Below are positions 1 to 64,000 of a stretch of 64,000 bases of DNA, piece after piece. The number at the start of each line of letters is the position of its first letter. Within the stretch, counting starts at the first letter, position 1. The notes under the pieces were generated by a model. It ran no database searches and was not told the origin of the DNA. It saw only the letters and a program-made list of their open reading frames with translations. A program made the translations under genes and the position numbers. The stretch lies in IMG/VR virus record IMGVR_UViG_3300010354_000047, positions 72,374 through 136,373 of that record; one strand, given 5' to 3'. This stretch comes from a virus.

Positions 1-15
1 AAGACTCTGGGACCG

Positions 16-507
16 ATGGTTTCCGGATTTCTAGAGAACTCTTACGGAGTTCCGAGAGAAAGTTCCCAAATGCTTTCTGAAGCTTTGGTTCAGGCTGTGA
101 CAGCCGTCGGCCTTAACTACAAGAAAATCAAGTCCCCTGAAGACCTTGTTCGAAACCTCTTAATTGAATCCTCAGCAGCAATTCTTGGTAAGAGCGCCCA
201 CTCCGGGGCCGAAGAATTTCTGTCTTCTGCCGAAGGAAAGGAGATGTTAAAGAGTGCTCTTCCCCTTTTAGCTGGAAAGTTTACGGGGATTGGGGTTGCA
301 TTTGCGGGCTCCAGATTGCCCAGTCTTTCTCAGCTTTCCCGAATAGTCGCTGAACGTTCACAAAGCGACATTCAGAAACTTCGTGGCTTTATGAACCCAC
401 AGATGTTTAACGCATCGGAGGAGAAAACTATTGAGGATATCTCCCAGACACTGACTGATATCTTCATTTTGTCATTACTAAGGTCTTCACGTCTTTTGGG
501 TCAATGA
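16..507 (+). CDS. Hypothetical protein, possibly the 3' part of a gene starting before the window
   Basis: Frame is open back to position 1; its stop overlaps the next ATG (ATGA); no recognisable motif. Confidence 0.6.
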   Translation: MVSGFLENSYGVPRESSQMLSEALVQAVTAVGLNYKKIKSPEDLVRNLLIESSAAILGKSAHSGAEEFLSSAEGKEMLKSALPLLAGKFTGIGVAFAGSRLPSLSQLSRIVAERSQSDIQKLRGFMNPQMFNASEEKTIEDISQTLTDIFILSLLRSSRLLGQ

Positions 508-782
508 AATTCTTCAATGAGAGGGCCTTCCTGGTTCGTTCTCTGATCGGCATCTTCGCCGTTCAATTTGTTACCGTGGGTTATCAAACCTTCCTCTGCC
601 AACGCTCTGTGCTCACTGTGAAGGAGTCCGATCGCGTTTCCCTAATCTGCACGAATGCAGCAAACTCCTACAACGAAACCGGAAAACTGGCTTTGGCCAC
701 AATTTTGGCCCTTCTAGTTCCTTCTTCGAAGCAAGAGTCTCCCGAAAGTAGTGAAAAAGAGGATAATTCGAAGGAAGGGTAA
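504..782 (+). CDS. Small membrane protein with two hydrophobic segments
   Basis: Hydrophobic stretches LIGIFAVQFVTVG and LALATILALLVP; charged C-terminus. Confidence 0.6.
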   Translation: MKFFNERAFLVRSLIGIFAVQFVTVGYQTFLCQRSVLTVKESDRVSLICTNAANSYNETGKLALATILALLVPSSKQESPESSEKEDNSKEG

Positions 783-784
783 AA
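777..784 (+). promoter_or_regulatory. Putative late promoter GGGTAAAA
   Basis: First G lies 30 nt before ATG 807; the motif recurs at similar spacing across the window. Confidence 0.7.
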
Positions 785-806
785 GTAACGATATTGTTGA
801 CAAGGT

Positions 807-1793
807 ATGTACGGAGCCAACTTAGACTTTTCGGGTGTTCTACTACCCGGCACTGGCGGTTCTTTGAACGCTGCGACTGCCATCACATCGGATAAACTAC
901 AAGAGATGAATCGTTCTGGAAAGAAGTGGGGAATCGACAAAGAAACCGGTAACCTAACATTTCACAACGAAGCCACACTAAAGGCAAATCAAAAGACAAG
1001 AAGCAACCGTGAAAACCTGATCAACAGAGATCGAGATGCTCATTCCGACGGCCAAGAGGCTATGAAGGAAATCTTTGGTCGAAAGAAGGCTCGTATGGAA
1101 GCATTTCGGGAGATTAAGAAAAAAGAGTACAACTTCGCAGACGACACAGAAATGATGTCGATGCCCCAACCTTTCTCCCACAAAGAGGCCAAGGGTTGCT
1201 CAGCATCGTGCAAAGGTCCTGGAAAGTGCAGTTGTGATTCCTGCAAGAAGTCCCTCTATGACTCTAACTACAGGGAGTGGTCAACTAAGAAGAGAGAGAA
1301 GCTTCAAAAAGGTGAAATCAAAGGTGAATTTGCCGGAAAAGGAATGTCTTTTCCGATTGCGAGTCCGAAAGATGTGGCCGCTGCGTGGGCTTCTGTGGGA
1401 AGGACTGAAAATCCTCAGGAAGTGATGGCCAACATAATTCGAATCTCAAAGAAGTTCGGCTGGGAGTCCGGCTTACCTCAAACTGTTAGAGACCGTCTGA
1501 ATGAAGGAAAGTCGGGACTGCCCTCCACTAATTTTCGCGAATGGTCTTCGGATAAGCGCAAGAAACTCTCTGAAGGTGACCTCAGAGGGGAGTTCGCTGG
1601 CCCAGGAATGTCCTTTCCGATCTCAAGCGCCGAAGATGTCTCCGCTGCCTGGTCTTCAGTAGGTCGCGCCGCCAATCCAAGAAAAGTGATGGCCGAGATC
1701 ATTCGCATTGCGAAAAAGTTCGGTTGGGAGTCCGGTCTCCCCGAGACCGTAAAACAAAGACTTAACGAAGGAAAGTCAGGTCTACCGGAGTAA
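807..1793 (+). CDS. Basic protein with two tandem ~85-aa repeats (DUF6582-like); putative internal head protein
   Basis: Two copies of REWSxxKRxKL..GEFAGxGMSFPIxSxxDVxAAWxSVGR..KKFGWESGLPxTV..RLNEGKSGLP, preceded by a Cys-rich segment. Confidence 0.7.
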   Translation: MYGANLDFSGVLLPGTGGSLNAATAITSDKLQEMNRSGKKWGIDKETGNLTFHNEATLKANQKTRSNRENLINRDRDAHSDGQEAMKEIFGRKKARMEAFREIKKKEYNFADDTEMMSMPQPFSHKEAKGCSASCKGPGKCSCDSCKKSLYDSNYREWSTKKREKLQKGEIKGEFAGKGMSFPIASPKDVAAAWASVGRTENPQEVMANIIRISKKFGWESGLPQTVRDRLNEGKSGLPSTNFREWSSDKRKKLSEGDLRGEFAGPGMSFPISSAEDVSAAWSSVGRAANPRKVMAEIIRIAKKFGWESGLPETVKQRLNEGKSGLPE

Positions 1794-1796
1794 GAA

Positions 1797-2168
1797 ATGG
1801 GTGTAGAGTGGGTTATTGCCGTATTCGGCTTGGTTATAAGCGCAGCTGTATCGGCAACTGGTGGAGCTTTCTGGATTCAATTAAAGGGGTCGGAGAGAAT
1901 CGACAAAATTAAAAGAGCATCCGACGACCGCCTCGAAACTATGAGGAAAGCTTCAGACGAAAGAGTTGATCGACTGATTTCAGAAAACAAGTCACAAATG
2001 GAGATTCTTCTTTCACATGTTCAGAAAGTTGAGAACGTTCTAAATGACATGAGAGCTGAGCTTCCCACAAAATACGTCCTTCGAGAGGACTTTCTTCGTC
2101 TAGTGGAAAAAGTGGAAGAGCTTCGAATCGATTCTTACCGTCCACGGGAACAGAGAAAAGATGCTTGA
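1797..2168 (+). CDS. N-terminal transmembrane helix plus coiled-coil protein
   Basis: WVIAVFGLVISAAVSATGGAFWI followed by a charged heptad region ending LPTKYVLREDF. Confidence 0.7.
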   Translation: MGVEWVIAVFGLVISAAVSATGGAFWIQLKGSERIDKIKRASDDRLETMRKASDERVDRLISENKSQMEILLSHVQKVENVLNDMRAELPTKYVLREDFLRLVEKVEELRIDSYRPREQRKDA

Positions 2169-2673
2169 CTACGATTGGTCTCGACTTCAAAGCCTAGGTT
2201 TTGACACAAACTTTATCGAGAAGTCCCTTCCGGAAACCTATCGAAAAGGACTGACTAAGGAAGAGCAGGAGATTGCGAAAAAGGAAGCAAAAGATACTAT
2301 GAAGAAGGCGGAAGAGGGAAAGGTTTCCTCTAAGGAACTCTACGCCGATTGGGAATCCGATAAAAGGTACAGAAAACGAAAGAAGAAGATCCCGCTTTCT
2401 CCCGCAACAAAAGCTTTTCACAAAGACTTCGCAGAGGCAAAGTCCGGAGTTAGCAAATCTCTTCAAGAAAAGTCCAAGAAGTCTGGTATACCAGTGGGGG
2501 TCCTGAGGAAAGTCTTTCAAAGGGGTATGGCCGCCTGGCGTTCCGGTCACCGGCCTGGTGTCGCCCCACAACAATGGGCTCACGCTCGCGTAAATTCCTT
2601 CATCACAGGAAAGGGAAAGGCTCGACAGGCTGACGAAGATCTGTGGAAGAAGGCGAAGGGTAAAAGAGCTTAG
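2161..2673 (+). CDS. Basic phage protein with DUF5824-like C-terminal domain
   Basis: KSGIPVGVLRKVFQRGMAAWRSGHRPGVAPQQWAHARVNSF motif. Confidence 0.7.
   Translation: MLDYDWSRLQSLGFDTNFIEKSLPETYRKGLTKEEQEIAKKEAKDTMKKAEEGKVSSKELYADWESDKRYRKRKKKIPLSPATKAFHKDFAEAKSGVSKSLQEKSKKSGIPVGVLRKVFQRGMAAWRSGHRPGVAPQQWAHARVNSFITGKGKARQADEDLWKKAKGKRA
2658..2665 (+). promoter_or_regulatory. Putative late promoter GGGTAAAA
   Basis: 31 nt before ATG 2689. Confidence 0.7.
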
Positions 2674-2688
2674 TCCGCTTTCAGTAAA

Positions 2689-3609
2689 ATGCCACACTGG
2701 GGATCCTTTTCTCCCGACTCCTATGAGTCTTTTCTGAACAAAGTCGATAATCCTGTCGACTATATGGTTGTAGCGCCTGCACTTGCACCACGGGCCGCTA
2801 CCAACCCTTCCTCTTTTATGATGGATGAACAAGAAGATGACGAGGGAGACATGTATGATTGGGAAGATGAAGGTTACGAAGATGAAGAAGACATTGAGCC
2901 AAATGCTGGAATGGCTATGAGCCAGTTGCGGTCAATGGCTGAAGACATCATGTCTATCCTCAGTGAAATGACTCCTTACGATAATCTTGAGCCCTGGGTT
3001 GCTGCCAAGATTACAATGAGTAAACAAAACATTTCCGCCGTCGCTGACTACCTCCGCTTTGGTTCAGACTTCTCCGAAGGGGAATTTGACTTTGCCCGAT
3101 GTCAAAGACCCGACGGAAGCACCTATGGTAGCAGAGGAAAATGCAGGAAGGGGAGCGAAGTGTCGGCCGTGACTGAAGAGGAACCGAAACCGAAAACCAA
3201 AAAGAAGAAAGATGATCGATCCGCAAGCCCTGTTCCACCTTTTGAAGATGTGAAAGAGCTCACAGAGAAGGCAAAGGGTTTTACATATGGGAAATCTTGG
3301 ACAAAAGACCATCAGGAAGTTTGGAATCGCATTTTGGCGTCTCCGGACACTAAGACATTAGGATCACTCACAAGAAAACTCAATAAAGAAGTCTTTGATG
3401 ATAGCGAGTACGACGTTAGTGCCGGTTTTCTAAAGGGGGCTCTGAAGACAATGAAAGAATGGCTCGAAGCTAACGGGAGGTCCGGAGTTGGTGCAGCGAA
3501 GGAAGCTCGAATTGCCGCAATGACGCCTGAAGAGCGTAAGAGGGCTGCGTCTGCTGAAAGAGTTGAAAGGGGAATAAGGGCAGGGGTTGTAAAGGGGAGA
3601 ATGATATAA
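2689..3609 (+). CDS. Multi-module hypothetical protein with acidic N-region and FDFxRCxRPDG Cys module
   Basis: GSFSPDS leader, LEPWVAAKIT helical module, FDFARCQRPDGSTYGSRGKCRKG. Confidence 0.75.
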   Translation: MPHWGSFSPDSYESFLNKVDNPVDYMVVAPALAPRAATNPSSFMMDEQEDDEGDMYDWEDEGYEDEEDIEPNAGMAMSQLRSMAEDIMSILSEMTPYDNLEPWVAAKITMSKQNISAVADYLRFGSDFSEGEFDFARCQRPDGSTYGSRGKCRKGSEVSAVTEEEPKPKTKKKKDDRSASPVPPFEDVKELTEKAKGFTYGKSWTKDHQEVWNRILASPDTKTLGSLTRKLNKEVFDDSEYDVSAGFLKGALKTMKEWLEANGRSGVGAAKEARIAAMTPEERKRAASAERVERGIRAGVVKGRMI

Positions 3610-3707
3610 TGAATCTCTTGAGCAATTACGATTGGGGCCTTCACAAGAGTTTAGGGTTTGACCTGACCTTTGTAGAAAATTTGAAGCGGAATCTAAAAGC
3701 AAGGTGA
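3609..3707 (+). CDS. 32-aa mini-protein similar to the N-terminus of 2161..2673 (not in ORF track)
   Basis: MNLLSNYDWGLHKSLGFDLTFVENLKRNLKAR; TAATG overlap with the upstream gene; fills the gap to ATG 3711. Confidence 0.6.
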   Translation: MNLLSNYDWGLHKSLGFDLTFVENLKRNLKAR

Positions 3708-3710
3708 TTT

Positions 3711-4061
3711 ATGTTCGGTAGCTTTCCTGAAGACATCCTGAGTCAGTTTCAAAGAGACTACGCAGAGCGCTTTGACAAAGAAGATCTTGAGTGCAACAAA
3801 CCTCGGTCAACTCCGAGCCACCCTAGCAGCTCACATATCGTGAAAGCTTGCTACCCTGGGGCTCCTGAAGGAGGTAAACTAATACGCTTTGGTCAACAAG
3901 GCGTTAAAGGTTCTCCCAAGAAAGAGGGAGAATCCGAAGCCTATCGTAAGAGGCGTGAATCCTTTAAGGCGAGACACGCAAAGAATATAGCGAAAGGGAA
4001 GTCCTCTGCTGCCTACTGGGCGGACATTGTGAAATGGAGCGAACCCGATTTTGAGGGGTAA
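3711..4061 (+). CDS. Small basic phage protein (IRFGQQG/SFKARH family)
   Basis: KLIRFGQQG..RRESFKARHAKNIAKGKSSAAYWADIVKW; MFGSFPED leader. Confidence 0.75.
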   Translation: MFGSFPEDILSQFQRDYAERFDKEDLECNKPRSTPSHPSSSHIVKACYPGAPEGGKLIRFGQQGVKGSPKKEGESEAYRKRRESFKARHAKNIAKGKSSAAYWADIVKWSEPDFEG

Positions 4062-4085
4062 TTGCTCTTTTATTATTGTGCTAAA

Positions 4086-4535
4086 ATGATCAGAAATTTC
4101 AACCTTCCTTGTGTGGACAACCTTCGAGAGGGAATCGACTACCGACTAGTGGAGTGGGATTTCGCATCCCAGCAACCATCCCGAACTCCTGGGACTCCTT
4201 GCCCTCCTGGAGAAAAGGTTGTTTTTGGAGTTTGTCGCAAGGTCGGTGACTCAGGGGAAAAAGACTTTGACTCCGAAAAGAAAACTTCCCAAGAATCTCA
4301 GCTTGAAGAGGAAGCCACACGTCAAGGTAAGAAAGTTTCTACCAAGGAAGAGGCTACCGCCGCTAACGTAAAAGGCTTTGAGACAGGTGGGAAGAAGTAT
4401 GGCTGGGCAATTAAAAACGGAAAACCTGTCATTGTTGAATGGGGTTCCGTAGCAGGTACAAAGAAGAAGGGTAAGGAAAAAACAACTGCCCCTGAAGCAC
4501 CAGCAGCAGCTACCACAACTCCGGCTCCTAAGTAA
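4086..4535 (+). CDS. Hypothetical basic protein
   Basis: Start moved to the in-frame ATG 4086, which lies 30 nt after GGGTAATT (4056); WDF followed by a two-Cys segment. Confidence 0.65.
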   Translation: MIRNFNLPCVDNLREGIDYRLVEWDFASQQPSRTPGTPCPPGEKVVFGVCRKVGDSGEKDFDSEKKTSQESQLEEEATRQGKKVSTKEEATAANVKGFETGGKKYGWAIKNGKPVIVEWGSVAGTKKKGKEKTTAPEAPAAATTTPAPK

Positions 4536-4541
4536 TTGAAA

Positions 4542-4549
4542 GGGTAAAT
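4542..4549 (+). promoter_or_regulatory. Putative late promoter GGGTAAAT
   Basis: Intergenic, 29 nt before ATG 4571. Confidence 0.7.
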
Positions 4550-4570
4550 AACTTTATAGACTAAACTTAT

Positions 4571-5416
4571 ATGGACCTTCCCACTAAGATTTCCGCCGAT
4601 TACTTTCGAGGAACAGTTATGGAACCCGAACGAGTTTCCCCTTTTCGTTCAAATTACACCGAGTACGAGCGGCTAGGAATGAAGCACGAGGAGCTCTCAA
4701 AAAGGATTGAGGCTCTTCAAGATAAGATGAAGCTCTCTCGTCAAAACGGCGCCTTCCAAAACCTTCAGATGCAGATGTCTGAGGTGAAACAACTCGTCAA
4801 GGATCGAGAGGAAATCGATGCTAAGATGTCGACACTTGACTTGGCAAGAAAGAAGGACGACGATTACAGAGCTGCTGCGGGCTACGAAGCATCCTACGGT
4901 GAGTGCCTGGAATCTTTTGACTCCCGTGTCGAAAAGCTCGAAAGTCTTCTAGAAGAGTTCTCTGAGCTCGCTGCGAGCGAAAACTTTGACTTCACTCGTT
5001 GCGTTCGCCCCGATGGTTCTGTATATGGGACAAGAGGAAAGTGCAAGAAAGGTTCTGAAACTAGCGCCCCGGTCAAAGAAGTAAAAGTGTCATCAAAAGC
5101 TCTCAGACTTTCTGTAAGGGAGAAGTCTTCACACCTAAATGAAGTTAGAAAGCAGTTATCAGCTGGTGAAAAGAAGTTCAGGGCGATGGTCAAGGAGGCC
5201 AAAAAGAATCCCTCCCCTGAAAAGAAAGAGGAGCTGAAACTGGCCCAGAAAGCTTTAGCCCAGAAACAAAGAGAGGTTGCCAGAGCAGAAAGAGAAGCAG
5301 AGAAAGCCCTAAGACAGTGGAGTTCTGCTCGCAAAAAAGAAGAAAGAGCGAAGATGAACCCTGCGCAACTGCAGTCTGAAAGAAAGCTAGATAGAATTAT
5401 TCGGGAACGAGGCTGA
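4571..5416 (+). CDS. Coiled-coil protein with FDFxRCxRPDG Cys module and basic C-terminus
   Basis: NFDFTRCVRPDGSVYGTRGKCKKGSE between an acidic and a Lys/Arg-rich helical region. Confidence 0.75.
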   Translation: MDLPTKISADYFRGTVMEPERVSPFRSNYTEYERLGMKHEELSKRIEALQDKMKLSRQNGAFQNLQMQMSEVKQLVKDREEIDAKMSTLDLARKKDDDYRAAAGYEASYGECLESFDSRVEKLESLLEEFSELAASENFDFTRCVRPDGSVYGTRGKCKKGSETSAPVKEVKVSSKALRLSVREKSSHLNEVRKQLSAGEKKFRAMVKEAKKNPSPEKKEELKLAQKALAQKQREVARAEREAEKALRQWSSARKKEERAKMNPAQLQSERKLDRIIRERG

Positions 5417-5422
5417 CCTGAA

Positions 5423-6748
5423 ATGGCACGTTGTAACAAAGGAAAAAGTTGCAAGGGTACGTGCATCCAGAGAAGCGATAATTGCTTGGCCCCACTTGGA
5501 AAAAACCTCTCCAAACAACTAGATGTGGCCTCAGAAAAGATGGAGGGCCTCGGAGATATCTTTCTTCGAAAAATTGTTACTCCCGGAAAGCCCCCCTCAC
5601 CTCCTGCCCCCCTTGTAAACAAAGAAACCAACAAGCAAGTTCAAAAACTTGTAGACCAACTCGGACTCGGCCCTCTGACCGTTAAAGAAGTTGGCAATAG
5701 TTTCGAAGTCTACAAGAGAGAAGCTCTGAGGCAGCTTAAGGAACTGGAGAATAAACCAAATAAGACGAGCGCAGATAGAACAAAAGAAAACCAAATTCGA
5801 GATGCTTTGCTAGCGGTTTGGGAGAATAAGACCAATGTTAGCCGCGGAATGTTAATCGATCGCCTGGACGCCCTAGACTTCGATAACACATTTAAGCCAA
5901 ACTATAAGACAGGAAAGTACGACTGGGACAGTTCCTACGCCTCCGGTTCAAGACACCTTGGTTCAGGTGGCTTCGCGAGTGTAGTGGCTTCTAAAGAGCC
6001 TCCCCCGGTTGTAGTTAAGAGAGGGGAAGTCAGCGAAAATGAAATTCAGATCTTGAAAAAACTGAAAGGCAAGGATCTATCCCCTGAGCTAATAGCTGCG
6101 GAGATGGACACAAAGTCGGGGATAGAGAGTAAAGAAGCGGACATTGATTTTTACTCGGGTCGAATCGCCATGTCCCGCGTCTCCGGGAAAGCTGCAGAGG
6201 AATTCAATACGTACAACGACCGTGTTGGTGGCACAACTGTCGGGGACTCTTACTGGGCTCTTCGCCGTCGACTCCATAGCAATGGGGTAGCCCACAACGA
6301 TGCGCACATCGGAAACGTTCTGATCGACGATTCCGGAAAGTCTCGCTTTGTAGATTTCGGGATTTCCCAGGACGACCCCCGCGCTGCCCTCTCTGAAGCC
6401 ATTGGAGTCTATGCGAATCGCAGATTTCTTCCCGCAGGTTCTGTAACAAAGTCCCCCGTAGATAGACAGTCGGGTGACTGGCAAGGAAGACGCTTCGACC
6501 AGTTCACCGAGCCTTTATCTAAGGCGACGGAACCTAGCAATAAATCTAACTATGCCAGAGTAATCCAGAATCGGACAAAGGTTTACCAGGCCCTAAAAGA
6601 GCTAGGTTTATCTAACGACGATATAGCGGAAGTTGTGATCCACGGTATCAGGAGACCCCTTAGCTCTTTCAATAGTGGACCCTGGGGAAAGATTAGTAAA
6701 GAAGAAGCCATGAAGTTGATTCAGCTCGTTTACCAAGGTGTGGAATAA
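5423..6748 (+). CDS. Protein-kinase-like enzyme with N-terminal four-Cys module
   Basis: G-loop LGSGGFASV, VVVK, catalytic HNDAHIGNV, DFG; N-terminus CNKGKSCKGTCIQRSDNC. Confidence 0.85.
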   Translation: MARCNKGKSCKGTCIQRSDNCLAPLGKNLSKQLDVASEKMEGLGDIFLRKIVTPGKPPSPPAPLVNKETNKQVQKLVDQLGLGPLTVKEVGNSFEVYKREALRQLKELENKPNKTSADRTKENQIRDALLAVWENKTNVSRGMLIDRLDALDFDNTFKPNYKTGKYDWDSSYASGSRHLGSGGFASVVASKEPPPVVVKRGEVSENEIQILKKLKGKDLSPELIAAEMDTKSGIESKEADIDFYSGRIAMSRVSGKAAEEFNTYNDRVGGTTVGDSYWALRRRLHSNGVAHNDAHIGNVLIDDSGKSRFVDFGISQDDPRAALSEAIGVYANRRFLPAGSVTKSPVDRQSGDWQGRRFDQFTEPLSKATEPSNKSNYARVIQNRTKVYQALKELGLSNDDIAEVVIHGIRRPLSSFNSGPWGKISKEEAMKLIQLVYQGVE

Positions 6749-6918
6749 TGTCAAAAGAAAACGACCAGAAGTATCTAGACTTGATGTCCCTGTACAAAAA
6801 GCTTCGGAGAAGCCCAAAAACAGACGCCCAGTCCCAAAAAGTCCTTGACAAAGCACTGAAATTCTCTAAGGATAACGCCATTAGCCCCGAAGCTCTAGAA
6901 GCTGCTAGATACTTTTAA
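6748..6918 (+). CDS. 56-aa helical protein coupled to the kinase (not in ORF track)
   Basis: MSKENDQKYLDLMSLYKKLRRSPKTDAQSQKVLDKALKFSKDNAISPEALEAARYF; TAATG overlap; fills the gap before the next promoter. Confidence 0.7.
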   Translation: MSKENDQKYLDLMSLYKKLRRSPKTDAQSQKVLDKALKFSKDNAISPEALEAARYF

Positions 6919-6920
6919 GC

Positions 6921-6928
6921 GGGTAAAG
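6921..6928 (+). promoter_or_regulatory. Putative late promoter GGGTAAAG
   Basis: Intergenic, 51 nt before ATG 6972. Confidence 0.6.
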
Positions 6929-6971
6929 TAAGGAGTGCCTCTGCACAACCTTCTCTTTCGCTCTTTAGCAA

Positions 6972-9900
6972 ATGTCCGCAAAACGTATAATCCTGAAGCG
7001 ATCTTCGATTGCAGGGAAGAGGCCAACAGCTGAAAACCTTTCCCCTGGTGAGATCGGTCTCAACACGAATAGTACTGAACCAGGAGCGTTCTTTCAGACA
7101 ACAGACGGAAGAACTGTAAAAGTTGGTCCCACATCATATCTGTCCTACCCTCCCACAGAATTCCCGGAGAAGGGAGAACTTTGGTTCGATAGTGAAGACG
7201 GAACCCTAAAAGTAGGGACGGCCGAACATGAATGGATGTCTATTTCCGCTCCTTTTCTTGGTGGAGAAGGCCCCATTGTATTCGTTGCCCCAGAGTTCCA
7301 TTTTTCTACAGATTCCTTGAGTAATGATGGTCAAGCTTTGCCTTTTCAGACCGTTTCCCGAGCTATTCTTGAACTTTCGAAAATATACCTAAGTCGCGTT
7401 CTTAGTGGTTTTTCTACACGAGATGAAAGTAAGCGGTACACAATTTTCATCTTCCCATCCCAGTCAATTGCCAACAATAGCCCGGGAGTTTCCCCAGAAG
7501 AGTTTAACCTTGATCTATCAAACAAGGTTGGAAACGACATAACCATACCCGAACTTGAACAATTCAATCCTGTCACAGGCGGTATCGTCGTCCCCTTTGG
7601 TATTACTCTTCGAGGGATAGATCTAAAGAAAAGTGTAATATCCCCTTCTTATGTTCCTTCTTACTCTAATCCCTTCTACCCTACCGGCCTTCAGGGTGTT
7701 GACCAACCCTTGAGTGCCATTTTTAAGTGTGGAGGGAATGTTTACGCCGAGGACTTTTCTGTAGTCGATAAACTCTCAGAGAGAGTTATCGTGGGAGTCA
7801 TTGACGATAATGATTTGGCAGTGTTTCGTTCAGAAAGACCCCACGGACTTCGAGTCGACGACTTTGTCACTGTCTCGTATTTCGCAACTGTTGATCAGAG
7901 CACCGGAACATTTCAGCCTGGTAACTATTACGCAGTTCCCGTTGACTCCTATCACTTCTACCTTTCCACAGGTCCACAAACCGAGAGCCAGGCCGCTGAG
8001 TATATCCTTTTTCAGAGCATTCCTGCGTTAGTGAATGACTCTAACCCGAAGTTCTTAGTCACCAACTCTCTCAAGTCTGCCCATCGGCTTAGCCTCTTTA
8101 GGAACGCATCTCTTTCAGAAATTCAAGAATACTTTGTAAAGGTTCAGAAGGCTTTTCCAAAGGTTTTTGGAGGAAAGGTCACAGATACACCCCAAATAGT
8201 GGATCAAGGGGACTATGTTATTGTCGGACCAGTCGGGGCCTACCCTCAGAACGAAGCCTCAAACACAACTAAAAACTCTTCCTTTTACGCCAACCAAGTG
8301 AACATGCGTTCCGAGTACGGAATGTGCTGGGGTGACTTTGATGGTCGACTTGTTTCAGGGTTTAAGTCGGTTGTTGCAAATGCGTGTACAGCTATAACCT
8401 TGCAGAATGACCCTTGCGTATACGAAGTATATACCACACTTGTGAACCCGGATACGAATCTTCCCGAGAAAAAGTGGTGGGGGCTCACCCAAGCTGTCTA
8501 TCTCTCGACTCCAGTGGAACAAAGGCCGGCATCTATCGTAGACGTTCCGGTTGTTCAACAATTGGATGTTTTGAATACAACTCCAATTAACAATATACGT
8601 TACCATTACGAGAACCTGAAAACAGAAGCAGGGAAAAGTATTGGTATCGTGAATACCGAGAAAGACTTTCGCCACTTTGGTTTTCGCGTTCAAAATGGTG
8701 CTTACGGGCAATTCCAGTCGACTTATTGCATTGGAGCTGCAGTCGGTGTGTGGGCACTGAATGGGGGAACTTGCAGCTTGACAAACAGTACTACAAACTT
8801 TGGATCCGTTGCCTTCAAAGCCGAAGGATTTCTAGGAATCAATACAATCGGAGGGGCAAAGGCGAACGGAAAAGGTTTCGTATTTGAAGGGATTCAGCGG
8901 CCTCTCGCCATCACAAAGTCTCAAGCAGAAAACACTTCCAACAAAAAGATTCTATCCCTTGGCGGGAGAATAACCAACATATACCTCGATGAAAGTGATC
9001 CAAACATTCAGATTGTTGAACTTAGCTCCGACTTTTCTCCTTGTTACTTACTTCCGTTTTCTCTGAAACCCGGATCGGCCCTTTGGGTTGAATCTGAGTC
9101 TTGTACCTACCGGGGGTTTTTGGCCACAGACGGTGGCCCAACGATTTTCACTGGAATAGATAGCCCGAACTTTGCTAAAATTCGAATTCGGTCCTCTGAT
9201 AGCACAATCCCAAACAACACCGACCTTCTTCCGGTTTTGGGAGTTCCCTACGTTCGTAGATTTAGTGACCCAAGGCAAGACTTCGAAAGAAGCTACAGTA
9301 TCTGTCTGAAGAATACCTTCCAGAATGCTATCTCTCCTCAAATTGGTTCTGTCCTTAGACTCAATCAAACCAGTCAGCAACTGGGGTCTTCCTCTCTGAC
9401 TCCAAACGTTCAGTTTGATCCAGGAATTCTAGGGGGTTGGGGTCGGGTCTTCACCGTGGATGCAGTTGAGACTGGTGGGCTTGGTGCTTCGCCTCAGTTC
9501 AATTATACTATAAGCGACCCTAGCCAAGACCAGACTTATTACGTAGCAATAACAGGGAGCGACATGAGCCGCCCATGGGTACAGGGTCTGAACTTTCGGA
9601 ACTCGCAAGGGGATTATGTCACTTTTGAGAACAGAAACTGGTATGCTGCTGAGAACAACATTTGGGAATCTCTATATTACGGAGACTCTTCAAGTTTTAC
9701 GGAAAACTTTGGGCCATACTCCATAGCCCCTATTGAGAGGTGCTCGCCTTTTGTGGATACGAGTGTTCTCGAAAAGCAGGAAAAGGTCCTGGATACTTAT
9801 CAAGGGGTTTACGCTCCTGATGACTTTGTCGGAAATCCGGAGTATGTCGGCTACGAAAACGGAACTTATTTTCGTGGTTCAACCGAGCCCTATCCGACTT

Positions 9901-11735
9901 ACGATACTAAAAATGTATATGATGACGACGACAGCTCAGAGAGCATGGGTCTCTGCCTGAAGGATATTGCCAATGGGGCAACTACTTCTACAGTCTCAGG
10001 CATCACAGTTATTCAGACTGGGACAGCCGCGAGTTCAACCTCTCGCTATCGTCCAGAAGTTATCGAGTTTTCCGTGCTCTCTTCGACAGAAATCGAAAAC
10101 CCTCGACAAACAGTCTCAGTCGTTCGGCTCAGTTCGACTGAAGGTGAGGAATACATTCGTGTAACTAATCTGAACGGAACAATTGTTCGCGGTATCCGTC
10201 TTAATTACCAAAACAGCTTCTACCCTTCTACCGCTCCAGGTTTCAATTGGCCCCAGCTAACGACCGTTACGGTTTGCTCCACAAACCCAATCGCTGAGAC
10301 TGAACTTTACGACCCTGATTGGTCAAATACGAAGAGGGCTGTTTATCGCTTTTTCCAGGTGATGGGTTATAGTCCTGAGATCATGAAGCCATACCTCACT
10401 CCTCAGTATTGGGGAGAGAGATTGCTTTCGGTTTCCGTTCTCGAAGGGACCCTTCCGGAAAACGGTTATGCTCTAACCACTGATAAGTGGCCTCTCGAGT
10501 TTAACCAACCGTCTGCAGTGATTGCCAACACTCACACATGGGCTTACACTGGCTACTACAATTACTCTCGCGGCCTTCCCGAGTTTCAGACAAATGATTT
10601 CACCAAGAAATTGGCGGCGGACTTCCAGGCTACAACGACCTGGAGCGGACGCCTGACTGTAACAGGGATAAATGACAAAGGTGAAATCGTTCAGTTTGGA
10701 CCACAAAGGCAAGCTCTTACGGCCAACTTCTACGAAGACACATACCCTACCACCAATGTTGCAAATCAACAAATCTACGAAGAGCAACCCTATGTGGAAT
10801 TCCCGGCTCAAGTCGTCGTCTACTCTGTCGACGACATTTCCTCACTATTCGACGGAGTTATCGACACTTTCGATCTACTGAGAAGCGGGCTTGCGATTCC
10901 CCCAGAACAGCTCAGTGTAGAATCCTTATTTGTTGCCCTTGGCGCTTCAATGCAGAAGCCAGTGGAAAGTTACACACTTCTTAACAACAAGATCAAATTC
11001 GCTTCACCTCCTCCAGAGGGTACGAATTGCAACATTCGGGTAGTCACTAGTGTAGATTCTTCTCGCACCTTGGTCACTGTTCCGCTTGAGTTCCAGGAGC
11101 AGTTTGATGGCTCGCGAACAACGTTTACTGCCGTCTCTTCGAGCGTGGATATAACCCCTCTCGAAATCACATCGAACGGTACCTTTGTTTTCTTGGGTGG
11201 TGTTGAGCAAATCCCGGTATCAGATGTTAACCCCTCTCTGCCATTCTCTTATTCGATTGAGAGAACTTCTCCGACGACTGTTCAGTTTTCTTTCACTGGG
11301 CCTCCTCCTGCTGGGACAACTCTAGATGTCAGAACAATCTGTTCAGGTTCGTACTGGTCACTACGTGGAATCTACCCTGTAGAAGTCTACTCGCTTGACT
11401 CAATTGCTTGCGACTTTAACGGTGCTAATCTATCTTTCAACCTCACTTATGACGGGTTGCTGGTGAACCCTAATGCTGTCACACAGGATAACCTAATCGT
11501 CAGCCTTGGTGGATCGATTCAAATTCCTGGAGTTTCTTACACTGTGGAAAACTCCATTCTCACTTTCCTTGACCCGGTAGATGCGCCGCAACCAGGTACG
11601 ACCATTAACCTTCGAGTGATTGCGAATGCCGAGTTTATCTCTTGCCAAGATCAATCGGTTTACGGTTCCGGATTCCTGAGATGGGGACCCGGCCTCGTTC
11701 TCACTCTTGCTAACGATGCTGGACTGTTAGGGTGA
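6972..11735 (+). CDS. Large tail fibre / virion structural protein
   Basis: N-terminal ILKRSS..KRP..L.PGEIGLN fibre anchor; central region paralogous to 11777; three C-terminal F(D/N)G..F.L...LGG..Q.P...Y beta-sandwich repeats typical of cyanophage structural proteins. Confidence 0.8.
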   Translation: MSAKRIILKRSSIAGKRPTAENLSPGEIGLNTNSTEPGAFFQTTDGRTVKVGPTSYLSYPPTEFPEKGELWFDSEDGTLKVGTAEHEWMSISAPFLGGEGPIVFVAPEFHFSTDSLSNDGQALPFQTVSRAILELSKIYLSRVLSGFSTRDESKRYTIFIFPSQSIANNSPGVSPEEFNLDLSNKVGNDITIPELEQFNPVTGGIVVPFGITLRGIDLKKSVISPSYVPSYSNPFYPTGLQGVDQPLSAIFKCGGNVYAEDFSVVDKLSERVIVGVIDDNDLAVFRSERPHGLRVDDFVTVSYFATVDQSTGTFQPGNYYAVPVDSYHFYLSTGPQTESQAAEYILFQSIPALVNDSNPKFLVTNSLKSAHRLSLFRNASLSEIQEYFVKVQKAFPKVFGGKVTDTPQIVDQGDYVIVGPVGAYPQNEASNTTKNSSFYANQVNMRSEYGMCWGDFDGRLVSGFKSVVANACTAITLQNDPCVYEVYTTLVNPDTNLPEKKWWGLTQAVYLSTPVEQRPASIVDVPVVQQLDVLNTTPINNIRYHYENLKTEAGKSIGIVNTEKDFRHFGFRVQNGAYGQFQSTYCIGAAVGVWALNGGTCSLTNSTTNFGSVAFKAEGFLGINTIGGAKANGKGFVFEGIQRPLAITKSQAENTSNKKILSLGGRITNIYLDESDPNIQIVELSSDFSPCYLLPFSLKPGSALWVESESCTYRGFLATDGGPTIFTGIDSPNFAKIRIRSSDSTIPNNTDLLPVLGVPYVRRFSDPRQDFERSYSICLKNTFQNAISPQIGSVLRLNQTSQQLGSSSLTPNVQFDPGILGGWGRVFTVDAVETGGLGASPQFNYTISDPSQDQTYYVAITGSDMSRPWVQGLNFRNSQGDYVTFENRNWYAAENNIWESLYYGDSSSFTENFGPYSIAPIERCSPFVDTSVLEKQEKVLDTYQGVYAPDDFVGNPEYVGYENGTYFRGSTEPYPTYDTKNVYDDDDSSESMGLCLKDIANGATTSTVSGITVIQTGTAASSTSRYRPEVIEFSVLSSTEIENPRQTVSVVRLSSTEGEEYIRVTNLNGTIVRGIRLNYQNSFYPSTAPGFNWPQLTTVTVCSTNPIAETELYDPDWSNTKRAVYRFFQVMGYSPEIMKPYLTPQYWGERLLSVSVLEGTLPENGYALTTDKWPLEFNQPSAVIANTHTWAYTGYYNYSRGLPEFQTNDFTKKLAADFQATTTWSGRLTVTGINDKGEIVQFGPQRQALTANFYEDTYPTTNVANQQIYEEQPYVEFPAQVVVYSVDDISSLFDGVIDTFDLLRSGLAIPPEQLSVESLFVALGASMQKPVESYTLLNNKIKFASPPPEGTNCNIRVVTSVDSSRTLVTVPLEFQEQFDGSRTTFTAVSSSVDITPLEITSNGTFVFLGGVEQIPVSDVNPSLPFSYSIERTSPTTVQFSFTGPPPAGTTLDVRTICSGSYWSLRGIYPVEVYSLDSIACDFNGANLSFNLTYDGLLVNPNAVTQDNLIVSLGGSIQIPGVSYTVENSILTFLDPVDAPQPGTTINLRVIANAEFISCQDQSVYGSGFLRWGPGLVLTLANDAGLLG

Positions 11736-11741
11736 TCTGTA

Positions 11742-11749
11742 GGGTATAA
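11742..11749 (+). promoter_or_regulatory. Putative late promoter GGGTATAA
   Basis: Intergenic, 35 nt before GTG 11777. Confidence 0.7.
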
Positions 11750-11776
11750 CTTTTTTATACGTGAGATAGTGCAAAA

Positions 11777-14700
11777 GTGTCATTAACAAGAGCTCAATTG
11801 CTAATGGGGGACAGCGGGCAAGGTCCGCTTCTCCCTGGCCAAGTTCAAGGTGTTAAACCAGGTCCGGGCGTGTCGATCGACTCAGACGGCACTATTACCT
11901 TTTTTGCCGGCTCAGCAACTGGCGTCGTTAGGACCAATAACACTTCTGCATATAATGGCTATATCTGGCCGAGTTCCACTCTCACCAATGGTCAATTAGT
12001 TTTAGGCGCGGGCGGAAATTTGTCATGGGGACGAATTCCGGGATACGGCCTCGTTGAAAACGGTAGTGCTCTGAAGTCTCGAACCGTAGTTTCAACCTCA
12101 GCTCCCTCTACCGGAGTTGGATTGAATGAAGCCCCGGAAGGGGGAATGTATTGGAATAGCGAAAACGAGATTCTCTATATCCGGTATGGGGGCGTATGGA
12201 ACCAAGTTAGTTATGGTCCCGCTGACCTAAGTACGGACCTACTGACCGGAACTTACACACTGTATGTTAACCCTGAAATCGGAAGTGACAAATACGTCAC
12301 AGGGGTTTATGACGGAAGCGTGACTCCGGTGATTACCAACCAAATGGTAGTAGCCGGTTATACTCCACAGAAGCCGTTTAAGACGATAGCCCGTGCCGCT
12401 CTTGAAATAGCACGTATACAGAGTGGTTTGGGTCTTGATGCTCAAGCTTTCGATCGTTATGTAATTAGCTGCTCATCTGGAACGCACATTGTCGACAACG
12501 ACTTTGGAATCGGAGCTGTGATCGGTTGGGAAGATGGAGAAGTTCCAAGCGACGCCAAGCTTCGAGAAATGAACAGCGAAACTTACGCTGGTGTTGTGTT
12601 GCCAAGGGGTGTGTCGGTTGTCGGAGCGGACCTTCGCAAAACAATTATTCGGCCGAAGTATGTTCCGGAAAAGAGCGGAAGCATGGAGGGTGACCGTGCC
12701 TCCATCTTTCGAGTCACGGGGGGCAGTTTCTTCTTCAACTTCACATTTAAGGATAAAGAAGACTACGAAGAAAGTCACCACTTACTTGACTGTTTCTCGT
12801 TTGTCTCAGACTCGGATCTAGAAGATTACTACGAAAAAGCGCAGATTATCTTCAATCAGGCGTACAGGAATGAACCTGTGAACCCTGGGGAAACAGAAAT
12901 CGTAGCTCCTCAACCTCCAGGAGTTGCTGAAGAGGAAACTGATTCTGTCTACGGATCTTCCCCATACATTTTTAACTGCTCTGTTCGCTCTGAGTACGGA
13001 CTTTGCGGAGTGAACGCAGATGGCGCGGATGTAACTGGCTTCCGTTCGATGGTTCTTGCGCAATTCACGGGAGTGAGTTTGCAGAAAGACCTGACTTGTT
13101 GGCAGAAGTACAACTCCGGACCTAAAACCTGGACCAATACAATCCTGAACTACAACTCTTACATCTCGCTCAACCCAAATGATGTGAGAATGGATCCTAC
13201 GAAGAGAAGTTTTCACGTTAGGGCCATCAATAATGCGTTTGTTCAAGAAGTATCCGTATTCGCGATTGGACAAGGTATTCACCACTGGGTGAAGTCCGGC
13301 GGGGAGATTTCAATCACCAACTCAAATAGCTCGTTCGGTGGTTGCGCTGCCCTCGCTGAGGACTACAAGTCCGAAGCTTTTCCACAGGATTCAAACTGGA
13401 ACGTGGCCACAATCAATGTGGCTGCTAATCTCAGTGATCAAGTCCCCAACATATCATTGTATAAGCTTGGGACGGTAGCCACTGGCCAGGTTGATGACGC
13501 AACGACCATAACTCTTTCCCTCCCTCTCACGGACTCTGAGAGGTACCCAGGAACCCCTGAGATTTTAGCATCACGAAATTACACTTTTGCCCCAGGAAGC
13601 TACCTCTGGATTGAGAACAGTGATGGCCCAGACTGGAGAGCACCTTTAGAAACAGTGGCTTGGACTTCTGGATCTCCGGACAGTATTGAAATTACCGTCG
13701 CAATGGAGAATCAGGACGGTGACCTACCGGGAGTGGGAGGGCAGCCGAGTCTTGAAGGGAGTCAAGTTTATGTTCGCCGCTTACAGGATACGCGTACCCT
13801 TTCGCAAAGAAGATACAGTCTAAACATCACTAATACTGATAGCAACACTCGAGCCCCACTCCGAGACTACGTCGTTCAGACAACAATTGGATCAGGTGGC
13901 GGAATAGTCGGACCGCTCCCCGACTCCGACATGGTTTTAGTGAATAAATCGGGATCCATTCCAATCGGAACTGATCCAGTAGTTCGGAAGTCGCAAGTTA
14001 TTCTTCAAAGAGCGAACCCGTTAAATACGTGGACTGCAGATAACTACTATAGACCTGGTGATACTGTTCGCCATGAGAATAAGCATTTTACTTGCGTTCT
14101 GGAGAATTCTGATTCCGTTTTTGATGCGGATAAGTGGAACCAGTCTTTCGTTCACATGCCGTCAGACTTTAATGCTTACGACTTCTTCCTGAATGTTTCC
14201 CCGGTCATCTATTTTGATAACGACACCGATGGTCAAGACGAGACATCGAACTGTGGCTATGATCTGACCACGTGCTGGGAAACCGACTCAGAAATTATAG
14301 CCCAGTACACTTCGGCAACTGATTATCGAGGAGTTTACCAGTTTCTTGTTGGACTTGGTTTCTCGAGTGCAGATGCTCAAGACATTTTGCTTCCCGCACC
14401 TTCCTCCGCAAGAGAGCTTGATCCCTCTTCCAGCGTGGACATGAAGGGTTACGTTCCGGACGGAGCCGCGAACCTTCTCTCCAACTGGCCGATTGAATTC
14501 CGAAGACCCTCTGTCCTTCGAATTTTTGGCCATGCATGGGAGTGGGCAGGTTTCTTAAACTATTCAAAAGCTCTTCCTGCTTATCAGGGCGATCTATCTG
14601 CGCAAAACCAATTCACCTATTACTTCACAAATCAGCTCGGGGGAAGGGTGTATGCTACAGGTTTCAATCAGGAAGGGTACTTCGTAACCGCTGCCGGCTT

Positions 14701-15364
14701 AACAGATCTTTCAACCGGGGAAAATATAGGGATTTCAGACCTTGGTGGCAACTTTGAAGGAATTACTACTCCTCCGGTCTACATCCCCGCCTCGATTATT
14801 GAAAATAAGGGGGATATCCTGATCGGATTGTCCAGCGACACTCCCTCTGTCTTGCCTGTGGGTCCCGACGGATACGTTTTGACAGCGGACTCCTCTACAT
14901 CCTCAGGTTTAGCCTGGGTCGCAGGAATACCAGCGGGAGTTATTGTGATGTGGTCTGGTACCATAGCGAACATACCAACGGGTTGGGCACTTTGCAATGG
15001 TTCGGGAGGTACTCCAGACCTCCGTAACAGATTCATTGTCGGTGCCCATAGCGGAACGGGAAGTGGAACTACAACTTCCGCAGGACCAACGGTGAATGTT
15101 TCAACCGGAGCGCTGAGTGCGAACTATACTCCAGGTAACATTGGTGGTGGAAATGGCCATCAGTTGTCTGTAGCCGAACTTGCTGCGCATACTCATAAAG
15201 TCTTTTTTGATGGGTTCGACTATCTCGGCCAAGCAGCAGGGGGGCCTAACCTCGGAACTTACGGTCCGTTGGATACTGAGGCGACGACCACCGGAGCCGG
15301 TTCTAACTATTACCATGAGAATCGTCCTGCTTATTACGCCCTAGCGTATATTATGAAACTTTGA
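11777..15364 (+). CDS. Tail fibre protein with C-terminal tail collar domain
   Basis: IPAGVIVMWSGTIANIPTGWALCNGSGGTPDLRNRFIVG, HTH and HENRPAYYALAYIMKL; short carbohydrate-binding-like WTADNYYRPGDTVRH segment. Confidence 0.85.
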   Translation: MSLTRAQLLMGDSGQGPLLPGQVQGVKPGPGVSIDSDGTITFFAGSATGVVRTNNTSAYNGYIWPSSTLTNGQLVLGAGGNLSWGRIPGYGLVENGSALKSRTVVSTSAPSTGVGLNEAPEGGMYWNSENEILYIRYGGVWNQVSYGPADLSTDLLTGTYTLYVNPEIGSDKYVTGVYDGSVTPVITNQMVVAGYTPQKPFKTIARAALEIARIQSGLGLDAQAFDRYVISCSSGTHIVDNDFGIGAVIGWEDGEVPSDAKLREMNSETYAGVVLPRGVSVVGADLRKTIIRPKYVPEKSGSMEGDRASIFRVTGGSFFFNFTFKDKEDYEESHHLLDCFSFVSDSDLEDYYEKAQIIFNQAYRNEPVNPGETEIVAPQPPGVAEEETDSVYGSSPYIFNCSVRSEYGLCGVNADGADVTGFRSMVLAQFTGVSLQKDLTCWQKYNSGPKTWTNTILNYNSYISLNPNDVRMDPTKRSFHVRAINNAFVQEVSVFAIGQGIHHWVKSGGEISITNSNSSFGGCAALAEDYKSEAFPQDSNWNVATINVAANLSDQVPNISLYKLGTVATGQVDDATTITLSLPLTDSERYPGTPEILASRNYTFAPGSYLWIENSDGPDWRAPLETVAWTSGSPDSIEITVAMENQDGDLPGVGGQPSLEGSQVYVRRLQDTRTLSQRRYSLNITNTDSNTRAPLRDYVVQTTIGSGGGIVGPLPDSDMVLVNKSGSIPIGTDPVVRKSQVILQRANPLNTWTADNYYRPGDTVRHENKHFTCVLENSDSVFDADKWNQSFVHMPSDFNAYDFFLNVSPVIYFDNDTDGQDETSNCGYDLTTCWETDSEIIAQYTSATDYRGVYQFLVGLGFSSADAQDILLPAPSSARELDPSSSVDMKGYVPDGAANLLSNWPIEFRRPSVLRIFGHAWEWAGFLNYSKALPAYQGDLSAQNQFTYYFTNQLGGRVYATGFNQEGYFVTAAGLTDLSTGENIGISDLGGNFEGITTPPVYIPASIIENKGDILIGLSSDTPSVLPVGPDGYVLTADSSTSSGLAWVAGIPAGVIVMWSGTIANIPTGWALCNGSGGTPDLRNRFIVGAHSGTGSGTTTSAGPTVNVSTGALSANYTPGNIGGGNGHQLSVAELAAHTHKVFFDGFDYLGQAAGGPNLGTYGPLDTEATTTGAGSNYYHENRPAYYALAYIMKL

Positions 15365-15397
15365 TGAGCCCCGAACTAATTCTCCCCTCTTAAAAAA

Positions 15398-16090
15398 ATG
15401 CCTTTGATCAGAATCTTTGCAAAAAGACAAGCCGTCATAATCGGAGACGATGCGGCTGCAGGGGTCGATACCTCTTTAATTTCTCCTGACATTCGCGTCA
15501 TAACTTTCGATCAGAATATACCTATCGGAAGTATTGTATACTGCGCAGACTCAGAAACCGGGGTAATCCCTCCCCTTGAAACCATAACAAGTTTAGAGCC
15601 CTGGATGAGTGTGGTAGAAGAAGCTGAGGAAATTATCTTTTGTCAGAAGAACCCAAAGACCTTTTACAGTACAATCGAGCCTGTCGGACGGGCGATAACG
15701 GTAAGTGAGAAAGGTTGGCCCCAACCTGAAAATAGCACGGAACAAGAGCCCCCTTCACCCCCCTCCCAAAATACTAAACTTTATTGGTCGGGTGAAGATT
15801 TCGTCTGGTGCACTTTTCCCTTTGAAAGCTCCCTGGAGGAAGCTAAAACCCATATGTGCCAGACTCTGAAACAGATGGCATATTCTCTTTTGCAGCCAAC
15901 GGACTGGTACGTCATTCGGGAGTTTGAGACAGGAACAGAAACCCCCCTAGAGGTAACCACGTGGAGGGGACAAATCCGTGAACAAACTAATGAAAAGGAA
16001 GCAGAAGTGAACAGTAAAGTGTCGAAAGAAGAACTAGACTCCTACTGTCAATCAGGTTCCTTCTTAAGCTGGGTGAATGGTCCCTTGTGA
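15398..16090 (+). CDS. Probable tail fibre assembly chaperone
   Basis: Follows the collar-bearing fibre; C-terminal LLQPTDWYVIRE.ETG...P...TTWRGQIR motif. Confidence 0.65.
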   Translation: MPLIRIFAKRQAVIIGDDAAAGVDTSLISPDIRVITFDQNIPIGSIVYCADSETGVIPPLETITSLEPWMSVVEEAEEIIFCQKNPKTFYSTIEPVGRAITVSEKGWPQPENSTEQEPPSPPSQNTKLYWSGEDFVWCTFPFESSLEEAKTHMCQTLKQMAYSLLQPTDWYVIREFETGTETPLEVTTWRGQIREQTNEKEAEVNSKVSKEELDSYCQSGSFLSWVNGPL

Positions 16091-16133
16091 CTTTCGACGT
16101 TATAAAGTCTCTTCCGTCAGGTTTGTACTCCGG

Positions 16134-16141
16134 GGGTAAAA
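16134..16141 (+). promoter_or_regulatory. Putative late promoter GGGTAAAA
   Basis: 31 nt before ATG 16165. Confidence 0.7.
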
Positions 16142-16164
16142 CCCAATAACTCCTGTAATTAAAG

Positions 16165-17904
16165 ATGCCATCGAGTTCTGACATAATTACTCCAATTCTG
16201 CTGTTGCGGTCCTCTACAGCTTCTAAGAGGCCCGATCCCGCCGACTTGCTTCCGGGGCAGCCTGCAATCAATTACAATAGCTCTGACCCAGGTCTCTATT
16301 TTTCAGATAGCACTCTGTCGGAACTCCTGAAGATAGGTCCATGTCACGTGGGTCCTACTGAACCAAATGGCACTCCCGCTATTGGAGGGTACGCCGGTAA
16401 ATGTGTAGGGGAATCTTGGCTGGATACATCTGATCCAGAGCGAAACACTCTCAAGATTTGGGACGGGTCGGCGTGGCTTATTGCGGGTCAAATTACTCCC
16501 AACACCTTCTTTATCTCAAACACCCTATGGGTGGACGTGGATGGGGACGACTCAAATACGGGCCGTTCACCTATCTACGCGAAAAAGACGATTCAGGCCG
16601 CTCTCGATGAAGCAACTGCGGGCATGACCATCAGAGTTTCTCCCGGTTCTTTCATCGAGGATAATCCCTTAATCTTTTCCGACGTTAACATCACCATTTC
16701 TGGAGCCGGTAGTCAGATAACAGAGATTGTTCTAGAGAATGATGCCGACCTGTTTCATATGCGAAGCGGGTCTGTGGTGCAAGACTTCACTTTTTCAAAA
16801 GAGACTGCCGTAACAAATAAGGCTATCACTCGGTTTATTCCTACGGGAGCAGGGACGATTGTTACACCTCCTCTGGTGAAAGATTGCGTAGCAAACGTCG
16901 AGGGGGCAATCGGAATTCTGGCTGATGGTAATGCCTCTGGTGGTTTAAAGACTTTCTCCTCTTCGGACTTCAAGGTTTCCGCCGAAAACAGCGTGGGATT
17001 CAAATGCTTGAACAAAGCTTTTATTGAAGCGGATGGTTGTGAGACAACTTACGCTCAGACATCGATGCTCACCGAATCCGGAGGAACAATTCGGGCAACG
17101 AACTGCAAGTCTGTGTATGGGGAATATGGCCTTGTTTCAAATGGTATTAGCGACCCTGAGCAGACTGGGGAATTTGCAACTATTGATGCCCTGGGAACAC
17201 ACATTCAAGTAGATGACTTATCTGAAACTTTGAGACCCTATGAAGGGCAAGTTCTCACAGTAGGTGGGACATTCTTCCGAGTGTGCGGATTTCTGATCTC
17301 GGACCCAGGAGACGGCTACACATCACCCCCGCAAGTTATCGTCAGTCTTGGCTCCGGTCCAAACCCAGTAGCGGCTGAAGGCTTTGCAGTCATTGAAGAT
17401 GGTCAAGTCGTGGATATAGTTTTGACAGAACCTGGCCAGGGGTACTCAGAATCAGATGTAGTCACAGTAACCTTTGTCGGTGGGACAGGTTGTCCCGCTC
17501 ACGCCGAAGCAGTTCTTTCACCGATTTACTACACTGTTAATACTGCCTCAGAGATTGCAGGAAATTCTAGCGTTGTGTGTATATCTGAACCCCTTCCGTA
17601 TTCCCCATCCCCAGGAGACGAAGTTGTCTTTTACAGGATGAGCAAAATTGTAGCCCATTCCCATTACTTTGGCTACCTGGGAACCGGAAGTCAAACTCCT
17701 TTTGAAGGAGGCTCCCCCGTACCAGAAAACGAGGTCGTTGAGCAGGATGGAGGAAGAGTTTTCGTAAGTAGCATGAATCAATCAGGGAATTTCAGGGTTG
17801 GAAAAGAATTCTGCATCAGCCAGGTTGATAATGTGATTTCCGGCTTCACTTTTTCGAATTCGGTTTTGGCTGCCGTTTTACCCATCATTACTGCAATTGA
17901 CTGA
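16165..17904 (+). CDS. Tail fibre/spike protein with pectin-lyase-like beta-helix
   Basis: Same N-terminal anchor as 6972 (LLRSS..KRP....PG..A.N....PG.YF); GDDSNTG...AKKTIQAAL beta-helix entry; PGxGY repeats. Confidence 0.75.
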   Translation: MPSSSDIITPILLLRSSTASKRPDPADLLPGQPAINYNSSDPGLYFSDSTLSELLKIGPCHVGPTEPNGTPAIGGYAGKCVGESWLDTSDPERNTLKIWDGSAWLIAGQITPNTFFISNTLWVDVDGDDSNTGRSPIYAKKTIQAALDEATAGMTIRVSPGSFIEDNPLIFSDVNITISGAGSQITEIVLENDADLFHMRSGSVVQDFTFSKETAVTNKAITRFIPTGAGTIVTPPLVKDCVANVEGAIGILADGNASGGLKTFSSSDFKVSAENSVGFKCLNKAFIEADGCETTYAQTSMLTESGGTIRATNCKSVYGEYGLVSNGISDPEQTGEFATIDALGTHIQVDDLSETLRPYEGQVLTVGGTFFRVCGFLISDPGDGYTSPPQVIVSLGSGPNPVAAEGFAVIEDGQVVDIVLTEPGQGYSESDVVTVTFVGGTGCPAHAEAVLSPIYYTVNTASEIAGNSSVVCISEPLPYSPSPGDEVVFYRMSKIVAHSHYFGYLGTGSQTPFEGGSPVPENEVVEQDGGRVFVSSMNQSGNFRVGKEFCISQVDNVISGFTFSNSVLAAVLPIITAID

Positions 17905-17905
17905 G

Positions 17906-18265
17906 ATGACTTTACCTCTAACCACTTTTAATACCACATTTCTCGAGATTCCCGAGATTGAAGAAACTTTTTATACCGCTCCAGCCGGGTACTCTCAGAT
18001 TGTGACCATGTGCCAGGTTTCAAACGTGTCCACTACAGACAGTGGATTAGTGAGCTTAAACTTAAACCGTGGCCTCGACGTAATCCAGCAACTTAACGAG
18101 TACGAAATTCCTCCTGGCGAAGTTCTTTGTGTTTACGGAGCTGGACAAGGTTCCTTGATTCTAGAACCTGGTGACTTCATTTCCGTGTTTCGCTCACCGG
18201 GAGAGGGTGTGACTTTGAACATCACAATGAGTGTAATTGGAACACTTATCGCCAAGACCTGCTGA
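17906..18265 (+). CDS. Small virion structural protein (beta-rich)
   Basis: YTAPAG..QVSN..LILEPGD pattern; ATG 2 nt after the upstream stop. Confidence 0.65.
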   Translation: MTLPLTTFNTTFLEIPEIEETFYTAPAGYSQIVTMCQVSNVSTTDSGLVSLNLNRGLDVIQQLNEYEIPPGEVLCVYGAGQGSLILEPGDFISVFRSPGEGVTLNITMSVIGTLIAKTC

Positions 18266-18275
18266 ATAGACCAAA

Positions 18276-19304
18276 ATGGCCAAATTTTTTGACGACAAAG
18301 TTATTCCCACTCCCCCGGAAGAAGCCGGGGAAGATCGCTATGATCTGCTGAGTCTAAAAAGTGCAGAGCCCAACCTTGGCCTTCCGGAAACAAGCGGATA
18401 CGTTTTAGCTAGCGACACAGAGGGAAATAGATATTGGGTTGCTATCTCAAGTGCCGATGGTGACTGGATTCCTAAATCCATCATACTCGCAAAGGGTGAC
18501 ACAATTGTAGGCTTAAGCTCCGGAAACCCTGTTAAGCTTCCCGTTGGCTCAGACGGTCAAGTATTGACAGCCGATTCATCAGCGTCGTACGGAGTTAAAT
18601 GGGGAGATGTACCTCTTGGTGACTTCATTCCGAATGCTATAATTACAGCCAAGGGAGACCTCATTATAGGAGAGGCCTCTAATGACCCCAACAAATTAGC
18701 CGTAGGAACAAATGGCTACGTATTGACCGCAGACTCCACGGCACCTCTTGGCATAAAGTGGGCAAGTCCTGCTGGGGACTTTATCCCTAACTCTGTGATT
18801 AGTGCGAAAGGGGATCTGATCATTGGGGAAGCCGCCAGTGACCCAAACAAGTTACCCGTTGGAACAAACGGTCATGTGTTGACAGCGGATGCGTCTGCAC
18901 CCTTGGGAGTCACATGGGCACCGACTGCGAGCCCCTTAAACTTAACCACGGTAACCAAAACAGCTACGTCTTTGGCACCAGGCGCAGCATATGATTTCAC
19001 TATTTCCGGGTCGTGTTTCCTCTTCGTTCGCATAAACGCTAACCAGCCAGCCTGGATAAGGGGGTACGGTACCTCCGCAGCAAGATCGGCAGATATACGA
19101 ACCCTTCCTGGCGCACCTTACCCAGACCCTGGGACGGGTTTCTTCACAGAGGTAGTCACGACAGCTCTTGAGCCGGAAATCTCGTTGTCACCCTTGCCAA
19201 CAATTTATGGCGACTCTTCTACTACTTATTGGAGAGTTATCAACCAAGACACCCTTACTCGAACGATCACAATGGTGTTCAGCATTGTTACTTTAATCGA
19301 CTGA
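18276..19304 (+). CDS. Fibre-like protein with three ~53-aa shaft repeats
   Basis: 3x IP.S.I.AKGD.I.G....P.KLPVG..G.VLTADS....G..W; one copy also occurs in 11777. Confidence 0.75.
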   Translation: MAKFFDDKVIPTPPEEAGEDRYDLLSLKSAEPNLGLPETSGYVLASDTEGNRYWVAISSADGDWIPKSIILAKGDTIVGLSSGNPVKLPVGSDGQVLTADSSASYGVKWGDVPLGDFIPNAIITAKGDLIIGEASNDPNKLAVGTNGYVLTADSTAPLGIKWASPAGDFIPNSVISAKGDLIIGEAASDPNKLPVGTNGHVLTADASAPLGVTWAPTASPLNLTTVTKTATSLAPGAAYDFTISGSCFLFVRINANQPAWIRGYGTSAARSADIRTLPGAPYPDPGTGFFTEVVTTALEPEISLSPLPTIYGDSSTTYWRVINQDTLTRTITMVFSIVTLID

Positions 19305-19311
19305 GGTAAGA

Positions 19312-22300
19312 ATGCCTCAACTTTGGCCGCTGGGTTACATAGAAAGCTGCATCAATCCTACAACTGGGCAACTTTGGCCTTTGTGGCCATACGGAGGGGA
19401 ACCTTGCCCCGGCCCATCCACATGGGTGAGGCAAGTTTTCTCCTACCCTGTACTTCCGAGCCCCCCTGACCCTTGGCAGAATAACGTTATTGCGACTGAC
19501 GAAGAGGGGGGTATCTATGTTTGGACCAGATTCGCAGCTATAGCTCCTAGTCCGACTTCTCACGGATGGGCAAATATCACGAAGTTTTCTGAAGATGGGT
19601 CCTTAGAATGGTCAAAGGACTTAAACAAAGACATTGGTATTGGTAATGAGTTCCCTCCCCTCCCAGGAATTCTGAGGGCGACTCCCGAGGGTGTTCTAAT
19701 TGTAGCCTCAAATGCGCGAAATACTCAAGAAGGAGATCGAAATCCCTGCTATCTTATCTGTTTAAACAAGGAAACAGGAAACTTAAATTGGGCAAAGGCT
19801 ATCACCCTTAACTTTGTTGGTTCTGACGACAATTGCAAATTTGAGGGGTTGCTTGGTATCAACTCTGTAAACGGTAATATATATCTCGGCATTAAATACT
19901 ATCCCCCGAGTAATTTTAGCGGGGGGGAATCACCTGGTTTAGTAACCCTTTCCTCAAATGGTTCGGCCATAAGCGCGATTAATCTGGGAATAGATTCTCC
20001 ATGGTTCATATATTCGCAGTTCTCGGGAGTTCTCACAAAAGCAGATGGGTCGATTATTGCGTATGGAACGAAAGGTATTTATACAGGGGGGACAATTATC
20101 ACCTCTGATACCAAGGGATATATTATTGGCTTGTCTGGTGATGGTTCTTCCACGAGTCCCTCATACTGGCTATACGGAAGTAATACGTCCGATGTTGACT
20201 TCACCTCTGGCGGAATTCTGTTGTCTAATGGGGACATTCTACTAAGAGTATCAGGAGGTGAAGACGTTAGTAGAAGTCAGATTTGGATTGTCGATCCTTC
20301 AACTGGCGAGATTAAGACTAATGCAGTTCCGTACCATGGCGTGTCAAGTGCCCATTATCTGCAGGAGTTGCCAAGCGGAGAGATAATGGTCGCAGGGTGG
20401 ATTTTTGGGACGGGAAAGACCGTGATCAACAATGGCTGGAGAACCTCCTCGAATCCGCAGTATCCAAGCAACTATTTTTCCGTTTATTCATCAGACCTCT
20501 CTCAAATAACAGCCTACAGGGAGGTGGGAATTAACCCGGGAACATTCAACGAAAGCGTTCGTAGCTTTAGCACTCCTAGTTTATCGACTGGTAGATACGT
20601 GGGAGCCCCACAATACCGGACTCCAGGTTTCGTCTCGTACACAACTCCTTACTTTTCCATAGTTTCTACCGATCTCAGCCCCATGGCTAGGAGGTATGCT
20701 ACCCTTCCGGATTACACATCGTCTGGATACGATTCGTATGTGAGATTTGCTAGCGCAACCACTAATCTTCCTGTTAGTGTTTCTGCTGGCTCGAACTACC
20801 CCCCTATAGTTACACTTCCTTCTCCTGCATCACCTTTATCGGCAAACGCCGTTGATCACGCCTCATCAATAGTTTTGACAGAAGGGACCATTGTCTGGGC
20901 CTTCTTCCAGGATGACGGTGGAATTACCTGTGACACCTTACCATTTGAATGCGACATTGATGTCAATCCCTACTGTGAGACAGACTTTGGTGGTGCCTGG
21001 GCTAATTGCACAAGCATCACTTCCTTTCCATTTATGGATGTTGGCTCTGGAACGGACTTCGAGAGTGCGTGGAGCGGGTGCAGCAATATGTCTTCATTCC
21101 CCTCACTGGACGTTAGCTCCGGAACTAATTTCCGTTACACCTGGAAAGATTGTTCAAGTTTGTCTAGCTTCCCCCAACTACATACAGGCTCTGGAACCGA
21201 TTTTTCGTATGCTTGGCAGGGTTGTTCGGCTTTAACGACTTTTCCTTCTCTTGACGTAAGCTCCGGAACAAAATTTTCATACACTTGGTCAGGGTGTAGC
21301 ACCTTGACTTCTTTTCCACTCCTGGACGTTAGCTCAGGAACATGGTTCTTCGGTGCCTGGTCTGGTTGCAGTAATCTCACTTCCTTCCCCGTTCTAGATG
21401 TCAGCTCTGGAACATACTTTGACGCTGCCTGGCGCGACTGCTCCAGTCTAACTTCCTTTCCCTTTCTAGATCTGAGCTCAGGAATTAATTTCATTGGAAC
21501 CTGGAAAGGCTGCTCAAGCCTGACGTCGTTTCCTCCAAACGTTTTCGACGACTGCACATTCGTTTATTCCTTTGAGGATGCCTGGAAGAACTGCGCTCTA
21601 AGTGAGGAAAGTGTGGATAATATTTTAGTCTCCCTCGATGCTTCCGGATTAAGTAATAATACAACAACTCTTGCTGGCGGGACATCGGCCGCTCCGGGTC
21701 CTGCAGGATTAGCAGCAAAAGCGTCCCTGGAAGCAAAAGGGTGGACAGTTTACGTGAATGGGGCTGTTCCTTGTGACCTCCCTCCCTACTATTGTGACAC
21801 GAATGTGAACCCGAATTGTGTTACCGACTTTAGCGATGCTTGGAAAGATTGCGATCTACTAACCTCCTTCCCAGAAATAGACGTAAGCTCAGGAACAAAT
21901 TTCTATAGAACATGGTACGGTTGTCAATCCCTCACCTCTTTCCCAACTTTAAACGTGAGCTCTGGAACAAACTTCAATACAGCTTGGGCTCTTTGTTTCA
22001 GCCTGACGTCTTTCCCCCTACTGGACACCAGCTCAGGAACTAACTTCTTAGGTGCCTGGGGGCTCTGTCAGAGCTTAACTTCTTTTCCCGCCCTCGATTT
22101 CAGCTCAGGAACTAATTTCGAATTGGCATGGTATAACTGCACTAGCCTCACGTCCTTCCCCTATATTGACATGGGTTCCGGAACTAATTTCGAATTCGCA
22201 TGGGCTTACTGCGAAAACCTGAGCTCATTCCCGGCGAATGTTTTTGACAATTGCTCCTATGTCTTCTCTTTCGAAGGAGCTTGGGAGGGTTGCGCCCTGG

Positions 22301-22461
22301 ATCAAACTAGTGTAGACAACATTCTGATCTCCCTCGATGTTTCCGGTCTTTTATACGGGAGTACTTCTCTTGCTGAAGGAACATCAGCGGCTCCGGGGCC
22401 AGCGGGATTGTCGGCTAAAGCATCCCTCGTGTCCAAAGGTTGGACAATCGCTACAAACTAA
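19312..22461 (+). CDS. Putative adhesin: QLWP N-terminus, beta-propeller-like region and two capped LRR (BspA/DUF285-like) solenoids
   Basis: 24-aa repeats WxxCxxLTSFPxLDxSSGTxF in blocks of about 8 and 6, each with its own N-cap and C-cap. Confidence 0.8.
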   Translation: MPQLWPLGYIESCINPTTGQLWPLWPYGGEPCPGPSTWVRQVFSYPVLPSPPDPWQNNVIATDEEGGIYVWTRFAAIAPSPTSHGWANITKFSEDGSLEWSKDLNKDIGIGNEFPPLPGILRATPEGVLIVASNARNTQEGDRNPCYLICLNKETGNLNWAKAITLNFVGSDDNCKFEGLLGINSVNGNIYLGIKYYPPSNFSGGESPGLVTLSSNGSAISAINLGIDSPWFIYSQFSGVLTKADGSIIAYGTKGIYTGGTIITSDTKGYIIGLSGDGSSTSPSYWLYGSNTSDVDFTSGGILLSNGDILLRVSGGEDVSRSQIWIVDPSTGEIKTNAVPYHGVSSAHYLQELPSGEIMVAGWIFGTGKTVINNGWRTSSNPQYPSNYFSVYSSDLSQITAYREVGINPGTFNESVRSFSTPSLSTGRYVGAPQYRTPGFVSYTTPYFSIVSTDLSPMARRYATLPDYTSSGYDSYVRFASATTNLPVSVSAGSNYPPIVTLPSPASPLSANAVDHASSIVLTEGTIVWAFFQDDGGITCDTLPFECDIDVNPYCETDFGGAWANCTSITSFPFMDVGSGTDFESAWSGCSNMSSFPSLDVSSGTNFRYTWKDCSSLSSFPQLHTGSGTDFSYAWQGCSALTTFPSLDVSSGTKFSYTWSGCSTLTSFPLLDVSSGTWFFGAWSGCSNLTSFPVLDVSSGTYFDAAWRDCSSLTSFPFLDLSSGINFIGTWKGCSSLTSFPPNVFDDCTFVYSFEDAWKNCALSEESVDNILVSLDASGLSNNTTTLAGGTSAAPGPAGLAAKASLEAKGWTVYVNGAVPCDLPPYYCDTNVNPNCVTDFSDAWKDCDLLTSFPEIDVSSGTNFYRTWYGCQSLTSFPTLNVSSGTNFNTAWALCFSLTSFPLLDTSSGTNFLGAWGLCQSLTSFPALDFSSGTNFELAWYNCTSLTSFPYIDMGSGTNFEFAWAYCENLSSFPANVFDNCSYVFSFEGAWEGCALDQTSVDNILISLDVSGLLYGSTSLAEGTSAAPGPAGLSAKASLVSKGWTIATN

Positions 22462-22470
22462 GCCATTGTG

Positions 22471-23229
22471 TTAAAAGTCGAGAGAGAGCTCCTCAGAGTC
22501 CTTTCTAGAAAAACTTCCAAATAAATCTTTCGGGGTCTGGTATCCCTCGTTTCCCTTTGATCGATTAGCAGAGGAGCAAACTAAGGAGTAACATGCCTTT
22601 CCCTTATGATACGTCTTCCACTCCTTCCAGAGATTTTCGTCTTTAAATCTTCGTGAAGTCGGGGGTCCTACCAAAGGAATATCTGTGTAACAAAGGGACT
22701 GCAGACGCAGGAAAGAGTCGGCGATCTCGTTAAAGGAGAGCCCAACGTGATCCACATCAGTCCGCATACCTTTTCGAATGCTTTTTCCCGTAAGATAGCA
22801 TGTGATTGGCAAAACAACTGAGTCTCTATATTCTTTTAGTTGGTAACCTATACCTCCTCGCATCGCAGATTTTACTGCGTTGTAATGCTTTTCCTCTAGA
22901 GTGGCAGAGGTTGCAATTTTCTTACTCGGGTAGAGAGCCTCAATTAGTTTAGCCTTTGACACTGGTTGTTTCGTTCCCCCCCTTTCAAGAGATATCATTT
23001 TCACACGGCGACCTCCTGCAATGTCTACATTGCGCAAGTACACCGAAACTTCTGAGTCATTCGCGAGTTTTGACCACGTGTGGGAGAGGCGGCAGGATCT
23101 CAAGACGAATTCTTTTGGCTCCCCGATGAGCCTTGTGTTTATTCGATGATTTTCCAGGATTTTCGATAACTTTTCTGTATAGTCCTTTTTCGTGATCCCG
23201 AAAGTCTGCTTTCCGATTGTTTCTGGCAT
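22471..23229 (-). CDS. Putative His-Me finger (HNH-like) nuclease
   Basis: C...G.....DVDH...F....F...W.EWKTYH......LVCSSANRSKG; C-terminus ELSLDF. Confidence 0.55.
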   Translation of the reverse strand: MPETIGKQTFGITKKDYTEKLSKILENHRINTRLIGEPKEFVLRSCRLSHTWSKLANDSEVSVYLRNVDIAGGRRVKMISLERGGTKQPVSKAKLIEALYPSKKIATSATLEEKHYNAVKSAMRGGIGYQLKEYRDSVVLPITCYLTGKSIRKGMRTDVDHVGLSFNEIADSFLRLQSLCYTDIPLVGPPTSRRFKDENLWKEWKTYHKGKACYSLVCSSANRSKGNEGYQTPKDLFGSFSRKDSEELSLDF

Positions 23230-23253
23230 CTAGGGTGTGTGTTTGCTACAAAA

Positions 23254-23281
23254 CTTTACCCAGACTACCCCCTGCTAAACT
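23254..23281. promoter_or_regulatory. Overlapping divergent promoters: GGGTAAAG (- strand) and CTTTAC-N16-TAAACT (+ strand)
   Basis: Minus-strand motif 23261-23254 is 32 nt before ATG 23229; plus-strand elements at 23254-59 and 23276-81. Confidence 0.6.
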
Positions 23282-23303
23282 AAACCAAGAGTTCAAGTCT
23301 TTA

Positions 23304-23669
23304 GTGAAAAATGAAAACTCGGTCATTCGCCAACGGGAGGACCTAAAGTTCTTAAAAGGGGCTCAGGTAGAATGTTCGGGAAGGGTTCGAGAGTTTCGTG
23401 AACACGCAAAGAGACGTGATCTAGACTCAATTTGTCTTGTCAATATTATCATTACACCTATTCCCTTTGGGGAATCCATTTACGTAGATCATTTATGGGT
23501 TCTTCGAAAACAGTTTCAGAAACTTGGAAGGGTCCCGGACCGAAACGAGAGAGTTCAGTTTCTTGGGCAGGTGTACTCTTACAGACGCCTCGGAGGGAAG
23601 TCTATCGACCGAGGACTATACGGACTACAAGACTACGGGGTTAACCCCTTATCTTACCTTTTAACATGA
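23304..23669 (+). CDS. Hypothetical protein (possible OB-fold)
   Basis: In frame with track ORF 23217; start placed at the GTG downstream of the promoter. Confidence 0.55.
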   Translation: MKNENSVIRQREDLKFLKGAQVECSGRVREFREHAKRRDLDSICLVNIIITPIPFGESIYVDHLWVLRKQFQKLGRVPDRNERVQFLGQVYSYRRLGGKSIDRGLYGLQDYGVNPLSYLLT

Positions 23670-23914
23670 AGATTACAATCCAGAGTCACAAGTCTGAGGG
23701 AAAAGAAGTTTTTGAATTCACTCTACAGGACGGTCCCGAAGACCGGGAGAAGATTCGAGGCTACGCAACAGACTTGATAGTCGTCTTCTCGAAGCTGATT
23801 GAGTGGACCGAGAGGATCTCTGCGGATTACCGGGAGCAAGAGGAGCAAGCGCCCAGTATACCGTCGGATGGGTTTGGCTATGCTGGGAACGAAGGGTCCA
23901 ACCCCTTCGAGTAA
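23666..23914 (+). CDS. Hypothetical protein
   Basis: ATGA overlap with the upstream gene; operon context. Confidence 0.65.
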   Translation: MKITIQSHKSEGKEVFEFTLQDGPEDREKIRGYATDLIVVFSKLIEWTERISADYREQEEQAPSIPSDGFGYAGNEGSNPFE

Positions 23915-23925
23915 ACACTTGAAAA

Positions 23926-24546
23926 ATGAAACCCACAGAACTCGAGTTTCGCGAACTTAAAACAAAAGCCTCCACATGGGCCCAAGAACGATTGTCTGAT
24001 GATAAAACTGTACTCATTGACTGTGAGACTACAGGAATTCTGAAGAACGATCCCACTACAGAAATTGTCCAACTCTCCGTAATAAACATTTTCGGAAGAC
24101 CGTTGTTTTCCATGCTGATTAAGCCTGCTCAACCGATGAAGCAAGAGCTGGTTAACATCCACGGTATCTCAAACGAAATGGTGTCGGATTGTCCGACATT
24201 CCCCCAAGTGGCCAGAATGATTTCGTTCATCCTTGAGGGAAAGCATGTAGTCGCTTATAATGCCGACTTTGACATCGCTCTTCTAGTCCACCTCTTCAAG
24301 AAATACGATCTAACCCCTCCGAAGTTCGCGGGGGCAAGTTGCTGTATGGATCGTTACTCGGAATGGGTTGGTGAATGGAACTCTTCGAAAGAAGGTATAC
24401 GTTGGCAGAAACTTCCAAACCTCTCGGGTCTTCCTGCTCACGACGCTATGTCTGATTGTCTATCCACTCTAAAAGTCATGGAGCTTATGTCCAAAGGCTT
24501 GAGTCTTGCCGACATTAACTCTGAAGAAATCTCCCTCAACTTTTGA
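23926..24546 (+). CDS. DEDDh 3'-5' exonuclease (DnaQ-like)
   Basis: ExoI IDCETTG, ExoII AYNADFD, ExoIII HDAMSDC. Confidence 0.92.
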   Translation: MKPTELEFRELKTKASTWAQERLSDDKTVLIDCETTGILKNDPTTEIVQLSVINIFGRPLFSMLIKPAQPMKQELVNIHGISNEMVSDCPTFPQVARMISFILEGKHVVAYNADFDIALLVHLFKKYDLTPPKFAGASCCMDRYSEWVGEWNSSKEGIRWQKLPNLSGLPAHDAMSDCLSTLKVMELMSKGLSLADINSEEISLNF

Positions 24547-24548
24547 AA

Positions 24549-24752
24549 ATGTTCGGAACCTACACTTTTGAATATATTCCTGACTCCGCACAGGAAGGGG
24601 CAGGGGACGGACTCAGTGTCCGCTTCACTTTTCCTGGTGATACAGACCTTCCGAAAATGTTGGCCTACTTTGAGGCATTCCTTCGAGCCAACGGCTATTT
24701 GCTGCCCGACAGATCTAGATTGGCGGTAACGGAGGAAAGCGATGCAGAATGA
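24549..24752 (+). CDS. Hypothetical protein
   Basis: Fills the operon gap; F.AFL.A.GY motif common in small phage proteins. Confidence 0.6.
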   Translation: MFGTYTFEYIPDSAQEGAGDGLSVRFTFPGDTDLPKMLAYFEAFLRANGYLLPDRSRLAVTEESDAE

Positions 24753-25566
24753 AAATCCTTGGTTTATTGAAGACTCCTGTAAATCGCGGCTCGTCACGGC
24801 AACTCCGAACGCAGAAGAACACATTGCTTACGTGGCTCGAGTCACAAGCAAGGACCAGTCCAACCCCAAAATTGAAAAACTTCTTGGGTATTGCGCGAAA
24901 GAAGGCCACTGGAGCGTTTTTGAGCAAGCTAGCATGACTGTCGAGGTTGTGACTCCTCTCGCGATCTCAATTCAGGCTCTACGGCACAGATCTTTTTGCT
25001 ACCAGCAGTTTTCAGGGAGGTATGAGGATCAAAGTTTCATGAGTAACTACACTCAGGACCTTTCTTCCTATCGGAATCTTTTCTACCTTCCAACTGAGGC
25101 CCGAACTCAGGATGCCAAGAATCGACAGAACAGTATCGTGTCTAACGACTCTGATCTGACAGACTTCATGTGGGGAGAGTTTGAATCCGCGTATCACGCA
25201 TCGATTCAAGCCTACGAGAGTTTACTTCGAAGGGGGATCGCGAAGGAACTTGCTCGCTTTGTTCTCCCTGAAGGTGTTTTCACTCGACTGTACATCACTG
25301 GAAACGTTCGCTCTTTCATTCACTACATTAATGTAAGAGAGGATGAAGGTGTGGCCCAGTGGGAGCATGTTGAATTGGCAAAGACAATTCGAACAGTGTT
25401 TTCTACTCAGTTTCCTACCATCTACGGGGCTTTGTTTAACCGAAGAACAGGAAAGCTAAAAATTCGAGATAAAGACTACGAGAGAGAAATCGAAAGCCTA
25501 AAGGGCGAAGTTTCTCAACTAAGGGCCGAAGTTTCCCTTCTTCTTGATCAACTGCAGATGTCATGA
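24742..25566 (+). CDS. thyX: Flavin-dependent thymidylate synthase
   Basis: GHWSVFEQ, RHRSFCYQQFSGRY signature, KELARFVLP, AQWEH. Confidence 0.96.
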   Translation: MQNENPWFIEDSCKSRLVTATPNAEEHIAYVARVTSKDQSNPKIEKLLGYCAKEGHWSVFEQASMTVEVVTPLAISIQALRHRSFCYQQFSGRYEDQSFMSNYTQDLSSYRNLFYLPTEARTQDAKNRQNSIVSNDSDLTDFMWGEFESAYHASIQAYESLLRRGIAKELARFVLPEGVFTRLYITGNVRSFIHYINVREDEGVAQWEHVELAKTIRTVFSTQFPTIYGALFNRRTGKLKIRDKDYEREIESLKGEVSQLRAEVSLLLDQLQMS

Positions 25567-25790
25567 ACAATCAAATTGTCAAAGGGTTCTGGAAAATTGC
25601 TGAGGATTCCCCCTCTCAGGACAAAGAGTATATAGTTGTTTTTCCAGACTCCTCGGGAATGTATTCCACTTTTGATTGCGACGTTTGGGAGTTTCGGTCG
25701 GGAGAGTGGAGAAGTCTCCCTAATTCCAGATTTTTAGAGGAGGAGGTAGGACTTCCCACTTTCTACATTGACCTTCCAATGCCGAAGTGA
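25563..25790 (+). CDS. Hypothetical protein
   Basis: ATGA overlap; W.....P...KEY.V...LPMP pattern. Confidence 0.6.
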   Translation: MNNQIVKGFWKIAEDSPSQDKEYIVVFPDSSGMYSTFDCDVWEFRSGEWRSLPNSRFLEEEVGLPTFYIDLPMPK

Positions 25791-25794
25791 GGTA

Positions 25795-25822
25795 GTTTAC
25801 GAGACTCAAATAAACCTATACT
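25795..25822 (+). promoter_or_regulatory. Putative middle promoter GTTTAC-N16-TATACT
   Basis: Intergenic; same elements and spacing as 34593-34620. Confidence 0.7.
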
Positions 25823-25846
25823 GGATTTGATTAACACTTAGCGTGC

Positions 25847-26830
25847 ATGACGGAAAGTCAACTAGAAAGACCGAAGCTTGAGAGCTTTTTCAAACTTGGG
25901 AACAACCCCCAACCCGTCATTGTAGTTGACTTCCACGTCTACCTCCATGATGTTCGGAAATGGTTTGAAGAAAAGATTCAAGGAACTCTTGATCCGGAAG
26001 TCGAGGATAAGTTGATAAAGGGCTGTTGGGCACTTAAGATAAATCGCGGTCCAGACATGTTACCTCGACACTCTTATCGAGTTGTTGTTGTAGCGGACAG
26101 CCGGTACCGGGATACCGACAACTATTGGCGCGATCGATTTATGAGAAGATCGGCCGAAGTTCAGACTGCCTGGTTTAACTACGCACAGAGTCAAGGGAAA
26201 GATCTTTCTGAGATACCCACTCACTACAAGGGTACGAGAGGGGAAAAGACAGAGACATTCTGGAGAATTTTCAGAATCGGGTGGGAGTACGTCAACGCCT
26301 ACTTTCCCGTCTTCTCTCTTGAAGGATATGAGGCTGACGATATTGCGGGAGCAATCTACCGTTTATCTCGAGACAGCTCTTCTGATAGCATTGTTCGAAA
26401 GAGGCAGATTCTTCTTTCCACTCTTGACCGAGACTGGTCTCAGCTAGTTGACGAAAGTCATAATGTCTTCTTTGCGAATACTCGAGTCCCTTTTCCCAGG
26501 GAAAAAATACAAGAGCGACTCGTAGGAAATCAGGGGGTAATCGAGCACACAAAGCACCGTTTGGGTTTTGACCTAGATCACCCTAAGAATTTGGCTGACT
26601 GGAAAGTGAAGGCGGGTGACCTTGGAGATAATCTCCCTCCAAACTCCCCGAAGTGTCTTTTTGATCTATGTGAGCCCCATACAGAGTTTGTGATCGAGAA
26701 AGCAGCCCCATGGTACGGAGATCTAGAAGAGTGCTTGAATAATCCTAATCCCAACATTCGAGACGACCACTTTGAGCAGACTATTCGGCAGTTTGTTAAG
26801 ATAGGACTTGAGCCACCAATAAAGCTCTAA
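25847..26830 (+). CDS. 5'-3' exonuclease / flap endonuclease (T4 RNase H-like)
   Basis: VVDF, YKGTR, GYEADDI, DRDWSQL, GDLGDNL motifs. Confidence 0.88.
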   Translation: MTESQLERPKLESFFKLGNNPQPVIVVDFHVYLHDVRKWFEEKIQGTLDPEVEDKLIKGCWALKINRGPDMLPRHSYRVVVVADSRYRDTDNYWRDRFMRRSAEVQTAWFNYAQSQGKDLSEIPTHYKGTRGEKTETFWRIFRIGWEYVNAYFPVFSLEGYEADDIAGAIYRLSRDSSSDSIVRKRQILLSTLDRDWSQLVDESHNVFFANTRVPFPREKIQERLVGNQGVIEHTKHRLGFDLDHPKNLADWKVKAGDLGDNLPPNSPKCLFDLCEPHTEFVIEKAAPWYGDLEECLNNPNPNIRDDHFEQTIRQFVKIGLEPPIKL

Positions 26831-26835
26831 AGAGC

Positions 26836-26843
26836 GGGTAAAA
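26836..26843 (+). promoter_or_regulatory. Putative late promoter GGGTAAAA
   Basis: 30 nt before ATG 26866. Confidence 0.7.
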
Positions 26844-26865
26844 CTGAATAGTTCAAGTCCCTAGA

Positions 26866-27534
26866 ATGCAATCGGATCTTGCATATCTGTCCCAGTACCC
26901 TTTGATGTTTGATCTTCTGTATCAAGCGTCAGGGGGTGATTTGGCATCGATACCGAGCCATTACTTGCAAAACTTTACCCATACGTATCGAGACGGAGAC
27001 ATTTCCTTAATCCCTGCTAGTTCAAAACTGGAGGACTTTCGCGAATTAAATCCTGAGGAGCGGGAAGAAGTTCTAGAAGTTCTTCACAAGCAAAACCCAA
27101 ACCACTGGCCGAATCCTGAGAAGATTACAAGAATTGATCCGGTTGCCCTTCTCAAGGAGGTGGATAGTTACGACGAAAGTTTAGAGTTCGTTGAGGACAA
27201 TCTAGGGACCGCTGAGAAGGTTGAAAAAGTCTTAAAGACTGTGATCGAAAGTGTCTTCGGAGACAAAGTTCACAGTATTCGTGACCGAAGAGGGAAATAC
27301 CCCTCGAGCGGAAACAACTTCCTACAGGAGGACGACGGAACATTTGCAGGACTCTTCAACCATGAACACTTCCAGTTTCACTTTGAGATAGCCCCGACAG
27401 AACTCGGGTGGATTTGTACCTATCGCCTTGAAGAGAAGACATTAGACGGAATTCCTGAGAAGGTGAAAGATAAGAAGAGAGACGATAAGAAATTTGAAGA
27501 GTACAAAAGAGTAAGGACAAAGGGCTGGAGGTAA
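26866..27534 (+). CDS. Hypothetical late protein
   Basis: 222-aa ORF behind the late motif, first gene of the tail cluster. Confidence 0.7.
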   Translation: MQSDLAYLSQYPLMFDLLYQASGGDLASIPSHYLQNFTHTYRDGDISLIPASSKLEDFRELNPEEREEVLEVLHKQNPNHWPNPEKITRIDPVALLKEVDSYDESLEFVEDNLGTAEKVEKVLKTVIESVFGDKVHSIRDRRGKYPSSGNNFLQEDDGTFAGLFNHEHFQFHFEIAPTELGWICTYRLEEKTLDGIPEKVKDKKRDDKKFEEYKRVRTKGWR

Positions 27535-27535
27535 T

Positions 27536-28963
27536 ATGGCATTCTCGGGTCCTATTCCGATGGTTCAGGTTTCTTCAAACTCGTCCATCAATAACTTTCT
27601 AGGGGGGCTTCTGAACAATGTTGTAGGGGGCGCAGTAAATGTTGCCTTAAGCCCCGTCTTATCTAAGCAGTGGTTGAACACTCTGGGATTCAGTTCTTTA
27701 GCGCCTGAAAACCTTCTAGGTGCTATTGTGACCCCTGGCCTTCTTGATCTCGGAAATCAGGCTATTACTCAAACCCTCACCAACTCTCTTCTAAACTCAG
27801 GAGCTTTCGGCCCGGGAAGTTCTTTGGTTCAGGGCATCATCTCCCCTGCGATCGGCAACCTCTCTCAAGGTCTACTCGGAAGCTTGCTTCCGAATTACCA
27901 ATCTAACCCGAACAAGTACTTTCCAGGGGCTGGCGACGAACCTGATGCGGATTATGGTGGATCTGTCTATAACTTGGGTCAAAATGGACCGGACGTGGTA
28001 TTCTCAATCAAACCAGCGGTGATGGGTTCCAAGAGCGAAGTTGTTAACCAGATTAACGGAAATGGCCCCGGAGGGGTTCCCCCGACCGTATCTTCTAATC
28101 TGTCTCTACCGAGTTCGAGCGGAAAGCTAGGGACTCCGAAATCCGATTACTCTAAGTCCTTTCAAACTGCTGCCACTAACCGTCTAAACGTCGAGTACTC
28201 TGCTGATGCCGCCACATTCACGGATCCAGGAAGTCCGTTAGGTTCCCCCAACTTGTTCAAAAGTTTCTCAAAAATACCCCTGGATCTGGCGTTTTCGTCG
28301 AATTTAGAACTCCCTATATCTTCGGGAAATACTCAGACAGAAGGTGTAGCTTGGAACTTTATATGTGCTCCGGAGGAAATCTCGTGGGAGACTTCTGCTC
28401 AAGTGGATCGAATCCAGATATTCGGCACGAACTTTGCCCCTGTTATCTCCGGTAGCAGAGGTATGCGTGAACTCTCTATTTCCAATGCTTTGGTAGAAGG
28501 CTTTTCTCGTGGTAAGAGTGTTGAGAAGAAGGTTACGGACTTGGAGAAGCTTTTAAACTTTTCTCTTGATACCTCTCGAAGCTACGTGAAAGTTCCCGTT
28601 TACTGGATTCAAGCTAACGACAAAAAATATGGAGACATTGACGGAGGTTGTTTTGTAATCAAAGACATCAAGGTTAAAGAGGAGATGCGAGATCTAACGG
28701 GTTTAACTACACGGGCAACGGTTGATATTTCTTTCACGCAGGTTCCGAGTTACCAAGTAGACGACGGAAGGGACATCGCAAGTAAAACTGTTTCGGGAGC
28801 AACTTCTGATCTCGCAGAACCAGGACGGAAGGTTTCAGCGGCCATGGCAGCCCAAGCAAATCAAAGAGTTGACCCCAAGAATCCCTCTTCCCCACCTGTC
28901 CCTTCCGGGGCGAAAACGGGATCTGCAGGAAAAGGGGCCGGGAGAGGTGACTCTAAGAAATAG
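27536..28963 (+). CDS. Putative tail tube initiator / baseplate protein
   Basis: C-terminal F...PEEISW....G.RELS....VIKDIKVKEEMRD..G...RATVDISFTQV resembles tube-fold initiator proteins; adjacent to the tape measure gene. Confidence 0.55.
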   Translation: MAFSGPIPMVQVSSNSSINNFLGGLLNNVVGGAVNVALSPVLSKQWLNTLGFSSLAPENLLGAIVTPGLLDLGNQAITQTLTNSLLNSGAFGPGSSLVQGIISPAIGNLSQGLLGSLLPNYQSNPNKYFPGAGDEPDADYGGSVYNLGQNGPDVVFSIKPAVMGSKSEVVNQINGNGPGGVPPTVSSNLSLPSSSGKLGTPKSDYSKSFQTAATNRLNVEYSADAATFTDPGSPLGSPNLFKSFSKIPLDLAFSSNLELPISSGNTQTEGVAWNFICAPEEISWETSAQVDRIQIFGTNFAPVISGSRGMRELSISNALVEGFSRGKSVEKKVTDLEKLLNFSLDTSRSYVKVPVYWIQANDKKYGDIDGGCFVIKDIKVKEEMRDLTGLTTRATVDISFTQVPSYQVDDGRDIASKTVSGATSDLAEPGRKVSAAMAAQANQRVDPKNPSSPPVPSGAKTGSAGKGAGRGDSKK

Positions 28964-29035
28964 AATGTGAATTTTAGGTTAGTCTCACAGAGGAGATCTG
29001 ACAAGGTAGTTCAAGGTTAGATGGTCGGTTCGACA

Positions 29036-29043
29036 GGGTAAGT
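29036..29043 (+). promoter_or_regulatory. Putative late promoter GGGTAAGT
   Basis: 45 nt before ATG 29081. Confidence 0.55.
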
Positions 29044-29080
29044 TCACCTATAACCCCGCAGAACTTGGCCGAGTAGAATA

Positions 29081-32000
29081 ATGGCGGAAAATAAAACCTT
29101 CACGCTGGTTGGTAAGTTTGACGACCAGATCACCAAGAAGCTAAGGGAGATCAACAGGGAAATTCGTAATCTTTCCAAGCCTCTTAAGAAGGACTCAATC
29201 GCTTCGAGTCTAGCTAAAGACTTTAAGCGAGTATCTGAGGAGGTTAAAAAAGTCTCTAAGAACATTGACAGTCTCGGGGGCTCCATGAAAGGTATCTCTA
29301 AACCCATTAATGGGTTGATCGGAAGTCTGGAAGACGCGGGAAAGGCAGCTGGGAAAGTTCGGGATACAGTTTCTCAAATAGGGGAAGGAGTCAAAGGACT
29401 CGACGGAATTTCCGAATCTCTCGCCGAGGCGGCAAGAGCAGCTGGACGGGCACAGGAAGAAGTCGCTGGAATTGGTGAAGCAGCTGGACGGGCAACAGGG
29501 CAGGCCGAAGGGTTGATGAGTACGCTTTTACAGGCAGAAGGGTTATCTAAACTAGGGGATGCATTAGCCTCCGGATTTGAGAGAGGGATCTCATCCGTTA
29601 TCAGTATCGCTGAAAAGGCATCGAGAACTGTCGGGAGACTCTTTAAGGAGTCAATGGACGACGAATTAGCTGACGTAAAGGCTGCATCAGGAGTTGAGGG
29701 ATCCTTTCGCCTAGCTGGTTATGAAGGGTCCTTTACAGAAGCCAAAAAGATGTACAAAAAGTACGATCAGGTGGTTTCTGAGATGATTCGCCAGTCTTCT
29801 GCTCCTACAGCAAAAGTGGTGGAACTACAGAGATACACTCTGGACACAATGGGTCCCCTAATGTTGGCTGCAGAAGGTGTGGCCAAAGGGACTAAAATGA
29901 AAGACATAGACCCTAAAAAGGTCACTGCTTCCGCAGAGAACTACGGAAAATTCCTTGAGAAAGTTGCACTGTTCTCGCAAGGAACTGGTTCACAAGGCTT
30001 TCAAGTCGCGGCTGGCGTGGAGCAGCTTGTTACCAGAGGAAAGATAGATACAACGATGGATTTCTTCACTGACAACATTATGTTGATGAAGAATCTTGAG
30101 GACGCTGGATTTGCGGGAAGAGGAAAACAAACTTCAAAGTTGACGAGCGCTACTGATGCGCAGAGGATGAAAGCAATGATGGAAGCTTTCAACAAATCTA
30201 TGTCGAGTGAGTCTACTCGTGCGATGGCTGAGAGCTTGACGGGATCTCTGCAAGGTTTACAGGACACAATTTTCAATCCCTCTGTTGGTATCTTAGGGAT
30301 GTCGGTAACCTTTTCCAAAGAAGAGCAAAAGAAGGCTAATCAGGCAATCATAAAAATTCAGAACGCCAGGATAGACAACTATAGGAAAGAGTTAGCCAAT
30401 ACGAAAACTAGTGCTGAGAGGGCTAAGCAACTTAGAGTCAATATAGAGCAAGCTGCAAAGACTAGGGACGCGCTCACAAAAGACGGGGCAGACGAGATTA
30501 GCACTCCGTTTAAGGCATTCAGTTATGCCTTTTCGGACTTGATTCGTAGCTTGACAGAGGCCATGAATGCGATTGGCCCGGTATGGACCCAATTTTCCTT
30601 GGCAGCGATCGAAGTAACTAATAAAGTTTTCGGCCCCCTTGGCGAGACTTTAAAGAATGTCGCATCAAATATGAGGGGAGGAGAATACACTCAGGCTGAA
30701 GGGTTTGGGAGGATAGCGGGGGAGATATTTAAGACCATAGGTGAGATAATGGGTGACATTGCCAATATGATCGGAGACCCCAAAGGGGCTCTCGGAAAAG
30801 TTCAAAGCGAATTCATAAAGGGATTTATGGATGCTTTTGGAAAGGATCCCAAAGGTTTCCAGAAAGCAGTTCAAAGCATAAACAAAGGTCTTGAAGCAAT
30901 CCTAAAGAAATTTTTCAGTATTGCATGGAATATAGTCTCAACGGAAGCAATACGTCCCTTGGTTCTTACTTTTATAGCTGCTATCTTTGGTCCCCCCTTA
31001 ATAACTGCTGTTATCGCCTCAGCAACGCCTCTGATCGCTCTGGCTTTGGTGCAGATGGCCAAGGGAGCCTTCACTGGGTCAGCAACTGGGTCAGCAACTG
31101 GAGCAGCAACTGGAGCAGCAGCGGGCGCAGGAGCAAGGCTAAGGTTTTTGGGGTCCGCTCTTAAGGGTAATTTCGCGACCGCTGCAAAGTACGGAGCGAA
31201 AGTTCCCGGAGTGGGGAAAGCTTCAGCTCTAGTGAAGGGTGCACAAATGAAAGCAATTGGAGCGGTCGCTGCAGGAATGGTCACTTTAGCAACAAAAGCT
31301 CCCGCTCTTAAAGATGTCGGAAAGTCGGTAGTGTCTCTTGGGAAGAGGATCCCTGGTTTAAGTTTAGCTTTTGCCGGTCTAGACTTAACAACAAGAATCG
31401 CTTCAGGAGAGAACGCTGCAACAGCTGTTAGTGGCGTAGGGGGAGGATTGGCAGGTGGCGCTATCGGGGCTACCCTGGGGACCGTTCTACTTCCTTTTCT
31501 TCCCGGAATCGGAACCGTTCTCGGCGGAATCATCGGGACTTTCATAGGCGATTGGGCAGGGAGTAAATTACCTGCTTTGTTCTCAGGTTTGCCTGGGTTA
31601 CTTCAGGCTGCTTGGTCTGGTCTGGAGAAGTGGTTTAGGGACTTGCCATGGAATCTTGGAATGGCCATTGGAAGATTCCGAGTTATGGCAAACAATTCCA
31701 TGGTCAGACTGTATAACTGGTTCTTTGAACTTTCTAATAAATTTGGGTCATGGGTTTCTCGAACTGTCACGGACTTGAGACTGAAATGGAACAACTTCCT
31801 GAGCCAAGCCGCAGCACTATGGCAGAACAAGGACCGTTGGGGGATCCTAGGTAATGCCATAGTGAATGGCTTAAAAGCCATGATCAGCAATCTCCCGATT
31901 GTTCAGCTATTCACTAACGTGAGAGGGGCAGCAGCTGGAGTCCCTGGTTTTATATCTGGTGCAGCAAACACCTTCAGTCAAGCTTTAAGAGCAGGTGAAA

Positions 32001-33031
32001 GACTGCAAACAAACTTAACTCCAAGAGAAGAGTTGAGGACCCGTGTCAGGAGTAAAGGGGCTCTTGGTGATGCCATTTCTTCAGAAATGCGAAACAAGCC
32101 TTCAGGGTCAGACCTGGTCATAGCGAACAGTTCTGAGACAATCATACCTGCTGCCGGTGGCCTGGGTATGGGTGACTTTATGAAGTCTTTAGATGGAGGA
32201 TTCGCTAGAATTGTTAACTCTATCAATGCGTCTAACACCATACACGGAGATAATGGGAAAAGATTCACAGACGGGCTTCATAATGTGTCAAACCAAGTTA
32301 TCGAGTCTCAGAAAGAGATTAACTCTCTGGGTTCTTCCTTCTCAAAAGCGCAGCAGTACAACGCCACAATGTTTAGTAGTATTCGAGAGGAAGTTTCAAA
32401 AAATCAGAATCAGACACTCCAGATGTTCGGAAAACTTAGTTCCCAGGTTTCCCAGATGTCCATGATGGGAGGTGGAATGGGTGTGGGGATTGGAATGGGC
32501 TCGGGTAATCTTGGTATGGCGAGCTCTTTAGCGCAGTCGATGGGGTTAATTATCACATCCACTACTGGCGGAAAGCACGCTCCTGGCTCTTACCACTATG
32601 CGGGAAGGGCAATCGATGTTGGAGGAAATCCGGGAGCAATGCTGGCATACGCGCGAAGGTTAGCTTCCACTTCTGGAGGGAGAATGGCAGAACTCTACCA
32701 CACACCCCTCGGATTCAGCATCAAAAATGGGGTCAGAGTTCCCTGGACGATCCCGAACCATACAAACCACGTTCACGTCGCGTACGGCTACGGGCCAGGG
32801 AACCCTGCGTTCTTCTCTAGCCAGGGGGAGGCCAAAGCATGGGAGAGGAAGGTCTCTCCAGCTTTTTCGAAAGTTTCCTCGATAACTTCGAATAGTTCCG
32901 AAGGGTTCGGCTCAACAACCTTAAACGCACCGATTACGATCTACCAGCAACCTTACCAAGACTCCGAGGAGCTGGCTACGCTCGTAGCAATGCGCATAAG
33001 CATGGTCATTGACGAATTGAGAAACCACTGA
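29081..33031 (+). CDS. Tail tape measure protein with C-terminal M15-like Zn peptidase domain
   Basis: 1316-aa Ala/Gly-rich helical protein with hydrophobic segments; GKHAPGSYHYAGRAIDV ... HTNHVHV. Confidence 0.85.
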   Translation: MAENKTFTLVGKFDDQITKKLREINREIRNLSKPLKKDSIASSLAKDFKRVSEEVKKVSKNIDSLGGSMKGISKPINGLIGSLEDAGKAAGKVRDTVSQIGEGVKGLDGISESLAEAARAAGRAQEEVAGIGEAAGRATGQAEGLMSTLLQAEGLSKLGDALASGFERGISSVISIAEKASRTVGRLFKESMDDELADVKAASGVEGSFRLAGYEGSFTEAKKMYKKYDQVVSEMIRQSSAPTAKVVELQRYTLDTMGPLMLAAEGVAKGTKMKDIDPKKVTASAENYGKFLEKVALFSQGTGSQGFQVAAGVEQLVTRGKIDTTMDFFTDNIMLMKNLEDAGFAGRGKQTSKLTSATDAQRMKAMMEAFNKSMSSESTRAMAESLTGSLQGLQDTIFNPSVGILGMSVTFSKEEQKKANQAIIKIQNARIDNYRKELANTKTSAERAKQLRVNIEQAAKTRDALTKDGADEISTPFKAFSYAFSDLIRSLTEAMNAIGPVWTQFSLAAIEVTNKVFGPLGETLKNVASNMRGGEYTQAEGFGRIAGEIFKTIGEIMGDIANMIGDPKGALGKVQSEFIKGFMDAFGKDPKGFQKAVQSINKGLEAILKKFFSIAWNIVSTEAIRPLVLTFIAAIFGPPLITAVIASATPLIALALVQMAKGAFTGSATGSATGAATGAAAGAGARLRFLGSALKGNFATAAKYGAKVPGVGKASALVKGAQMKAIGAVAAGMVTLATKAPALKDVGKSVVSLGKRIPGLSLAFAGLDLTTRIASGENAATAVSGVGGGLAGGAIGATLGTVLLPFLPGIGTVLGGIIGTFIGDWAGSKLPALFSGLPGLLQAAWSGLEKWFRDLPWNLGMAIGRFRVMANNSMVRLYNWFFELSNKFGSWVSRTVTDLRLKWNNFLSQAAALWQNKDRWGILGNAIVNGLKAMISNLPIVQLFTNVRGAAAGVPGFISGAANTFSQALRAGERLQTNLTPREELRTRVRSKGALGDAISSEMRNKPSGSDLVIANSSETIIPAAGGLGMGDFMKSLDGGFARIVNSINASNTIHGDNGKRFTDGLHNVSNQVIESQKEINSLGSSFSKAQQYNATMFSSIREEVSKNQNQTLQMFGKLSSQVSQMSMMGGGMGVGIGMGSGNLGMASSLAQSMGLIITSTTGGKHAPGSYHYAGRAIDVGGNPGAMLAYARRLASTSGGRMAELYHTPLGFSIKNGVRVPWTIPNHTNHVHVAYGYGPGNPAFFSSQGEAKAWERKVSPAFSKVSSITSNSSEGFGSTTLNAPITIYQQPYQDSEELATLVAMRISMVIDELRNH

Positions 33032-34593
33032 TGGCAAGTAGTCTAATCATTCCACGTTGCGAAGTCCTCTGGGGCAACGTAAATCTTACTCACTACCCTC
33101 TCGCTGGAGGAGAACCCCAGGCTCTGGTATTCGATGTCCGAGTGTCCCAGCAGGACTCAGGGGAAACACCGTCAGGGTCGATGAGATGGAACCCTACTGG
33201 CGCAGCTTTTGCCGTATATGAGGAGCTTCTAAAGAGTTCTATCAGTAAAACAATCACAGTTCGGTTTTATTATGTGAATGGCCGATCGGTCACTTTCTCT
33301 TTTGTGTGGTCAGGGCAAACGGAGGTCTACGGAAACGAGATGTCCCTGGAAGTGAAACTCGCCTCTCAGCTCGATGGACTTGTAAACGCTAACATCAAAA
33401 GCACCGCTCAAGTTGACGATAAAGGAACCCTCTTCGACAAGACAATCTCGCAAATCGACAAGTCTTTTGGAGTGGACGGTTACAATTTGATTCAATACTC
33501 TGGCCAGGCTTTTGAGGACCTTAAGATCCCCAAAGTTCTGTCAAACTACTCGATTGGGTCTACGTACGCAGAAAGTGTCAAGAATCTGGCAGAACAAACT
33601 GGTCACCTAGTGATGTCAACGAATATCGTCGCTCCGGAAGGGGGGAAGAAACTCGGAGGAAACATGGTGGTCTTGGGACCTTACAAAACGGACACGAAGC
33701 CGATACAAGAACTCTCTCCTCAGGCGCAATTTCCTGATACATCTGTACGATATGGTTACTTTCTCGGCCCAGGAATCATAAATACAATCACAAAAACATC
33801 TGAGTGGCAGCCTCCGCAGAAGACGCAAACTAGTCTGGATAGCACGCAAGCTAAACTTGAAAGTCCGAACCCCACTACCCAGGGGCAACCGACATCCACA
33901 AGTCCGCAAGCCGCTGCGCAGCAAGCCCAAGAAAAAGCAAAAGGAAAAGGGGGAGCCAGTAACGCTGCAAGCTCAAGTGCAAGACCAGGCGCCAGGCTGA
34001 AGGACAACGCGGAAGGCGAGAGTAGAAAACTTGCTATTCAACAAGAGAGATCCTCAAAACTCTCCGCATCTTTGTTCATGTGTCCCGCTTTAACAGGAAT
34101 AAAGCCCATGGACATCATCTTTATTTCAAACTATAGCGGCACGTTTCTGGAAGACTGGCTTGTGAACTCCGTGGATTACACTCAGATGGATGGAGGGGTG
34201 GAAATTTCGATTCAAGCTTCTCGGGAATATGGCCTTGGAAACCTCATGAACAAAAAACTCGGTGAGCCATGGGCCGAAAAGGCAAAAGCTAAGAATTTGG
34301 TTGGCCCAACAGGAACTCTCGAAGGGTGGCAAGAGTATGCTTGGGGAGCTTTAGGGTTTCAGAGTAGGAGCCCTTCGGCTCAAACATCTAAAACAGCTTC
34401 GGCATTTCCATCTAATTCTTTTTCTATGTTTGCAAAATCTTTCGGAAAAGATCAAACTCTGATCACCGATCGCGGATTCTACGACTACTTAACGAAGTAC
34501 TTGAGTGTCCCCGCAGTGAATGGGAGCGGAGTTCTCAACGCTCCGATTGGCAGAATCCAGGAGCTCTATAAACTCTACCTGGAGGGGAGGTAG
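33031..34593 (+). CDS. Putative baseplate hub protein (gp27/gpD-like)
   Basis: TGATG-coupled to the tape measure gene; C-terminal P.L.GIKP.D.I......W.V.SVDY pattern. Confidence 0.6.
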   Translation: MASSLIIPRCEVLWGNVNLTHYPLAGGEPQALVFDVRVSQQDSGETPSGSMRWNPTGAAFAVYEELLKSSISKTITVRFYYVNGRSVTFSFVWSGQTEVYGNEMSLEVKLASQLDGLVNANIKSTAQVDDKGTLFDKTISQIDKSFGVDGYNLIQYSGQAFEDLKIPKVLSNYSIGSTYAESVKNLAEQTGHLVMSTNIVAPEGGKKLGGNMVVLGPYKTDTKPIQELSPQAQFPDTSVRYGYFLGPGIINTITKTSEWQPPQKTQTSLDSTQAKLESPNPTTQGQPTSTSPQAAAQQAQEKAKGKGGASNAASSSARPGARLKDNAEGESRKLAIQQERSSKLSASLFMCPALTGIKPMDIIFISNYSGTFLEDWLVNSVDYTQMDGGVEISIQASREYGLGNLMNKKLGEPWAEKAKAKNLVGPTGTLEGWQEYAWGALGFQSRSPSAQTSKTASAFPSNSFSMFAKSFGKDQTLITDRGFYDYLTKYLSVPAVNGSGVLNAPIGRIQELYKLYLEGR

Positions 34594-34620
34594 TTTACTG
34601 ACCGGCTCGTAGCCTATACT
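34593..34620 (+). promoter_or_regulatory. Putative middle promoter GTTTAC-N16-TATACT
   Basis: Immediately after the hub stop codon, upstream of the replication genes. Confidence 0.7.
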
Positions 34621-34678
34621 CTTAATGAACGTGCTGGGCAACAGGGCTCAGATTTCCGCGTTCTTTACTAGTGACAAA

Positions 34679-35647
34679 ATGGCTATTACGACATTCAAAA
34701 TCCTTCCGCAACTTGATGAGAAGAACAGGGCTCGCTTAGAGTCCCGAGCCTATACTCGGGCTTACACCGACATTCCTAATCGTGCTCTTCCTGAGTCTTA
34801 TCGCTCGGGCCTTGCCACGATTTTCAAGGCTTTGACCGGTGATGACTTCGAAGAAGAGGCATCGACTTTCACTGTTCGAGCAGATCAAAACGGCACATTC
34901 CAACGTTTGTACTCCCCTACCATTTTCTCAACCGAGGACGGTGGTCTAGTGATTCGTTGGGGTGATCGCGACATTCCTTTGTTGGTTGCCCCCGGAAAAA
35001 TTGGGGTAGCGAACGCTCCCAAGGGAACAAAGTTTGCTTTCAAGGATGAGCAGATCGGTAAATATACCGAACCTGTCCTTTCCGTTTCCGCTCAAGGGGA
35101 CGGAACCCTTTACACTCTTCCGATTCCGATTCGAAAGAAGGAGATGAAAGAGGAGCTTCCGGCTGATCTGTTGGATCTTCTCCTGGAAGAAAACCCTGAC
35201 AAGATTTCCGAGAAAGTGTACGCGGCGCCTGACCTCTCAAAGAGAGGCGAAAGCACAGGAGAACGCCTGATTGGACCCTACCTGAAGGTCGCTTACCTTC
35301 CGATTGGCGAATATACTATCACTACCTACCGAACCAAAGAGGGTGGGGCTTATGGAACGGATTACTTCCTCCAAGCCAAGCTGAAGGAGCCCTTTGTGGC
35401 CCCTGTTCGCACCCAAGTCGACGGAGAGTGGGTTGATGTAGAAACAGAGATCTCTGACTGGGTGATCGTGAAGCCGAACGCCTCAATGAAGAAGATTCTC
35501 TCCGCAGAACCTCTGATTACGGCTGAGGCTCCGGCTACACTAAAAGTCCTTGAGCATTACGAGTACAACAACAATCCGGCTGCCAAGGTCATCCTTCAGT
35601 GCCCAAACTTTGTTCAGAGCCCGGAGGCATTCAACCTCGATTTCTGA
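34679..35647 (+). CDS. Hypothetical replication-module protein (ssDNA-binding candidate)
   Basis: Own promoter and terminator; beta-rich; C-terminus AFNLDF; ATG 34625 is too close to the -10 element so 34679 is preferred. Confidence 0.65.
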   Translation: MAITTFKILPQLDEKNRARLESRAYTRAYTDIPNRALPESYRSGLATIFKALTGDDFEEEASTFTVRADQNGTFQRLYSPTIFSTEDGGLVIRWGDRDIPLLVAPGKIGVANAPKGTKFAFKDEQIGKYTEPVLSVSAQGDGTLYTLPIPIRKKEMKEELPADLLDLLLEENPDKISEKVYAAPDLSKRGESTGERLIGPYLKVAYLPIGEYTITTYRTKEGGAYGTDYFLQAKLKEPFVAPVRTQVDGEWVDVETEISDWVIVKPNASMKKILSAEPLITAEAPATLKVLEHYEYNNNPAAKVILQCPNFVQSPEAFNLDF

Positions 35648-35671
35648 TCCTTTGAGTCTGAAGTGAGTAAC

Positions 35672-35706
35672 AAGAGATCTTAGACCCCTAAGGTCTCTTT
35701 CTTTTT
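35672..35706 (+). terminator. Intrinsic terminator
   Basis: Stem AAGAGATCTTAG / loop ACCC / CTAAGGTCTCTT followed by TCTTTT. Confidence 0.7.
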
Positions 35707-35730
35707 GACTAACGAAACAACGAGCAAAAC

Positions 35731-37755
35731 ATGGCCGATCCATTCTCAGGTGGACTAGGAACAACGAAACAAGAAATCGGCATTCTTCGGGATGCCAAAG
35801 AGAGGAACAAAGCTTCCTCGTTTAAATCAAGAATAGCTGAAGAGGATAAACAGGAAAAGAAGAAAAAGGCACCTCTTCGAGTATCCGAGCTCTACAATGC
35901 AGGTATAACCCTTCTGAACAAGAAAGGTTTTGTGGTAGAGATCGACGAAGCCGGAGATCATTGTCGTCATAGAATTCTGAAACCTTCACCTCCGCAGATG
36001 GTGAGGGGAATTCGGTACCCCGCTGATTTTAATCCTTTGCAAGACATCAGCGTCTACGACGACTTTGAAAAAGTTGAATCATGTTTTCATCCAGATCTTT
36101 GCCCTGACGAGGTCCGAACCTTTTGGGAGCCACTTTTTCGCCCAAAAGCGGGGGACTCGGAGCTGCTTTCCTTCACAGAGCGGCTTCTAAAAATGAAACG
36201 AGTGAACCAAAATAAGTTCATACATGAAACTCTGGATTACGGACACACCTTTGATCCGGTTGGCCGATGGGGAGGGGATCCAGTCTCTAATCCCCGAGTT
36301 TGGGTTCCCGATCGAGAATGGTTTGATCCCGTCCTTCACAGTGTGACTCTCGCAGACGTTTTCACAATTTTTCCGGAAGCTGAACGAGAAATGCTAAAGT
36401 TGATTCTCGGAAGAATCGGAGTTGGAAGGTCGAACCATCTCCCTCCCGGAAGAAAAGTTCCGGTAGATCACACAGCTCGTATGGCGGCTGTGATTGTTGG
36501 TAAGGATGCAGGTCTAGGAAAGTCAACTCTGTTCAATGGCATGACTGCCGCATTCGCCAAATGCGGATTCACAACTCATACCTTTAAGTCTACTGAAGAT
36601 AGATTCGGACTCAAGGCTGCCGCCCTGAGCGACATCTCTTATAAGGACGACACTTCCTTGGCGTCCTTGAAGAGGTTTCTAGCCGCAGAAGAGACGAAGA
36701 TCCTCATTACAAATGGTATTTTTCAAGTAGAGGAAAAGTTCCAGAATGCCGAGCAGATCTGGCCGAAGACGGTTATGATTCTCAACGCGAACGATTGGAA
36801 CAGCAAGTTTGCTTACGATTTAGATCCAGGGATTATAGATCGAATCAAGCTAATCAGCACATATCGAGAGTACGAAGTGTCCAAGAACCGAGATTATCTC
36901 GACGGAACAGTCTCTGAAGGGTCTCCTGACTTGAGGCCGAGGGCACACATTCCTTATTTGGCTGGAAAACTCGGAGTTAGTGCTGACTCCCTGTATCTGT
37001 GGTGCTTGCGCTTATGCACAGACCATTTCTGGAAGGTTATTAACGACACGGAGGATCCAAGCATAAATCGCCTCCAGGTAGAAGTTCGCTACTGGACAAC
37101 TCGGCAAAGGATTCGTTTCAAGGCAGATGTCACACAAGCTCTTGTAAACGCAATGGCTTTCGCGCATGCGATTCGTACGAATGCGCAGGGACGATTCATG
37201 CCTGAGATGACACCGGACATCTTGTATGAATACCTTCAATCTCTTTACTTTGTCGGAGTAGATCCCTCTTGTCAGCATTTAACTGCGGAGATGAAAAAGC
37301 AATGGGAATCCGTGGGGAGACCATCCACCCATTACTATCAAGGTTTCCGAGAGCTTCGATGGGAGTCTGTGAAGAAGGCAATCGCACACGGAAAAGCGAC
37401 TCTGTTTGATGACTCCACAGGACTACCGAGGGACAATAAAGACAGAACCGCTCTGACCATTATTCGAGAGATAATGGAAAAACTCGTGATGCGAGATGGA
37501 TTCAAGATTGGCGGTGAAGCAAACTATGTGATTGAAAACTGGGAGAATTGCAGACATGCCCAGGAGGAGCTTGTGATCGAGGCTGAAAGGCTAAGACTGG
37601 ACATGGACCAGATAGATAGAACTCGCCTGCTTGATCTGAAGGCAGGATGTTACGATGACTGGCTCTTGGACAAACACTATTCACCAGATCGGGCAGAGAA
37701 GTTTCGTGAAGCGGCTCGTAGGAAACTTTATGAAAGTAAAGGGGTAAAAGTATGA
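35731..37755 (+). CDS. SF3-like (D5/P4-type) helicase NTPase
   Basis: Walker A VIVGKDAGLGKST, Walker B ISYKDD, motif C MILNAN, IIDRI arginine finger. Confidence 0.75.
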   Translation: MADPFSGGLGTTKQEIGILRDAKERNKASSFKSRIAEEDKQEKKKKAPLRVSELYNAGITLLNKKGFVVEIDEAGDHCRHRILKPSPPQMVRGIRYPADFNPLQDISVYDDFEKVESCFHPDLCPDEVRTFWEPLFRPKAGDSELLSFTERLLKMKRVNQNKFIHETLDYGHTFDPVGRWGGDPVSNPRVWVPDREWFDPVLHSVTLADVFTIFPEAEREMLKLILGRIGVGRSNHLPPGRKVPVDHTARMAAVIVGKDAGLGKSTLFNGMTAAFAKCGFTTHTFKSTEDRFGLKAAALSDISYKDDTSLASLKRFLAAEETKILITNGIFQVEEKFQNAEQIWPKTVMILNANDWNSKFAYDLDPGIIDRIKLISTYREYEVSKNRDYLDGTVSEGSPDLRPRAHIPYLAGKLGVSADSLYLWCLRLCTDHFWKVINDTEDPSINRLQVEVRYWTTRQRIRFKADVTQALVNAMAFAHAIRTNAQGRFMPEMTPDILYEYLQSLYFVGVDPSCQHLTAEMKKQWESVGRPSTHYYQGFRELRWESVKKAIAHGKATLFDDSTGLPRDNKDRTALTIIREIMEKLVMRDGFKIGGEANYVIENWENCRHAQEELVIEAERLRLDMDQIDRTRLLDLKAGCYDDWLLDKHYSPDRAEKFREAARRKLYESKGVKV

Positions 37756-38135
37756 ACTCACTTTACGACAACCAAATTGCCTCCGTGGATTCATTTACTT
37801 ACGAATGCCAAAAGCAACTCAGATTGAAGGATCAACTCGAAAACGAGGGGTTCTCCCTTGCTGAGGATCCGGCGGGTCTCTACGATTATATCGGAACGGT
37901 CCAGGACATCAATTGCTTTTGTGAGATGTTCACTCCCCGTCTTCTAACGAAGGTGTTTGTCGAAGGGACAGAATCCTTAAGCCATGCCTTTCACCTGGTG
38001 CCACTGTGGCAAATCGTAAAATTCGGTTATCTGATTCCTGAACCGGGAACTTACTTCTCTACAAAGTATATCATCGGAGTTCGAAAAGTTAGCGAAACCT
38101 CTTTCGTTCCCAGCCTTCGACTTCCGTTGAACTGA
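37752..38135 (+). CDS. Hypothetical protein
   Basis: ATGA overlap; GGGTAAAA 10 nt upstream. Confidence 0.65.
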   Translation: MNSLYDNQIASVDSFTYECQKQLRLKDQLENEGFSLAEDPAGLYDYIGTVQDINCFCEMFTPRLLTKVFVEGTESLSHAFHLVPLWQIVKFGYLIPEPGTYFSTKYIIGVRKVSETSFVPSLRLPLN

Positions 38136-38136
38136 C

Positions 38137-38517
38137 GTGAAAAACTTCGAGAACGTTCCTGATCTCCCTACCCCTTTAAGTTCACAAGGGGGCTACGGAA
38201 ATGCTTCGGGCAAGTTCAACCTTGAGAGGTCCCTTGAAAGGAAGATAAAGTCTCGAGAGGACCTCTCTCAACCGAGGAGACAAAGTCCTTTAGACACCAC
38301 GTCTTTAAGTGAAGACAACTCGATCAATCGTTATTTTGGCGATTTCAGTATTGAGTCGAAAAGGCACGTTCTCGACCTACTAAGTAAACATCCCCAGTTC
38401 GGGGATGAGGCCGGTTTACGCAAGAACCGGATACGCAATAATACTAAAGAGGTCATACCCAACGACCCCTACCGAAACGTCACTAATGGTGGCTACGTAA
38501 TCTTTGAAAAAACCTGA
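38137..38517 (+). CDS. Hypothetical protein
   Basis: Tightly packed ORF with GTG start. Confidence 0.6.
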   Translation: MKNFENVPDLPTPLSSQGGYGNASGKFNLERSLERKIKSREDLSQPRRQSPLDTTSLSEDNSINRYFGDFSIESKRHVLDLLSKHPQFGDEAGLRKNRIRNNTKEVIPNDPYRNVTNGGYVIFEKT

Positions 38518-38522
38518 AACAA

Positions 38523-39026
38523 ATGGCACAAATTTACAAGGACCCGTATAGCTATCTAAATGACGCCGTAGTTAAAAGGGGAAAGTCAGGGAGCTACGGA
38601 GTGTATCTCCAAAATGTTGTTGTTGTAGCCGAAGCAACTTCTGACTACGGTTACAAAGTTTTCCTTCCCGCTCCGACTGCCGAATCCCCTTTTCAAGGGG
38701 AAGAGGAAACCCCTTTCGAGTGGTATCAAACTCTTGTGAGACTTCGGTCTCAAGTGGTGCAAACCACAGAGAGTATCTACGTAGATCGCAAACTCTACCA
38801 GTTCTGCCCGGAAGGCGGAACCATTAGCATGAACGTTTTCATTCCGGAAGCCTTTGTGGATACTTTCAACCACGAAGTTGTTCATTCTCAACGACTCTTG
38901 AACCTCATAGGAGACTTCACGGGAAAAACTCCAACAACAGTGCGCTTCACGATCGGTGTAGCGTATAAGTCCTGGTACGACATGGCCGAAGAAGGAGAAG
39001 TTCAAGAAATTGAGTACGCTTACTAA
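38523..39026 (+). CDS. Hypothetical protein
   Basis: 167-aa ORF with CTGAAACAAATG start context. Confidence 0.7.
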   Translation: MAQIYKDPYSYLNDAVVKRGKSGSYGVYLQNVVVVAEATSDYGYKVFLPAPTAESPFQGEEETPFEWYQTLVRLRSQVVQTTESIYVDRKLYQFCPEGGTISMNVFIPEAFVDTFNHEVVHSQRLLNLIGDFTGKTPTTVRFTIGVAYKSWYDMAEEGEVQEIEYAY

Positions 39027-39041
39027 TCTGAAGAATTCAAA

Positions 39042-39371
39042 ATGGAACTAAACGACTACCAATCGAGAGCAAGAGCTACAGCTATCTACCCTAATCTAGG
39101 GTCCAACTTTTTATACCCGGCGCTAGGTTTGTGCGGAGAGTCCGGGGAAGTCGCAGAAAAAGTGAAAAAAGTTTTGAGAGATGAAGGAGGAGTTATATCC
39201 GAAGAAAAGAAAAGGGAAATCGCCAAGGAAATCGGGGACATCCTTTGGTACGCCTCTCAGTTGGCTGCAGAATTGGGGTTCACACTGAGTGAAATCGCAG
39301 AGATCAATCTAAACAAATTAGCCTCCCGAGCCGAGAGGGGCGTTCTTACGGGGAATGGAGACAATCGCTGA
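39042..39371 (+). CDS. mazG: MazG-like nucleoside triphosphate pyrophosphohydrolase
   Basis: LGLCGESGEVAEKVKK ... KEIGDILWY ... N..KL..R..G.GDNR. Confidence 0.92.
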   Translation: MELNDYQSRARATAIYPNLGSNFLYPALGLCGESGEVAEKVKKVLRDEGGVISEEKKREIAKEIGDILWYASQLAAELGFTLSEIAEINLNKLASRAERGVLTGNGDNR

Positions 39372-39843
39372 TCTAGATTCGAAGGAACACTGGTTTCTTA
39401 CTCAATGGGATCTTCGGTTTATTCGACTCGCAAAAGAAGTCTCTACGTGGAGTAAAGATCCGAATCGAAAGGTGGGGTGCGTTCTTGTCCGAGATCGTCG
39501 AGATTTTGCTAAAGGCTACAATGGTTTTCCTCCCCGAATATCTGATGATTTTCGACTTATGAACGCACCCTTTAAGGGTAAAGTCATAATTCACGCAGAA
39601 GTGAATGCGATTCTAAACGCAGTTAAGTTCGGCGTTTCAACGATTGGATCTACAGCTTACGTAACTTATCACCCTTGTGCCACTTGCGCAAGTGTTTTGA
39701 TTGGGGCAGGAATTCAAAAAGTAATTTGCCCTCCTCCCCACCATGGCTCACCAAAGTGGGCCGAAGACTTTAAAATGGCAAGCGACCTTATGGTTGAAGC
39801 TGGAGTTCCTGTTCTTTACTACCCCTCGAAAGATGAAGCCTGA
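39355..39843 (+). CDS. dCMP deaminase
   Basis: WSKDP..KVG, GYNGFP, HAEVNAI, PCATC zinc motif. Confidence 0.93.
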   Translation: METIADLDSKEHWFLTQWDLRFIRLAKEVSTWSKDPNRKVGCVLVRDRRDFAKGYNGFPPRISDDFRLMNAPFKGKVIIHAEVNAILNAVKFGVSTIGSTAYVTYHPCATCASVLIGAGIQKVICPPPHHGSPKWAEDFKMASDLMVEAGVPVLYYPSKDEA

Positions 39844-40078
39844 AAACTCTGAAACTTTGGATTGGGCTCAAGGATTTGGTCTCTCTCTGAGTCAAGTCTT
39901 TGAAAAGGAGAGAATGGAAAGAGCAATTGACTCTTGCTCAAATGTGGAAGATTTAAAGTCCTTGTCGAAACAATTGTTATCGGCTTGGATGAATCAGAGT
40001 GCTGCTTGTTCCTGGATTATGCGCCACACAGTGGGAGAAATCCCTTCGAAAGCGCTTTTGGATAAGCAAAAGATTTGA
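39833..40078 (+). CDS. NblA-like phycobilisome degradation protein (divergent)
   Basis: LSLSQVFEKERMERAID...L...KQL...W..Q..A..WIMR two-helix pattern; start at the in-frame ATG 39833. Confidence 0.55.
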   Translation: MKPENSETLDWAQGFGLSLSQVFEKERMERAIDSCSNVEDLKSLSKQLLSAWMNQSAACSWIMRHTVGEIPSKALLDKQKI

Positions 40079-40126
40079 AAAGCGGGGATGGGCGGATGTC
40101 CGCCCTAAAAGTTCGGTAAACCGGGC

Positions 40127-40155
40127 TTGCCTTCCCACCCCGGAGGCGCTATAAT
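40127..40155 (+). promoter_or_regulatory. Host sigma70-type promoter TTGCCT-N17-TATAAT
   Basis: Perfect -10 and 17-nt spacer, 21 nt before the sigma factor ATG. Confidence 0.8.
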
Positions 40156-40176
40156 AGAGTTGAGTCAGGAAACCTC

Positions 40177-40782
40177 ATGACCTACACAGACGAGACGTTT
40201 TTTCAAGCGGTAAAAGGAGATCAGCGAGCGATCGAGAAGACGATCGTTCAATTTACGCCTTTGATCCATAAGTTTGCGCGAAAGTACAGATTTATGGAAA
40301 AGGACCACATGTATGATGACCTCGTGCAAGAGGGGAGGATCGGAATTCTAAAAGCGATTCGAAGTTTCAACACCGAATACCGAGTGAACGGGAGGCCAAT
40401 TCGTCCGATGACTTGGATCTGGCATAATGTTCGAGGTGCCGTTCAAGGCGCTGCCCGGAAAGGAAATAAGCACCCAAAGTACGCGCTTTCTCTTGAGCAA
40501 TCGGACTGGGGCCACAATCTTGAAGATTCAAACTTCTATGAAGTTAAGGAAGGATTGGGGTCCGTTAGCATCGCCGACCTTGTGAAAATCGGATGCGGGT
40601 CGCTGGATTCACAAAGAGCTCGCATCGTCTGTGACCGGTTTGGCCTTCTCGGGCGAGAACCGATGAGACAAGGTGATGTGGCAAGAAAGTACGGCCTTTC
40701 CAAGCAAGCCACAAACGGGCACATCTCCCGGTTTTCAAAGAAGGTTCGGGAAAGTAAGCCCGAGCTAAGGGACCTTATCTAA
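40177..40782 (+). CDS. Phage sigma-70 family RNA polymerase sigma factor
   Basis: Region 2 YDDLVQEGRIGILKAIRSF; region 4 IV.DRFGL...PM.Q.DVARKYGLSKQ. Confidence 0.9.
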   Translation: MTYTDETFFQAVKGDQRAIEKTIVQFTPLIHKFARKYRFMEKDHMYDDLVQEGRIGILKAIRSFNTEYRVNGRPIRPMTWIWHNVRGAVQGAARKGNKHPKYALSLEQSDWGHNLEDSNFYEVKEGLGSVSIADLVKIGCGSLDSQRARIVCDRFGLLGREPMRQGDVARKYGLSKQATNGHISRFSKKVRESKPELRDLI

Positions 40783-40790
40783 GATCGAGA

Positions 40791-41132
40791 ATGAGCGAAG
40801 TCATTGCAACCAAAGTCTATGACCTTGAGTGTCCTGTTTGCGACACCATGTCTAGATTTGACTCTTCAGTTTTTGAGGGGTTCCCTGAAGTGTCCTACCA
40901 GGCTATCACTTTCGATACTCTGAGAGACAAAATAGAGACGAACAAAACGTCTCAGCGTATCTATCAGCTACTTGAAAGGTATGCCGTTTCTCCCTCTTAC
41001 GAGATCGACTTCCCGACTTATGTGTTTATGTCCAAGACTGGAAAGTACATTGGACACCTACAGGGCGCTCTCGACCTTCGGGAATTCCGTGAGGGGGTAA
41101 AATCCATTCTTGATCAAAAACATTCTGAATAA
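40791..41132 (+). CDS. Thioredoxin-like protein
   Basis: CPVC motif and FPTYVF cis-Pro segment. Confidence 0.75.
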   Translation: MSEVIATKVYDLECPVCDTMSRFDSSVFEGFPEVSYQAITFDTLRDKIETNKTSQRIYQLLERYAVSPSYEIDFPTYVFMSKTGKYIGHLQGALDLREFREGVKSILDQKHSE

Positions 41133-41508
41133 TTGGGGTCTTTATGCATTGGGAAACCATGTCTTGGTTAGTCTGTATGGAGTAGCTTTCTCAGTCCTCG
41201 ATGATATCGAGGAAATGCGAAAAGCCTTCGATAAAGCTTGTGAGGCTATGAATGCTACGGTTCTTCATCGTTTTTCTCACAAGTTTCACCCACAAGGAGT
41301 GACCGTTGTCTACGCTCTTGCGGAATCCCACATAACAGCACACACGTTTCCTGAATTTGGAAGTGTTTCCCTAGACTGCTATACCTGTGGACACATGGAC
41401 TCAATTATTGGGATGAATATTCTGATTGAGCACTTTCAACCAAAGAGTATCCACATAGAGAGGGTTAGCCGTGACAAAGAAGAAGAAGCTCGTCAAGTCC
41501 GCCCTTAA
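41110..41508 (+). CDS. speD: S-adenosylmethionine decarboxylase proenzyme
   Basis: HKFHPQGVT..LAESH...HTFPE...LDCYTCG; the true start may be TTG 41149. Confidence 0.93.
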   Translation: MIKNILNNWGLYALGNHVLVSLYGVAFSVLDDIEEMRKAFDKACEAMNATVLHRFSHKFHPQGVTVVYALAESHITAHTFPEFGSVSLDCYTCGHMDSIIGMNILIEHFQPKSIHIERVSRDKEEEARQVRP

Positions 41509-41650
41509 GCACCCCGAACTTTTCTCTCAAGGCGAGCTGGCTTATATGCTGATGTGGCTTGAGGAAAGAAAAAGGGTTAAGTGTTCCAAGAAGACAGCCC
41601 AAGGCTTTAAGAAGCCAAATCAAAAAGAAGATCGATCTGGCCCAAAATAG
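41471..41650 (+). CDS. 59-aa basic cyanophage-type protein (not in ORF track)
   Basis: GTG start, MTKKKKLVKSALKHPELFSQGELAYMLMWLEERKR...; fills the gap before the next promoter. Confidence 0.6.
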   Translation: MTKKKKLVKSALKHPELFSQGELAYMLMWLEERKRVKCSKKTAQGFKKPNQKEDRSGPK

Positions 41651-41653
41651 GAA

Positions 41654-41682
41654 GTTTACCACAGCTTCCCACAGACTAAACT
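41654..41682 (+). promoter_or_regulatory. Putative middle promoter GTTTAC-N17-TAAACT
   Basis: Intergenic, upstream of hli. Confidence 0.6.
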
Positions 41683-41702
41683 AACCCGTTACACTGAAAC
41701 AA

Positions 41703-41906
41703 ATGACAGTAACAACCGACGAAAAGAATCGTCAAAACGTTTTCGCTATTGAACCAAAGATGACTCCTGTTGATGAAAATTACCGACCGATGATCTCTTG
41801 GGACTCCCGTGGGGAAGTTCTAAACGGTCGACTCGCGATGCTCGGAATCCTGGCAGCTCTCGGAGCATATGCTCTGACAGGCCAAGTCATTCCGGGAGTT
41901 TGGTGA
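41703..41906 (+). CDS. hli: High-light inducible protein
   Basis: EVLNGRLAMLG chlorophyll-binding motif and TGQVIPGVW tail. Confidence 0.95.
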   Translation: MTVTTDEKNRQNVFAIEPKMTPVDENYRPMISWDSRGEVLNGRLAMLGILAALGAYALTGQVIPGVW

Positions 41907-42214
41907 GCCAAACAGTAACTCAATTGAATCCCCCTCTACCCCTTGAGACACCAAGGGGTAAGGGGTGGGCTCATTTCCTTATCGACTACTCTCAGGAGCA
42001 CGACCTCCTTTGGGTGGTCTTTCTTGACGAAAACGGCGAATGCTGGTCTTTTCGAAATCCAGACGTTCGCATTACCCCGAATTTCTCTCTTGGTCGCCAT
42101 GACCCTTTTCTTGACCGCGACTCTAGCCTCAGCTCTGGGAACTTTCCTAGGAAACCTTATTCTTGCATGGTTCATTGGAGCAGTAATTCAGAGACACGAG
42201 GAAAAGAAGGCTAA
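41903..42214 (+). CDS. Small conserved phage protein
   Basis: GTGA overlap with hli; QLNPPLPLETPRGKGWAHFLIDYSQEHDLLWVVF..GECW. Confidence 0.65.
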   Translation: MSQTVTQLNPPLPLETPRGKGWAHFLIDYSQEHDLLWVVFLDENGECWSFRNPDVRITPNFSLGRHDPFLDRDSSLSSGNFPRKPYSCMVHWSSNSETRGKEG

Positions 42215-42302
42215 ATTAATGGCCCAAGCAAATAAAGAGTATATGGACGCTGTTCAGAAAGAAGTTGAGCGTATGCAAAAATACGCAAAACTTGAGGGCT
42301 GA
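42099..42302 (+). CDS. Small single-TM membrane protein
   Basis: MTLFLTATLASALGTFLGNLILAWFIG followed by a charged helix. Confidence 0.6.
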   Translation: MTLFLTATLASALGTFLGNLILAWFIGAVIQRHEEKKAKLMAQANKEYMDAVQKEVERMQKYAKLEG

Positions 42303-42352
42303 GAAACTAAAACCAACTCCACAACAGCTTCACAAACAACGAAACAAAACAG

Positions 42353-42958
42353 ATGAACATTTTCGCTGTAAACGAGAACCCAATTCTTGCGGCACGAGAC
42401 TTACCCGACAAACTGGTAGTCAAAATGCCAACCGAAAGCTTGCAAATGCTCACTCCTTGGGCTTTCAATACTCACAAAGAGTACATTCGAAAACCTGACG
42501 GAACCAATTACGGAATCAAGGGTTTTGCAAACCATCCTTGTTCAAAATGGCTCTATGAGAGTCCGGCGAACGTCCATTGGTTGCTTGAACATGCTTTTGG
42601 AATGGCCGACGAGTATTGGCAGCGTTACAACAAATACCACGGAACCCTTCACGGCTTGAATCAAATTCGAACTCTGGTCTATCGGAACCACAATTCTGAT
42701 CAATCCAGAGACCATACCGAGTTCGTTCAAGCAATGCCGGATGAGTTCAAAGTTCCAGGGGATGCGGTCACAGCATACCGCAACTACATAAACGCTCACA
42801 AAGGCTATGCAGAGTGGCGATACAGCAAAAAACCTGACTGGTGGGACGAAGCCAAACATGAGCCCGTCCGCAAACAATATCTCGCTCAGCGAGAAGAAAA
42901 CCTTATGAAACGCAGAAATGCCCAGCATTCTAGAGTATCGAGAAGCCTACAAAGTTAA
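42353..42958 (+). CDS. Pyrimidine-dimer DNA glycosylase-like (DenV-related) protein
   Basis: MNIF......A....DK.VVKM..E..QML, NHPC..W, F.QAMP..K...V.AYR.Y. Confidence 0.75.
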   Translation: MNIFAVNENPILAARDLPDKLVVKMPTESLQMLTPWAFNTHKEYIRKPDGTNYGIKGFANHPCSKWLYESPANVHWLLEHAFGMADEYWQRYNKYHGTLHGLNQIRTLVYRNHNSDQSRDHTEFVQAMPDEFKVPGDAVTAYRNYINAHKGYAEWRYSKKPDWWDEAKHEPVRKQYLAQREENLMKRRNAQHSRVSRSLQS

Positions 42959-43904
42959 CGGGTCGTTTGAATACCCTAAATTTTTCGACAAGTTCAAGAA
43001 AGCTCGTAAGTCGGTTTGGTCCCCAGAGGAGGTAATTTTTGAGAAAGACCTCCGAGACTGGCAGGATAGCTCAGACGATGAGAGAGAAATTATAGGGGGA
43101 ATTCTACGCGGTTTCACACAGCTAGAGTGCCACGTTGGAAACTACTGGTCAAGCATCTCAAAATGGTTTCCAAAACACGAAGTGGCGGCTGTTTCCGACG
43201 AGTATGCCGCTTCAGAACGAGTTCATGCATGGGCTTACAACCACCTTTCTGACACCCTTGGGCTAGACGAATTTGAAGCCTTTCTGGGTGACCCAACAGC
43301 AAGAAACAAGATTGGGTTCTTCCTAAAGGACCGTCCAGTTAAAGAGTCGTTAGCAGTTTTCAGCGGAGCAGCTGAAGGGGTCAGCCTCTTTAGTTCCTTC
43401 GCTGTTTTGCTGTCTTTCAACCTGCTCGGAAAGTTCAAGGGGCTTTGCCAGATTATCTCTTGGTCCGCTCTTGATGAAACGGAGCACTCAAATACCGGGA
43501 TCTCCCTCTTTAACCTTTTAGTGGATGAGGATCCGCTCACTCCCCAAGAGATTGAGAACATTGTTCACGGCTTCAAACTTGTAATTCAAAACGAGTTTTC
43601 CTTTATTGATCGAATCTTTGACGGTCGCGAGTTTGCTAATCCCCGCCTAAACAAGGAAGACTTAAAGCAGTACATTTTGTATCGGGCAAACAACCGTTTG
43701 GCTGCAATGCGTATACCAGGCTTCCGATTCCCCTATAGTTTCGAATCGGCCAACAACATTCGTGTCTGGTTCCACCCTTTGATTCGTGGAACCACCAGCA
43801 CGGACTTTTTCTCGCAGGCAAAAGATGGCTCTTCCTACATTGCCAAGCCTACGCAGGACTTTATGTCGGTAAACTTGAAAACCCTTGACTACAACCTAGA
43901 ATGA
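42918..43904 (+). CDS. nrdB: Ribonucleotide reductase class I beta subunit
   Basis: W.PEEV...D, E..H..AY, EG..LFSSF, DETEH di-metal ligands, TDFF tail. Confidence 0.95.
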   Translation: MPSILEYREAYKVNGSFEYPKFFDKFKKARKSVWSPEEVIFEKDLRDWQDSSDDEREIIGGILRGFTQLECHVGNYWSSISKWFPKHEVAAVSDEYAASERVHAWAYNHLSDTLGLDEFEAFLGDPTARNKIGFFLKDRPVKESLAVFSGAAEGVSLFSSFAVLLSFNLLGKFKGLCQIISWSALDETEHSNTGISLFNLLVDEDPLTPQEIENIVHGFKLVIQNEFSFIDRIFDGREFANPRLNKEDLKQYILYRANNRLAAMRIPGFRFPYSFESANNIRVWFHPLIRGTTSTDFFSQAKDGSSYIAKPTQDFMSVNLKTLDYNLE

Positions 43905-45865
43905 CAGACCACACACTTGTTGCACCTGAATGGCTTTCCCAAGAAGGGCTTCAAACACTGTCATCTGGTTACCTTCTTCCAGGTGAAACCCCTCGGAACA
44001 TGTTCGAGCGTGTGTCCGGGCGTGCAGCTCACTTGAACGAGGATCCCACTCTGGAAGAAGACCTTTTTGAGTGCCTCTGGAAAGGTTGGATCGGGCTGGC
44101 AAGCCCGGTCGCAGCCAACTTTGGGACGAATCGAGCGCTTCCTATCTCCTGCTACTCCATCCACATTAGCGACGATACCGGAAGTATCTACTCACACAAA
44201 AAGGAAGCAGCAATGCTTTCAAAGAACGGAGGGGGAGTGGGAATCTGGTTTGGAGACATTCGCCCTTCTGGAGCTCCGATTCGCGGTGGCGGAAAGTCCT
44301 CAGGACTCGCAGGCTGGATGCAAGGGTACGACCATGACGCTCGAATTGTTAGTCAAGGTGGTGTTCGCAGGGGCTCTTTTGCGCTCTACACTTCAATCGA
44401 TCACCCAGACTACCCTGAGATCTTAGAAGCGAAAGACCACACAAAGGGAGACCCGAGGCAGTGGATTGATAGCAACGTTGCCGTCACCATCACAGATGAA
44501 TTCATGGAAGACATGATTCAAAATGGTGGAAAAAAGCAAGAGTTGTTCGGAAAAACGATTGCAGCGCGACTCATGTCGGGAAGCCCTTACATGGTCTTTA
44601 TCGACAACGTCAACAATCAGAATCCGGATTGTTACAAAGAGAGAAACCTTAAGGTTTCCCTTAGCAATTTGTGCAGCGAGATCACACTTTACACAGATGA
44701 GAATCACTCTTTTGTATGTGTGCTTTCATCTATGAATCTAGCTCGCTGGTTTGAGTGGAAGGACTGGAGGTCTCCTCGTTCTGGTCGTTCTGCACCAGAG
44801 ATCGCGATTCACCTTCTGGAGGCAGTTGTCTCTGAGTTCATTCGGAAAGCCGAGCATATGACTGCTATGGGACGCTCGGTTCGCTTTGCGAAGAAGAGTC
44901 GAGCTCTGGGCCTCGGAACGATGGGCTTACATGCTCTTTACCAAAGCCAAATGCTCCCCTTCAAGTGTGAGCAATCTCGTCAGCTGAACGTCGAAGTCCA
45001 CAAGTTCATTCGTGAACAAGCGGATAAAGCCTCAAGGGAACTGGCAGAAAGGTTCGGTGAGCCGGAGTGGTGTGTCGGAAGCGGTTTCCGTCATACGCAT
45101 CGAACGGCTATTGCCCCCACAAAGACCAACTCTGTGATCAGTGGTGCGTTCTCAGAGGGGATTGCCCCGATCGAGATGAACTACTACGTGGCCAAACAAG
45201 ACAAGGGAACTTTCGTTCGAAAGAACCCCTATCTTGAAAAGCTACTCTGCCAAAAAGGTGTCGGACCACAGATTTGGGACCAAATCGAAAGAGACCGAGG
45301 TAGTGTTCAGAACCTTGATTGCCTGACCGGTAAAGAGAAGGAGGTGTTTCTAACCGCAAGGGAAATTGATCAGTTTGAGCTGATTAAGCAAGCCGGGGAT
45401 CGACAGCCCCACGTTTGCCAGTCCCAGTCCTTAAACCTCTACCTCGCGGACCCAAATGTGAGTGCTGAGTACCTTTTTCGTTTGCATATCGCTGCGCATC
45501 GGGCGAAGGTCAAGTCTCTTTACTATCTGAAGTCTCGATCTGCTCTGATCGTAGATTCAAACGAGGAGGAATTCCTTGAGCCCGCCATTGTGATCACCAA
45601 GAGTGATTGCCCCTGGTGCGTGAAGCTAAAAGAAGAGCTGGAAACGGATGGAATAGATTTTCTTGAGCTCCCTCTGAACGAAGCAAAAGACAAAGGAATG
45701 TGGTCAGAGTCATGGAAGACAGTTCCACAACTCTACCTGAATAATCAATGGGTCGGAGGATATACCGACTACGTTCAATTCAAAGAAACTAACCCTACCA
45801 AAGAAACAAATGCCTATGAAGACAGCAACAGTGAGAACAATGAGTGTACAGCCTGCCACGCCTGA
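43901..45865 (+). CDS. nrdA: Ribonucleotide reductase class I alpha subunit with fused glutaredoxin
   Basis: PISC, GGGVG, SNLCSEI, AIAPT, SLYY; then CPWC..TVPQ..VGGY Grx and terminal CTAC. Confidence 0.95.
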   Translation: MTDHTLVAPEWLSQEGLQTLSSGYLLPGETPRNMFERVSGRAAHLNEDPTLEEDLFECLWKGWIGLASPVAANFGTNRALPISCYSIHISDDTGSIYSHKKEAAMLSKNGGGVGIWFGDIRPSGAPIRGGGKSSGLAGWMQGYDHDARIVSQGGVRRGSFALYTSIDHPDYPEILEAKDHTKGDPRQWIDSNVAVTITDEFMEDMIQNGGKKQELFGKTIAARLMSGSPYMVFIDNVNNQNPDCYKERNLKVSLSNLCSEITLYTDENHSFVCVLSSMNLARWFEWKDWRSPRSGRSAPEIAIHLLEAVVSEFIRKAEHMTAMGRSVRFAKKSRALGLGTMGLHALYQSQMLPFKCEQSRQLNVEVHKFIREQADKASRELAERFGEPEWCVGSGFRHTHRTAIAPTKTNSVISGAFSEGIAPIEMNYYVAKQDKGTFVRKNPYLEKLLCQKGVGPQIWDQIERDRGSVQNLDCLTGKEKEVFLTAREIDQFELIKQAGDRQPHVCQSQSLNLYLADPNVSAEYLFRLHIAAHRAKVKSLYYLKSRSALIVDSNEEEFLEPAIVITKSDCPWCVKLKEELETDGIDFLELPLNEAKDKGMWSESWKTVPQLYLNNQWVGGYTDYVQFKETNPTKETNAYEDSNSENNECTACHA

Positions 45866-46544
45866 GCCGGGAAAGAGGAGGCACAAAAGGTATCCGAAAC
45901 TGACTCGAGACCAACAAAAACTGGTTGAGAGTCACAGGTGGATAGCTGGACGCCTCGCTTTTGGAGCAAAGTGTCTCACTGGGGGTCATACGGGTTCTCT
46001 CACACGAGAGGACCTCGAGTCTATAGCAAACTTTGCCCTGTGTGTTGCAGCAACTCGATACGATCCAGATAAACAAGTGCAGTTTAGCACGTATGCCTGG
46101 AGAACAGCTCGGGGATACATTCAACACGCTCTTCGAGACTACTCTCGAATGGTGAAGACGCCTCGTTGGGTCGCGAAGTATAAGGAAAAGGTGGACCAGT
46201 TATTGAAACAAAACTTCTCCTATCCTGAGATAGCGGAACACCTAGGAATTCCTGAGAGTAAAGTCCTTATCGTGGACATGAGCACTTACAACTACCACGT
46301 GTCATATGATTCAAGTCCTGAAGACTGGACTACTCGAGAGTTTATCTTTAACGATGACGATGTGAGACCCTACGTGGTTTCTCCTGAGCTAATAAAAACT
46401 CTGAAAAGTCTCTCCGAAGCGGAGTTAGGGATTTTGGTCAAATACACTGAGGGTAAGGACATGTCGGAGGAAGAACGGGAGTGGGCCTCTGAGAACTTTT
46501 TTCATCTTCAGGCCATTGCCCACGGCAAACTTTCCGTCGAATGA
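45810..46544 (+). CDS. Phage sigma factor, SigF/SigB-like
   Basis: REDLES.A...L..AA.RYDP....FSTYA....RG.IQH.LRD....VK.PRW and EIAEHLGI; the start may be ATG 45840. Confidence 0.88.
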   Translation: MPMKTATVRTMSVQPATPEPGKRRHKRYPKLTRDQQKLVESHRWIAGRLAFGAKCLTGGHTGSLTREDLESIANFALCVAATRYDPDKQVQFSTYAWRTARGYIQHALRDYSRMVKTPRWVAKYKEKVDQLLKQNFSYPEIAEHLGIPESKVLIVDMSTYNYHVSYDSSPEDWTTREFIFNDDDVRPYVVSPELIKTLKSLSEAELGILVKYTEGKDMSEEEREWASENFFHLQAIAHGKLSVE

Positions 46545-46756
46545 AAGAGAAAGTTCTACGACTACGAAAATTTCCTCTCGAGGCAGAGGCCCAAGTTCGA
46601 TTTGGTCAATTCCAGATAGAGCAAATGTCTCGAGAGGAACTTGTATCGTACGCAAAACAATCTTTTATGCTAATGACCCAGCTAACTCATTATGCACATC
46701 AACTACTTCAAGGGTTAGAGGATGTCGGTGTGACTGTTTCGCCGGAAGATAGTTAA
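46541..46756 (+). CDS. NblA-like protein
   Basis: PLEAEAQVRFGQFQIEQMSREE aligns by eye with the NblA pattern LSLEQQF..R.F..QV..MSREQ. Confidence 0.55.
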   Translation: MKEKVLRLRKFPLEAEAQVRFGQFQIEQMSREELVSYAKQSFMLMTQLTHYAHQLLQGLEDVGVTVSPEDS

Positions 46757-46764
46757 GGGTATAA
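46757..46764 (+). promoter_or_regulatory. Putative late promoter GGGTATAA
   Basis: 34 nt before ATG 46791. Confidence 0.7.
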
Positions 46765-46790
46765 CCTAAAGATACTCCCCCCTCTCTTGT

Positions 46791-47456
46791 ATGGCGAAGT
46801 TACCCGAAGATCACTCAATAAAAGCTCACAAAGACATCGTCGGGCAAACCATGCACAGATGGAAACACCACGACCCGAAACCTTTGCATAGCGGTCGAGG
46901 AAAGGGTGGAAAGGAAGGGAAAGTTGTTAAGTCAAAAGAGCAAGCCATCGCTATAGCTCTTAGCATGGCTGGGAGATCAAAAGATCACTCTGAAAGATTG
47001 AACTCCTTAGGCTTTTCGGAAGAGTCTGTGCGATCTGTGAACGAGATACTAAGCGGAAACTTTGACTTCACACTTTGCCAAAGGCCAAACGGAAGCTTAT
47101 ATGGTACATCTGGAAAGTGTAGAAAGGGGTCGGAAGTGAATCCCAAAGAGTCTCGGCCAGGAACCTCTTCTGGTGGGGGGTCAAAAAAGACTCTTTCGGA
47201 GATGGACGCTCACATCAAAAGTTTGTACAAGAAAGAGACGGAAGCAAGAAATAACGGAGACGATTCTAAAGCCAGAGAATATATGAGGGAATCCGTGAAA
47301 GTCCTCAAAGCCTTGAATGAACGCCGAGACCTCTTGAATCAGAGACTTCGGGAACTTCAGGATAAAATGGATGACGCTGTGACAATCAGGGATCAACAAA
47401 GATTGTCGACAGCAGTAAGTAGCATTCTAAGCGAGTTGAGTGGGTTAAAGGGGTAA
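46791..47456 (+). CDS. Basic protein with DUF6496-like N-domain and FDFxxCxRPNG Cys module
   Basis: LHSG...GKVVKSKEQAIAIALS; NFDFTLCQRPNGSLYGTSGKCRKGSE. Confidence 0.75.
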   Translation: MAKLPEDHSIKAHKDIVGQTMHRWKHHDPKPLHSGRGKGGKEGKVVKSKEQAIAIALSMAGRSKDHSERLNSLGFSEESVRSVNEILSGNFDFTLCQRPNGSLYGTSGKCRKGSEVNPKESRPGTSSGGGSKKTLSEMDAHIKSLYKKETEARNNGDDSKAREYMRESVKVLKALNERRDLLNQRLRELQDKMDDAVTIRDQQRLSTAVSSILSELSGLKG

Positions 47457-47463
47457 AGAACGT

Positions 47464-47952
47464 ATGACGACTCCCAGCTTCTCAAAAGAATCTCTCGAAA
47501 GGGTTAGGTCTCTCCTTCAAAGGGATGTAGACTGGGAAGGTCAGTTCTTGACCGGAACTTCTAAAGGAGCTTTCCCTTTGGTTGATCAAGTTCTCAAGCC
47601 GAGAGGTTTGCAAGGAATGGACATTGACAACAGGCCTGGTTTACAGCGCGGGAGTCAAGGAAAAAGACGGGGAAGTTCCCTCTCAATCGCACAAGTTGCT
47701 CTTCCCAACGGAAACCCTCAATCGGGTCCTCGGTCACTCTCTACGAATCGCGGACTTGCAATGTTTGAAGAAGCTTGCAAAAAACGTCCGCAACCGAGAA
47801 GCCCCGAGCAAAACCAAGCGACGCAAGAGGCACAACAGGCGGCTCAACGACAGAACCAAACTTTTGACAAGATACCTGAGAAAAAAGTTGAAGAAATGGC
47901 TAAGAAGGGGGGAGAGGCAGAACGAAAGCCCCCACTACCTTACTGCAGCTAA
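47464..47952 (+). CDS. Hypothetical basic protein
   Basis: PSFSKESL leader; GGGTAAAG 13 nt upstream; TAATG coupling to the next gene. Confidence 0.65.
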   Translation: MTTPSFSKESLERVRSLLQRDVDWEGQFLTGTSKGAFPLVDQVLKPRGLQGMDIDNRPGLQRGSQGKRRGSSLSIAQVALPNGNPQSGPRSLSTNRGLAMFEEACKKRPQPRSPEQNQATQEAQQAAQRQNQTFDKIPEKKVEEMAKKGGEAERKPPLPYCS

Positions 47953-48695
47953 TGTACGGATCTTTCTCTCCTGAAGCCTTGCAGTTTTGGGACTTTGTTC
48001 GATGCCAAAGACCGAATGGGACCTTTTATGGGACTTCCGGTCGGTGTAAGTCCGGTGTCCAAGTTTCCTCAAAACCTCAAAAACTTTCCGGAAGCCTACT
48101 TGGGGCGGGAAAAGAGAGCAAAGTATATGACATTGGCAGGGACAGAGCACTCAAGGTGAGTACGGCAAACTATGAAAGTCTAGAAACACATCAGATTGCT
48201 TCTCAGCTCGGAGTCGCTCCAAGGCTGTACGCTCACGGAAAGATGCGTGATGGTAGAAACTTTCAGATCGTTGAGAAGGTTAAGACAAGCGATATCCATG
48301 GACTGGGACAACCCGGATCTAGGGCCAAGGAAATTGAAGACCTTGATGAAAATCAGCTATTTCGTGAAAAAGAGGCTTACAAAGCCAGTCTGAAACTTAA
48401 TGCGGGCGGGGTTGCGCACGGGGACCTCCACGGAGGAAATATAAAGTGGGACGAGAACAATCAGAAAGCTATCCTTCTTGATTTTGATAATGCCACTAAG
48501 AGCTGGAAGGACGCTCGCGCTGAAGCTGCGAGTACGCTAAATACCATAGGTATTCGCCTCGAGAACTCGGGATATTACGATGAGGCCGACGAGGTGTACT
48601 CAAAAAGTTCGATAATTTCCCGGATATCCTCGATAAAAATGTCAAAGGCTATCGAAGAGACTTCCGGTCTGCTAGATTCTGTTTTTCCGGGGTGA
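47952..48695 (+). CDS. Protein-kinase-like enzyme with WDFxRCxRPNG Cys module
   Basis: LGAGKESKVY, ALK, HGDLHGGNI, LDFD. Confidence 0.85.
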   Translation: MYGSFSPEALQFWDFVRCQRPNGTFYGTSGRCKSGVQVSSKPQKLSGSLLGAGKESKVYDIGRDRALKVSTANYESLETHQIASQLGVAPRLYAHGKMRDGRNFQIVEKVKTSDIHGLGQPGSRAKEIEDLDENQLFREKEAYKASLKLNAGGVAHGDLHGGNIKWDENNQKAILLDFDNATKSWKDARAEAASTLNTIGIRLENSGYYDEADEVYSKSSIISRISSIKMSKAIEETSGLLDSVFPG

Positions 48696-48698
48696 CGG

Positions 48699-48726
48699 GT
48701 TTACTCCCGTAGGGTCGAGCTATAGT
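48699..48726 (+). promoter_or_regulatory. Putative middle promoter GTTTAC-N16-TATAGT
   Basis: Intergenic, upstream of the small heat shock gene. Confidence 0.65.
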
Positions 48727-48779
48727 GGGTTTGTCGGGTTTCCCGACTCTCACACATTGCTTTTTAGCCCTGAGAACAA

Positions 48780-49169
48780 ATGACACGCAATTCTTCACTC
48801 GTTCCTAGCAGCAGTATCTTCGATAACTCCAGCCACGATTTGGTAGAGTTTTTGATGAATAGGGGTAGCTTTGGCTTCCCCTCTGAGACCTACTTTAGAT
48901 CCCGCTCCCTGGTCGTTAGACCGGTGAAGACAGAGGAGTCTGAAGCGATCATCGAGATTGAGACCCCTGGAATCAACCCCTCTGATATATCTGTTACAAT
49001 CGAAGGCAAGTCTCTTACGGTAAAGACACCAAGAGGTGATGCCTATGTGACTATTGGTCAGAGGTTAAAGTCTGAGGACGCTACTGCTTCCTTGAAGCAT
49101 GGCCTTCTCACGATCAGAGTTCCAAAAAGGGATTCTAAGATCGTAGAGGTCCAAGTTCACGAAGAGTGA
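48780..49169 (+). CDS. Small heat shock protein (Hsp20/alpha-crystallin)
   Basis: IETPGI...DISVTIEG..LTV ... ASLKHGLLTIRVPK. Confidence 0.9.
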   Translation: MTRNSSLVPSSSIFDNSSHDLVEFLMNRGSFGFPSETYFRSRSLVVRPVKTEESEAIIEIETPGINPSDISVTIEGKSLTVKTPRGDAYVTIGQRLKSEDATASLKHGLLTIRVPKRDSKIVEVQVHEE

Positions 49170-49178
49170 ATAGTTTCG

Positions 49179-49203
49179 GCCCCGCCTTTCGGTGGGGCTT
49201 TTT
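49179..49203 (+). terminator. Intrinsic terminator between convergent genes
   Basis: GCCCCGCC-TTTC-GGTGGGGC followed by TTTTT. Confidence 0.85.
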
Positions 49204-49363
49204 AGTATGCCATCAAAGCGTAGACTTCTTCCGCAGAGAGCCCACCATTTTTCTCAACTGCTTGAAGGATTTTCTCAGCCTTTTCATCAGCAGCAGGTGT
49301 GTTCATGCGAACGAGACCTTTTCTCTTTACCATTGCTCGAAAATTAGCGCTTTGTTCTTTCAT
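49202..49363 (-). CDS. 53-aa helical protein coupled to the kinase (not in ORF track)
   Basis: MKEQSANFRAMVKRKGLVRMNTPAADEKAEKILQAVEKNGGLSAEEVYALMAY; ATGA overlap with the kinase stop; ends at the terminator. Confidence 0.65.
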   Translation of the reverse strand: MKEQSANFRAMVKRKGLVRMNTPAADEKAEKILQAVEKNGGLSAEEVYALMAY

Positions 49364-50136
49364 TTTAGGTTCTGAATTTCTTGAAGGTACTCTTCTGCTA
49401 ACCTAACTTTCTTAGCCTTATTCGCTTTACTCGTTGATTTCGTGATCTTCTTATACTCTTCTAGGTATTTGTTGACAATCTGAAAGTACGGATCCGTAGA
49501 GAGTTCGGGATTGTCCCACCCAATTAGCTTCGCTATCTTTGACAAGTCCTGCAAAACTCGATTCGGCTGCACGGAGGTCTTAACAATCAATCCAAAGTCA
49601 ACCAGCTTCACATTGTTGTTGTCCACAAGAAACTGCTGACTATGTGCGTCACCATGGGCATAACCTATTCTATGCAGGTCTCGCAGAGCGTAAGCGGCTT
49701 TTCTAGCCTGGGTAGCATTCATGATAGCCTCCCCTTCTTCTTTCCCGAAACTCTTCCAAAGGGGTTTTCCTTTGGCTAATTCCATCTCAAGATGCTTCGG
49801 ACTTGAAGAAATAATTCTGGGGGAATGGCCTAACTCCCCCATGCGAGTCGCGACCTGAATCTCTTCGTCTCCAAACTCCGAAGACTCATCCTTCATAATC
49901 TTGACAACTCTCTTTCCGTCGGGGCTTATACGAACCTCCCCTTGGTAACCTTCCGCAAGTTTGTTCCAACTGCTGTAATCAGGCTCTTGGTTCAGTCTCC
50001 CTGAAGCTTGCTCCAGAACAGCTCCCCATTTTCCGGGGAGAGCTTTACGGCATTTTTTGCTGCTAGAAACGCAGGCTCCTCCGCAGCTTATGCCTTTTGA
50101 GCAGTTTAGCTTTCCTCTCACGATATTATAGCCCAT
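49360..50136 (-). CDS. Protein-kinase-like enzyme with N-terminal four-Cys module
   Basis: CSKGISCGGACVSSSKKC; LAEGYQGEV, VVK, HGDAHSQQ, DFG; alternative start GTG 50121. Confidence 0.82.
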   Translation of the reverse strand: MGYNIVRGKLNCSKGISCGGACVSSSKKCRKALPGKWGAVLEQASGRLNQEPDYSSWNKLAEGYQGEVRISPDGKRVVKIMKDESSEFGDEEIQVATRMGELGHSPRIISSSPKHLEMELAKGKPLWKSFGKEEGEAIMNATQARKAAYALRDLHRIGYAHGDAHSQQFLVDNNNVKLVDFGLIVKTSVQPNRVLQDLSKIAKLIGWDNPELSTDPYFQIVNKYLEEYKKITKSTSKANKAKKVRLAEEYLQEIQNLK

Positions 50137-50837
50137 CCATCATTCTCCCCATCTACCGTCCATCTCGAATCGAGAAGGTTCTTACTGTATTTCTTGGTCT
50201 TTCCGTCTATCTTTGGATAGGTTCCTGAAGCGTGATCAATTTCCCCCCACGGATCATGAACAATATACCAACAACCCCCTGGAGCTTTTGGATCCAGTTC
50301 CTTACCGATCACAATAAGCCAGTGCCCCCCACCAGAGGGACGAGATGCTGGACCTTTGTGTAGGATACCAATTGGAACAGGAATTCCTTTACTCAGTTGA
50401 GAGTCAAGAAGTGAAAAGGTACCATTTGTGACAAATTTCGCAGGTAAGCCAAAAGCTTTTAGCGTTTGAATTTGGATATGTGCGTCCGTAGTGTCACCTG
50501 ATTTGAAAACTTCTCGAACATATTTATCGTCCCCTCGAGAACCTGGAAGGGTCCCGGGCTTCATGGCCTCTAGAAGCATTGCGCAGCTGCTGGAAAAGCA
50601 AGTGCGATAGGCATCTCGATAGTTGTCCCTTTGGGAGAAGTAAGGGACTTTTAGCAGAATGTTCTTGTTCATGGGAGTCCTAAACTTTCTAACCCATTTC
50701 GCCTCATCAGTGAGAAGTTCAGAATCTGCATCTCTAACAGACTTTTCGAAATCCAAAAGGGCATCTTTTTGGTTAGGGTTCTCTGGTCTAAAGTTTGACA
50801 CAAAGTCCAACAACTTTCCAGGGGGAAAGGCAGGCAT
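50118..50837 (-). CDS. C39-like cysteine peptidase (putative cell wall hydrolase/endolysin)
   Basis: VPYFSQRDN..RTCFSSSCAM, GGGHWLIVIG, VHDPWG (Cys-His-Asp). Confidence 0.85.
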   Translation of the reverse strand: MPAFPPGKLLDFVSNFRPENPNQKDALLDFEKSVRDADSELLTDEAKWVRKFRTPMNKNILLKVPYFSQRDNYRDAYRTCFSSSCAMLLEAMKPGTLPGSRGDDKYVREVFKSGDTTDAHIQIQTLKAFGLPAKFVTNGTFSLLDSQLSKGIPVPIGILHKGPASRPSGGGHWLIVIGKELDPKAPGGCWYIVHDPWGEIDHASGTYPKIDGKTKKYSKNLLDSRWTVDGENDGWAIIS

Positions 50838-50858
50838 AGGGCTTGGGTGACTAACTTA

Positions 50859-50891
50859 GTTTACCCTCTCTCTTTGTGACTCCGGGTAAAA
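50859..50891. promoter_or_regulatory. Back-to-back late promoters GGGTAAAC (-) and GGGTAAAA (+)
   Basis: 29 nt before ATG 50837 (-) and 30 nt before GTG 50914 (+). Confidence 0.75.
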
Positions 50892-50913
50892 GTTATCAGT
50901 TTGATATGGAAAA

Positions 50914-51300
50914 GTGGATCGTAGAATTCGTTCAACGAATTCGAAACCACGAAATCGAAAAACTCTCGCCGACAAATGTGCAGAAACTATCGGAAGCTGG
51001 ACATTCATCGGAACACAAGCTTTCGGGTTGTTTCTCTGGATGAGCTTAAACGGGACAGGACTCCTAAGGCTCGACCCTTACCCTTTCATCCTTCTGAATC
51101 TTCTGCTATCCACCCAAGCTGCGTTCACAGGTCCAATCCTTCTCATGGCTTCAAATCGCCAGTCAGAAATTGACAGAAAACGAGACATAGCCCATTATGA
51201 ACTCGACCTTGAAGAGAAAGGTACCATAGACCAATTAGCTGTCGATCTAAGAAAGATAAACAAGAGACTCGAATCCCTTGAGGACAATGAGCACTACTAA
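50914..51300 (+). CDS. DUF1003-family membrane protein
   Basis: GSWTFI ... DPYPFILLNLLLSTQAAFTGPILLMASNRQ..DR. Confidence 0.85.
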   Translation: MDRRIRSTNSKPRNRKTLADKCAETIGSWTFIGTQAFGLFLWMSLNGTGLLRLDPYPFILLNLLLSTQAAFTGPILLMASNRQSEIDRKRDIAHYELDLEEKGTIDQLAVDLRKINKRLESLEDNEHY

Positions 51301-51523
51301 CCTTTCGGAAAGAAGATCCTTCAACACAGAGATTCGTGCCCCCTGGAATCCTGTAATTCACAATCTACTTAAGGCGATCGAGTATCATGTTCACTATGAT
51401 CTGGAGAAAGATAGCGAGTATCATCGACAGCAGGCAGCGGTACTAAGGAAATATGTGGCTAACTTGAAAGACTGGATTGAGAAAGAAGAAGATTTAGAAC
51501 GGGTAAAATCAGTGAAAGAGTAG
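51287..51523 (+). CDS. Small conserved cyanophage-type protein
   Basis: FNT.IR.PWNP.IH.LLKAI..H ... A..LR.YV..LKDWI. Confidence 0.65.
   Translation: MSTTNLSERRSFNTEIRAPWNPVIHNLLKAIEYHVHYDLEKDSEYHRQQAAVLRKYVANLKDWIEKEEDLERVKSVKE
51501..51508 (+). promoter_or_regulatory. Putative late promoter GGGTAAAA
   Basis: 32 nt before ATG 51533. Confidence 0.7.
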
Positions 51524-51532
51524 CTTACCCTC

Positions 51533-52771
51533 ATGTCTGTTATTGTCTTTCCGGACAGTCCTGTAAACGGTCAAATATACCCTCCAAAGCGCATTCCCGG
51601 AGTAAACCAGTATAAGTGGAACGCAAGCGCTTCGACTTGGGAAATCGTTTTAGAAATCGGAGCGCCAGGGCCAACGGGTCCGACTGGGCCGCAGGGGGCG
51701 ACAGGTGTGGCCGGGACAACCGGTTTGGTCGGAGCAACAGGTCCGACTGGGCCGCAAGGAGCGACAGGAACAAATGGAGCCTTTCTTCTTACGGTAAGTC
51801 CGAATGTTGGTTTGACTCTTGAGGATTACAATCTCTCAACCCTGTACAACACACTCGTCGACGATGAGGAGCTTAGCGTTTCCGTTGGAGGAGCTGAACC
51901 GACTCCAGCCTCAGAGTGGAAAGAGAAAAATTTGGTCGAAGTCCTAGATACCATTCTATTTCCTGTCCTTCAGCCGACCTATACTCTCCCCACAGTATCC
52001 CTCTCTGCTTCTCAATCGGGAATCAAAGAGATAGGCGCTCCCCTTACCCAAAATTTAACGATAACTGCTATCAAAAATGACGCCGGCATATTTACATCCT
52101 TAAATCTCCAGAGAAATGACACCATTATCGCTTCAGTTTCTGGCCCGATTGGCTCGCCTTATCCAAGTTTGCCAGCCCAATTTGGCTTCGCAGATCCGAA
52201 TAATCCCAACTTCTCCTACTCTCTTTCCTACTCTAACACACTAACTGTAACCACGGGGACAACGTCCTGGGATGGAGAAGGTTGCTTTAATGCGGGTTTA
52301 CCCAAAGATACGAACAAAGGTGACACCGATTCTCGACCAGCCCAATTACTATCTGTCAATGCTCGCCAGAGTTCAGGTTGCTTGAACTCATCCACAGTTT
52401 CGATTGAAGGAATTTATCCCTACTTCTGGGGAAAATCTGTGACAGCCCCCACAGCGGGATCCATCGCAGCGAGTATACAGGCAGGTACGGAAAACAAGGT
52501 TCTAGCGAGTGCAAGCACAGGTGTTTCGGCACAATTTGATGCAGCTGCCGAGTACATTTGGTTTGCTCACCCTGCGATTTACACTACGAAAACAATCTGG
52601 TTTAATACGCCCCTAAACCAAGGGTATATTGGACCAACAAACTTTATTAATGACCCGGTTACTCAGACTGTGACCTCCCCAAACGGTTATTGGGCGGGAA
52701 TCAGTTACAAGGTGTATGTTAGCAATTACGCAACAAACACAACCGGTACCATCCAGCTTCTAAACTCTTAA
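51533..52771 (+). CDS. Collagen-containing fibre protein
   Basis: FP.SP..GQ.Y...Y.WN...W anchor, about 13 GXY triplets, beta-rich C-terminal domains. Confidence 0.8.
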   Translation: MSVIVFPDSPVNGQIYPPKRIPGVNQYKWNASASTWEIVLEIGAPGPTGPTGPQGATGVAGTTGLVGATGPTGPQGATGTNGAFLLTVSPNVGLTLEDYNLSTLYNTLVDDEELSVSVGGAEPTPASEWKEKNLVEVLDTILFPVLQPTYTLPTVSLSASQSGIKEIGAPLTQNLTITAIKNDAGIFTSLNLQRNDTIIASVSGPIGSPYPSLPAQFGFADPNNPNFSYSLSYSNTLTVTTGTTSWDGEGCFNAGLPKDTNKGDTDSRPAQLLSVNARQSSGCLNSSTVSIEGIYPYFWGKSVTAPTAGSIAASIQAGTENKVLASASTGVSAQFDAAAEYIWFAHPAIYTTKTIWFNTPLNQGYIGPTNFINDPVTQTVTSPNGYWAGISYKVYVSNYATNTTGTIQLLNS

Positions 52772-52775
52772 CATA

Positions 52776-53489
52776 ATGAGTATTCATCTCAATGATAACT
52801 TATTCATTGAGGGGCCAAAGCCTATTGATGACAAGTATGGCCCATACTCGAGTGTTTCTCAGGCTCTTGAGGCCATTGAAACAATTGTACGCTACCGAGG
52901 TTTAACAGTCGGCGTCCTTCAATCTGGCTCCCTAAGAGAGTACTGGTTTCGGGACGGGATTGAGGACCTGAATCTCGTAGAGAAAGGAAATCAAGGGGCA
53001 ACGGGTGCCCCTGGGGAGCCTGGGCAAGACACCTTCGGGGCGATGGGGGCAACTGGCCCTTCCGGAGCGAGTGGCGTGAAAGGGGCGACGGGGGCGACGG
53101 GGGCGACGGGATTCGGAGCGACGGGGGCGACGGGACCTGTTGGTGAGATGGAGATAGCCTTCGCTGTCAATACGGATCCGTATCTCACTACAGGGACCAA
53201 AATAACTTTTTCAATGCCGTACACTCTCGTCGTGGGGAGAGTATTTTTGAGCACGGCGGAAATTCCTCGGCTTCAGCCTGTGATTGTAGACATCACTAAG
53301 AACGGTGTCTCCATTTTTTCGACGAAACCGGAAATTTCCTCGGATTTTACAATGGGTGGCTGGAACGCCTCCTTTTCCTCAGCGACTCTCGAGAAAAATT
53401 CCCAGATCCGAATAATCGTGAACCAGGTTGGAAGGCTTCCGGATACGGGAAACCGCCTTATGGTCTGGCTTCTGGGGGCAAAAGGTTGA
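52776..53489 (+). CDS. Short collagen fibre protein, HLNDN-anchor family, paralogue 1
   Basis: [27 protein letters not shown] triplets, C-terminal beta domain. Confidence 0.8.
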   Translation: MSIHLNDNLFIEGPKPIDDKYGPYSSVSQALEAIETIVRYRGLTVGVLQSGSLREYWFRDGIEDLNLVEKGNQGATGAPGEPGQDTFGAMGATGPSGASGVKGATGATGATGFGATGATGPVGEMEIAFAVNTDPYLTTGTKITFSMPYTLVVGRVFLSTAEIPRLQPVIVDITKNGVSIFSTKPEISSDFTMGGWNASFSSATLEKNSQIRIIVNQVGRLPDTGNRLMVWLLGAKG

Positions 53490-53498
53490 GTCGAACGC

Positions 53499-53506
53499 GG
53501 GTAAGA
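53499..53506 (+). promoter_or_regulatory. Putative late promoter GGGTAAGA
   Basis: Intergenic, 42 nt before ATG 53541. Confidence 0.55.
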
Positions 53507-53540
53507 TCAGCTATAGAGATTTCTATTTGGCCTACCTTGA

Positions 53541-54212
53541 ATGAGCATTCATCTCAATGACAACCTATTCATTGAGGGTCCGAAGCCTTTAGACGACAAG
53601 TATGGTCCGTACGAAAGTATATCTGCGGCCCTTTCAGCAATCGAACCCATTGTTCGTTCTCAAGGTTTGACTGCAGGAATTATTCTTGATGGCCAATTAT
53701 TTGAGTACTGGTTTCGAGAGGGAGTTCTTGACGAGGACTTTATAGAAAAAGTAGGAAGTGGCGCAACTGGAGCTACAGGTGCTACAGGTGCTACAGGAGT
53801 GGGAGTTTCGGGTGCCACTGGAATTTCGGGAGCGAATGGGGCCACAGGAGCGACAGGAGCGACCGGTTTCTCTGAAGTCGGAGCAACCGGGGCTACGGGA
53901 GCAATAGGAGGAGATCAGACCCTAAACTTTTACGTTAGTGGGAATGAGACAGACGAGCTCGTGTCCGGACTCATTTTCACTTTTCAAATCCCTTATGACT
54001 ATTCCGTGAGCGAGGTCTATCTGAGTCTCGCTTCTCCTCCAATCGGATATTCCGTATTCGTTGACGTTCGTGTTGAAGGAAATTCCATTTTTTCCTTTTC
54101 TCCGATCGAAATAGGTGCGGGGGAGTATTACGGCTGGTCTTCTGCTCTGGATATTACAACTTTTCCGGCTGAGTCCACTGTCGAGATATGGGTCGATTGT
54201 GTTCAAAGCTAA
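53541..54212 (+). CDS. Short collagen fibre protein, paralogue 2, C-terminally truncated
   Basis: Same anchor; ends WVDCVQS and lacks the last strand seen in its paralogues, which appears at 58443-58484. Confidence 0.75.
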
Positions 54213-54315
54213 TGATTAACTTCATCACAAATGTGTCCGGAGAAAGTATGTGTGAGTCTAGCAGCAAAGACATCTCCACAAAGTAAAGGTTGGACTAATT
54301 TTACAAATTGATAAT

Positions 54316-55470
54316 ATGACAGCATCTGTAACGCCTCTTCTGGTATGGACAATTACGCCTCCTGAGCCAACATCTCCTCTTCAAGGTTCATATACTCTCG
54401 GGTATGAGTTTCAAACAGCAACAACTCAAAAAATTAATCATTTAGGGCTTTATCTTCCATCTACTTCATCTGGTTTCTCCAGTAGTCATACGATAACATT
54501 ATGGAATAGCAGCCAATCTGTTTTGGCTACAGCTACTGTTCCCGCTGGTCCTTGTGTTTCTATAGATTATTTTTGCTGGTTTCCGCTCGATGGTTCACCT
54601 GGCTTAGAGGTATCATTGCCTCCTGGGACTTACCGAGTTGGAGCATTTTATGACACCAACCCATCAGGATTCACCAACGATCCATTTGTTGCCCAAATCT
54701 CACCTTCTGGAATCGTTATCAATCCCAACCCTACTGTAAGTGGAAACTTTGTTCGTGGTTATGCTGGTGTGGGAAATGTTTACCCAAACCTTGGTGCAAA
54801 CACTTCTATTCGTAGTTATTTCGGCCCCAACGTTGGTTTTTTATCTGCAACTCCTTATTCAGGACCAACAGGACAACTTTGGCCTCTAGGTGTTCCAGAT
54901 CCTTTGCCGGTGAAATCTGATCCTTTAATGGTTTGGACTAACACTCCACCCTCACCATCAAAACTTCCATTTTCTGCAACTGTTGGTTTTGAGTTTCAAT
55001 TGGGGGCTACTAGAAGAGTTGAAGAACTTGGTATTTATGCCACACCTGTCGGTTTTACCAGCGAACATAAATTAACTCTATGGAATAGTTCACAAACTCC
55101 ACTCGCTACAGCAACTGTTTCAAGTGGAGTTCATACAACAACAGATTATTTTCACTGGGTTCCTATTGATGGCCCTCCAGGATCTTATGTGACTCTTCCT
55201 CCTGGTACATATCGTGTCGGGGCATTCTATGATGTTGATAATACAGGCTTCTCTAATGATGCTTTTATTGAACAAGTTTCAATATCATCTATTGGTGTAA
55301 ACCCTACTGTCTCAGCCAATTACATCATAGGATATTCAGGACCCGGTGACACTTATCCATCTTTTGCTGGAGATCCTAGCTTTAGGAGCTTTTTTGGTCC
55401 TAATGTAAGATTCAAACCAAAACCAACAGGGCAACTCTGGCCGATCGGTTCAATTTTTCCAGAGGAGTAA
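54316..55470 (+). CDS. Two-domain DUF4082-like adhesin with PTGQLWP tags
   Basis: Each domain: TLG(Y/F)EF...LG.Y...H...LW...LATATV...F.W...YR.GAFY...FGPN. Confidence 0.75.
   Translation: MTASVTPLLVWTITPPEPTSPLQGSYTLGYEFQTATTQKINHLGLYLPSTSSGFSSSHTITLWNSSQSVLATATVPAGPCVSIDYFCWFPLDGSPGLEVSLPPGTYRVGAFYDTNPSGFTNDPFVAQISPSGIVINPNPTVSGNFVRGYAGVGNVYPNLGANTSIRSYFGPNVGFLSATPYSGPTGQLWPLGVPDPLPVKSDPLMVWTNTPPSPSKLPFSATVGFEFQLGATRRVEELGIYATPVGFTSEHKLTLWNSSQTPLATATVSSGVHTTTDYFHWVPIDGPPGSYVTLPPGTYRVGAFYDVDNTGFSNDAFIEQVSISSIGVNPTVSANYIIGYSGPGDTYPSFAGDPSFRSFFGPNVRFKPKPTGQLWPIGSIFPEE
54864..54918 (+). repeat. Junction repeat A, copy 1 (55 bp)
   Basis: Identical to 56577-56631; encodes PTGQLWPLGVPDPLPVKS. Confidence 0.9.
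55409..55466 (+). repeat. Junction repeat B, copy 1 (58 bp)
   Basis: Identical to 57146-57203; encodes FKPKPTGQLWPIGSIFPEE. Confidence 0.9.
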
Positions 55471-55474
55471 TTAA

Positions 55475-56014
55475 ATGGCAACAATAAATCCATTACTTAA
55501 ATTTGATCCTCTCGTTTCACCAAATCAACAATCTGGACTTAGTTTTAACGCAACAGTTGGTTATGAATTTGGATTAGTTAGCGATAAAATAATCAATCAA
55601 ATAGGACTTTTTTATCCTACAGGGGGTTACACCCAAAATCATACTATAAAACTATGGGAAAATAATAATTCTTCTTCTCCTCTAGTAACAGTTACAATTA
55701 ATGCTGGAACATATTCAAACGTTGTTGATTACTTTTATTGGGTAAACATTTCTCAAATAACTTTGACTGGTTCTAATTATCGTATAGGAGCGTATTACGC
55801 AAGTAGTCCTTCTGCATTAGGGGACTTGTATGCTCGTAAGTATCCATTAGCAAATCTTTTAGTTCCAGAACCGAATACAATTTTTAATGGCGGATATCTT
55901 GCGTTTGGAGATGCATATCCAACAGTTAAAGCTACAGACCCAGTTGATGCTAGTTATTTCGGACCAAACATCTCTTTTAAAAAAGGTCCAACAGGGCAAC
56001 TATGGCCTGCATGA
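55475..56014 (+). CDS. Single-domain DUF4082-like adhesin
   Basis: Same domain pattern; ends PTGQLWPA. Confidence 0.75.
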   Translation: MATINPLLKFDPLVSPNQQSGLSFNATVGYEFGLVSDKIINQIGLFYPTGGYTQNHTIKLWENNNSSSPLVTVTINAGTYSNVVDYFYWVNISQITLTGSNYRIGAYYASSPSALGDLYARKYPLANLLVPEPNTIFNGGYLAFGDAYPTVKATDPVDASYFGPNISFKKGPTGQLWPA

Positions 56015-56046
56015 GTTCACAGAAGACTTTCACTCTTTAATATAAA

Positions 56047-57207
56047 ATGACAGCAATAAATCCCCTAATAAGATTCTCACCTTCAGTTTCTCCAACTTCC
56101 TATGAAAGCACTTATGGGTCTGAATTGACTCTTGGTTTTCAATTTGCGCTGTCTGAATCTAAACAAGTCTCACACCTCGGCATTTACTATCCATCCGCTG
56201 GTTTCACAACATCCGTTACTGTGAATCTCTGGAACGATGATCCTTTATCGTCCCCGCTGATTTCTATTTCCATTCCTGCCGGTACATATTCCACAGTTAT
56301 TGATAACTTTTATTGGGTTCCTGTTCCACTAACTACCCTCGTCGGCTCACCTACCGGTGTACGATACATGATGGGTGCGGTGTATTCTAATAATACGAGT
56401 AGTGGTTTTACTGATCCATATGTTGCTGTGTATCCATTAGTCGATCTTGATCTAGTCGAGCCAAATACAACCTTTAATGGAGGTTTCGCTGCGGTTGGTG
56501 ATACTTATCCTTACATTCCCGCAACCAGTCCTGGAACTGCTAGTTACTTCGGCCCCAACATATCATTCAAAGGGAAACCAACAGGACAACTTTGGCCTCT
56601 AGGTGTTCCAGATCCTTTGCCGGTGAAATCTAGTCCCCTACTTAAATTTAATCCTCTTGAGCCTCCGGGTTCTTACGAGAGCACTGCCTCAGATTCGTTG
56701 ACTCTTGGCTATCAATTCGGGATAAGTGATGACAAGATAGTAAACAAATTAGGTGTTTATTATCCTCAAGGACCGTCTGGTTTCATTCATCCAGTCACGA
56801 TTAAATTATGGACTGTCACTAGTCCCCCCGTTCTTCTATTGACAACCACTATTCCTTCTGGACCATGTTCGGATGTCGTTGACGGGTTTTGTTGGGTATC
56901 TGTTCCAGAAACAACTTTAATATCAGGACCAACCAGTTCTCTCTATAGATTAGGTGCTTTTTATGAATATGATGAAGTCACTGGTTCAAGTCCTTATGTT
57001 GGTGGTTATCCTGCAAACAGTGTTGGTGGTATAATTGTTGTTGAGCCTTCCACATCTTACATTCGCGGATATTCAGCGTTAGGTGATAATTACCCAAGTA
57101 CACTTGCTCCAATTGATACTGCTAATTATTTCGGTCCCAACATCGGATTCAAACCAAAACCAACAGGGCAACTCTGGCCGATCGGTTCAATTTTTCCAGA
57201 GGAATGA
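56047..57207 (+). CDS. Two-domain DUF4082-like adhesin with PTGQLWP tags
   Basis: Same architecture and identical linkers as 54316. Confidence 0.75.
   Translation: MTAINPLIRFSPSVSPTSYESTYGSELTLGFQFALSESKQVSHLGIYYPSAGFTTSVTVNLWNDDPLSSPLISISIPAGTYSTVIDNFYWVPVPLTTLVGSPTGVRYMMGAVYSNNTSSGFTDPYVAVYPLVDLDLVEPNTTFNGGFAAVGDTYPYIPATSPGTASYFGPNISFKGKPTGQLWPLGVPDPLPVKSSPLLKFNPLEPPGSYESTASDSLTLGYQFGISDDKIVNKLGVYYPQGPSGFIHPVTIKLWTVTSPPVLLLTTTIPSGPCSDVVDGFCWVSVPETTLISGPTSSLYRLGAFYEYDEVTGSSPYVGGYPANSVGGIIVVEPSTSYIRGYSALGDNYPSTLAPIDTANYFGPNIGFKPKPTGQLWPIGSIFPEE
56577..56631 (+). repeat. Junction repeat A, copy 2
   Basis: Identical to 54864-54918. Confidence 0.9.
57146..57203 (+). repeat. Junction repeat B, copy 2
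   Basis: Identical to 55409-55466. Confidence 0.9.
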
Positions 57208-57209
57208 AA

Positions 57210-57281
57210 ATGACAGAGATAAACCCCCTATTTAGGCTTTCTACCCTTAAGTCCTCGGACCCACCCGACAGAACTCTCTAA
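57210..57281 (+). pseudogene. Relic N-terminus of another adhesin module
   Basis: MTEINPLFRL...stop matches the MTAINPLIRF/MVAINPLLRF starts of its neighbours. Confidence 0.55.
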
Positions 57282-57309
57282 AATTTGTCCACCTGCGCAC
57301 AAGCGTAAA

Positions 57310-57864
57310 ATGGCTTACAACCCTTTATTTAGCCTCCAAATCGCACCAACTACAGCTAACTTCTATCCTTTTGGAAACCTCACAGCAGGTTTTGAATTTA
57401 GTCTTCTTGAGAATAAAAGAGTAATCAAGATTGGTTTGTACTATCCGGACGCGGGATACGCAACCCCCCATGACATCTACCTCTGGAGTGTTAATAACAC
57501 AACGACACCCATTCTTACCGTAACAATCCCGAGTGGGACTTATACAATCTCTGATTACTTCTGTTGGGTGACGGTGCCGGACACATTACTGGTCGCTAGT
57601 AACGGGCCATACAGAATAGCCGCCTCTTATCCTGCGGTCATTCCCGGAGACTTCACTTCAGGCTCTATTGATAATCTCATCGGAACTTACCCTGCAAGTG
57701 ACGTCGATCTTGTGGAAGGGGGGACAACATTTAATGATGGTTACTCGATAGAGGGACTGGCCTTGTATCCAACAATTCCATCTGGTGTGTCAGGTTATGT
57801 GAGTTACCTTGGTCCAAACATCGGTTTTAAGCCTATTCCGACAGGGCAACTATGGCCCACATGA
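57310..57864 (+). CDS. Single-domain DUF4082-like adhesin
   Basis: Same domain pattern; ends PTGQLWPT. Confidence 0.75.
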   Translation: MAYNPLFSLQIAPTTANFYPFGNLTAGFEFSLLENKRVIKIGLYYPDAGYATPHDIYLWSVNNTTTPILTVTIPSGTYTISDYFCWVTVPDTLLVASNGPYRIAASYPAVIPGDFTSGSIDNLIGTYPASDVDLVEGGTTFNDGYSIEGLALYPTIPSGVSGYVSYLGPNIGFKPIPTGQLWPT

Positions 57865-57908
57865 GTTTTCAACCCCGGTACAGAATACCTTGCACTCTTT
57901 GATACAAA

Positions 57909-58484
57909 ATGGTAGCAATAAACCCCCTTCTTAGATTTAATCCTCTTGAACCGCCGGGTCCTTACGAAGCCACATTCCCCGATTCGGTCACAGTTGGTTA
58001 TGAATTTTCGATTTCAGAAGAAAAAATAGTAAACAAATTGGGAGTTTATCATCCTCAAGGGCCATCTGGTTTCATTCAACCAGTCACGCTTAAACTTTGG
58101 TCTTCTGATGGTTCACCCGTTCTTCTATTGACAACCTCTATTCCCGCTGGAGCCTGTTCAAATCTAGTAAACGATTTCTGTTGGGTATCTGTCCCTGAAA
58201 CAACGCTTTCTGCGGTTTCGACAGGAACAAGATATGTTGTTGGTGCATTTTATCCGCTCGATCCAGTCTACGGACAAAATCCATTGATTAGTGGCTACCC
58301 ATTACTTGATTTAGAAGTGATTGAACCTTCTTCATCCTACTTGGGTGGATATGTAGCATTTGGTGATACCTATCCGAATATTTCTTCCCCAATAGATGCA
58401 GCTTATTATTTCGGCCCCAACATAAGCTTTAAGAAGGAGAAGGGCAAGGGCTTGAAGGTGAGCTTTATTGGAAATCCAGCTTGA
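57909..58484 (+). CDS. Single-domain DUF4082-like adhesin with a foreign C-terminal tail
   Basis: Closest to domain 2 of 56047; ends GKGLKVSFIGNPA instead of PTGQLWP. Confidence 0.75.
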   Translation: MVAINPLLRFNPLEPPGPYEATFPDSVTVGYEFSISEEKIVNKLGVYHPQGPSGFIQPVTLKLWSSDGSPVLLLTTSIPAGACSNLVNDFCWVSVPETTLSAVSTGTRYVVGAFYPLDPVYGQNPLISGYPLLDLEVIEPSSSYLGGYVAFGDTYPNISSPIDAAYYFGPNISFKKEKGKGLKVSFIGNPA

Positions 58485-58496
58485 TTCGAAAATAAA

Positions 58497-60740
58497 ATGT
58501 TCATTCTCAACGACCAATCCGATTTCTTGCCTTGCACAGGGGGCGACTTTCCCCCTTTCAACTGCAACACAAACGTAGACCCAAAGTGCGTCACCAACTT
58601 CTATGGAGCTTGGGACTATTGTACATCTCTTACAAGTTTCCCAACAATAAATGTAAGCAAAGGTGAAAGTTTTCATAGAACATGGAACAATTGCACCTCT
58701 CTGACGAGTTTTCCAGGGCTAGATATGTCCTCAGGAACTGACTTTCGTCAGACTTGGAGACTTTGCATCTACCTAACGTCTTTTGGCCCAGTAGACACGA
58801 GAAACGGGGTGGACTTCCGAGGAGCGTGGGACACATGCGGGTACCTGGAAACGTTTCCGAACATAGATGTTAGCTCAGGGTTATACTTTAGTGAAACCTG
58901 GAAACAATGTTTCACATTGACATCTTTCCCGAACTTAGACGTCAGCTCCGGTCTCTGGTTTGATTCGGCTTGGGAAAGTTGTTCCTCTCTAACATCTTTT
59001 CCAGCTCTCGATTTCAGCTCAGCAATAATCTTAGAGTCCGCTTGGAGTGGTTGCTCAGATCTGACCACGTTTCCTTTGATTGACACTTCCAATGTAGAAA
59101 ACTTCGGTGGTGCCTGGCAATACTGCTCCGGCCTCACATCTTTCCCAACCCTAAATGTGGCTTCCGGAACAAGTTTCGGTAGCTCCTGGAAGGCCTGCAC
59201 CGGACTAACAGGTTTTGCTCCCTTAACTTTCAGTTCCGGAGTTTTCTTTACAGAAGCCTGGTATGGTTGCACGGGTTTACTGACTTTCCCAGCCCTCAGC
59301 TTTCCTTCGGGTCAGAACTTCACAAGAGCTTGGTCAGGCTGCACAAGTCTCACTACTTTTCCCTCGATAACCGTTCCCGTCGGTGTTGACTTTTCCTCTT
59401 CCTGGTCAAGTTGTACGGGTCTAACTTCCTTTCCTAACCTTAGTTTTCCATCTGGGGGGATCTTCTCTGGAACATGGTCTGGTTGCACAGGACTCACATC
59501 TTTCCCAGCTATGACCTTTCCAAAAGGGACAAACTTTGAATACGCTTGGCAAAATTGCACAGGACTAACTACATTTCCTACGGTGATAGCGCCGTCAGCC
59601 TCGAGTTTTAGAGGCTCGTGGTACGATTGCACGGGCCTCACATCTTTTCCAACCCTAGATGTTAGTTCCGCGACAATTTTTTCATACTCGTGGTACAATT
59701 GTTCTGGTCTCAGTACGTTTCCTGCCCTCGTATTTAGCTCAGGCTTAGACTTTAGTTATGCTTGGGAAGGGTGTACAGGGTTAACTACTTTCCCGAGTAT
59801 TGATGCGAGTAAAGGAACGAACTTCTCTTTCGCCTGGTCAGATTGCACGGGGCTGACCTCTTTTCCCGCTCTAGACTTGAGCTCCGGAATTACTTTTTCG
59901 TACACGTGGTTTAACTGCTCGGGCTTAACCTCTTTTTCCACAGTAATTCTCAGCAACGGAATCAACTTTGATTCCGCCTGGAGGAATTGTTCGAGTTTGA
60001 CATCATTCCCAATCATTGATACAGCAAAAGCCCGAAATTTAAACCAAGCGTGGGACGGATGCTCCGGTCTAACGTCTTTTCCAGCACTCAACACAGCGCA
60101 GGTGGACTATTTTGGTGGAGCTTGGAGAGGATGTTCCGGCCTGACATCTTTCCCCCTACTGGACACCTCAAGAGGCATGATCTTCAACAGTTCTTGGGAA
60201 TATTGTACGGGTTTGACGTCCTTTCCTCTGATAGACATTATCCAGGGAAGTTCCTTTCCATACGCTTGGCATAGATGCATCGAATTAACCTCCTTCCCTC
60301 TTCTCAACTTTAGTCGGGCATCCAATTTTGAAGGAGCTTGGTTGAATTGTTGGAAGTTAACTTCGTTCCCGTTAATAGATACAAGTAGAGGTATCAATTT
60401 CTTTCAGACCTGGGCTGACTGTTATGCTCTAACCTCTTTTCCTGCCCTCAACTTCTCTAAGGGAACAAATTTCCTTTGGACTTGGAGAGACTGTACGAGT
60501 CTCACAACATTTCCGGCTAATGTCTTTGACAATTGCCCAGCGACAAACTTCACTGACGCCTGGTTCAACTGCGCTCTAAACCAAACAAGCGTCGACAACA
60601 TACTGGTGTCGATCAACACAGCGGGAAAGACAAATGGAACCCTGTCCTTGAGTGGGGGAACTTCTTCACCACCAAGCAGCACAGGTCTGGCTGCGAAATC
60701 GTCCCTACAAGCCAAAGGTTGGACTGTAACAACAAATTAA
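58497..60740 (+). CDS. Stand-alone capped LRR (BspA/DUF285-like) solenoid, about 27 repeats of 24 aa
   Basis: N-cap PPFNCNTNVDPKCVTNF, repeats WxxCxxLTSFP, C-cap SVDNILVSIN..KGWT. Confidence 0.85.
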   Translation: MFILNDQSDFLPCTGGDFPPFNCNTNVDPKCVTNFYGAWDYCTSLTSFPTINVSKGESFHRTWNNCTSLTSFPGLDMSSGTDFRQTWRLCIYLTSFGPVDTRNGVDFRGAWDTCGYLETFPNIDVSSGLYFSETWKQCFTLTSFPNLDVSSGLWFDSAWESCSSLTSFPALDFSSAIILESAWSGCSDLTTFPLIDTSNVENFGGAWQYCSGLTSFPTLNVASGTSFGSSWKACTGLTGFAPLTFSSGVFFTEAWYGCTGLLTFPALSFPSGQNFTRAWSGCTSLTTFPSITVPVGVDFSSSWSSCTGLTSFPNLSFPSGGIFSGTWSGCTGLTSFPAMTFPKGTNFEYAWQNCTGLTTFPTVIAPSASSFRGSWYDCTGLTSFPTLDVSSATIFSYSWYNCSGLSTFPALVFSSGLDFSYAWEGCTGLTTFPSIDASKGTNFSFAWSDCTGLTSFPALDLSSGITFSYTWFNCSGLTSFSTVILSNGINFDSAWRNCSSLTSFPIIDTAKARNLNQAWDGCSGLTSFPALNTAQVDYFGGAWRGCSGLTSFPLLDTSRGMIFNSSWEYCTGLTSFPLIDIIQGSSFPYAWHRCIELTSFPLLNFSRASNFEGAWLNCWKLTSFPLIDTSRGINFFQTWADCYALTSFPALNFSKGTNFLWTWRDCTSLTTFPANVFDNCPATNFTDAWFNCALNQTSVDNILVSINTAGKTNGTLSLSGGTSSPPSSTGLAAKSSLQAKGWTVTTN

Positions 60741-60744
60741 TGTC

Positions 60745-63087
60745 ATGGGTATTCATTTAAATGATAATGTGTTCGTTGAGGGGCCGAGGCCAAATGACGA
60801 CAAGTACGGACCTTACTCGAGTGTGTCAATCGCTTTGAGCAAAGTCGAGCCAATTGTTCGTTATCAGGGACTAACACTCGGAGTCTCGGAGGGTGGAACT
60901 CTGAATGAGTACTGGTTTCGAGACGGTATTGCAGATACAGACTTGATTCTGAAAGAGGGTTTTGGATCCTCTGGTCCGACTGGCCCCCAAGGAGCTTCTG
61001 GTTTTGGTTCAACTGGTGCAACCGGGGCAACCGGGGCAACCGGGGATTTAGGAGAAGCCGGGGAAACAGGAGCTTCAGGTATAAGCGCCCAAGGTGCTAC
61101 CGGGGTTACTCTACCGGGGAGTATTGGTTTTTCAATATGTGAAGACGACGAAGACTTGAAAGTGGGAATGGAGTTCTACTTTCGTATGCCATACTCGATG
61201 ACGATATCCGGGTTCTACGCATTCGCTTCGACTTCCTCAACAGGTGCTTCGATACGAGTACAGATTATCAGCCCTTATCTCTACTATCCTGATGATGTCT
61301 TCATAACTTTACCTGCAGCTCAACAAAGCGTAACAAAAAACCTCGGAACTTTCGTACGAGCTTCTTACGGAACTGAAATACGCCTCTCTGTTACACAAAT
61401 TGGAAGCGGGACAGCTGGCAAAGGTCTCAAGATCTGGATCCTCGGAAATAAAGAGCAGTACGATATACCCCCCTTCTACTGTTTGACAGAAGGTTTAAAC
61501 CTAAACCCGGCCCACACGGATTACTCATACGGCTGGAGCACCTGTCAAAACATAGTGAATTTTCCAAACTTTGATCTTAGCTCGGGAATAAACTTTGACT
61601 CCGCATGGAAAGGTTGCTCAAAAATGGTATCTTTTCCTTCGTTGGATCTTTCCTCCGGACTATATTTCTTCGAGACATGGAGGGACTGTTCTTCTCTGAC
61701 TTCTTTTCCTTTCGTGGATGTTAGCTCTGGTATATCCTTTTATAGAGCTTGGCGAAACTGTGGAAACCTCACTTCCTTTCCCCTTTTGAACACTAGCTCG
61801 GGAACAAACTTTAACTCTGCATGGTATGATTGCGAAAGCCTAACATCCTTTCCACCCCTTGATGTTAGCTCAGGAACGAACTTTAGTTTCTCCTGGTACG
61901 CTTGCGAAAACCTCACTTCCTTTCCGCTCTTAAACGTTAGCTCGGGAACGAACTTCACCAGCGCCTGGTCAGGGTGCAAAAGTCTCACTTCTTTTCCCCT
62001 CTTGAACGTCAGCTTGGGAACGAACTTCACCAGCGCCTGGTCAGGGTGCAAAAGTCTCACTTCTTTTCCCCTCTTGAACGTCAGCTTGGGAACAAACTTT
62101 AGCTCCACCTGGACTTATTGCACGGGCCTCACTTCTTTTCCACAGCTCAGCTTTGATTCGGGGACAAATTTCTATTATACGTGGTCTTCCTGCACCAGTC
62201 TCACTTCTTTCCCCCTCTTGAACATTAGCGCGGGAATAGACTTCTTTTACACTTGGCAAAACTGTTCGAGCCTCACTTCCTTTCCGCCGATCAGCTTTGA
62301 CTCGGGGAAAGTCTTTTACTCTACTTGGAGAGATTGTTCGGGCCTGACTTCTTTTTCAAACATAAACGTTAACTTGGGGACAAATTTCTCTTTTGCGTGG
62401 CAAAACTGTTCAAGCCTCACCTCCTTTCCTGCAATCAGCTTTTCTTCGGGAACAACTTTTGACTCTACTTGGAAAGACTGTTCCCACCTCACTTCCTTTC
62501 CGCTCTTAAACGTTAGCTCGGGAACAAACTTCACCAGCGCCTGGTCAGGGTGCAAAAGTCTCACTTCTTTTCCCCTCTTAAACGTTAGCTCGGGAACGAA
62601 CTTCACCGGTGCCTGGCAAAACTGTTCAAGCCTCACATCCTTTCCGACAATAACAGTTGGGTCGGGGACAAATTTCTCTTCCGCTTGGCAAAACTGTTCC
62701 AGTTTAGATACCTTTCCCACTTTGACTTTCAGTTCCGGAACAAACTTCAATAGTGCTTGGGCCGGGTGTTCATCTTTGGAATCTTTTCCAGCTATAACAT
62801 TTTTACCCGCAGCAACCTTCTCGGGAGCATGGACCGGATGCACTCGTCTTTCACACTTTCCTGCAAATATGTTTAATTCTACTCTTGCCAAGAGCTTCGG
62901 CTGGCAAAGTTGCGACTTAACCGAGCAAAGTGTAGACAATATTTTGGTGTCGATTAATACAGCAGGAACCAGCAACGGGTCAATACAGTTAAATCTGGGA
63001 ACTTCCTCTCCACCAGGTGATGCAGGTAAAGCAGCGAGAGCAGCTTTAGTGAGTCGAGGGTGGTCCGTTTCTGTAAATTCAATCTAA
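60745..63087 (+). CDS. HLNDN-anchor collagen fibre fused to an LRR solenoid (about 19 repeats)
   Basis: MGIHLNDNVFVEGPRPNDDKYGPY, GAT triplets, beta domain ending GKGLKIWILG, then capped LRRs. Confidence 0.85.
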   Translation: MGIHLNDNVFVEGPRPNDDKYGPYSSVSIALSKVEPIVRYQGLTLGVSEGGTLNEYWFRDGIADTDLILKEGFGSSGPTGPQGASGFGSTGATGATGATGDLGEAGETGASGISAQGATGVTLPGSIGFSICEDDEDLKVGMEFYFRMPYSMTISGFYAFASTSSTGASIRVQIISPYLYYPDDVFITLPAAQQSVTKNLGTFVRASYGTEIRLSVTQIGSGTAGKGLKIWILGNKEQYDIPPFYCLTEGLNLNPAHTDYSYGWSTCQNIVNFPNFDLSSGINFDSAWKGCSKMVSFPSLDLSSGLYFFETWRDCSSLTSFPFVDVSSGISFYRAWRNCGNLTSFPLLNTSSGTNFNSAWYDCESLTSFPPLDVSSGTNFSFSWYACENLTSFPLLNVSSGTNFTSAWSGCKSLTSFPLLNVSLGTNFTSAWSGCKSLTSFPLLNVSLGTNFSSTWTYCTGLTSFPQLSFDSGTNFYYTWSSCTSLTSFPLLNISAGIDFFYTWQNCSSLTSFPPISFDSGKVFYSTWRDCSGLTSFSNINVNLGTNFSFAWQNCSSLTSFPAISFSSGTTFDSTWKDCSHLTSFPLLNVSSGTNFTSAWSGCKSLTSFPLLNVSSGTNFTGAWQNCSSLTSFPTITVGSGTNFSSAWQNCSSLDTFPTLTFSSGTNFNSAWAGCSSLESFPAITFLPAATFSGAWTGCTRLSHFPANMFNSTLAKSFGWQSCDLTEQSVDNILVSINTAGTSNGSIQLNLGTSSPPGDAGKAARAALVSRGWSVSVNSI
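61944..62087 (+). repeat. Exact 72-bp tandem duplication within the LRR gene
   Basis: 61944-62015 equals 62016-62087; a near-identical copy starts near 62487. Confidence 0.9.
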
Positions 63088-63095
63088 TTGACAAC

Positions 63096-63103
63096 GGGTA
63101 TAA
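63096..63103 (+). promoter_or_regulatory. Putative late promoter GGGTATAA
   Basis: 32 nt before ATG 63128. Confidence 0.7.
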
Positions 63104-63127
63104 TATACCTAGAAAGATCTACCAAGA

Positions 63128-64000
63128 ATGCCAAGAGGACCGAATCCTTGCCAACCCTCTCCGCAGAGGCCAAATAGACCTCGAACGACGTCTCCGATTC
63201 CTCCCGCTGCGAGGGGAATCCCTCAAAGTACAAGTTCTTCCTTGGCTCCGACTCCGACAGTTTTTCTTGGCGACTTGCCAACAGGTGCAACGGGAGCTAC
63301 TGGTGCAATAGGAGTAGCAGGAGGAAGAGGTGCAACGGGTGCGACTGGAATCGGTGTACAGGGGGAACCCGGAGCTATAGGGGCAACCGGAGCTTCAGGA
63401 TTGGTTGGGGAAAAGGGTGAAAAAGGTGAAAGAGGACCTTCTGGCCAAGTCGGCGCCACAGGAATAAGCGGACTTACTGGAAATACGGGAGCGACGGGGG
63501 CAACAGGACCCCAAGGGCCAGCCGGTGGCCCAACTGGTCCGACTGGCCCGATTGGGGACTCTGGGGCAACAGGACCCATCGGAGAGACGGGGGCTACAGG
63601 ACTTGGAGAAACGGGTGCAACAGGGTTAGACGGACCCACTGGACCACAAGGTGAAACGGGAGCGACCGGAATTGGTATCACCGGCGCTACAGGTTTGTTG
63701 GGGGCAACTGGAGCAACAGGTCCGATTGGTATCACCGGGGCAACCGGTTTGATCGGAGCAACGGGTCCGATTGGTATTTCTGGAGCAACGGGTTCCACAG
63801 GAGCAACCGGAATAGGAACAACAGGGGCAACTGGGGCAACGGGTCTGATTGGTATTACCGGGGCAACAGGTTTGACCGGAGCAACGGGTCCGGTAGGAAT
63901 TACCGGGGCAACAGGTTTGACTGGGGAACAAGGTTCCACCGGAGCAACGGGTCCGATTGGTATTTCTGGAGCAACGGGTCCGGTAGGAATTACCGGGGCA
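63128..64000 (+). CDS. Long collagen-like fibre protein (runs off the window end)
   Basis: ATG 63128, Pro-rich N-terminus, then in-frame GAT/GPT/GET triplets; absent from the track because no stop lies in the window. Confidence 0.85.

What the first reader, a model, noticed from the sequence alone, without database searches (positions are those of the whole stretch)
5423..6918. Four-Cys-tagged kinase with a coupled ~55-aa partner, repeated at 49202-50136: candidate phage effector/immunity pairs
Seen: two otherwise divergent protein-kinase-like ORFs both begin with the same module (CNKGKSCKGTCIQRSDNC vs CSKGISCGGACVSSSKKC). Each is followed, with overlapping stop/start, by an unannotated 53-56 aa helical ORF. 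The two small ORFs resemble each other weakly (M(S)KE ... D...KVL/KIL ... ISPEALEAARYF / LSAEEVYALMAY). Both pairs lie downstream of GGGTAAA motifs. Established: a conserved N-terminal targeting domain, a variable toxic C-terminus and a small downstream immunity gene is the layout of polymorphic toxin systems, and phage kinases such as T7 gp0.7 remodel host physiology. Inference: late-made kinases are held inactive by a cognate inhibitor and packaged through the Cys tag for delivery at the next infection.
Basis: partly seen in the sequence, partly recalled or inferred. Interest (0 to 1): 0.85.

Follow-up and report, generated by a model that had tools for sequence, protein, structure and literature searches.

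The report
Tagged phage kinases with plug proteins
A virus of cyanobacteria encodes protein kinases that start with a short cysteine-rich tag, and each is followed by a tiny gene whose product probably caps the kinase's active site, which would let the virus carry a switched-off enzyme into its next host.

Summary
The window is part of an uncultured relative of Synechococcus phage S-CBWM1.

- **Kinases:** Kinase 1 (5423-6748) and kinase 2 (49360-50136, minus strand) are intact protein-kinase-like enzymes.
- **Tags:** Both kinases start with the same four-cysteine module. It also heads unrelated proteins of this contig. A second, two-cysteine module tags eight more, including a third kinase. 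In S-CBWM1 these modules sit on the three kinases and the NMNAT that a later paper says were found in virions. They are therefore probably loading tags. This is inferred, not shown.
- **Small ORF 1:** It belongs to an unnamed, purifying-selected family of about 53 residues (162 representative clusters). In my loci, 35 of 43 members lie directly after a kinase gene.
- **Co-fold:** The model places it in the kinase's catalytic cleft (score 0.85, best control 0.01).
- **Small ORF 2:** It is conserved after kinase 2 relatives but is only a borderline relative of that family.
- **Not shown:** toxicity, immunity, packaging through the tag, and polymorphic-toxin membership.

Earlier agents of this scan reported the tags and the "plug" on other genomes. 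My four full-text searches found no paper describing either.

The parts
5423..6748 (+). Kinase 1, 441 aa: module A tag (residues 1-42), low-confidence linker (37-61), helical domain (67-156), protein-kinase-like core (about 160-340), C-terminal helical domain (353-436).
   Evidence: ORF. 125 homologues. Catalytic residues K199, D293, N298 and D311 are invariant in 30 sequences. AF2 pLDDT 87.6. Best fold matches are protein kinases, with CK2alpha at E 1.6e-7.
5423..5548 (+). Module A on kinase 1 (C-x5-C-x3-C-x6-C hairpin followed by a helix).
   Evidence: Profile match E 7e-18 at G000 77793-77921. 100 of the 120 listed homologues carry it. Folded alone it reaches pLDDT 84.2.
6748..6918 (+). Small ORF 1, 56 aa. 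Member of the unnamed kinase-coupled small-protein family and predicted active-site plug.
   Evidence: Family HMM E 1.5e-16; it was not among the seeds. 162 representative clusters. Co-fold score 0.85 against 0.01 for the best control. pN 0.24 against pS 0.92 compared with L014.
49360..50136 (-). Kinase 2, 258 aa, compact Bud32/RIO-like kinase with module A at residues 12-29.
   Evidence: ORF. Pfam ABC1 1.8e-4 and Pkinase 4e-4. NCBIfam Bud32 5.9e-8, far below cut-off. 57% identical relatives in L039/L061 and L062.
49987..50115 (-). Module A on kinase 2.
   Evidence: Profile match E 1.6e-15 at G000 122360-122488.
49202..49363 (-). Small ORF 2, 53 aa, overlaps kinase 2 by ATGA. Conserved partner of kinase 2 and a borderline relative of the small family.
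   Evidence: 64% identical ORF in the same position, with the same overlap, in L061 and L062. pN 0.25 against pS 0.90. HMM 9.0-9.7 bits and hhalign 43-57%.
47952..48695 (+). Kinase 3, 247 aa, with module B (FxRCxRPxGxxYGTxGxC) at its N-terminus. No small partner follows it.
   Evidence: Pfam APH E 1.4e-5, 25.4 bits, above its cut-off of 23.2. Module B profile E 1.3e-19. The next gene is an Hsp20.
4571..5416 (+). Module B protein, 281 aa, coiled-coil-like and basic. First gene of the operon that holds kinase 1.
   Evidence: Module B profile E 7.8e-22 at window 4973-5071. No Pfam family.
2689..3609 (+). Module B protein, 306 aa.
   Evidence: Module B profile E 1.1e-19. No Pfam or PHROG family.
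46791..47456 (+). Module B protein, 221 aa, with DUF6496 at its N-terminus.
   Evidence: Module B profile E 1.3e-20. Pfam DUF6496 E 1.8e-6.
1..507 (+). C-terminal part of a 223-aa module A protein. Its start and its tag lie 164 nt before the window.
   Evidence: Module A profile E 1.8e-10. No Pfam or PHROG family.
4542..4548 (+). GGGTAAA, 29 nt before the start of ORF 4571-5416 (the kinase 1 operon).
50860..50866 (-). GGGTAAA, 29 nt before the start of the endolysin gene (the kinase 2 operon).
50118..50837 (-). Endolysin-like gene directly upstream of kinase 2 on the same strand.
   Evidence: PHROG 10051 endolysin E 5e-71.
6972..11735 (+). Tail-fibre gene that follows the kinase 1 pair. Counterpart of S-CBWM1 gp116.
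   Evidence: PHROG 529 E 2.2e-52. 44% identity over 1601 residues to S-CBWM1 71792-76492.

Best explanation
The phage makes protein-kinase-like enzymes built as tag, flexible linker and enzyme.

The tag is module A, a four-cysteine hairpin plus helix. Module B, a two-cysteine hairpin, can stand in its place. I read the tag as a loading handle that gets late-made, non-structural enzymes into the virion, so that they enter the next host with the DNA.

A translationally coupled protein of about 53 residues forms a helical hairpin that binds the kinase's catalytic cleft:
- its conserved penultimate tyrosine sits among the residues that line the nucleotide pocket;
- its invariant Lys17 and nearly invariant Arg20 (90% or more) touch the DFG and catalytic aspartates.

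This would keep the kinase off in the producing cell and probably inside the particle.

Shown here: the genes, both modules, the small family and its linkage to kinase genes, and purifying selection.

Inferred: loading by the tag, inhibition by the partner, co-packaging, and how the plug is released.
For: Tag:
- 100 of the 120 listed kinase 1 homologues carry module A at the N-terminus.
- Module A has 5 profile matches in this contig and module B has 8. They sit on kinases, an NMNAT-like enzyme and proteins of no family.
- Relatives of the same kinase family carry B in place of A (L027, L039).
- In S-CBWM1 the 7 profile matches fall in gp113, gp161, gp162, gp174, gp106 (A) and gp39, gp165 (B).
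- PMC10665884 (passages) states that APH, ChoK and Rio2 kinases and NMNAT were detected in S-CBWM1 virions. PMC9602691 (passage) confirms NMNAT.
- gp174 is annotated 'virion structural protein'.
- Tagged genes sit between terminase/PhoH and the tail fibre, as in S-CBWM1.

Partner:
- The HMM gave 43 hits among 12,939 frames, and 35 of them lie directly after a kinase ORF.
- Hits outside the seed set are small ORF 1, S-CRM01 g129 (6e-15), S-CREM2 gp13 (9e-14) and S-CBWM1 gp114 (2.4e-7).
- dN/dS is 0.03-0.14 in four close pairs.
- 162 representative clusters match. 143 of the best 150 are at most 110 aa, and 127 of those 143 have Tyr next to last.
- Co-fold score 0.85 against 0.01 for the best of 3 controls. 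That mark was reached by 58 of 80 solved complexes and 2 of 110 mismatched pairs. The runs agree in at least 90% of contacts, and the partner's pLDDT is at least 88.
- The contacts cover the Gly loop 177-187, K199, D293, N298 and D311.
- No solved relative of the partner exists by sequence; the only matches are designed helices.
- S-CREM2 gp13 is listed in that phage's virion proteome with 1 unique peptide, next to its kinase (Table 3 of PMC10665884).
Against: - The proteomics of S-CBWM1 is second-hand. Xu et al. 2018 is not held, so I do not know whether gp106, gp165 and gp114 were detected, or whether untagged enzymes were.
- Virion kinases of S-CREM2 and S-CRM01 lack both modules (0 matches). 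The tags are therefore not needed for kinase packaging in general.
- Modules also occur internally, for example at residue 143 of ORF 4571-5416 and residue 73 of the 540-aa protein. The T4 targeting sequence does not.
- 31 of the 66 kinase ORFs or fragments have no partner. These include kinase 3 here and S-CBWM1 gp161 and gp162, so a plug is not obligatory for virion kinases.
- Small ORF 2 is only a borderline family member, and its complex was not folded.
- The co-fold is a model. It used my own unpaired alignments, so the calibration holds only roughly.
- The authors of PMC10665884 themselves note that abundant proteins may simply remain in the virion preparation.
Confidence: 0.5

Rival explanations
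1. The small protein is a positive or neutral partner of the kinase: an activating subunit, a substrate or pseudosubstrate that is phosphorylated, or an assembly chaperone. It is not an off-switch.
For: - Tight linkage and translational coupling fit any stoichiometric partner.
- A nearly invariant Ser (S46) and the conserved Tyr could be phospho-acceptors.
- Binding at the cleft is also what a substrate does.
Against: In the model the partner covers the Gly-rich loop, and its Tyr55 touches K199, D311 and M250, the residues around the nucleotide site. That would compete with ATP rather than present a side chain to it. S46 is not among the confident contacts.
Confidence: 0.2
2. The modules are not loading tags. 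They are small metal- or nucleic-acid-binding or regulatory domains of enzymes that act inside the infected cell late in infection, and finding these enzymes in virions is carry-over of abundant proteins.
For: - The modules are basic and cysteine-rich.
- They can lie in the middle of proteins.
- T4-like cyanophages pack kinases without them.
- PMC10665884 and PMC9602691 both raise carry-over as a possibility.
Against: - All four enzymes named as virion-associated in S-CBWM1 carry a module. The untagged PknB-like gp173 is not named among them.
- A fifth tagged protein, gp174, is annotated as a virion protein.
- Eleven module A variants lose Cys1 and Cys3 together and keep Cys2 and Cys4, which does not fit an obligatory four-ligand metal site.
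Confidence: 0.2
3. Strict polymorphic toxin-immunity system. The kinases are toxins aimed at competitors or at the host, the small proteins are cognate immunity proteins, and the C-terminal domains are swapped between strains at one locus.
For: - A shared N-terminal module sits on different C-terminal domains.
- A small gene lies downstream of the kinases.
- Four loci keep a tag-only ORF plus the small gene where relatives have a kinase. This resembles orphan immunity genes.
Against: - No known trafficking domain was found; no MuF or other Pfam hit.
- The small family is confined to kinases and is one conserved family, not diverse cognate families.
- Toxicity is unknown.
- The genes sit in a lytic-phage late region in conserved synteny, not in a variable toxin locus.
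Confidence: 0.07

Closest known systems
Virion-associated kinases of Synechococcus phage S-CBWM1 (gp113 RIO-like, gp161 ChoK-like, gp162 APH-like). Xu et al. 2018, known to me only through passages of PMC10665884.
   Same: - Same lineage: the primase is 57% identical, and terminase, PhoH and tail fibre are syntenic.
- Same module A on the kinases.
- gp113 sits in the same place as kinase 1 and is followed by the family member gp114 with a 4-nt overlap.
   Different: - Kinase 1 has extra helical domains (441 aa against about 309 aa).
- In the passages of later papers that I saw, neither the module nor gp114 is discussed.
- GenBank starts gp113 and gp161 inside or after the module.
Phage T4 capsid targeting sequence on internal proteins IPI-III and Alt (review PMC9026906, passages read).
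   Same: - A short N-terminal element is shared by unrelated cargo proteins that end up in the head and are ejected into the host.
- The cargo includes host-modifying enzymes.
- The cargo set varies between relatives.
   Different: - The T4 element is about 10 residues, has no cysteines, binds the scaffolding core and is cut off by the prohead protease.
- The modules here are structured domains of about 20-45 residues, are unrelated in sequence and are sometimes internal.
- Cleavage and binding partner are unknown.
S-CRM01 g129 and S-CREM2 gp13, 'hypothetical proteins' next to those phages' virion kinases.
   Same: - Same small family (E 6e-15 and 9e-14).
- Same position directly after a virion-associated kinase.
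- gp13 is itself listed in the virion proteome.
   Different: They are 78 aa with an N-terminal extension. Their kinases are 755-821 aa and carry neither module A nor B.
Protein inhibitors that fill a kinase's nucleotide site: p27Kip1 on CDK2, and the epsilon antitoxin on zeta toxin. Both are recalled from my own knowledge and come from no call.
   Same: A small helical protein blocks ATP binding. In p27 a tyrosine occupies the adenine pocket, and in epsilon/zeta the pair is encoded side by side.
   Different: - No sequence or fold relation was tested.
- Zeta is a P-loop kinase, not a protein-kinase-like fold.
- Here the inhibitor gene comes second, and the pair is phage-borne and probably packaged.
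MuF-type polymorphic toxins of phages with downstream immunity genes (recalled, and named in earlier scan notes; paper not read).
   Same: A phage head-associated N-terminal part, variable enzymatic C-termini and a small downstream gene.
   Different: No MuF domain on any tagged protein here. The partner family is specific to kinases.

Membership tests
Protein-kinase-like superfamily (Pfam clan of PF00069, PF01636, PF03109) | Gly-rich loop, beta-3 lysine, catalytic Asp with a downstream Asn, and the DFG Asp | tested here: met
   Kinase 1 family: G180, G182, K199, D293, N298 and D311 are invariant or nearly invariant in 30 sequences. Kinase 2 has GYQGEV, VVK, HGD and DFG, but Gln in place of the Asn. 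This is conserved in its relative (read from the sequence).
Protein-kinase-like superfamily | Bilobal kinase fold | tested here: met
   AF2 model of kinase 1, pLDDT 87.6. At least 500 PDB kinase chains match at E <= 0.001; the best is CK2alpha at 1.6e-7 with TM 0.28-0.36, low because of the extra domains. Kinase 2 was not folded.
Protein-kinase-like superfamily | Score above a curated family threshold | tested here: not met
   Kinase 1 Pkinase 23.4 bits against 31.7. Kinase 2 ABC1 21.2 against 22.9. All NCBIfam hits lie far below their cut-offs. Only kinase 3 passes (APH 25.4 against 23.2). The kinases are therefore superfamily members but belong to no named family.
Unnamed kinase-coupled small-protein family (S-CRM01 g129, S-CREM2 gp13, S-CBWM1 gp114) | Profile match over the whole domain of about 53 residues, which ends at the protein's C-terminus | tested here: met
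   Small ORF 1: E 1.5e-16 against 12,939 frames, and 65 bits against the larger profile.
Unnamed kinase-coupled small-protein family | The same, for small ORF 2 | tested here: inconclusive
   Not found in the frame search. 9.0-9.7 bits in a two-sequence test. hhalign 43% and 57% probability. Same length and position, but the Tyr is the last residue, not the one before last.
Unnamed kinase-coupled small-protein family | Gene lies directly after a kinase gene | tested here: met
   Both small ORFs here. 35 of 43 family hits in my loci. The loci are not de-replicated, and they were found through their kinases.
T4-type capsid targeting sequence cargo | N-terminal propeptide of about 10 residues resembling those of IPI-III | tested here: not met
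   The modules are 20-45 residues with 2 or 4 cysteines and are sometimes internal. The T4 features come from PMC9026906.
T4-type capsid targeting sequence cargo | The tag is sufficient for packaging and is removed by the prohead protease | not testable with these tools
   Needs reporter fusions and virion mass spectrometry.
Polymorphic toxin systems (including the MuF type) | Shared N-terminal module with varied C-terminal domains | tested here: met
   Module A heads kinases, the gp106/gp174-like 540-aa protein and a 223-aa protein. Module B heads a kinase, an NMNAT-like enzyme and others.
Polymorphic toxin systems (including the MuF type) | Known trafficking domain (MuF, Rhs, PT-TG and the like) | tested here: not met
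   No such Pfam family on any of the 19 proteins scanned.
Polymorphic toxin systems (including the MuF type) | Toxic C-terminus neutralised by the downstream gene | not testable with these tools
   Only a co-fold is available. Needs expression and rescue assays.

The most novel reading that the evidence does not exclude
Modules A and B are transferable address tags that load any fused protein into the head of S-CBWM1-like cyanophages. The kinase travels as a capped enzyme: the 53-residue plug is co-packaged and comes off only after injection. The phage would thus deliver a pre-made, safely inactivated kinase that switches on in the new host. This would be a capsid-cargo system unrelated to that of T4, paired with a new class of ATP-site protein inhibitors of kinases.
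Probability: 0.3. Interest if true: 0.8.

Novelty: new variant of a known kind. Interest (0 to 1): 0.62.

Why it matters
Phages that carry enzymes into the host inside the particle are known mainly from T4, N4 and the jumbo phages. How cargo is chosen is understood only for T4.

A second, unrelated tag system in abundant cyanophages would explain a repeated puzzle in cyanophage proteomics papers: why kinases and NMNAT turn up in purified virions. It would also offer a handle for loading foreign proteins into cyanophage particles.

The small partner would be a new, compact, genetically encoded inhibitor of protein-kinase-like enzymes, with a clear and testable binding mode.

Both features are hidden in current annotation. 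Gene callers start three of the kinase genes inside or after the tag, and the small genes are labelled 'hypothetical'.

Tried and rejected
- **Close relatives in IMG/VR:** single-protein scans with kinase 1 and kinase 2 found none. An alignment was needed.
- **DNA search:** blastn of 4000-8000 against isolated phages found no match.
- **Small ORF 2 in the protein collection:** only itself was found.
- **ESM Atlas with small ORF 1:** no usable hit.
- **Catalogues for the small ORFs:** Pfam, PHROGs and NCBIfam have no family for either. The one weak Thioredoxin_12 row (E 0.078) is noise.
- **Fold of module A alone:** no Foldseek match in the PDB. The best of 48,161 chains by VIA-align scored Z 2.1, rmsd 3.4 over 37 residues. 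This excludes no fold.
- **'HNH-like' label for the 540-aa tag-A protein:** I took this from a D-x-E-H...N motif read by eye. It is not supported: no Pfam or PHROG family, and BLASTP against the Cas9-like S-CREM2 gp12 gave E 0.49. The protein is related to S-CBWM1 gp106 and gp174.
- **Modules outside this lineage:** none in S-CREM2, S-CRM01 or S-TIM5.
- **Papers:** four full-text searches found no paper describing the modules or the small family. Xu et al. 2018 and Dreher et al. 2011 are not held, so their proteome tables and supplements, which bear directly on the packaging claim, were not seen.
- **Cognate against non-cognate co-folds:** not possible, as only one job was allowed.
Full report
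**Where the window lies**

The window is bases 72374-136373 of a 136,373-base IMG/VR virus record that CheckV rates 61% complete. Its nearest cultured relative is Synechococcus phage S-CBWM1. The primase is 57% identical. Terminase large subunit (58%), PhoH-like protein (58%) and the large tail-fibre protein (44% over 1601 residues) follow in the same order in both genomes.

Kinase 1 and its small ORF sit directly before that tail-fibre gene. S-CBWM1 gp113 (RIO-like kinase) and gp114 occupy the same position before gp116, with one further small gene, gp115, in between.

**The observation**

All four ORFs exist at the stated coordinates, with overlapping stop and start codons.

Both large ORFs are protein-kinase-like, although each stays below every curated family threshold.
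- In an alignment of kinase 1 with 29 homologues, the Gly-rich loop, K199, D293, N298 and D311 are invariant or nearly so.
- The AF2 model is confident from residue 67 to the end (mean pLDDT 87.6).
- The model matches protein kinases in the PDB, CK2alpha best at E 1.6e-7.
- Kinase 2 is a compact Bud32/RIO-like form. It has Gln where the catalytic-loop Asn is expected, and its 57% identical relative shares this.

**The Cys module is not specific to these two kinases**

Among the 120 listed homologues of kinase 1, 100 start with C-x5-C-x3-C-x6-C. Five carry a two-Cys variant. Most of the remaining 15 are gene calls that begin inside or after the module.

A profile of 43 instances (A2) finds five copies in this contig:
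- kinase 1;
- kinase 2;
- a 223-aa protein that runs into the window's first 507 bases;
- a 540-aa protein;
- a frameshifted paralogue of that 540-aa protein.

A second module, F-x-R-C-x-R-P-x-G-x-x-Y-G-T-x-G-x-C (A3), has eight profile matches. They include a third kinase at 47952-48695, ORFs 2689-3609, 4571-5416 and 46791-47456, and an NMNAT-like enzyme that is 47% identical to S-CBWM1 gp39.

Relatives of the kinase 1 family carry module B instead of module A (L027, L039). The two modules are therefore interchangeable heads on one enzyme family.

Structure of module A:
- Folded alone with its alignment, it gives a hairpin plus helix at pLDDT 84. It has no structural match.
- Within the whole kinase it is followed by a linker of pLDDT below 50.
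- Of 135 distinct real instances, 123 have four Cys, 11 have lost Cys1 and Cys3 together, and one has lost Cys1 only. This points to two Cys pairs rather than one obligatory four-ligand site. That reading is an inference.

**What the modules do**

Neither module occurs in the T4-like cyanophages S-CREM2 and S-CRM01, nor in S-TIM5.

In S-CBWM1 there are seven matches: gp113, gp161, gp162, gp174 and gp106 for module A, and gp39 and gp165 for module B.

PMC10665884 (passages) reports that APH, ChoK and Rio2 kinases and NMNAT were detected in S-CBWM1 virions. PMC9602691 (passage) repeats the NMNAT finding. GenBank labels gp174 a virion structural protein. So at least five of the seven tagged proteins are reported or annotated as virion proteins. 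The untagged PknB-like gp173 is not named among them.

This is why I read the modules as loading tags. In function they resemble the T4 capsid targeting sequence, but they are unrelated to it in sequence, size and placement.

Weaknesses of this reading:
- The primary paper was not available.
- Carry-over of abundant proteins is admitted by the authors of the later papers.
- The tags can lie inside proteins.
- Other cyanophages pack kinases without them.

**The small ORFs**

Directly after the kinase genes of the 50 related loci I found a recurring ORF of about 53 residues.

An HMM built from 27 distinct seeds gave 43 hits at E below 1e-3 among 12,939 frames. Of these, 35 were seed matches by construction. 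The independent hits include small ORF 1 (1.5e-16), S-CRM01 g129, S-CREM2 gp13 and S-CBWM1 gp114.

Position of the 43 hits:
- 35 lie directly after a full kinase ORF;
- 4 follow a 98-aa tag-only remnant where relatives have a kinase;
- 1 follows a module B protein that has no kinase match;
- 1 lies just before a kinase;
- 2, from near-identical contigs, lie on the strand opposite to those contigs' kinase ORFs.

Conversely, 35 of the 66 kinase ORFs or fragments have a partner: 27 with tag A, 2 with tag B and 6 with no tag. These loci are not de-replicated, and they were collected through their kinases. The counts therefore describe linkage only within this sample.

Further support that these are real genes:
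- The frames are under purifying selection, with dN/dS of 0.03-0.14 in four close pairs. For small ORF 1 against L014, pN is 0.24 against pS 0.92.
- A profile search of 1.84 billion representatives finds 162 clusters, 66 of them below 1e-10.
- Nearly all of these are free-standing proteins of 44-102 residues in which the domain ends at the C-terminus. Tyr is next to last in 127 of 143.

Small ORF 2 is conserved at 64% identity, with the same ATGA overlap, after the two relatives of kinase 2 that I could find. Its membership of the family is only borderline.

**How the partner may work**

I co-folded kinase 1 and small ORF 1, each with its own alignment.
- The score was 0.85 against 0.01 for the best of three controls. 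That mark was reached by 58 of 80 solved complexes and 2 of 110 mismatched pairs.
- The three runs share at least 90% of their contacts, and the partner's pLDDT is at least 88.
- The calibration holds only roughly, because my own alignments were used.

The confident contacts on the kinase are the Gly-rich loop (177-187), 197, K199, 250-253, D293, 295-298, 310-311 and 313-314. On the partner:
- Tyr55 touches 187, 197, 199, 221, 250, 310 and 311;
- Lys17 touches 311 and 313;
- Arg20 touches 293 and 314.

By general knowledge of kinase structure, these residues surround the nucleotide and the catalytic centre. I therefore read the partner as an ATP-site plug. Y55 and K17 are invariant and R20 is nearly invariant in the family alignment.

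No solved structure resembles the partner by sequence, so a pass from memory is unlikely. S-CREM2 gp13 appears in that phage's virion proteome with one unique peptide. This is weak support for co-packaging.

The result is a model. It does not show binding, inhibition or release.

The small family tracks the kinase domain, not the tag. It is one conserved family rather than a set of cognate immunities. Many tagged kinases lack it. No polymorphic-toxin trafficking domain is present. Toxicity is unknown. The "effector plus inhibitor, packaged" idea survives. "Polymorphic toxin system" does not hold as a membership claim.

**Earlier work of this scan**

Earlier agents reported the same tags and an active-site plug on other genomes. 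I had reached the tag reading before that look-up. The word "plug" and the pointer to g129 and ORF13 came from those notes, and I tested both here.

In print, four searches found nothing on either feature. Supplements and two key subscription papers were out of reach.

**Verdict**

This is a new variant of known kinds: virion cargo tagging, and an enzyme paired with an inhibitor. The mechanism is inferred, with about even odds.

Noticed in passing
window 777, 2658, 4542, 6921, 16134, 26836, 50884, 51501 (+); 50866, 23261 (-); further copies upstream in the contig: GGGTAAA is enriched: 20 copies against 8.4 expected in the window. About 18 copies in the contig begin 27-39 nt before the start codon of an ORF of 50 aa or more. 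These ORFs include tail-fibre genes and the operons that hold tagged genes. It is a candidate phage promoter element. The relative S-CBWM1 encodes two sigma factors.
   Followed up: partly
L064 1530-1541 (contig 67529-67540, about 4.8 kb before the window): The paralogue of the 540-aa tag-A protein is split by a frame shift in a run AAAAAGGGGG. With one G fewer the frame would read a complete module A. Whether this is a sequencing error, a pseudogene or a programmed shift is open.
   Followed up: partly
window 5423-5485; S-CBWM1 70395-70481 and 117827-117901: Existing gene calls cut off module A. The IMG protein of kinase 1 starts at residue 22. GenBank starts gp113 at 70464 and gp161 at 117887, inside or after the profile match. 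The tag is therefore invisible in the deposited proteins.
   Followed up: yes
L020, L025, L028, L035 at about 1781-2295: Four related contigs keep a 98-aa ORF that consists only of the module A leader, followed by a small-family gene. Close relatives (L024, L033) have a 406-aa kinase at that place. This looks like a kinase deletion that left the tag and the partner behind.
   Followed up: partly
L040 (13 kb locus of another viral contig): Seven consecutive ORFs each start with module A. Five of them match the kinase profile, and two of those five are followed by small-family genes. This is an array of tagged kinase paralogues.
   Followed up: partly
window 48780-49169 (+): An Hsp20-like small heat-shock gene (Pfam HSP20 E 9.7e-6) lies between kinase 3 and the kinase 2 pair.
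   Followed up: no
contig 70823-71158 and window 504-782: The tag-A 540-aa and 223-aa proteins are each followed by an ORF (111 aa and 92 aa) that overlaps them by 4 nt and has no Pfam family. The 92-aa one looks hydrophobic. Whether these are partners of their upstream genes was not examined.
   Followed up: no
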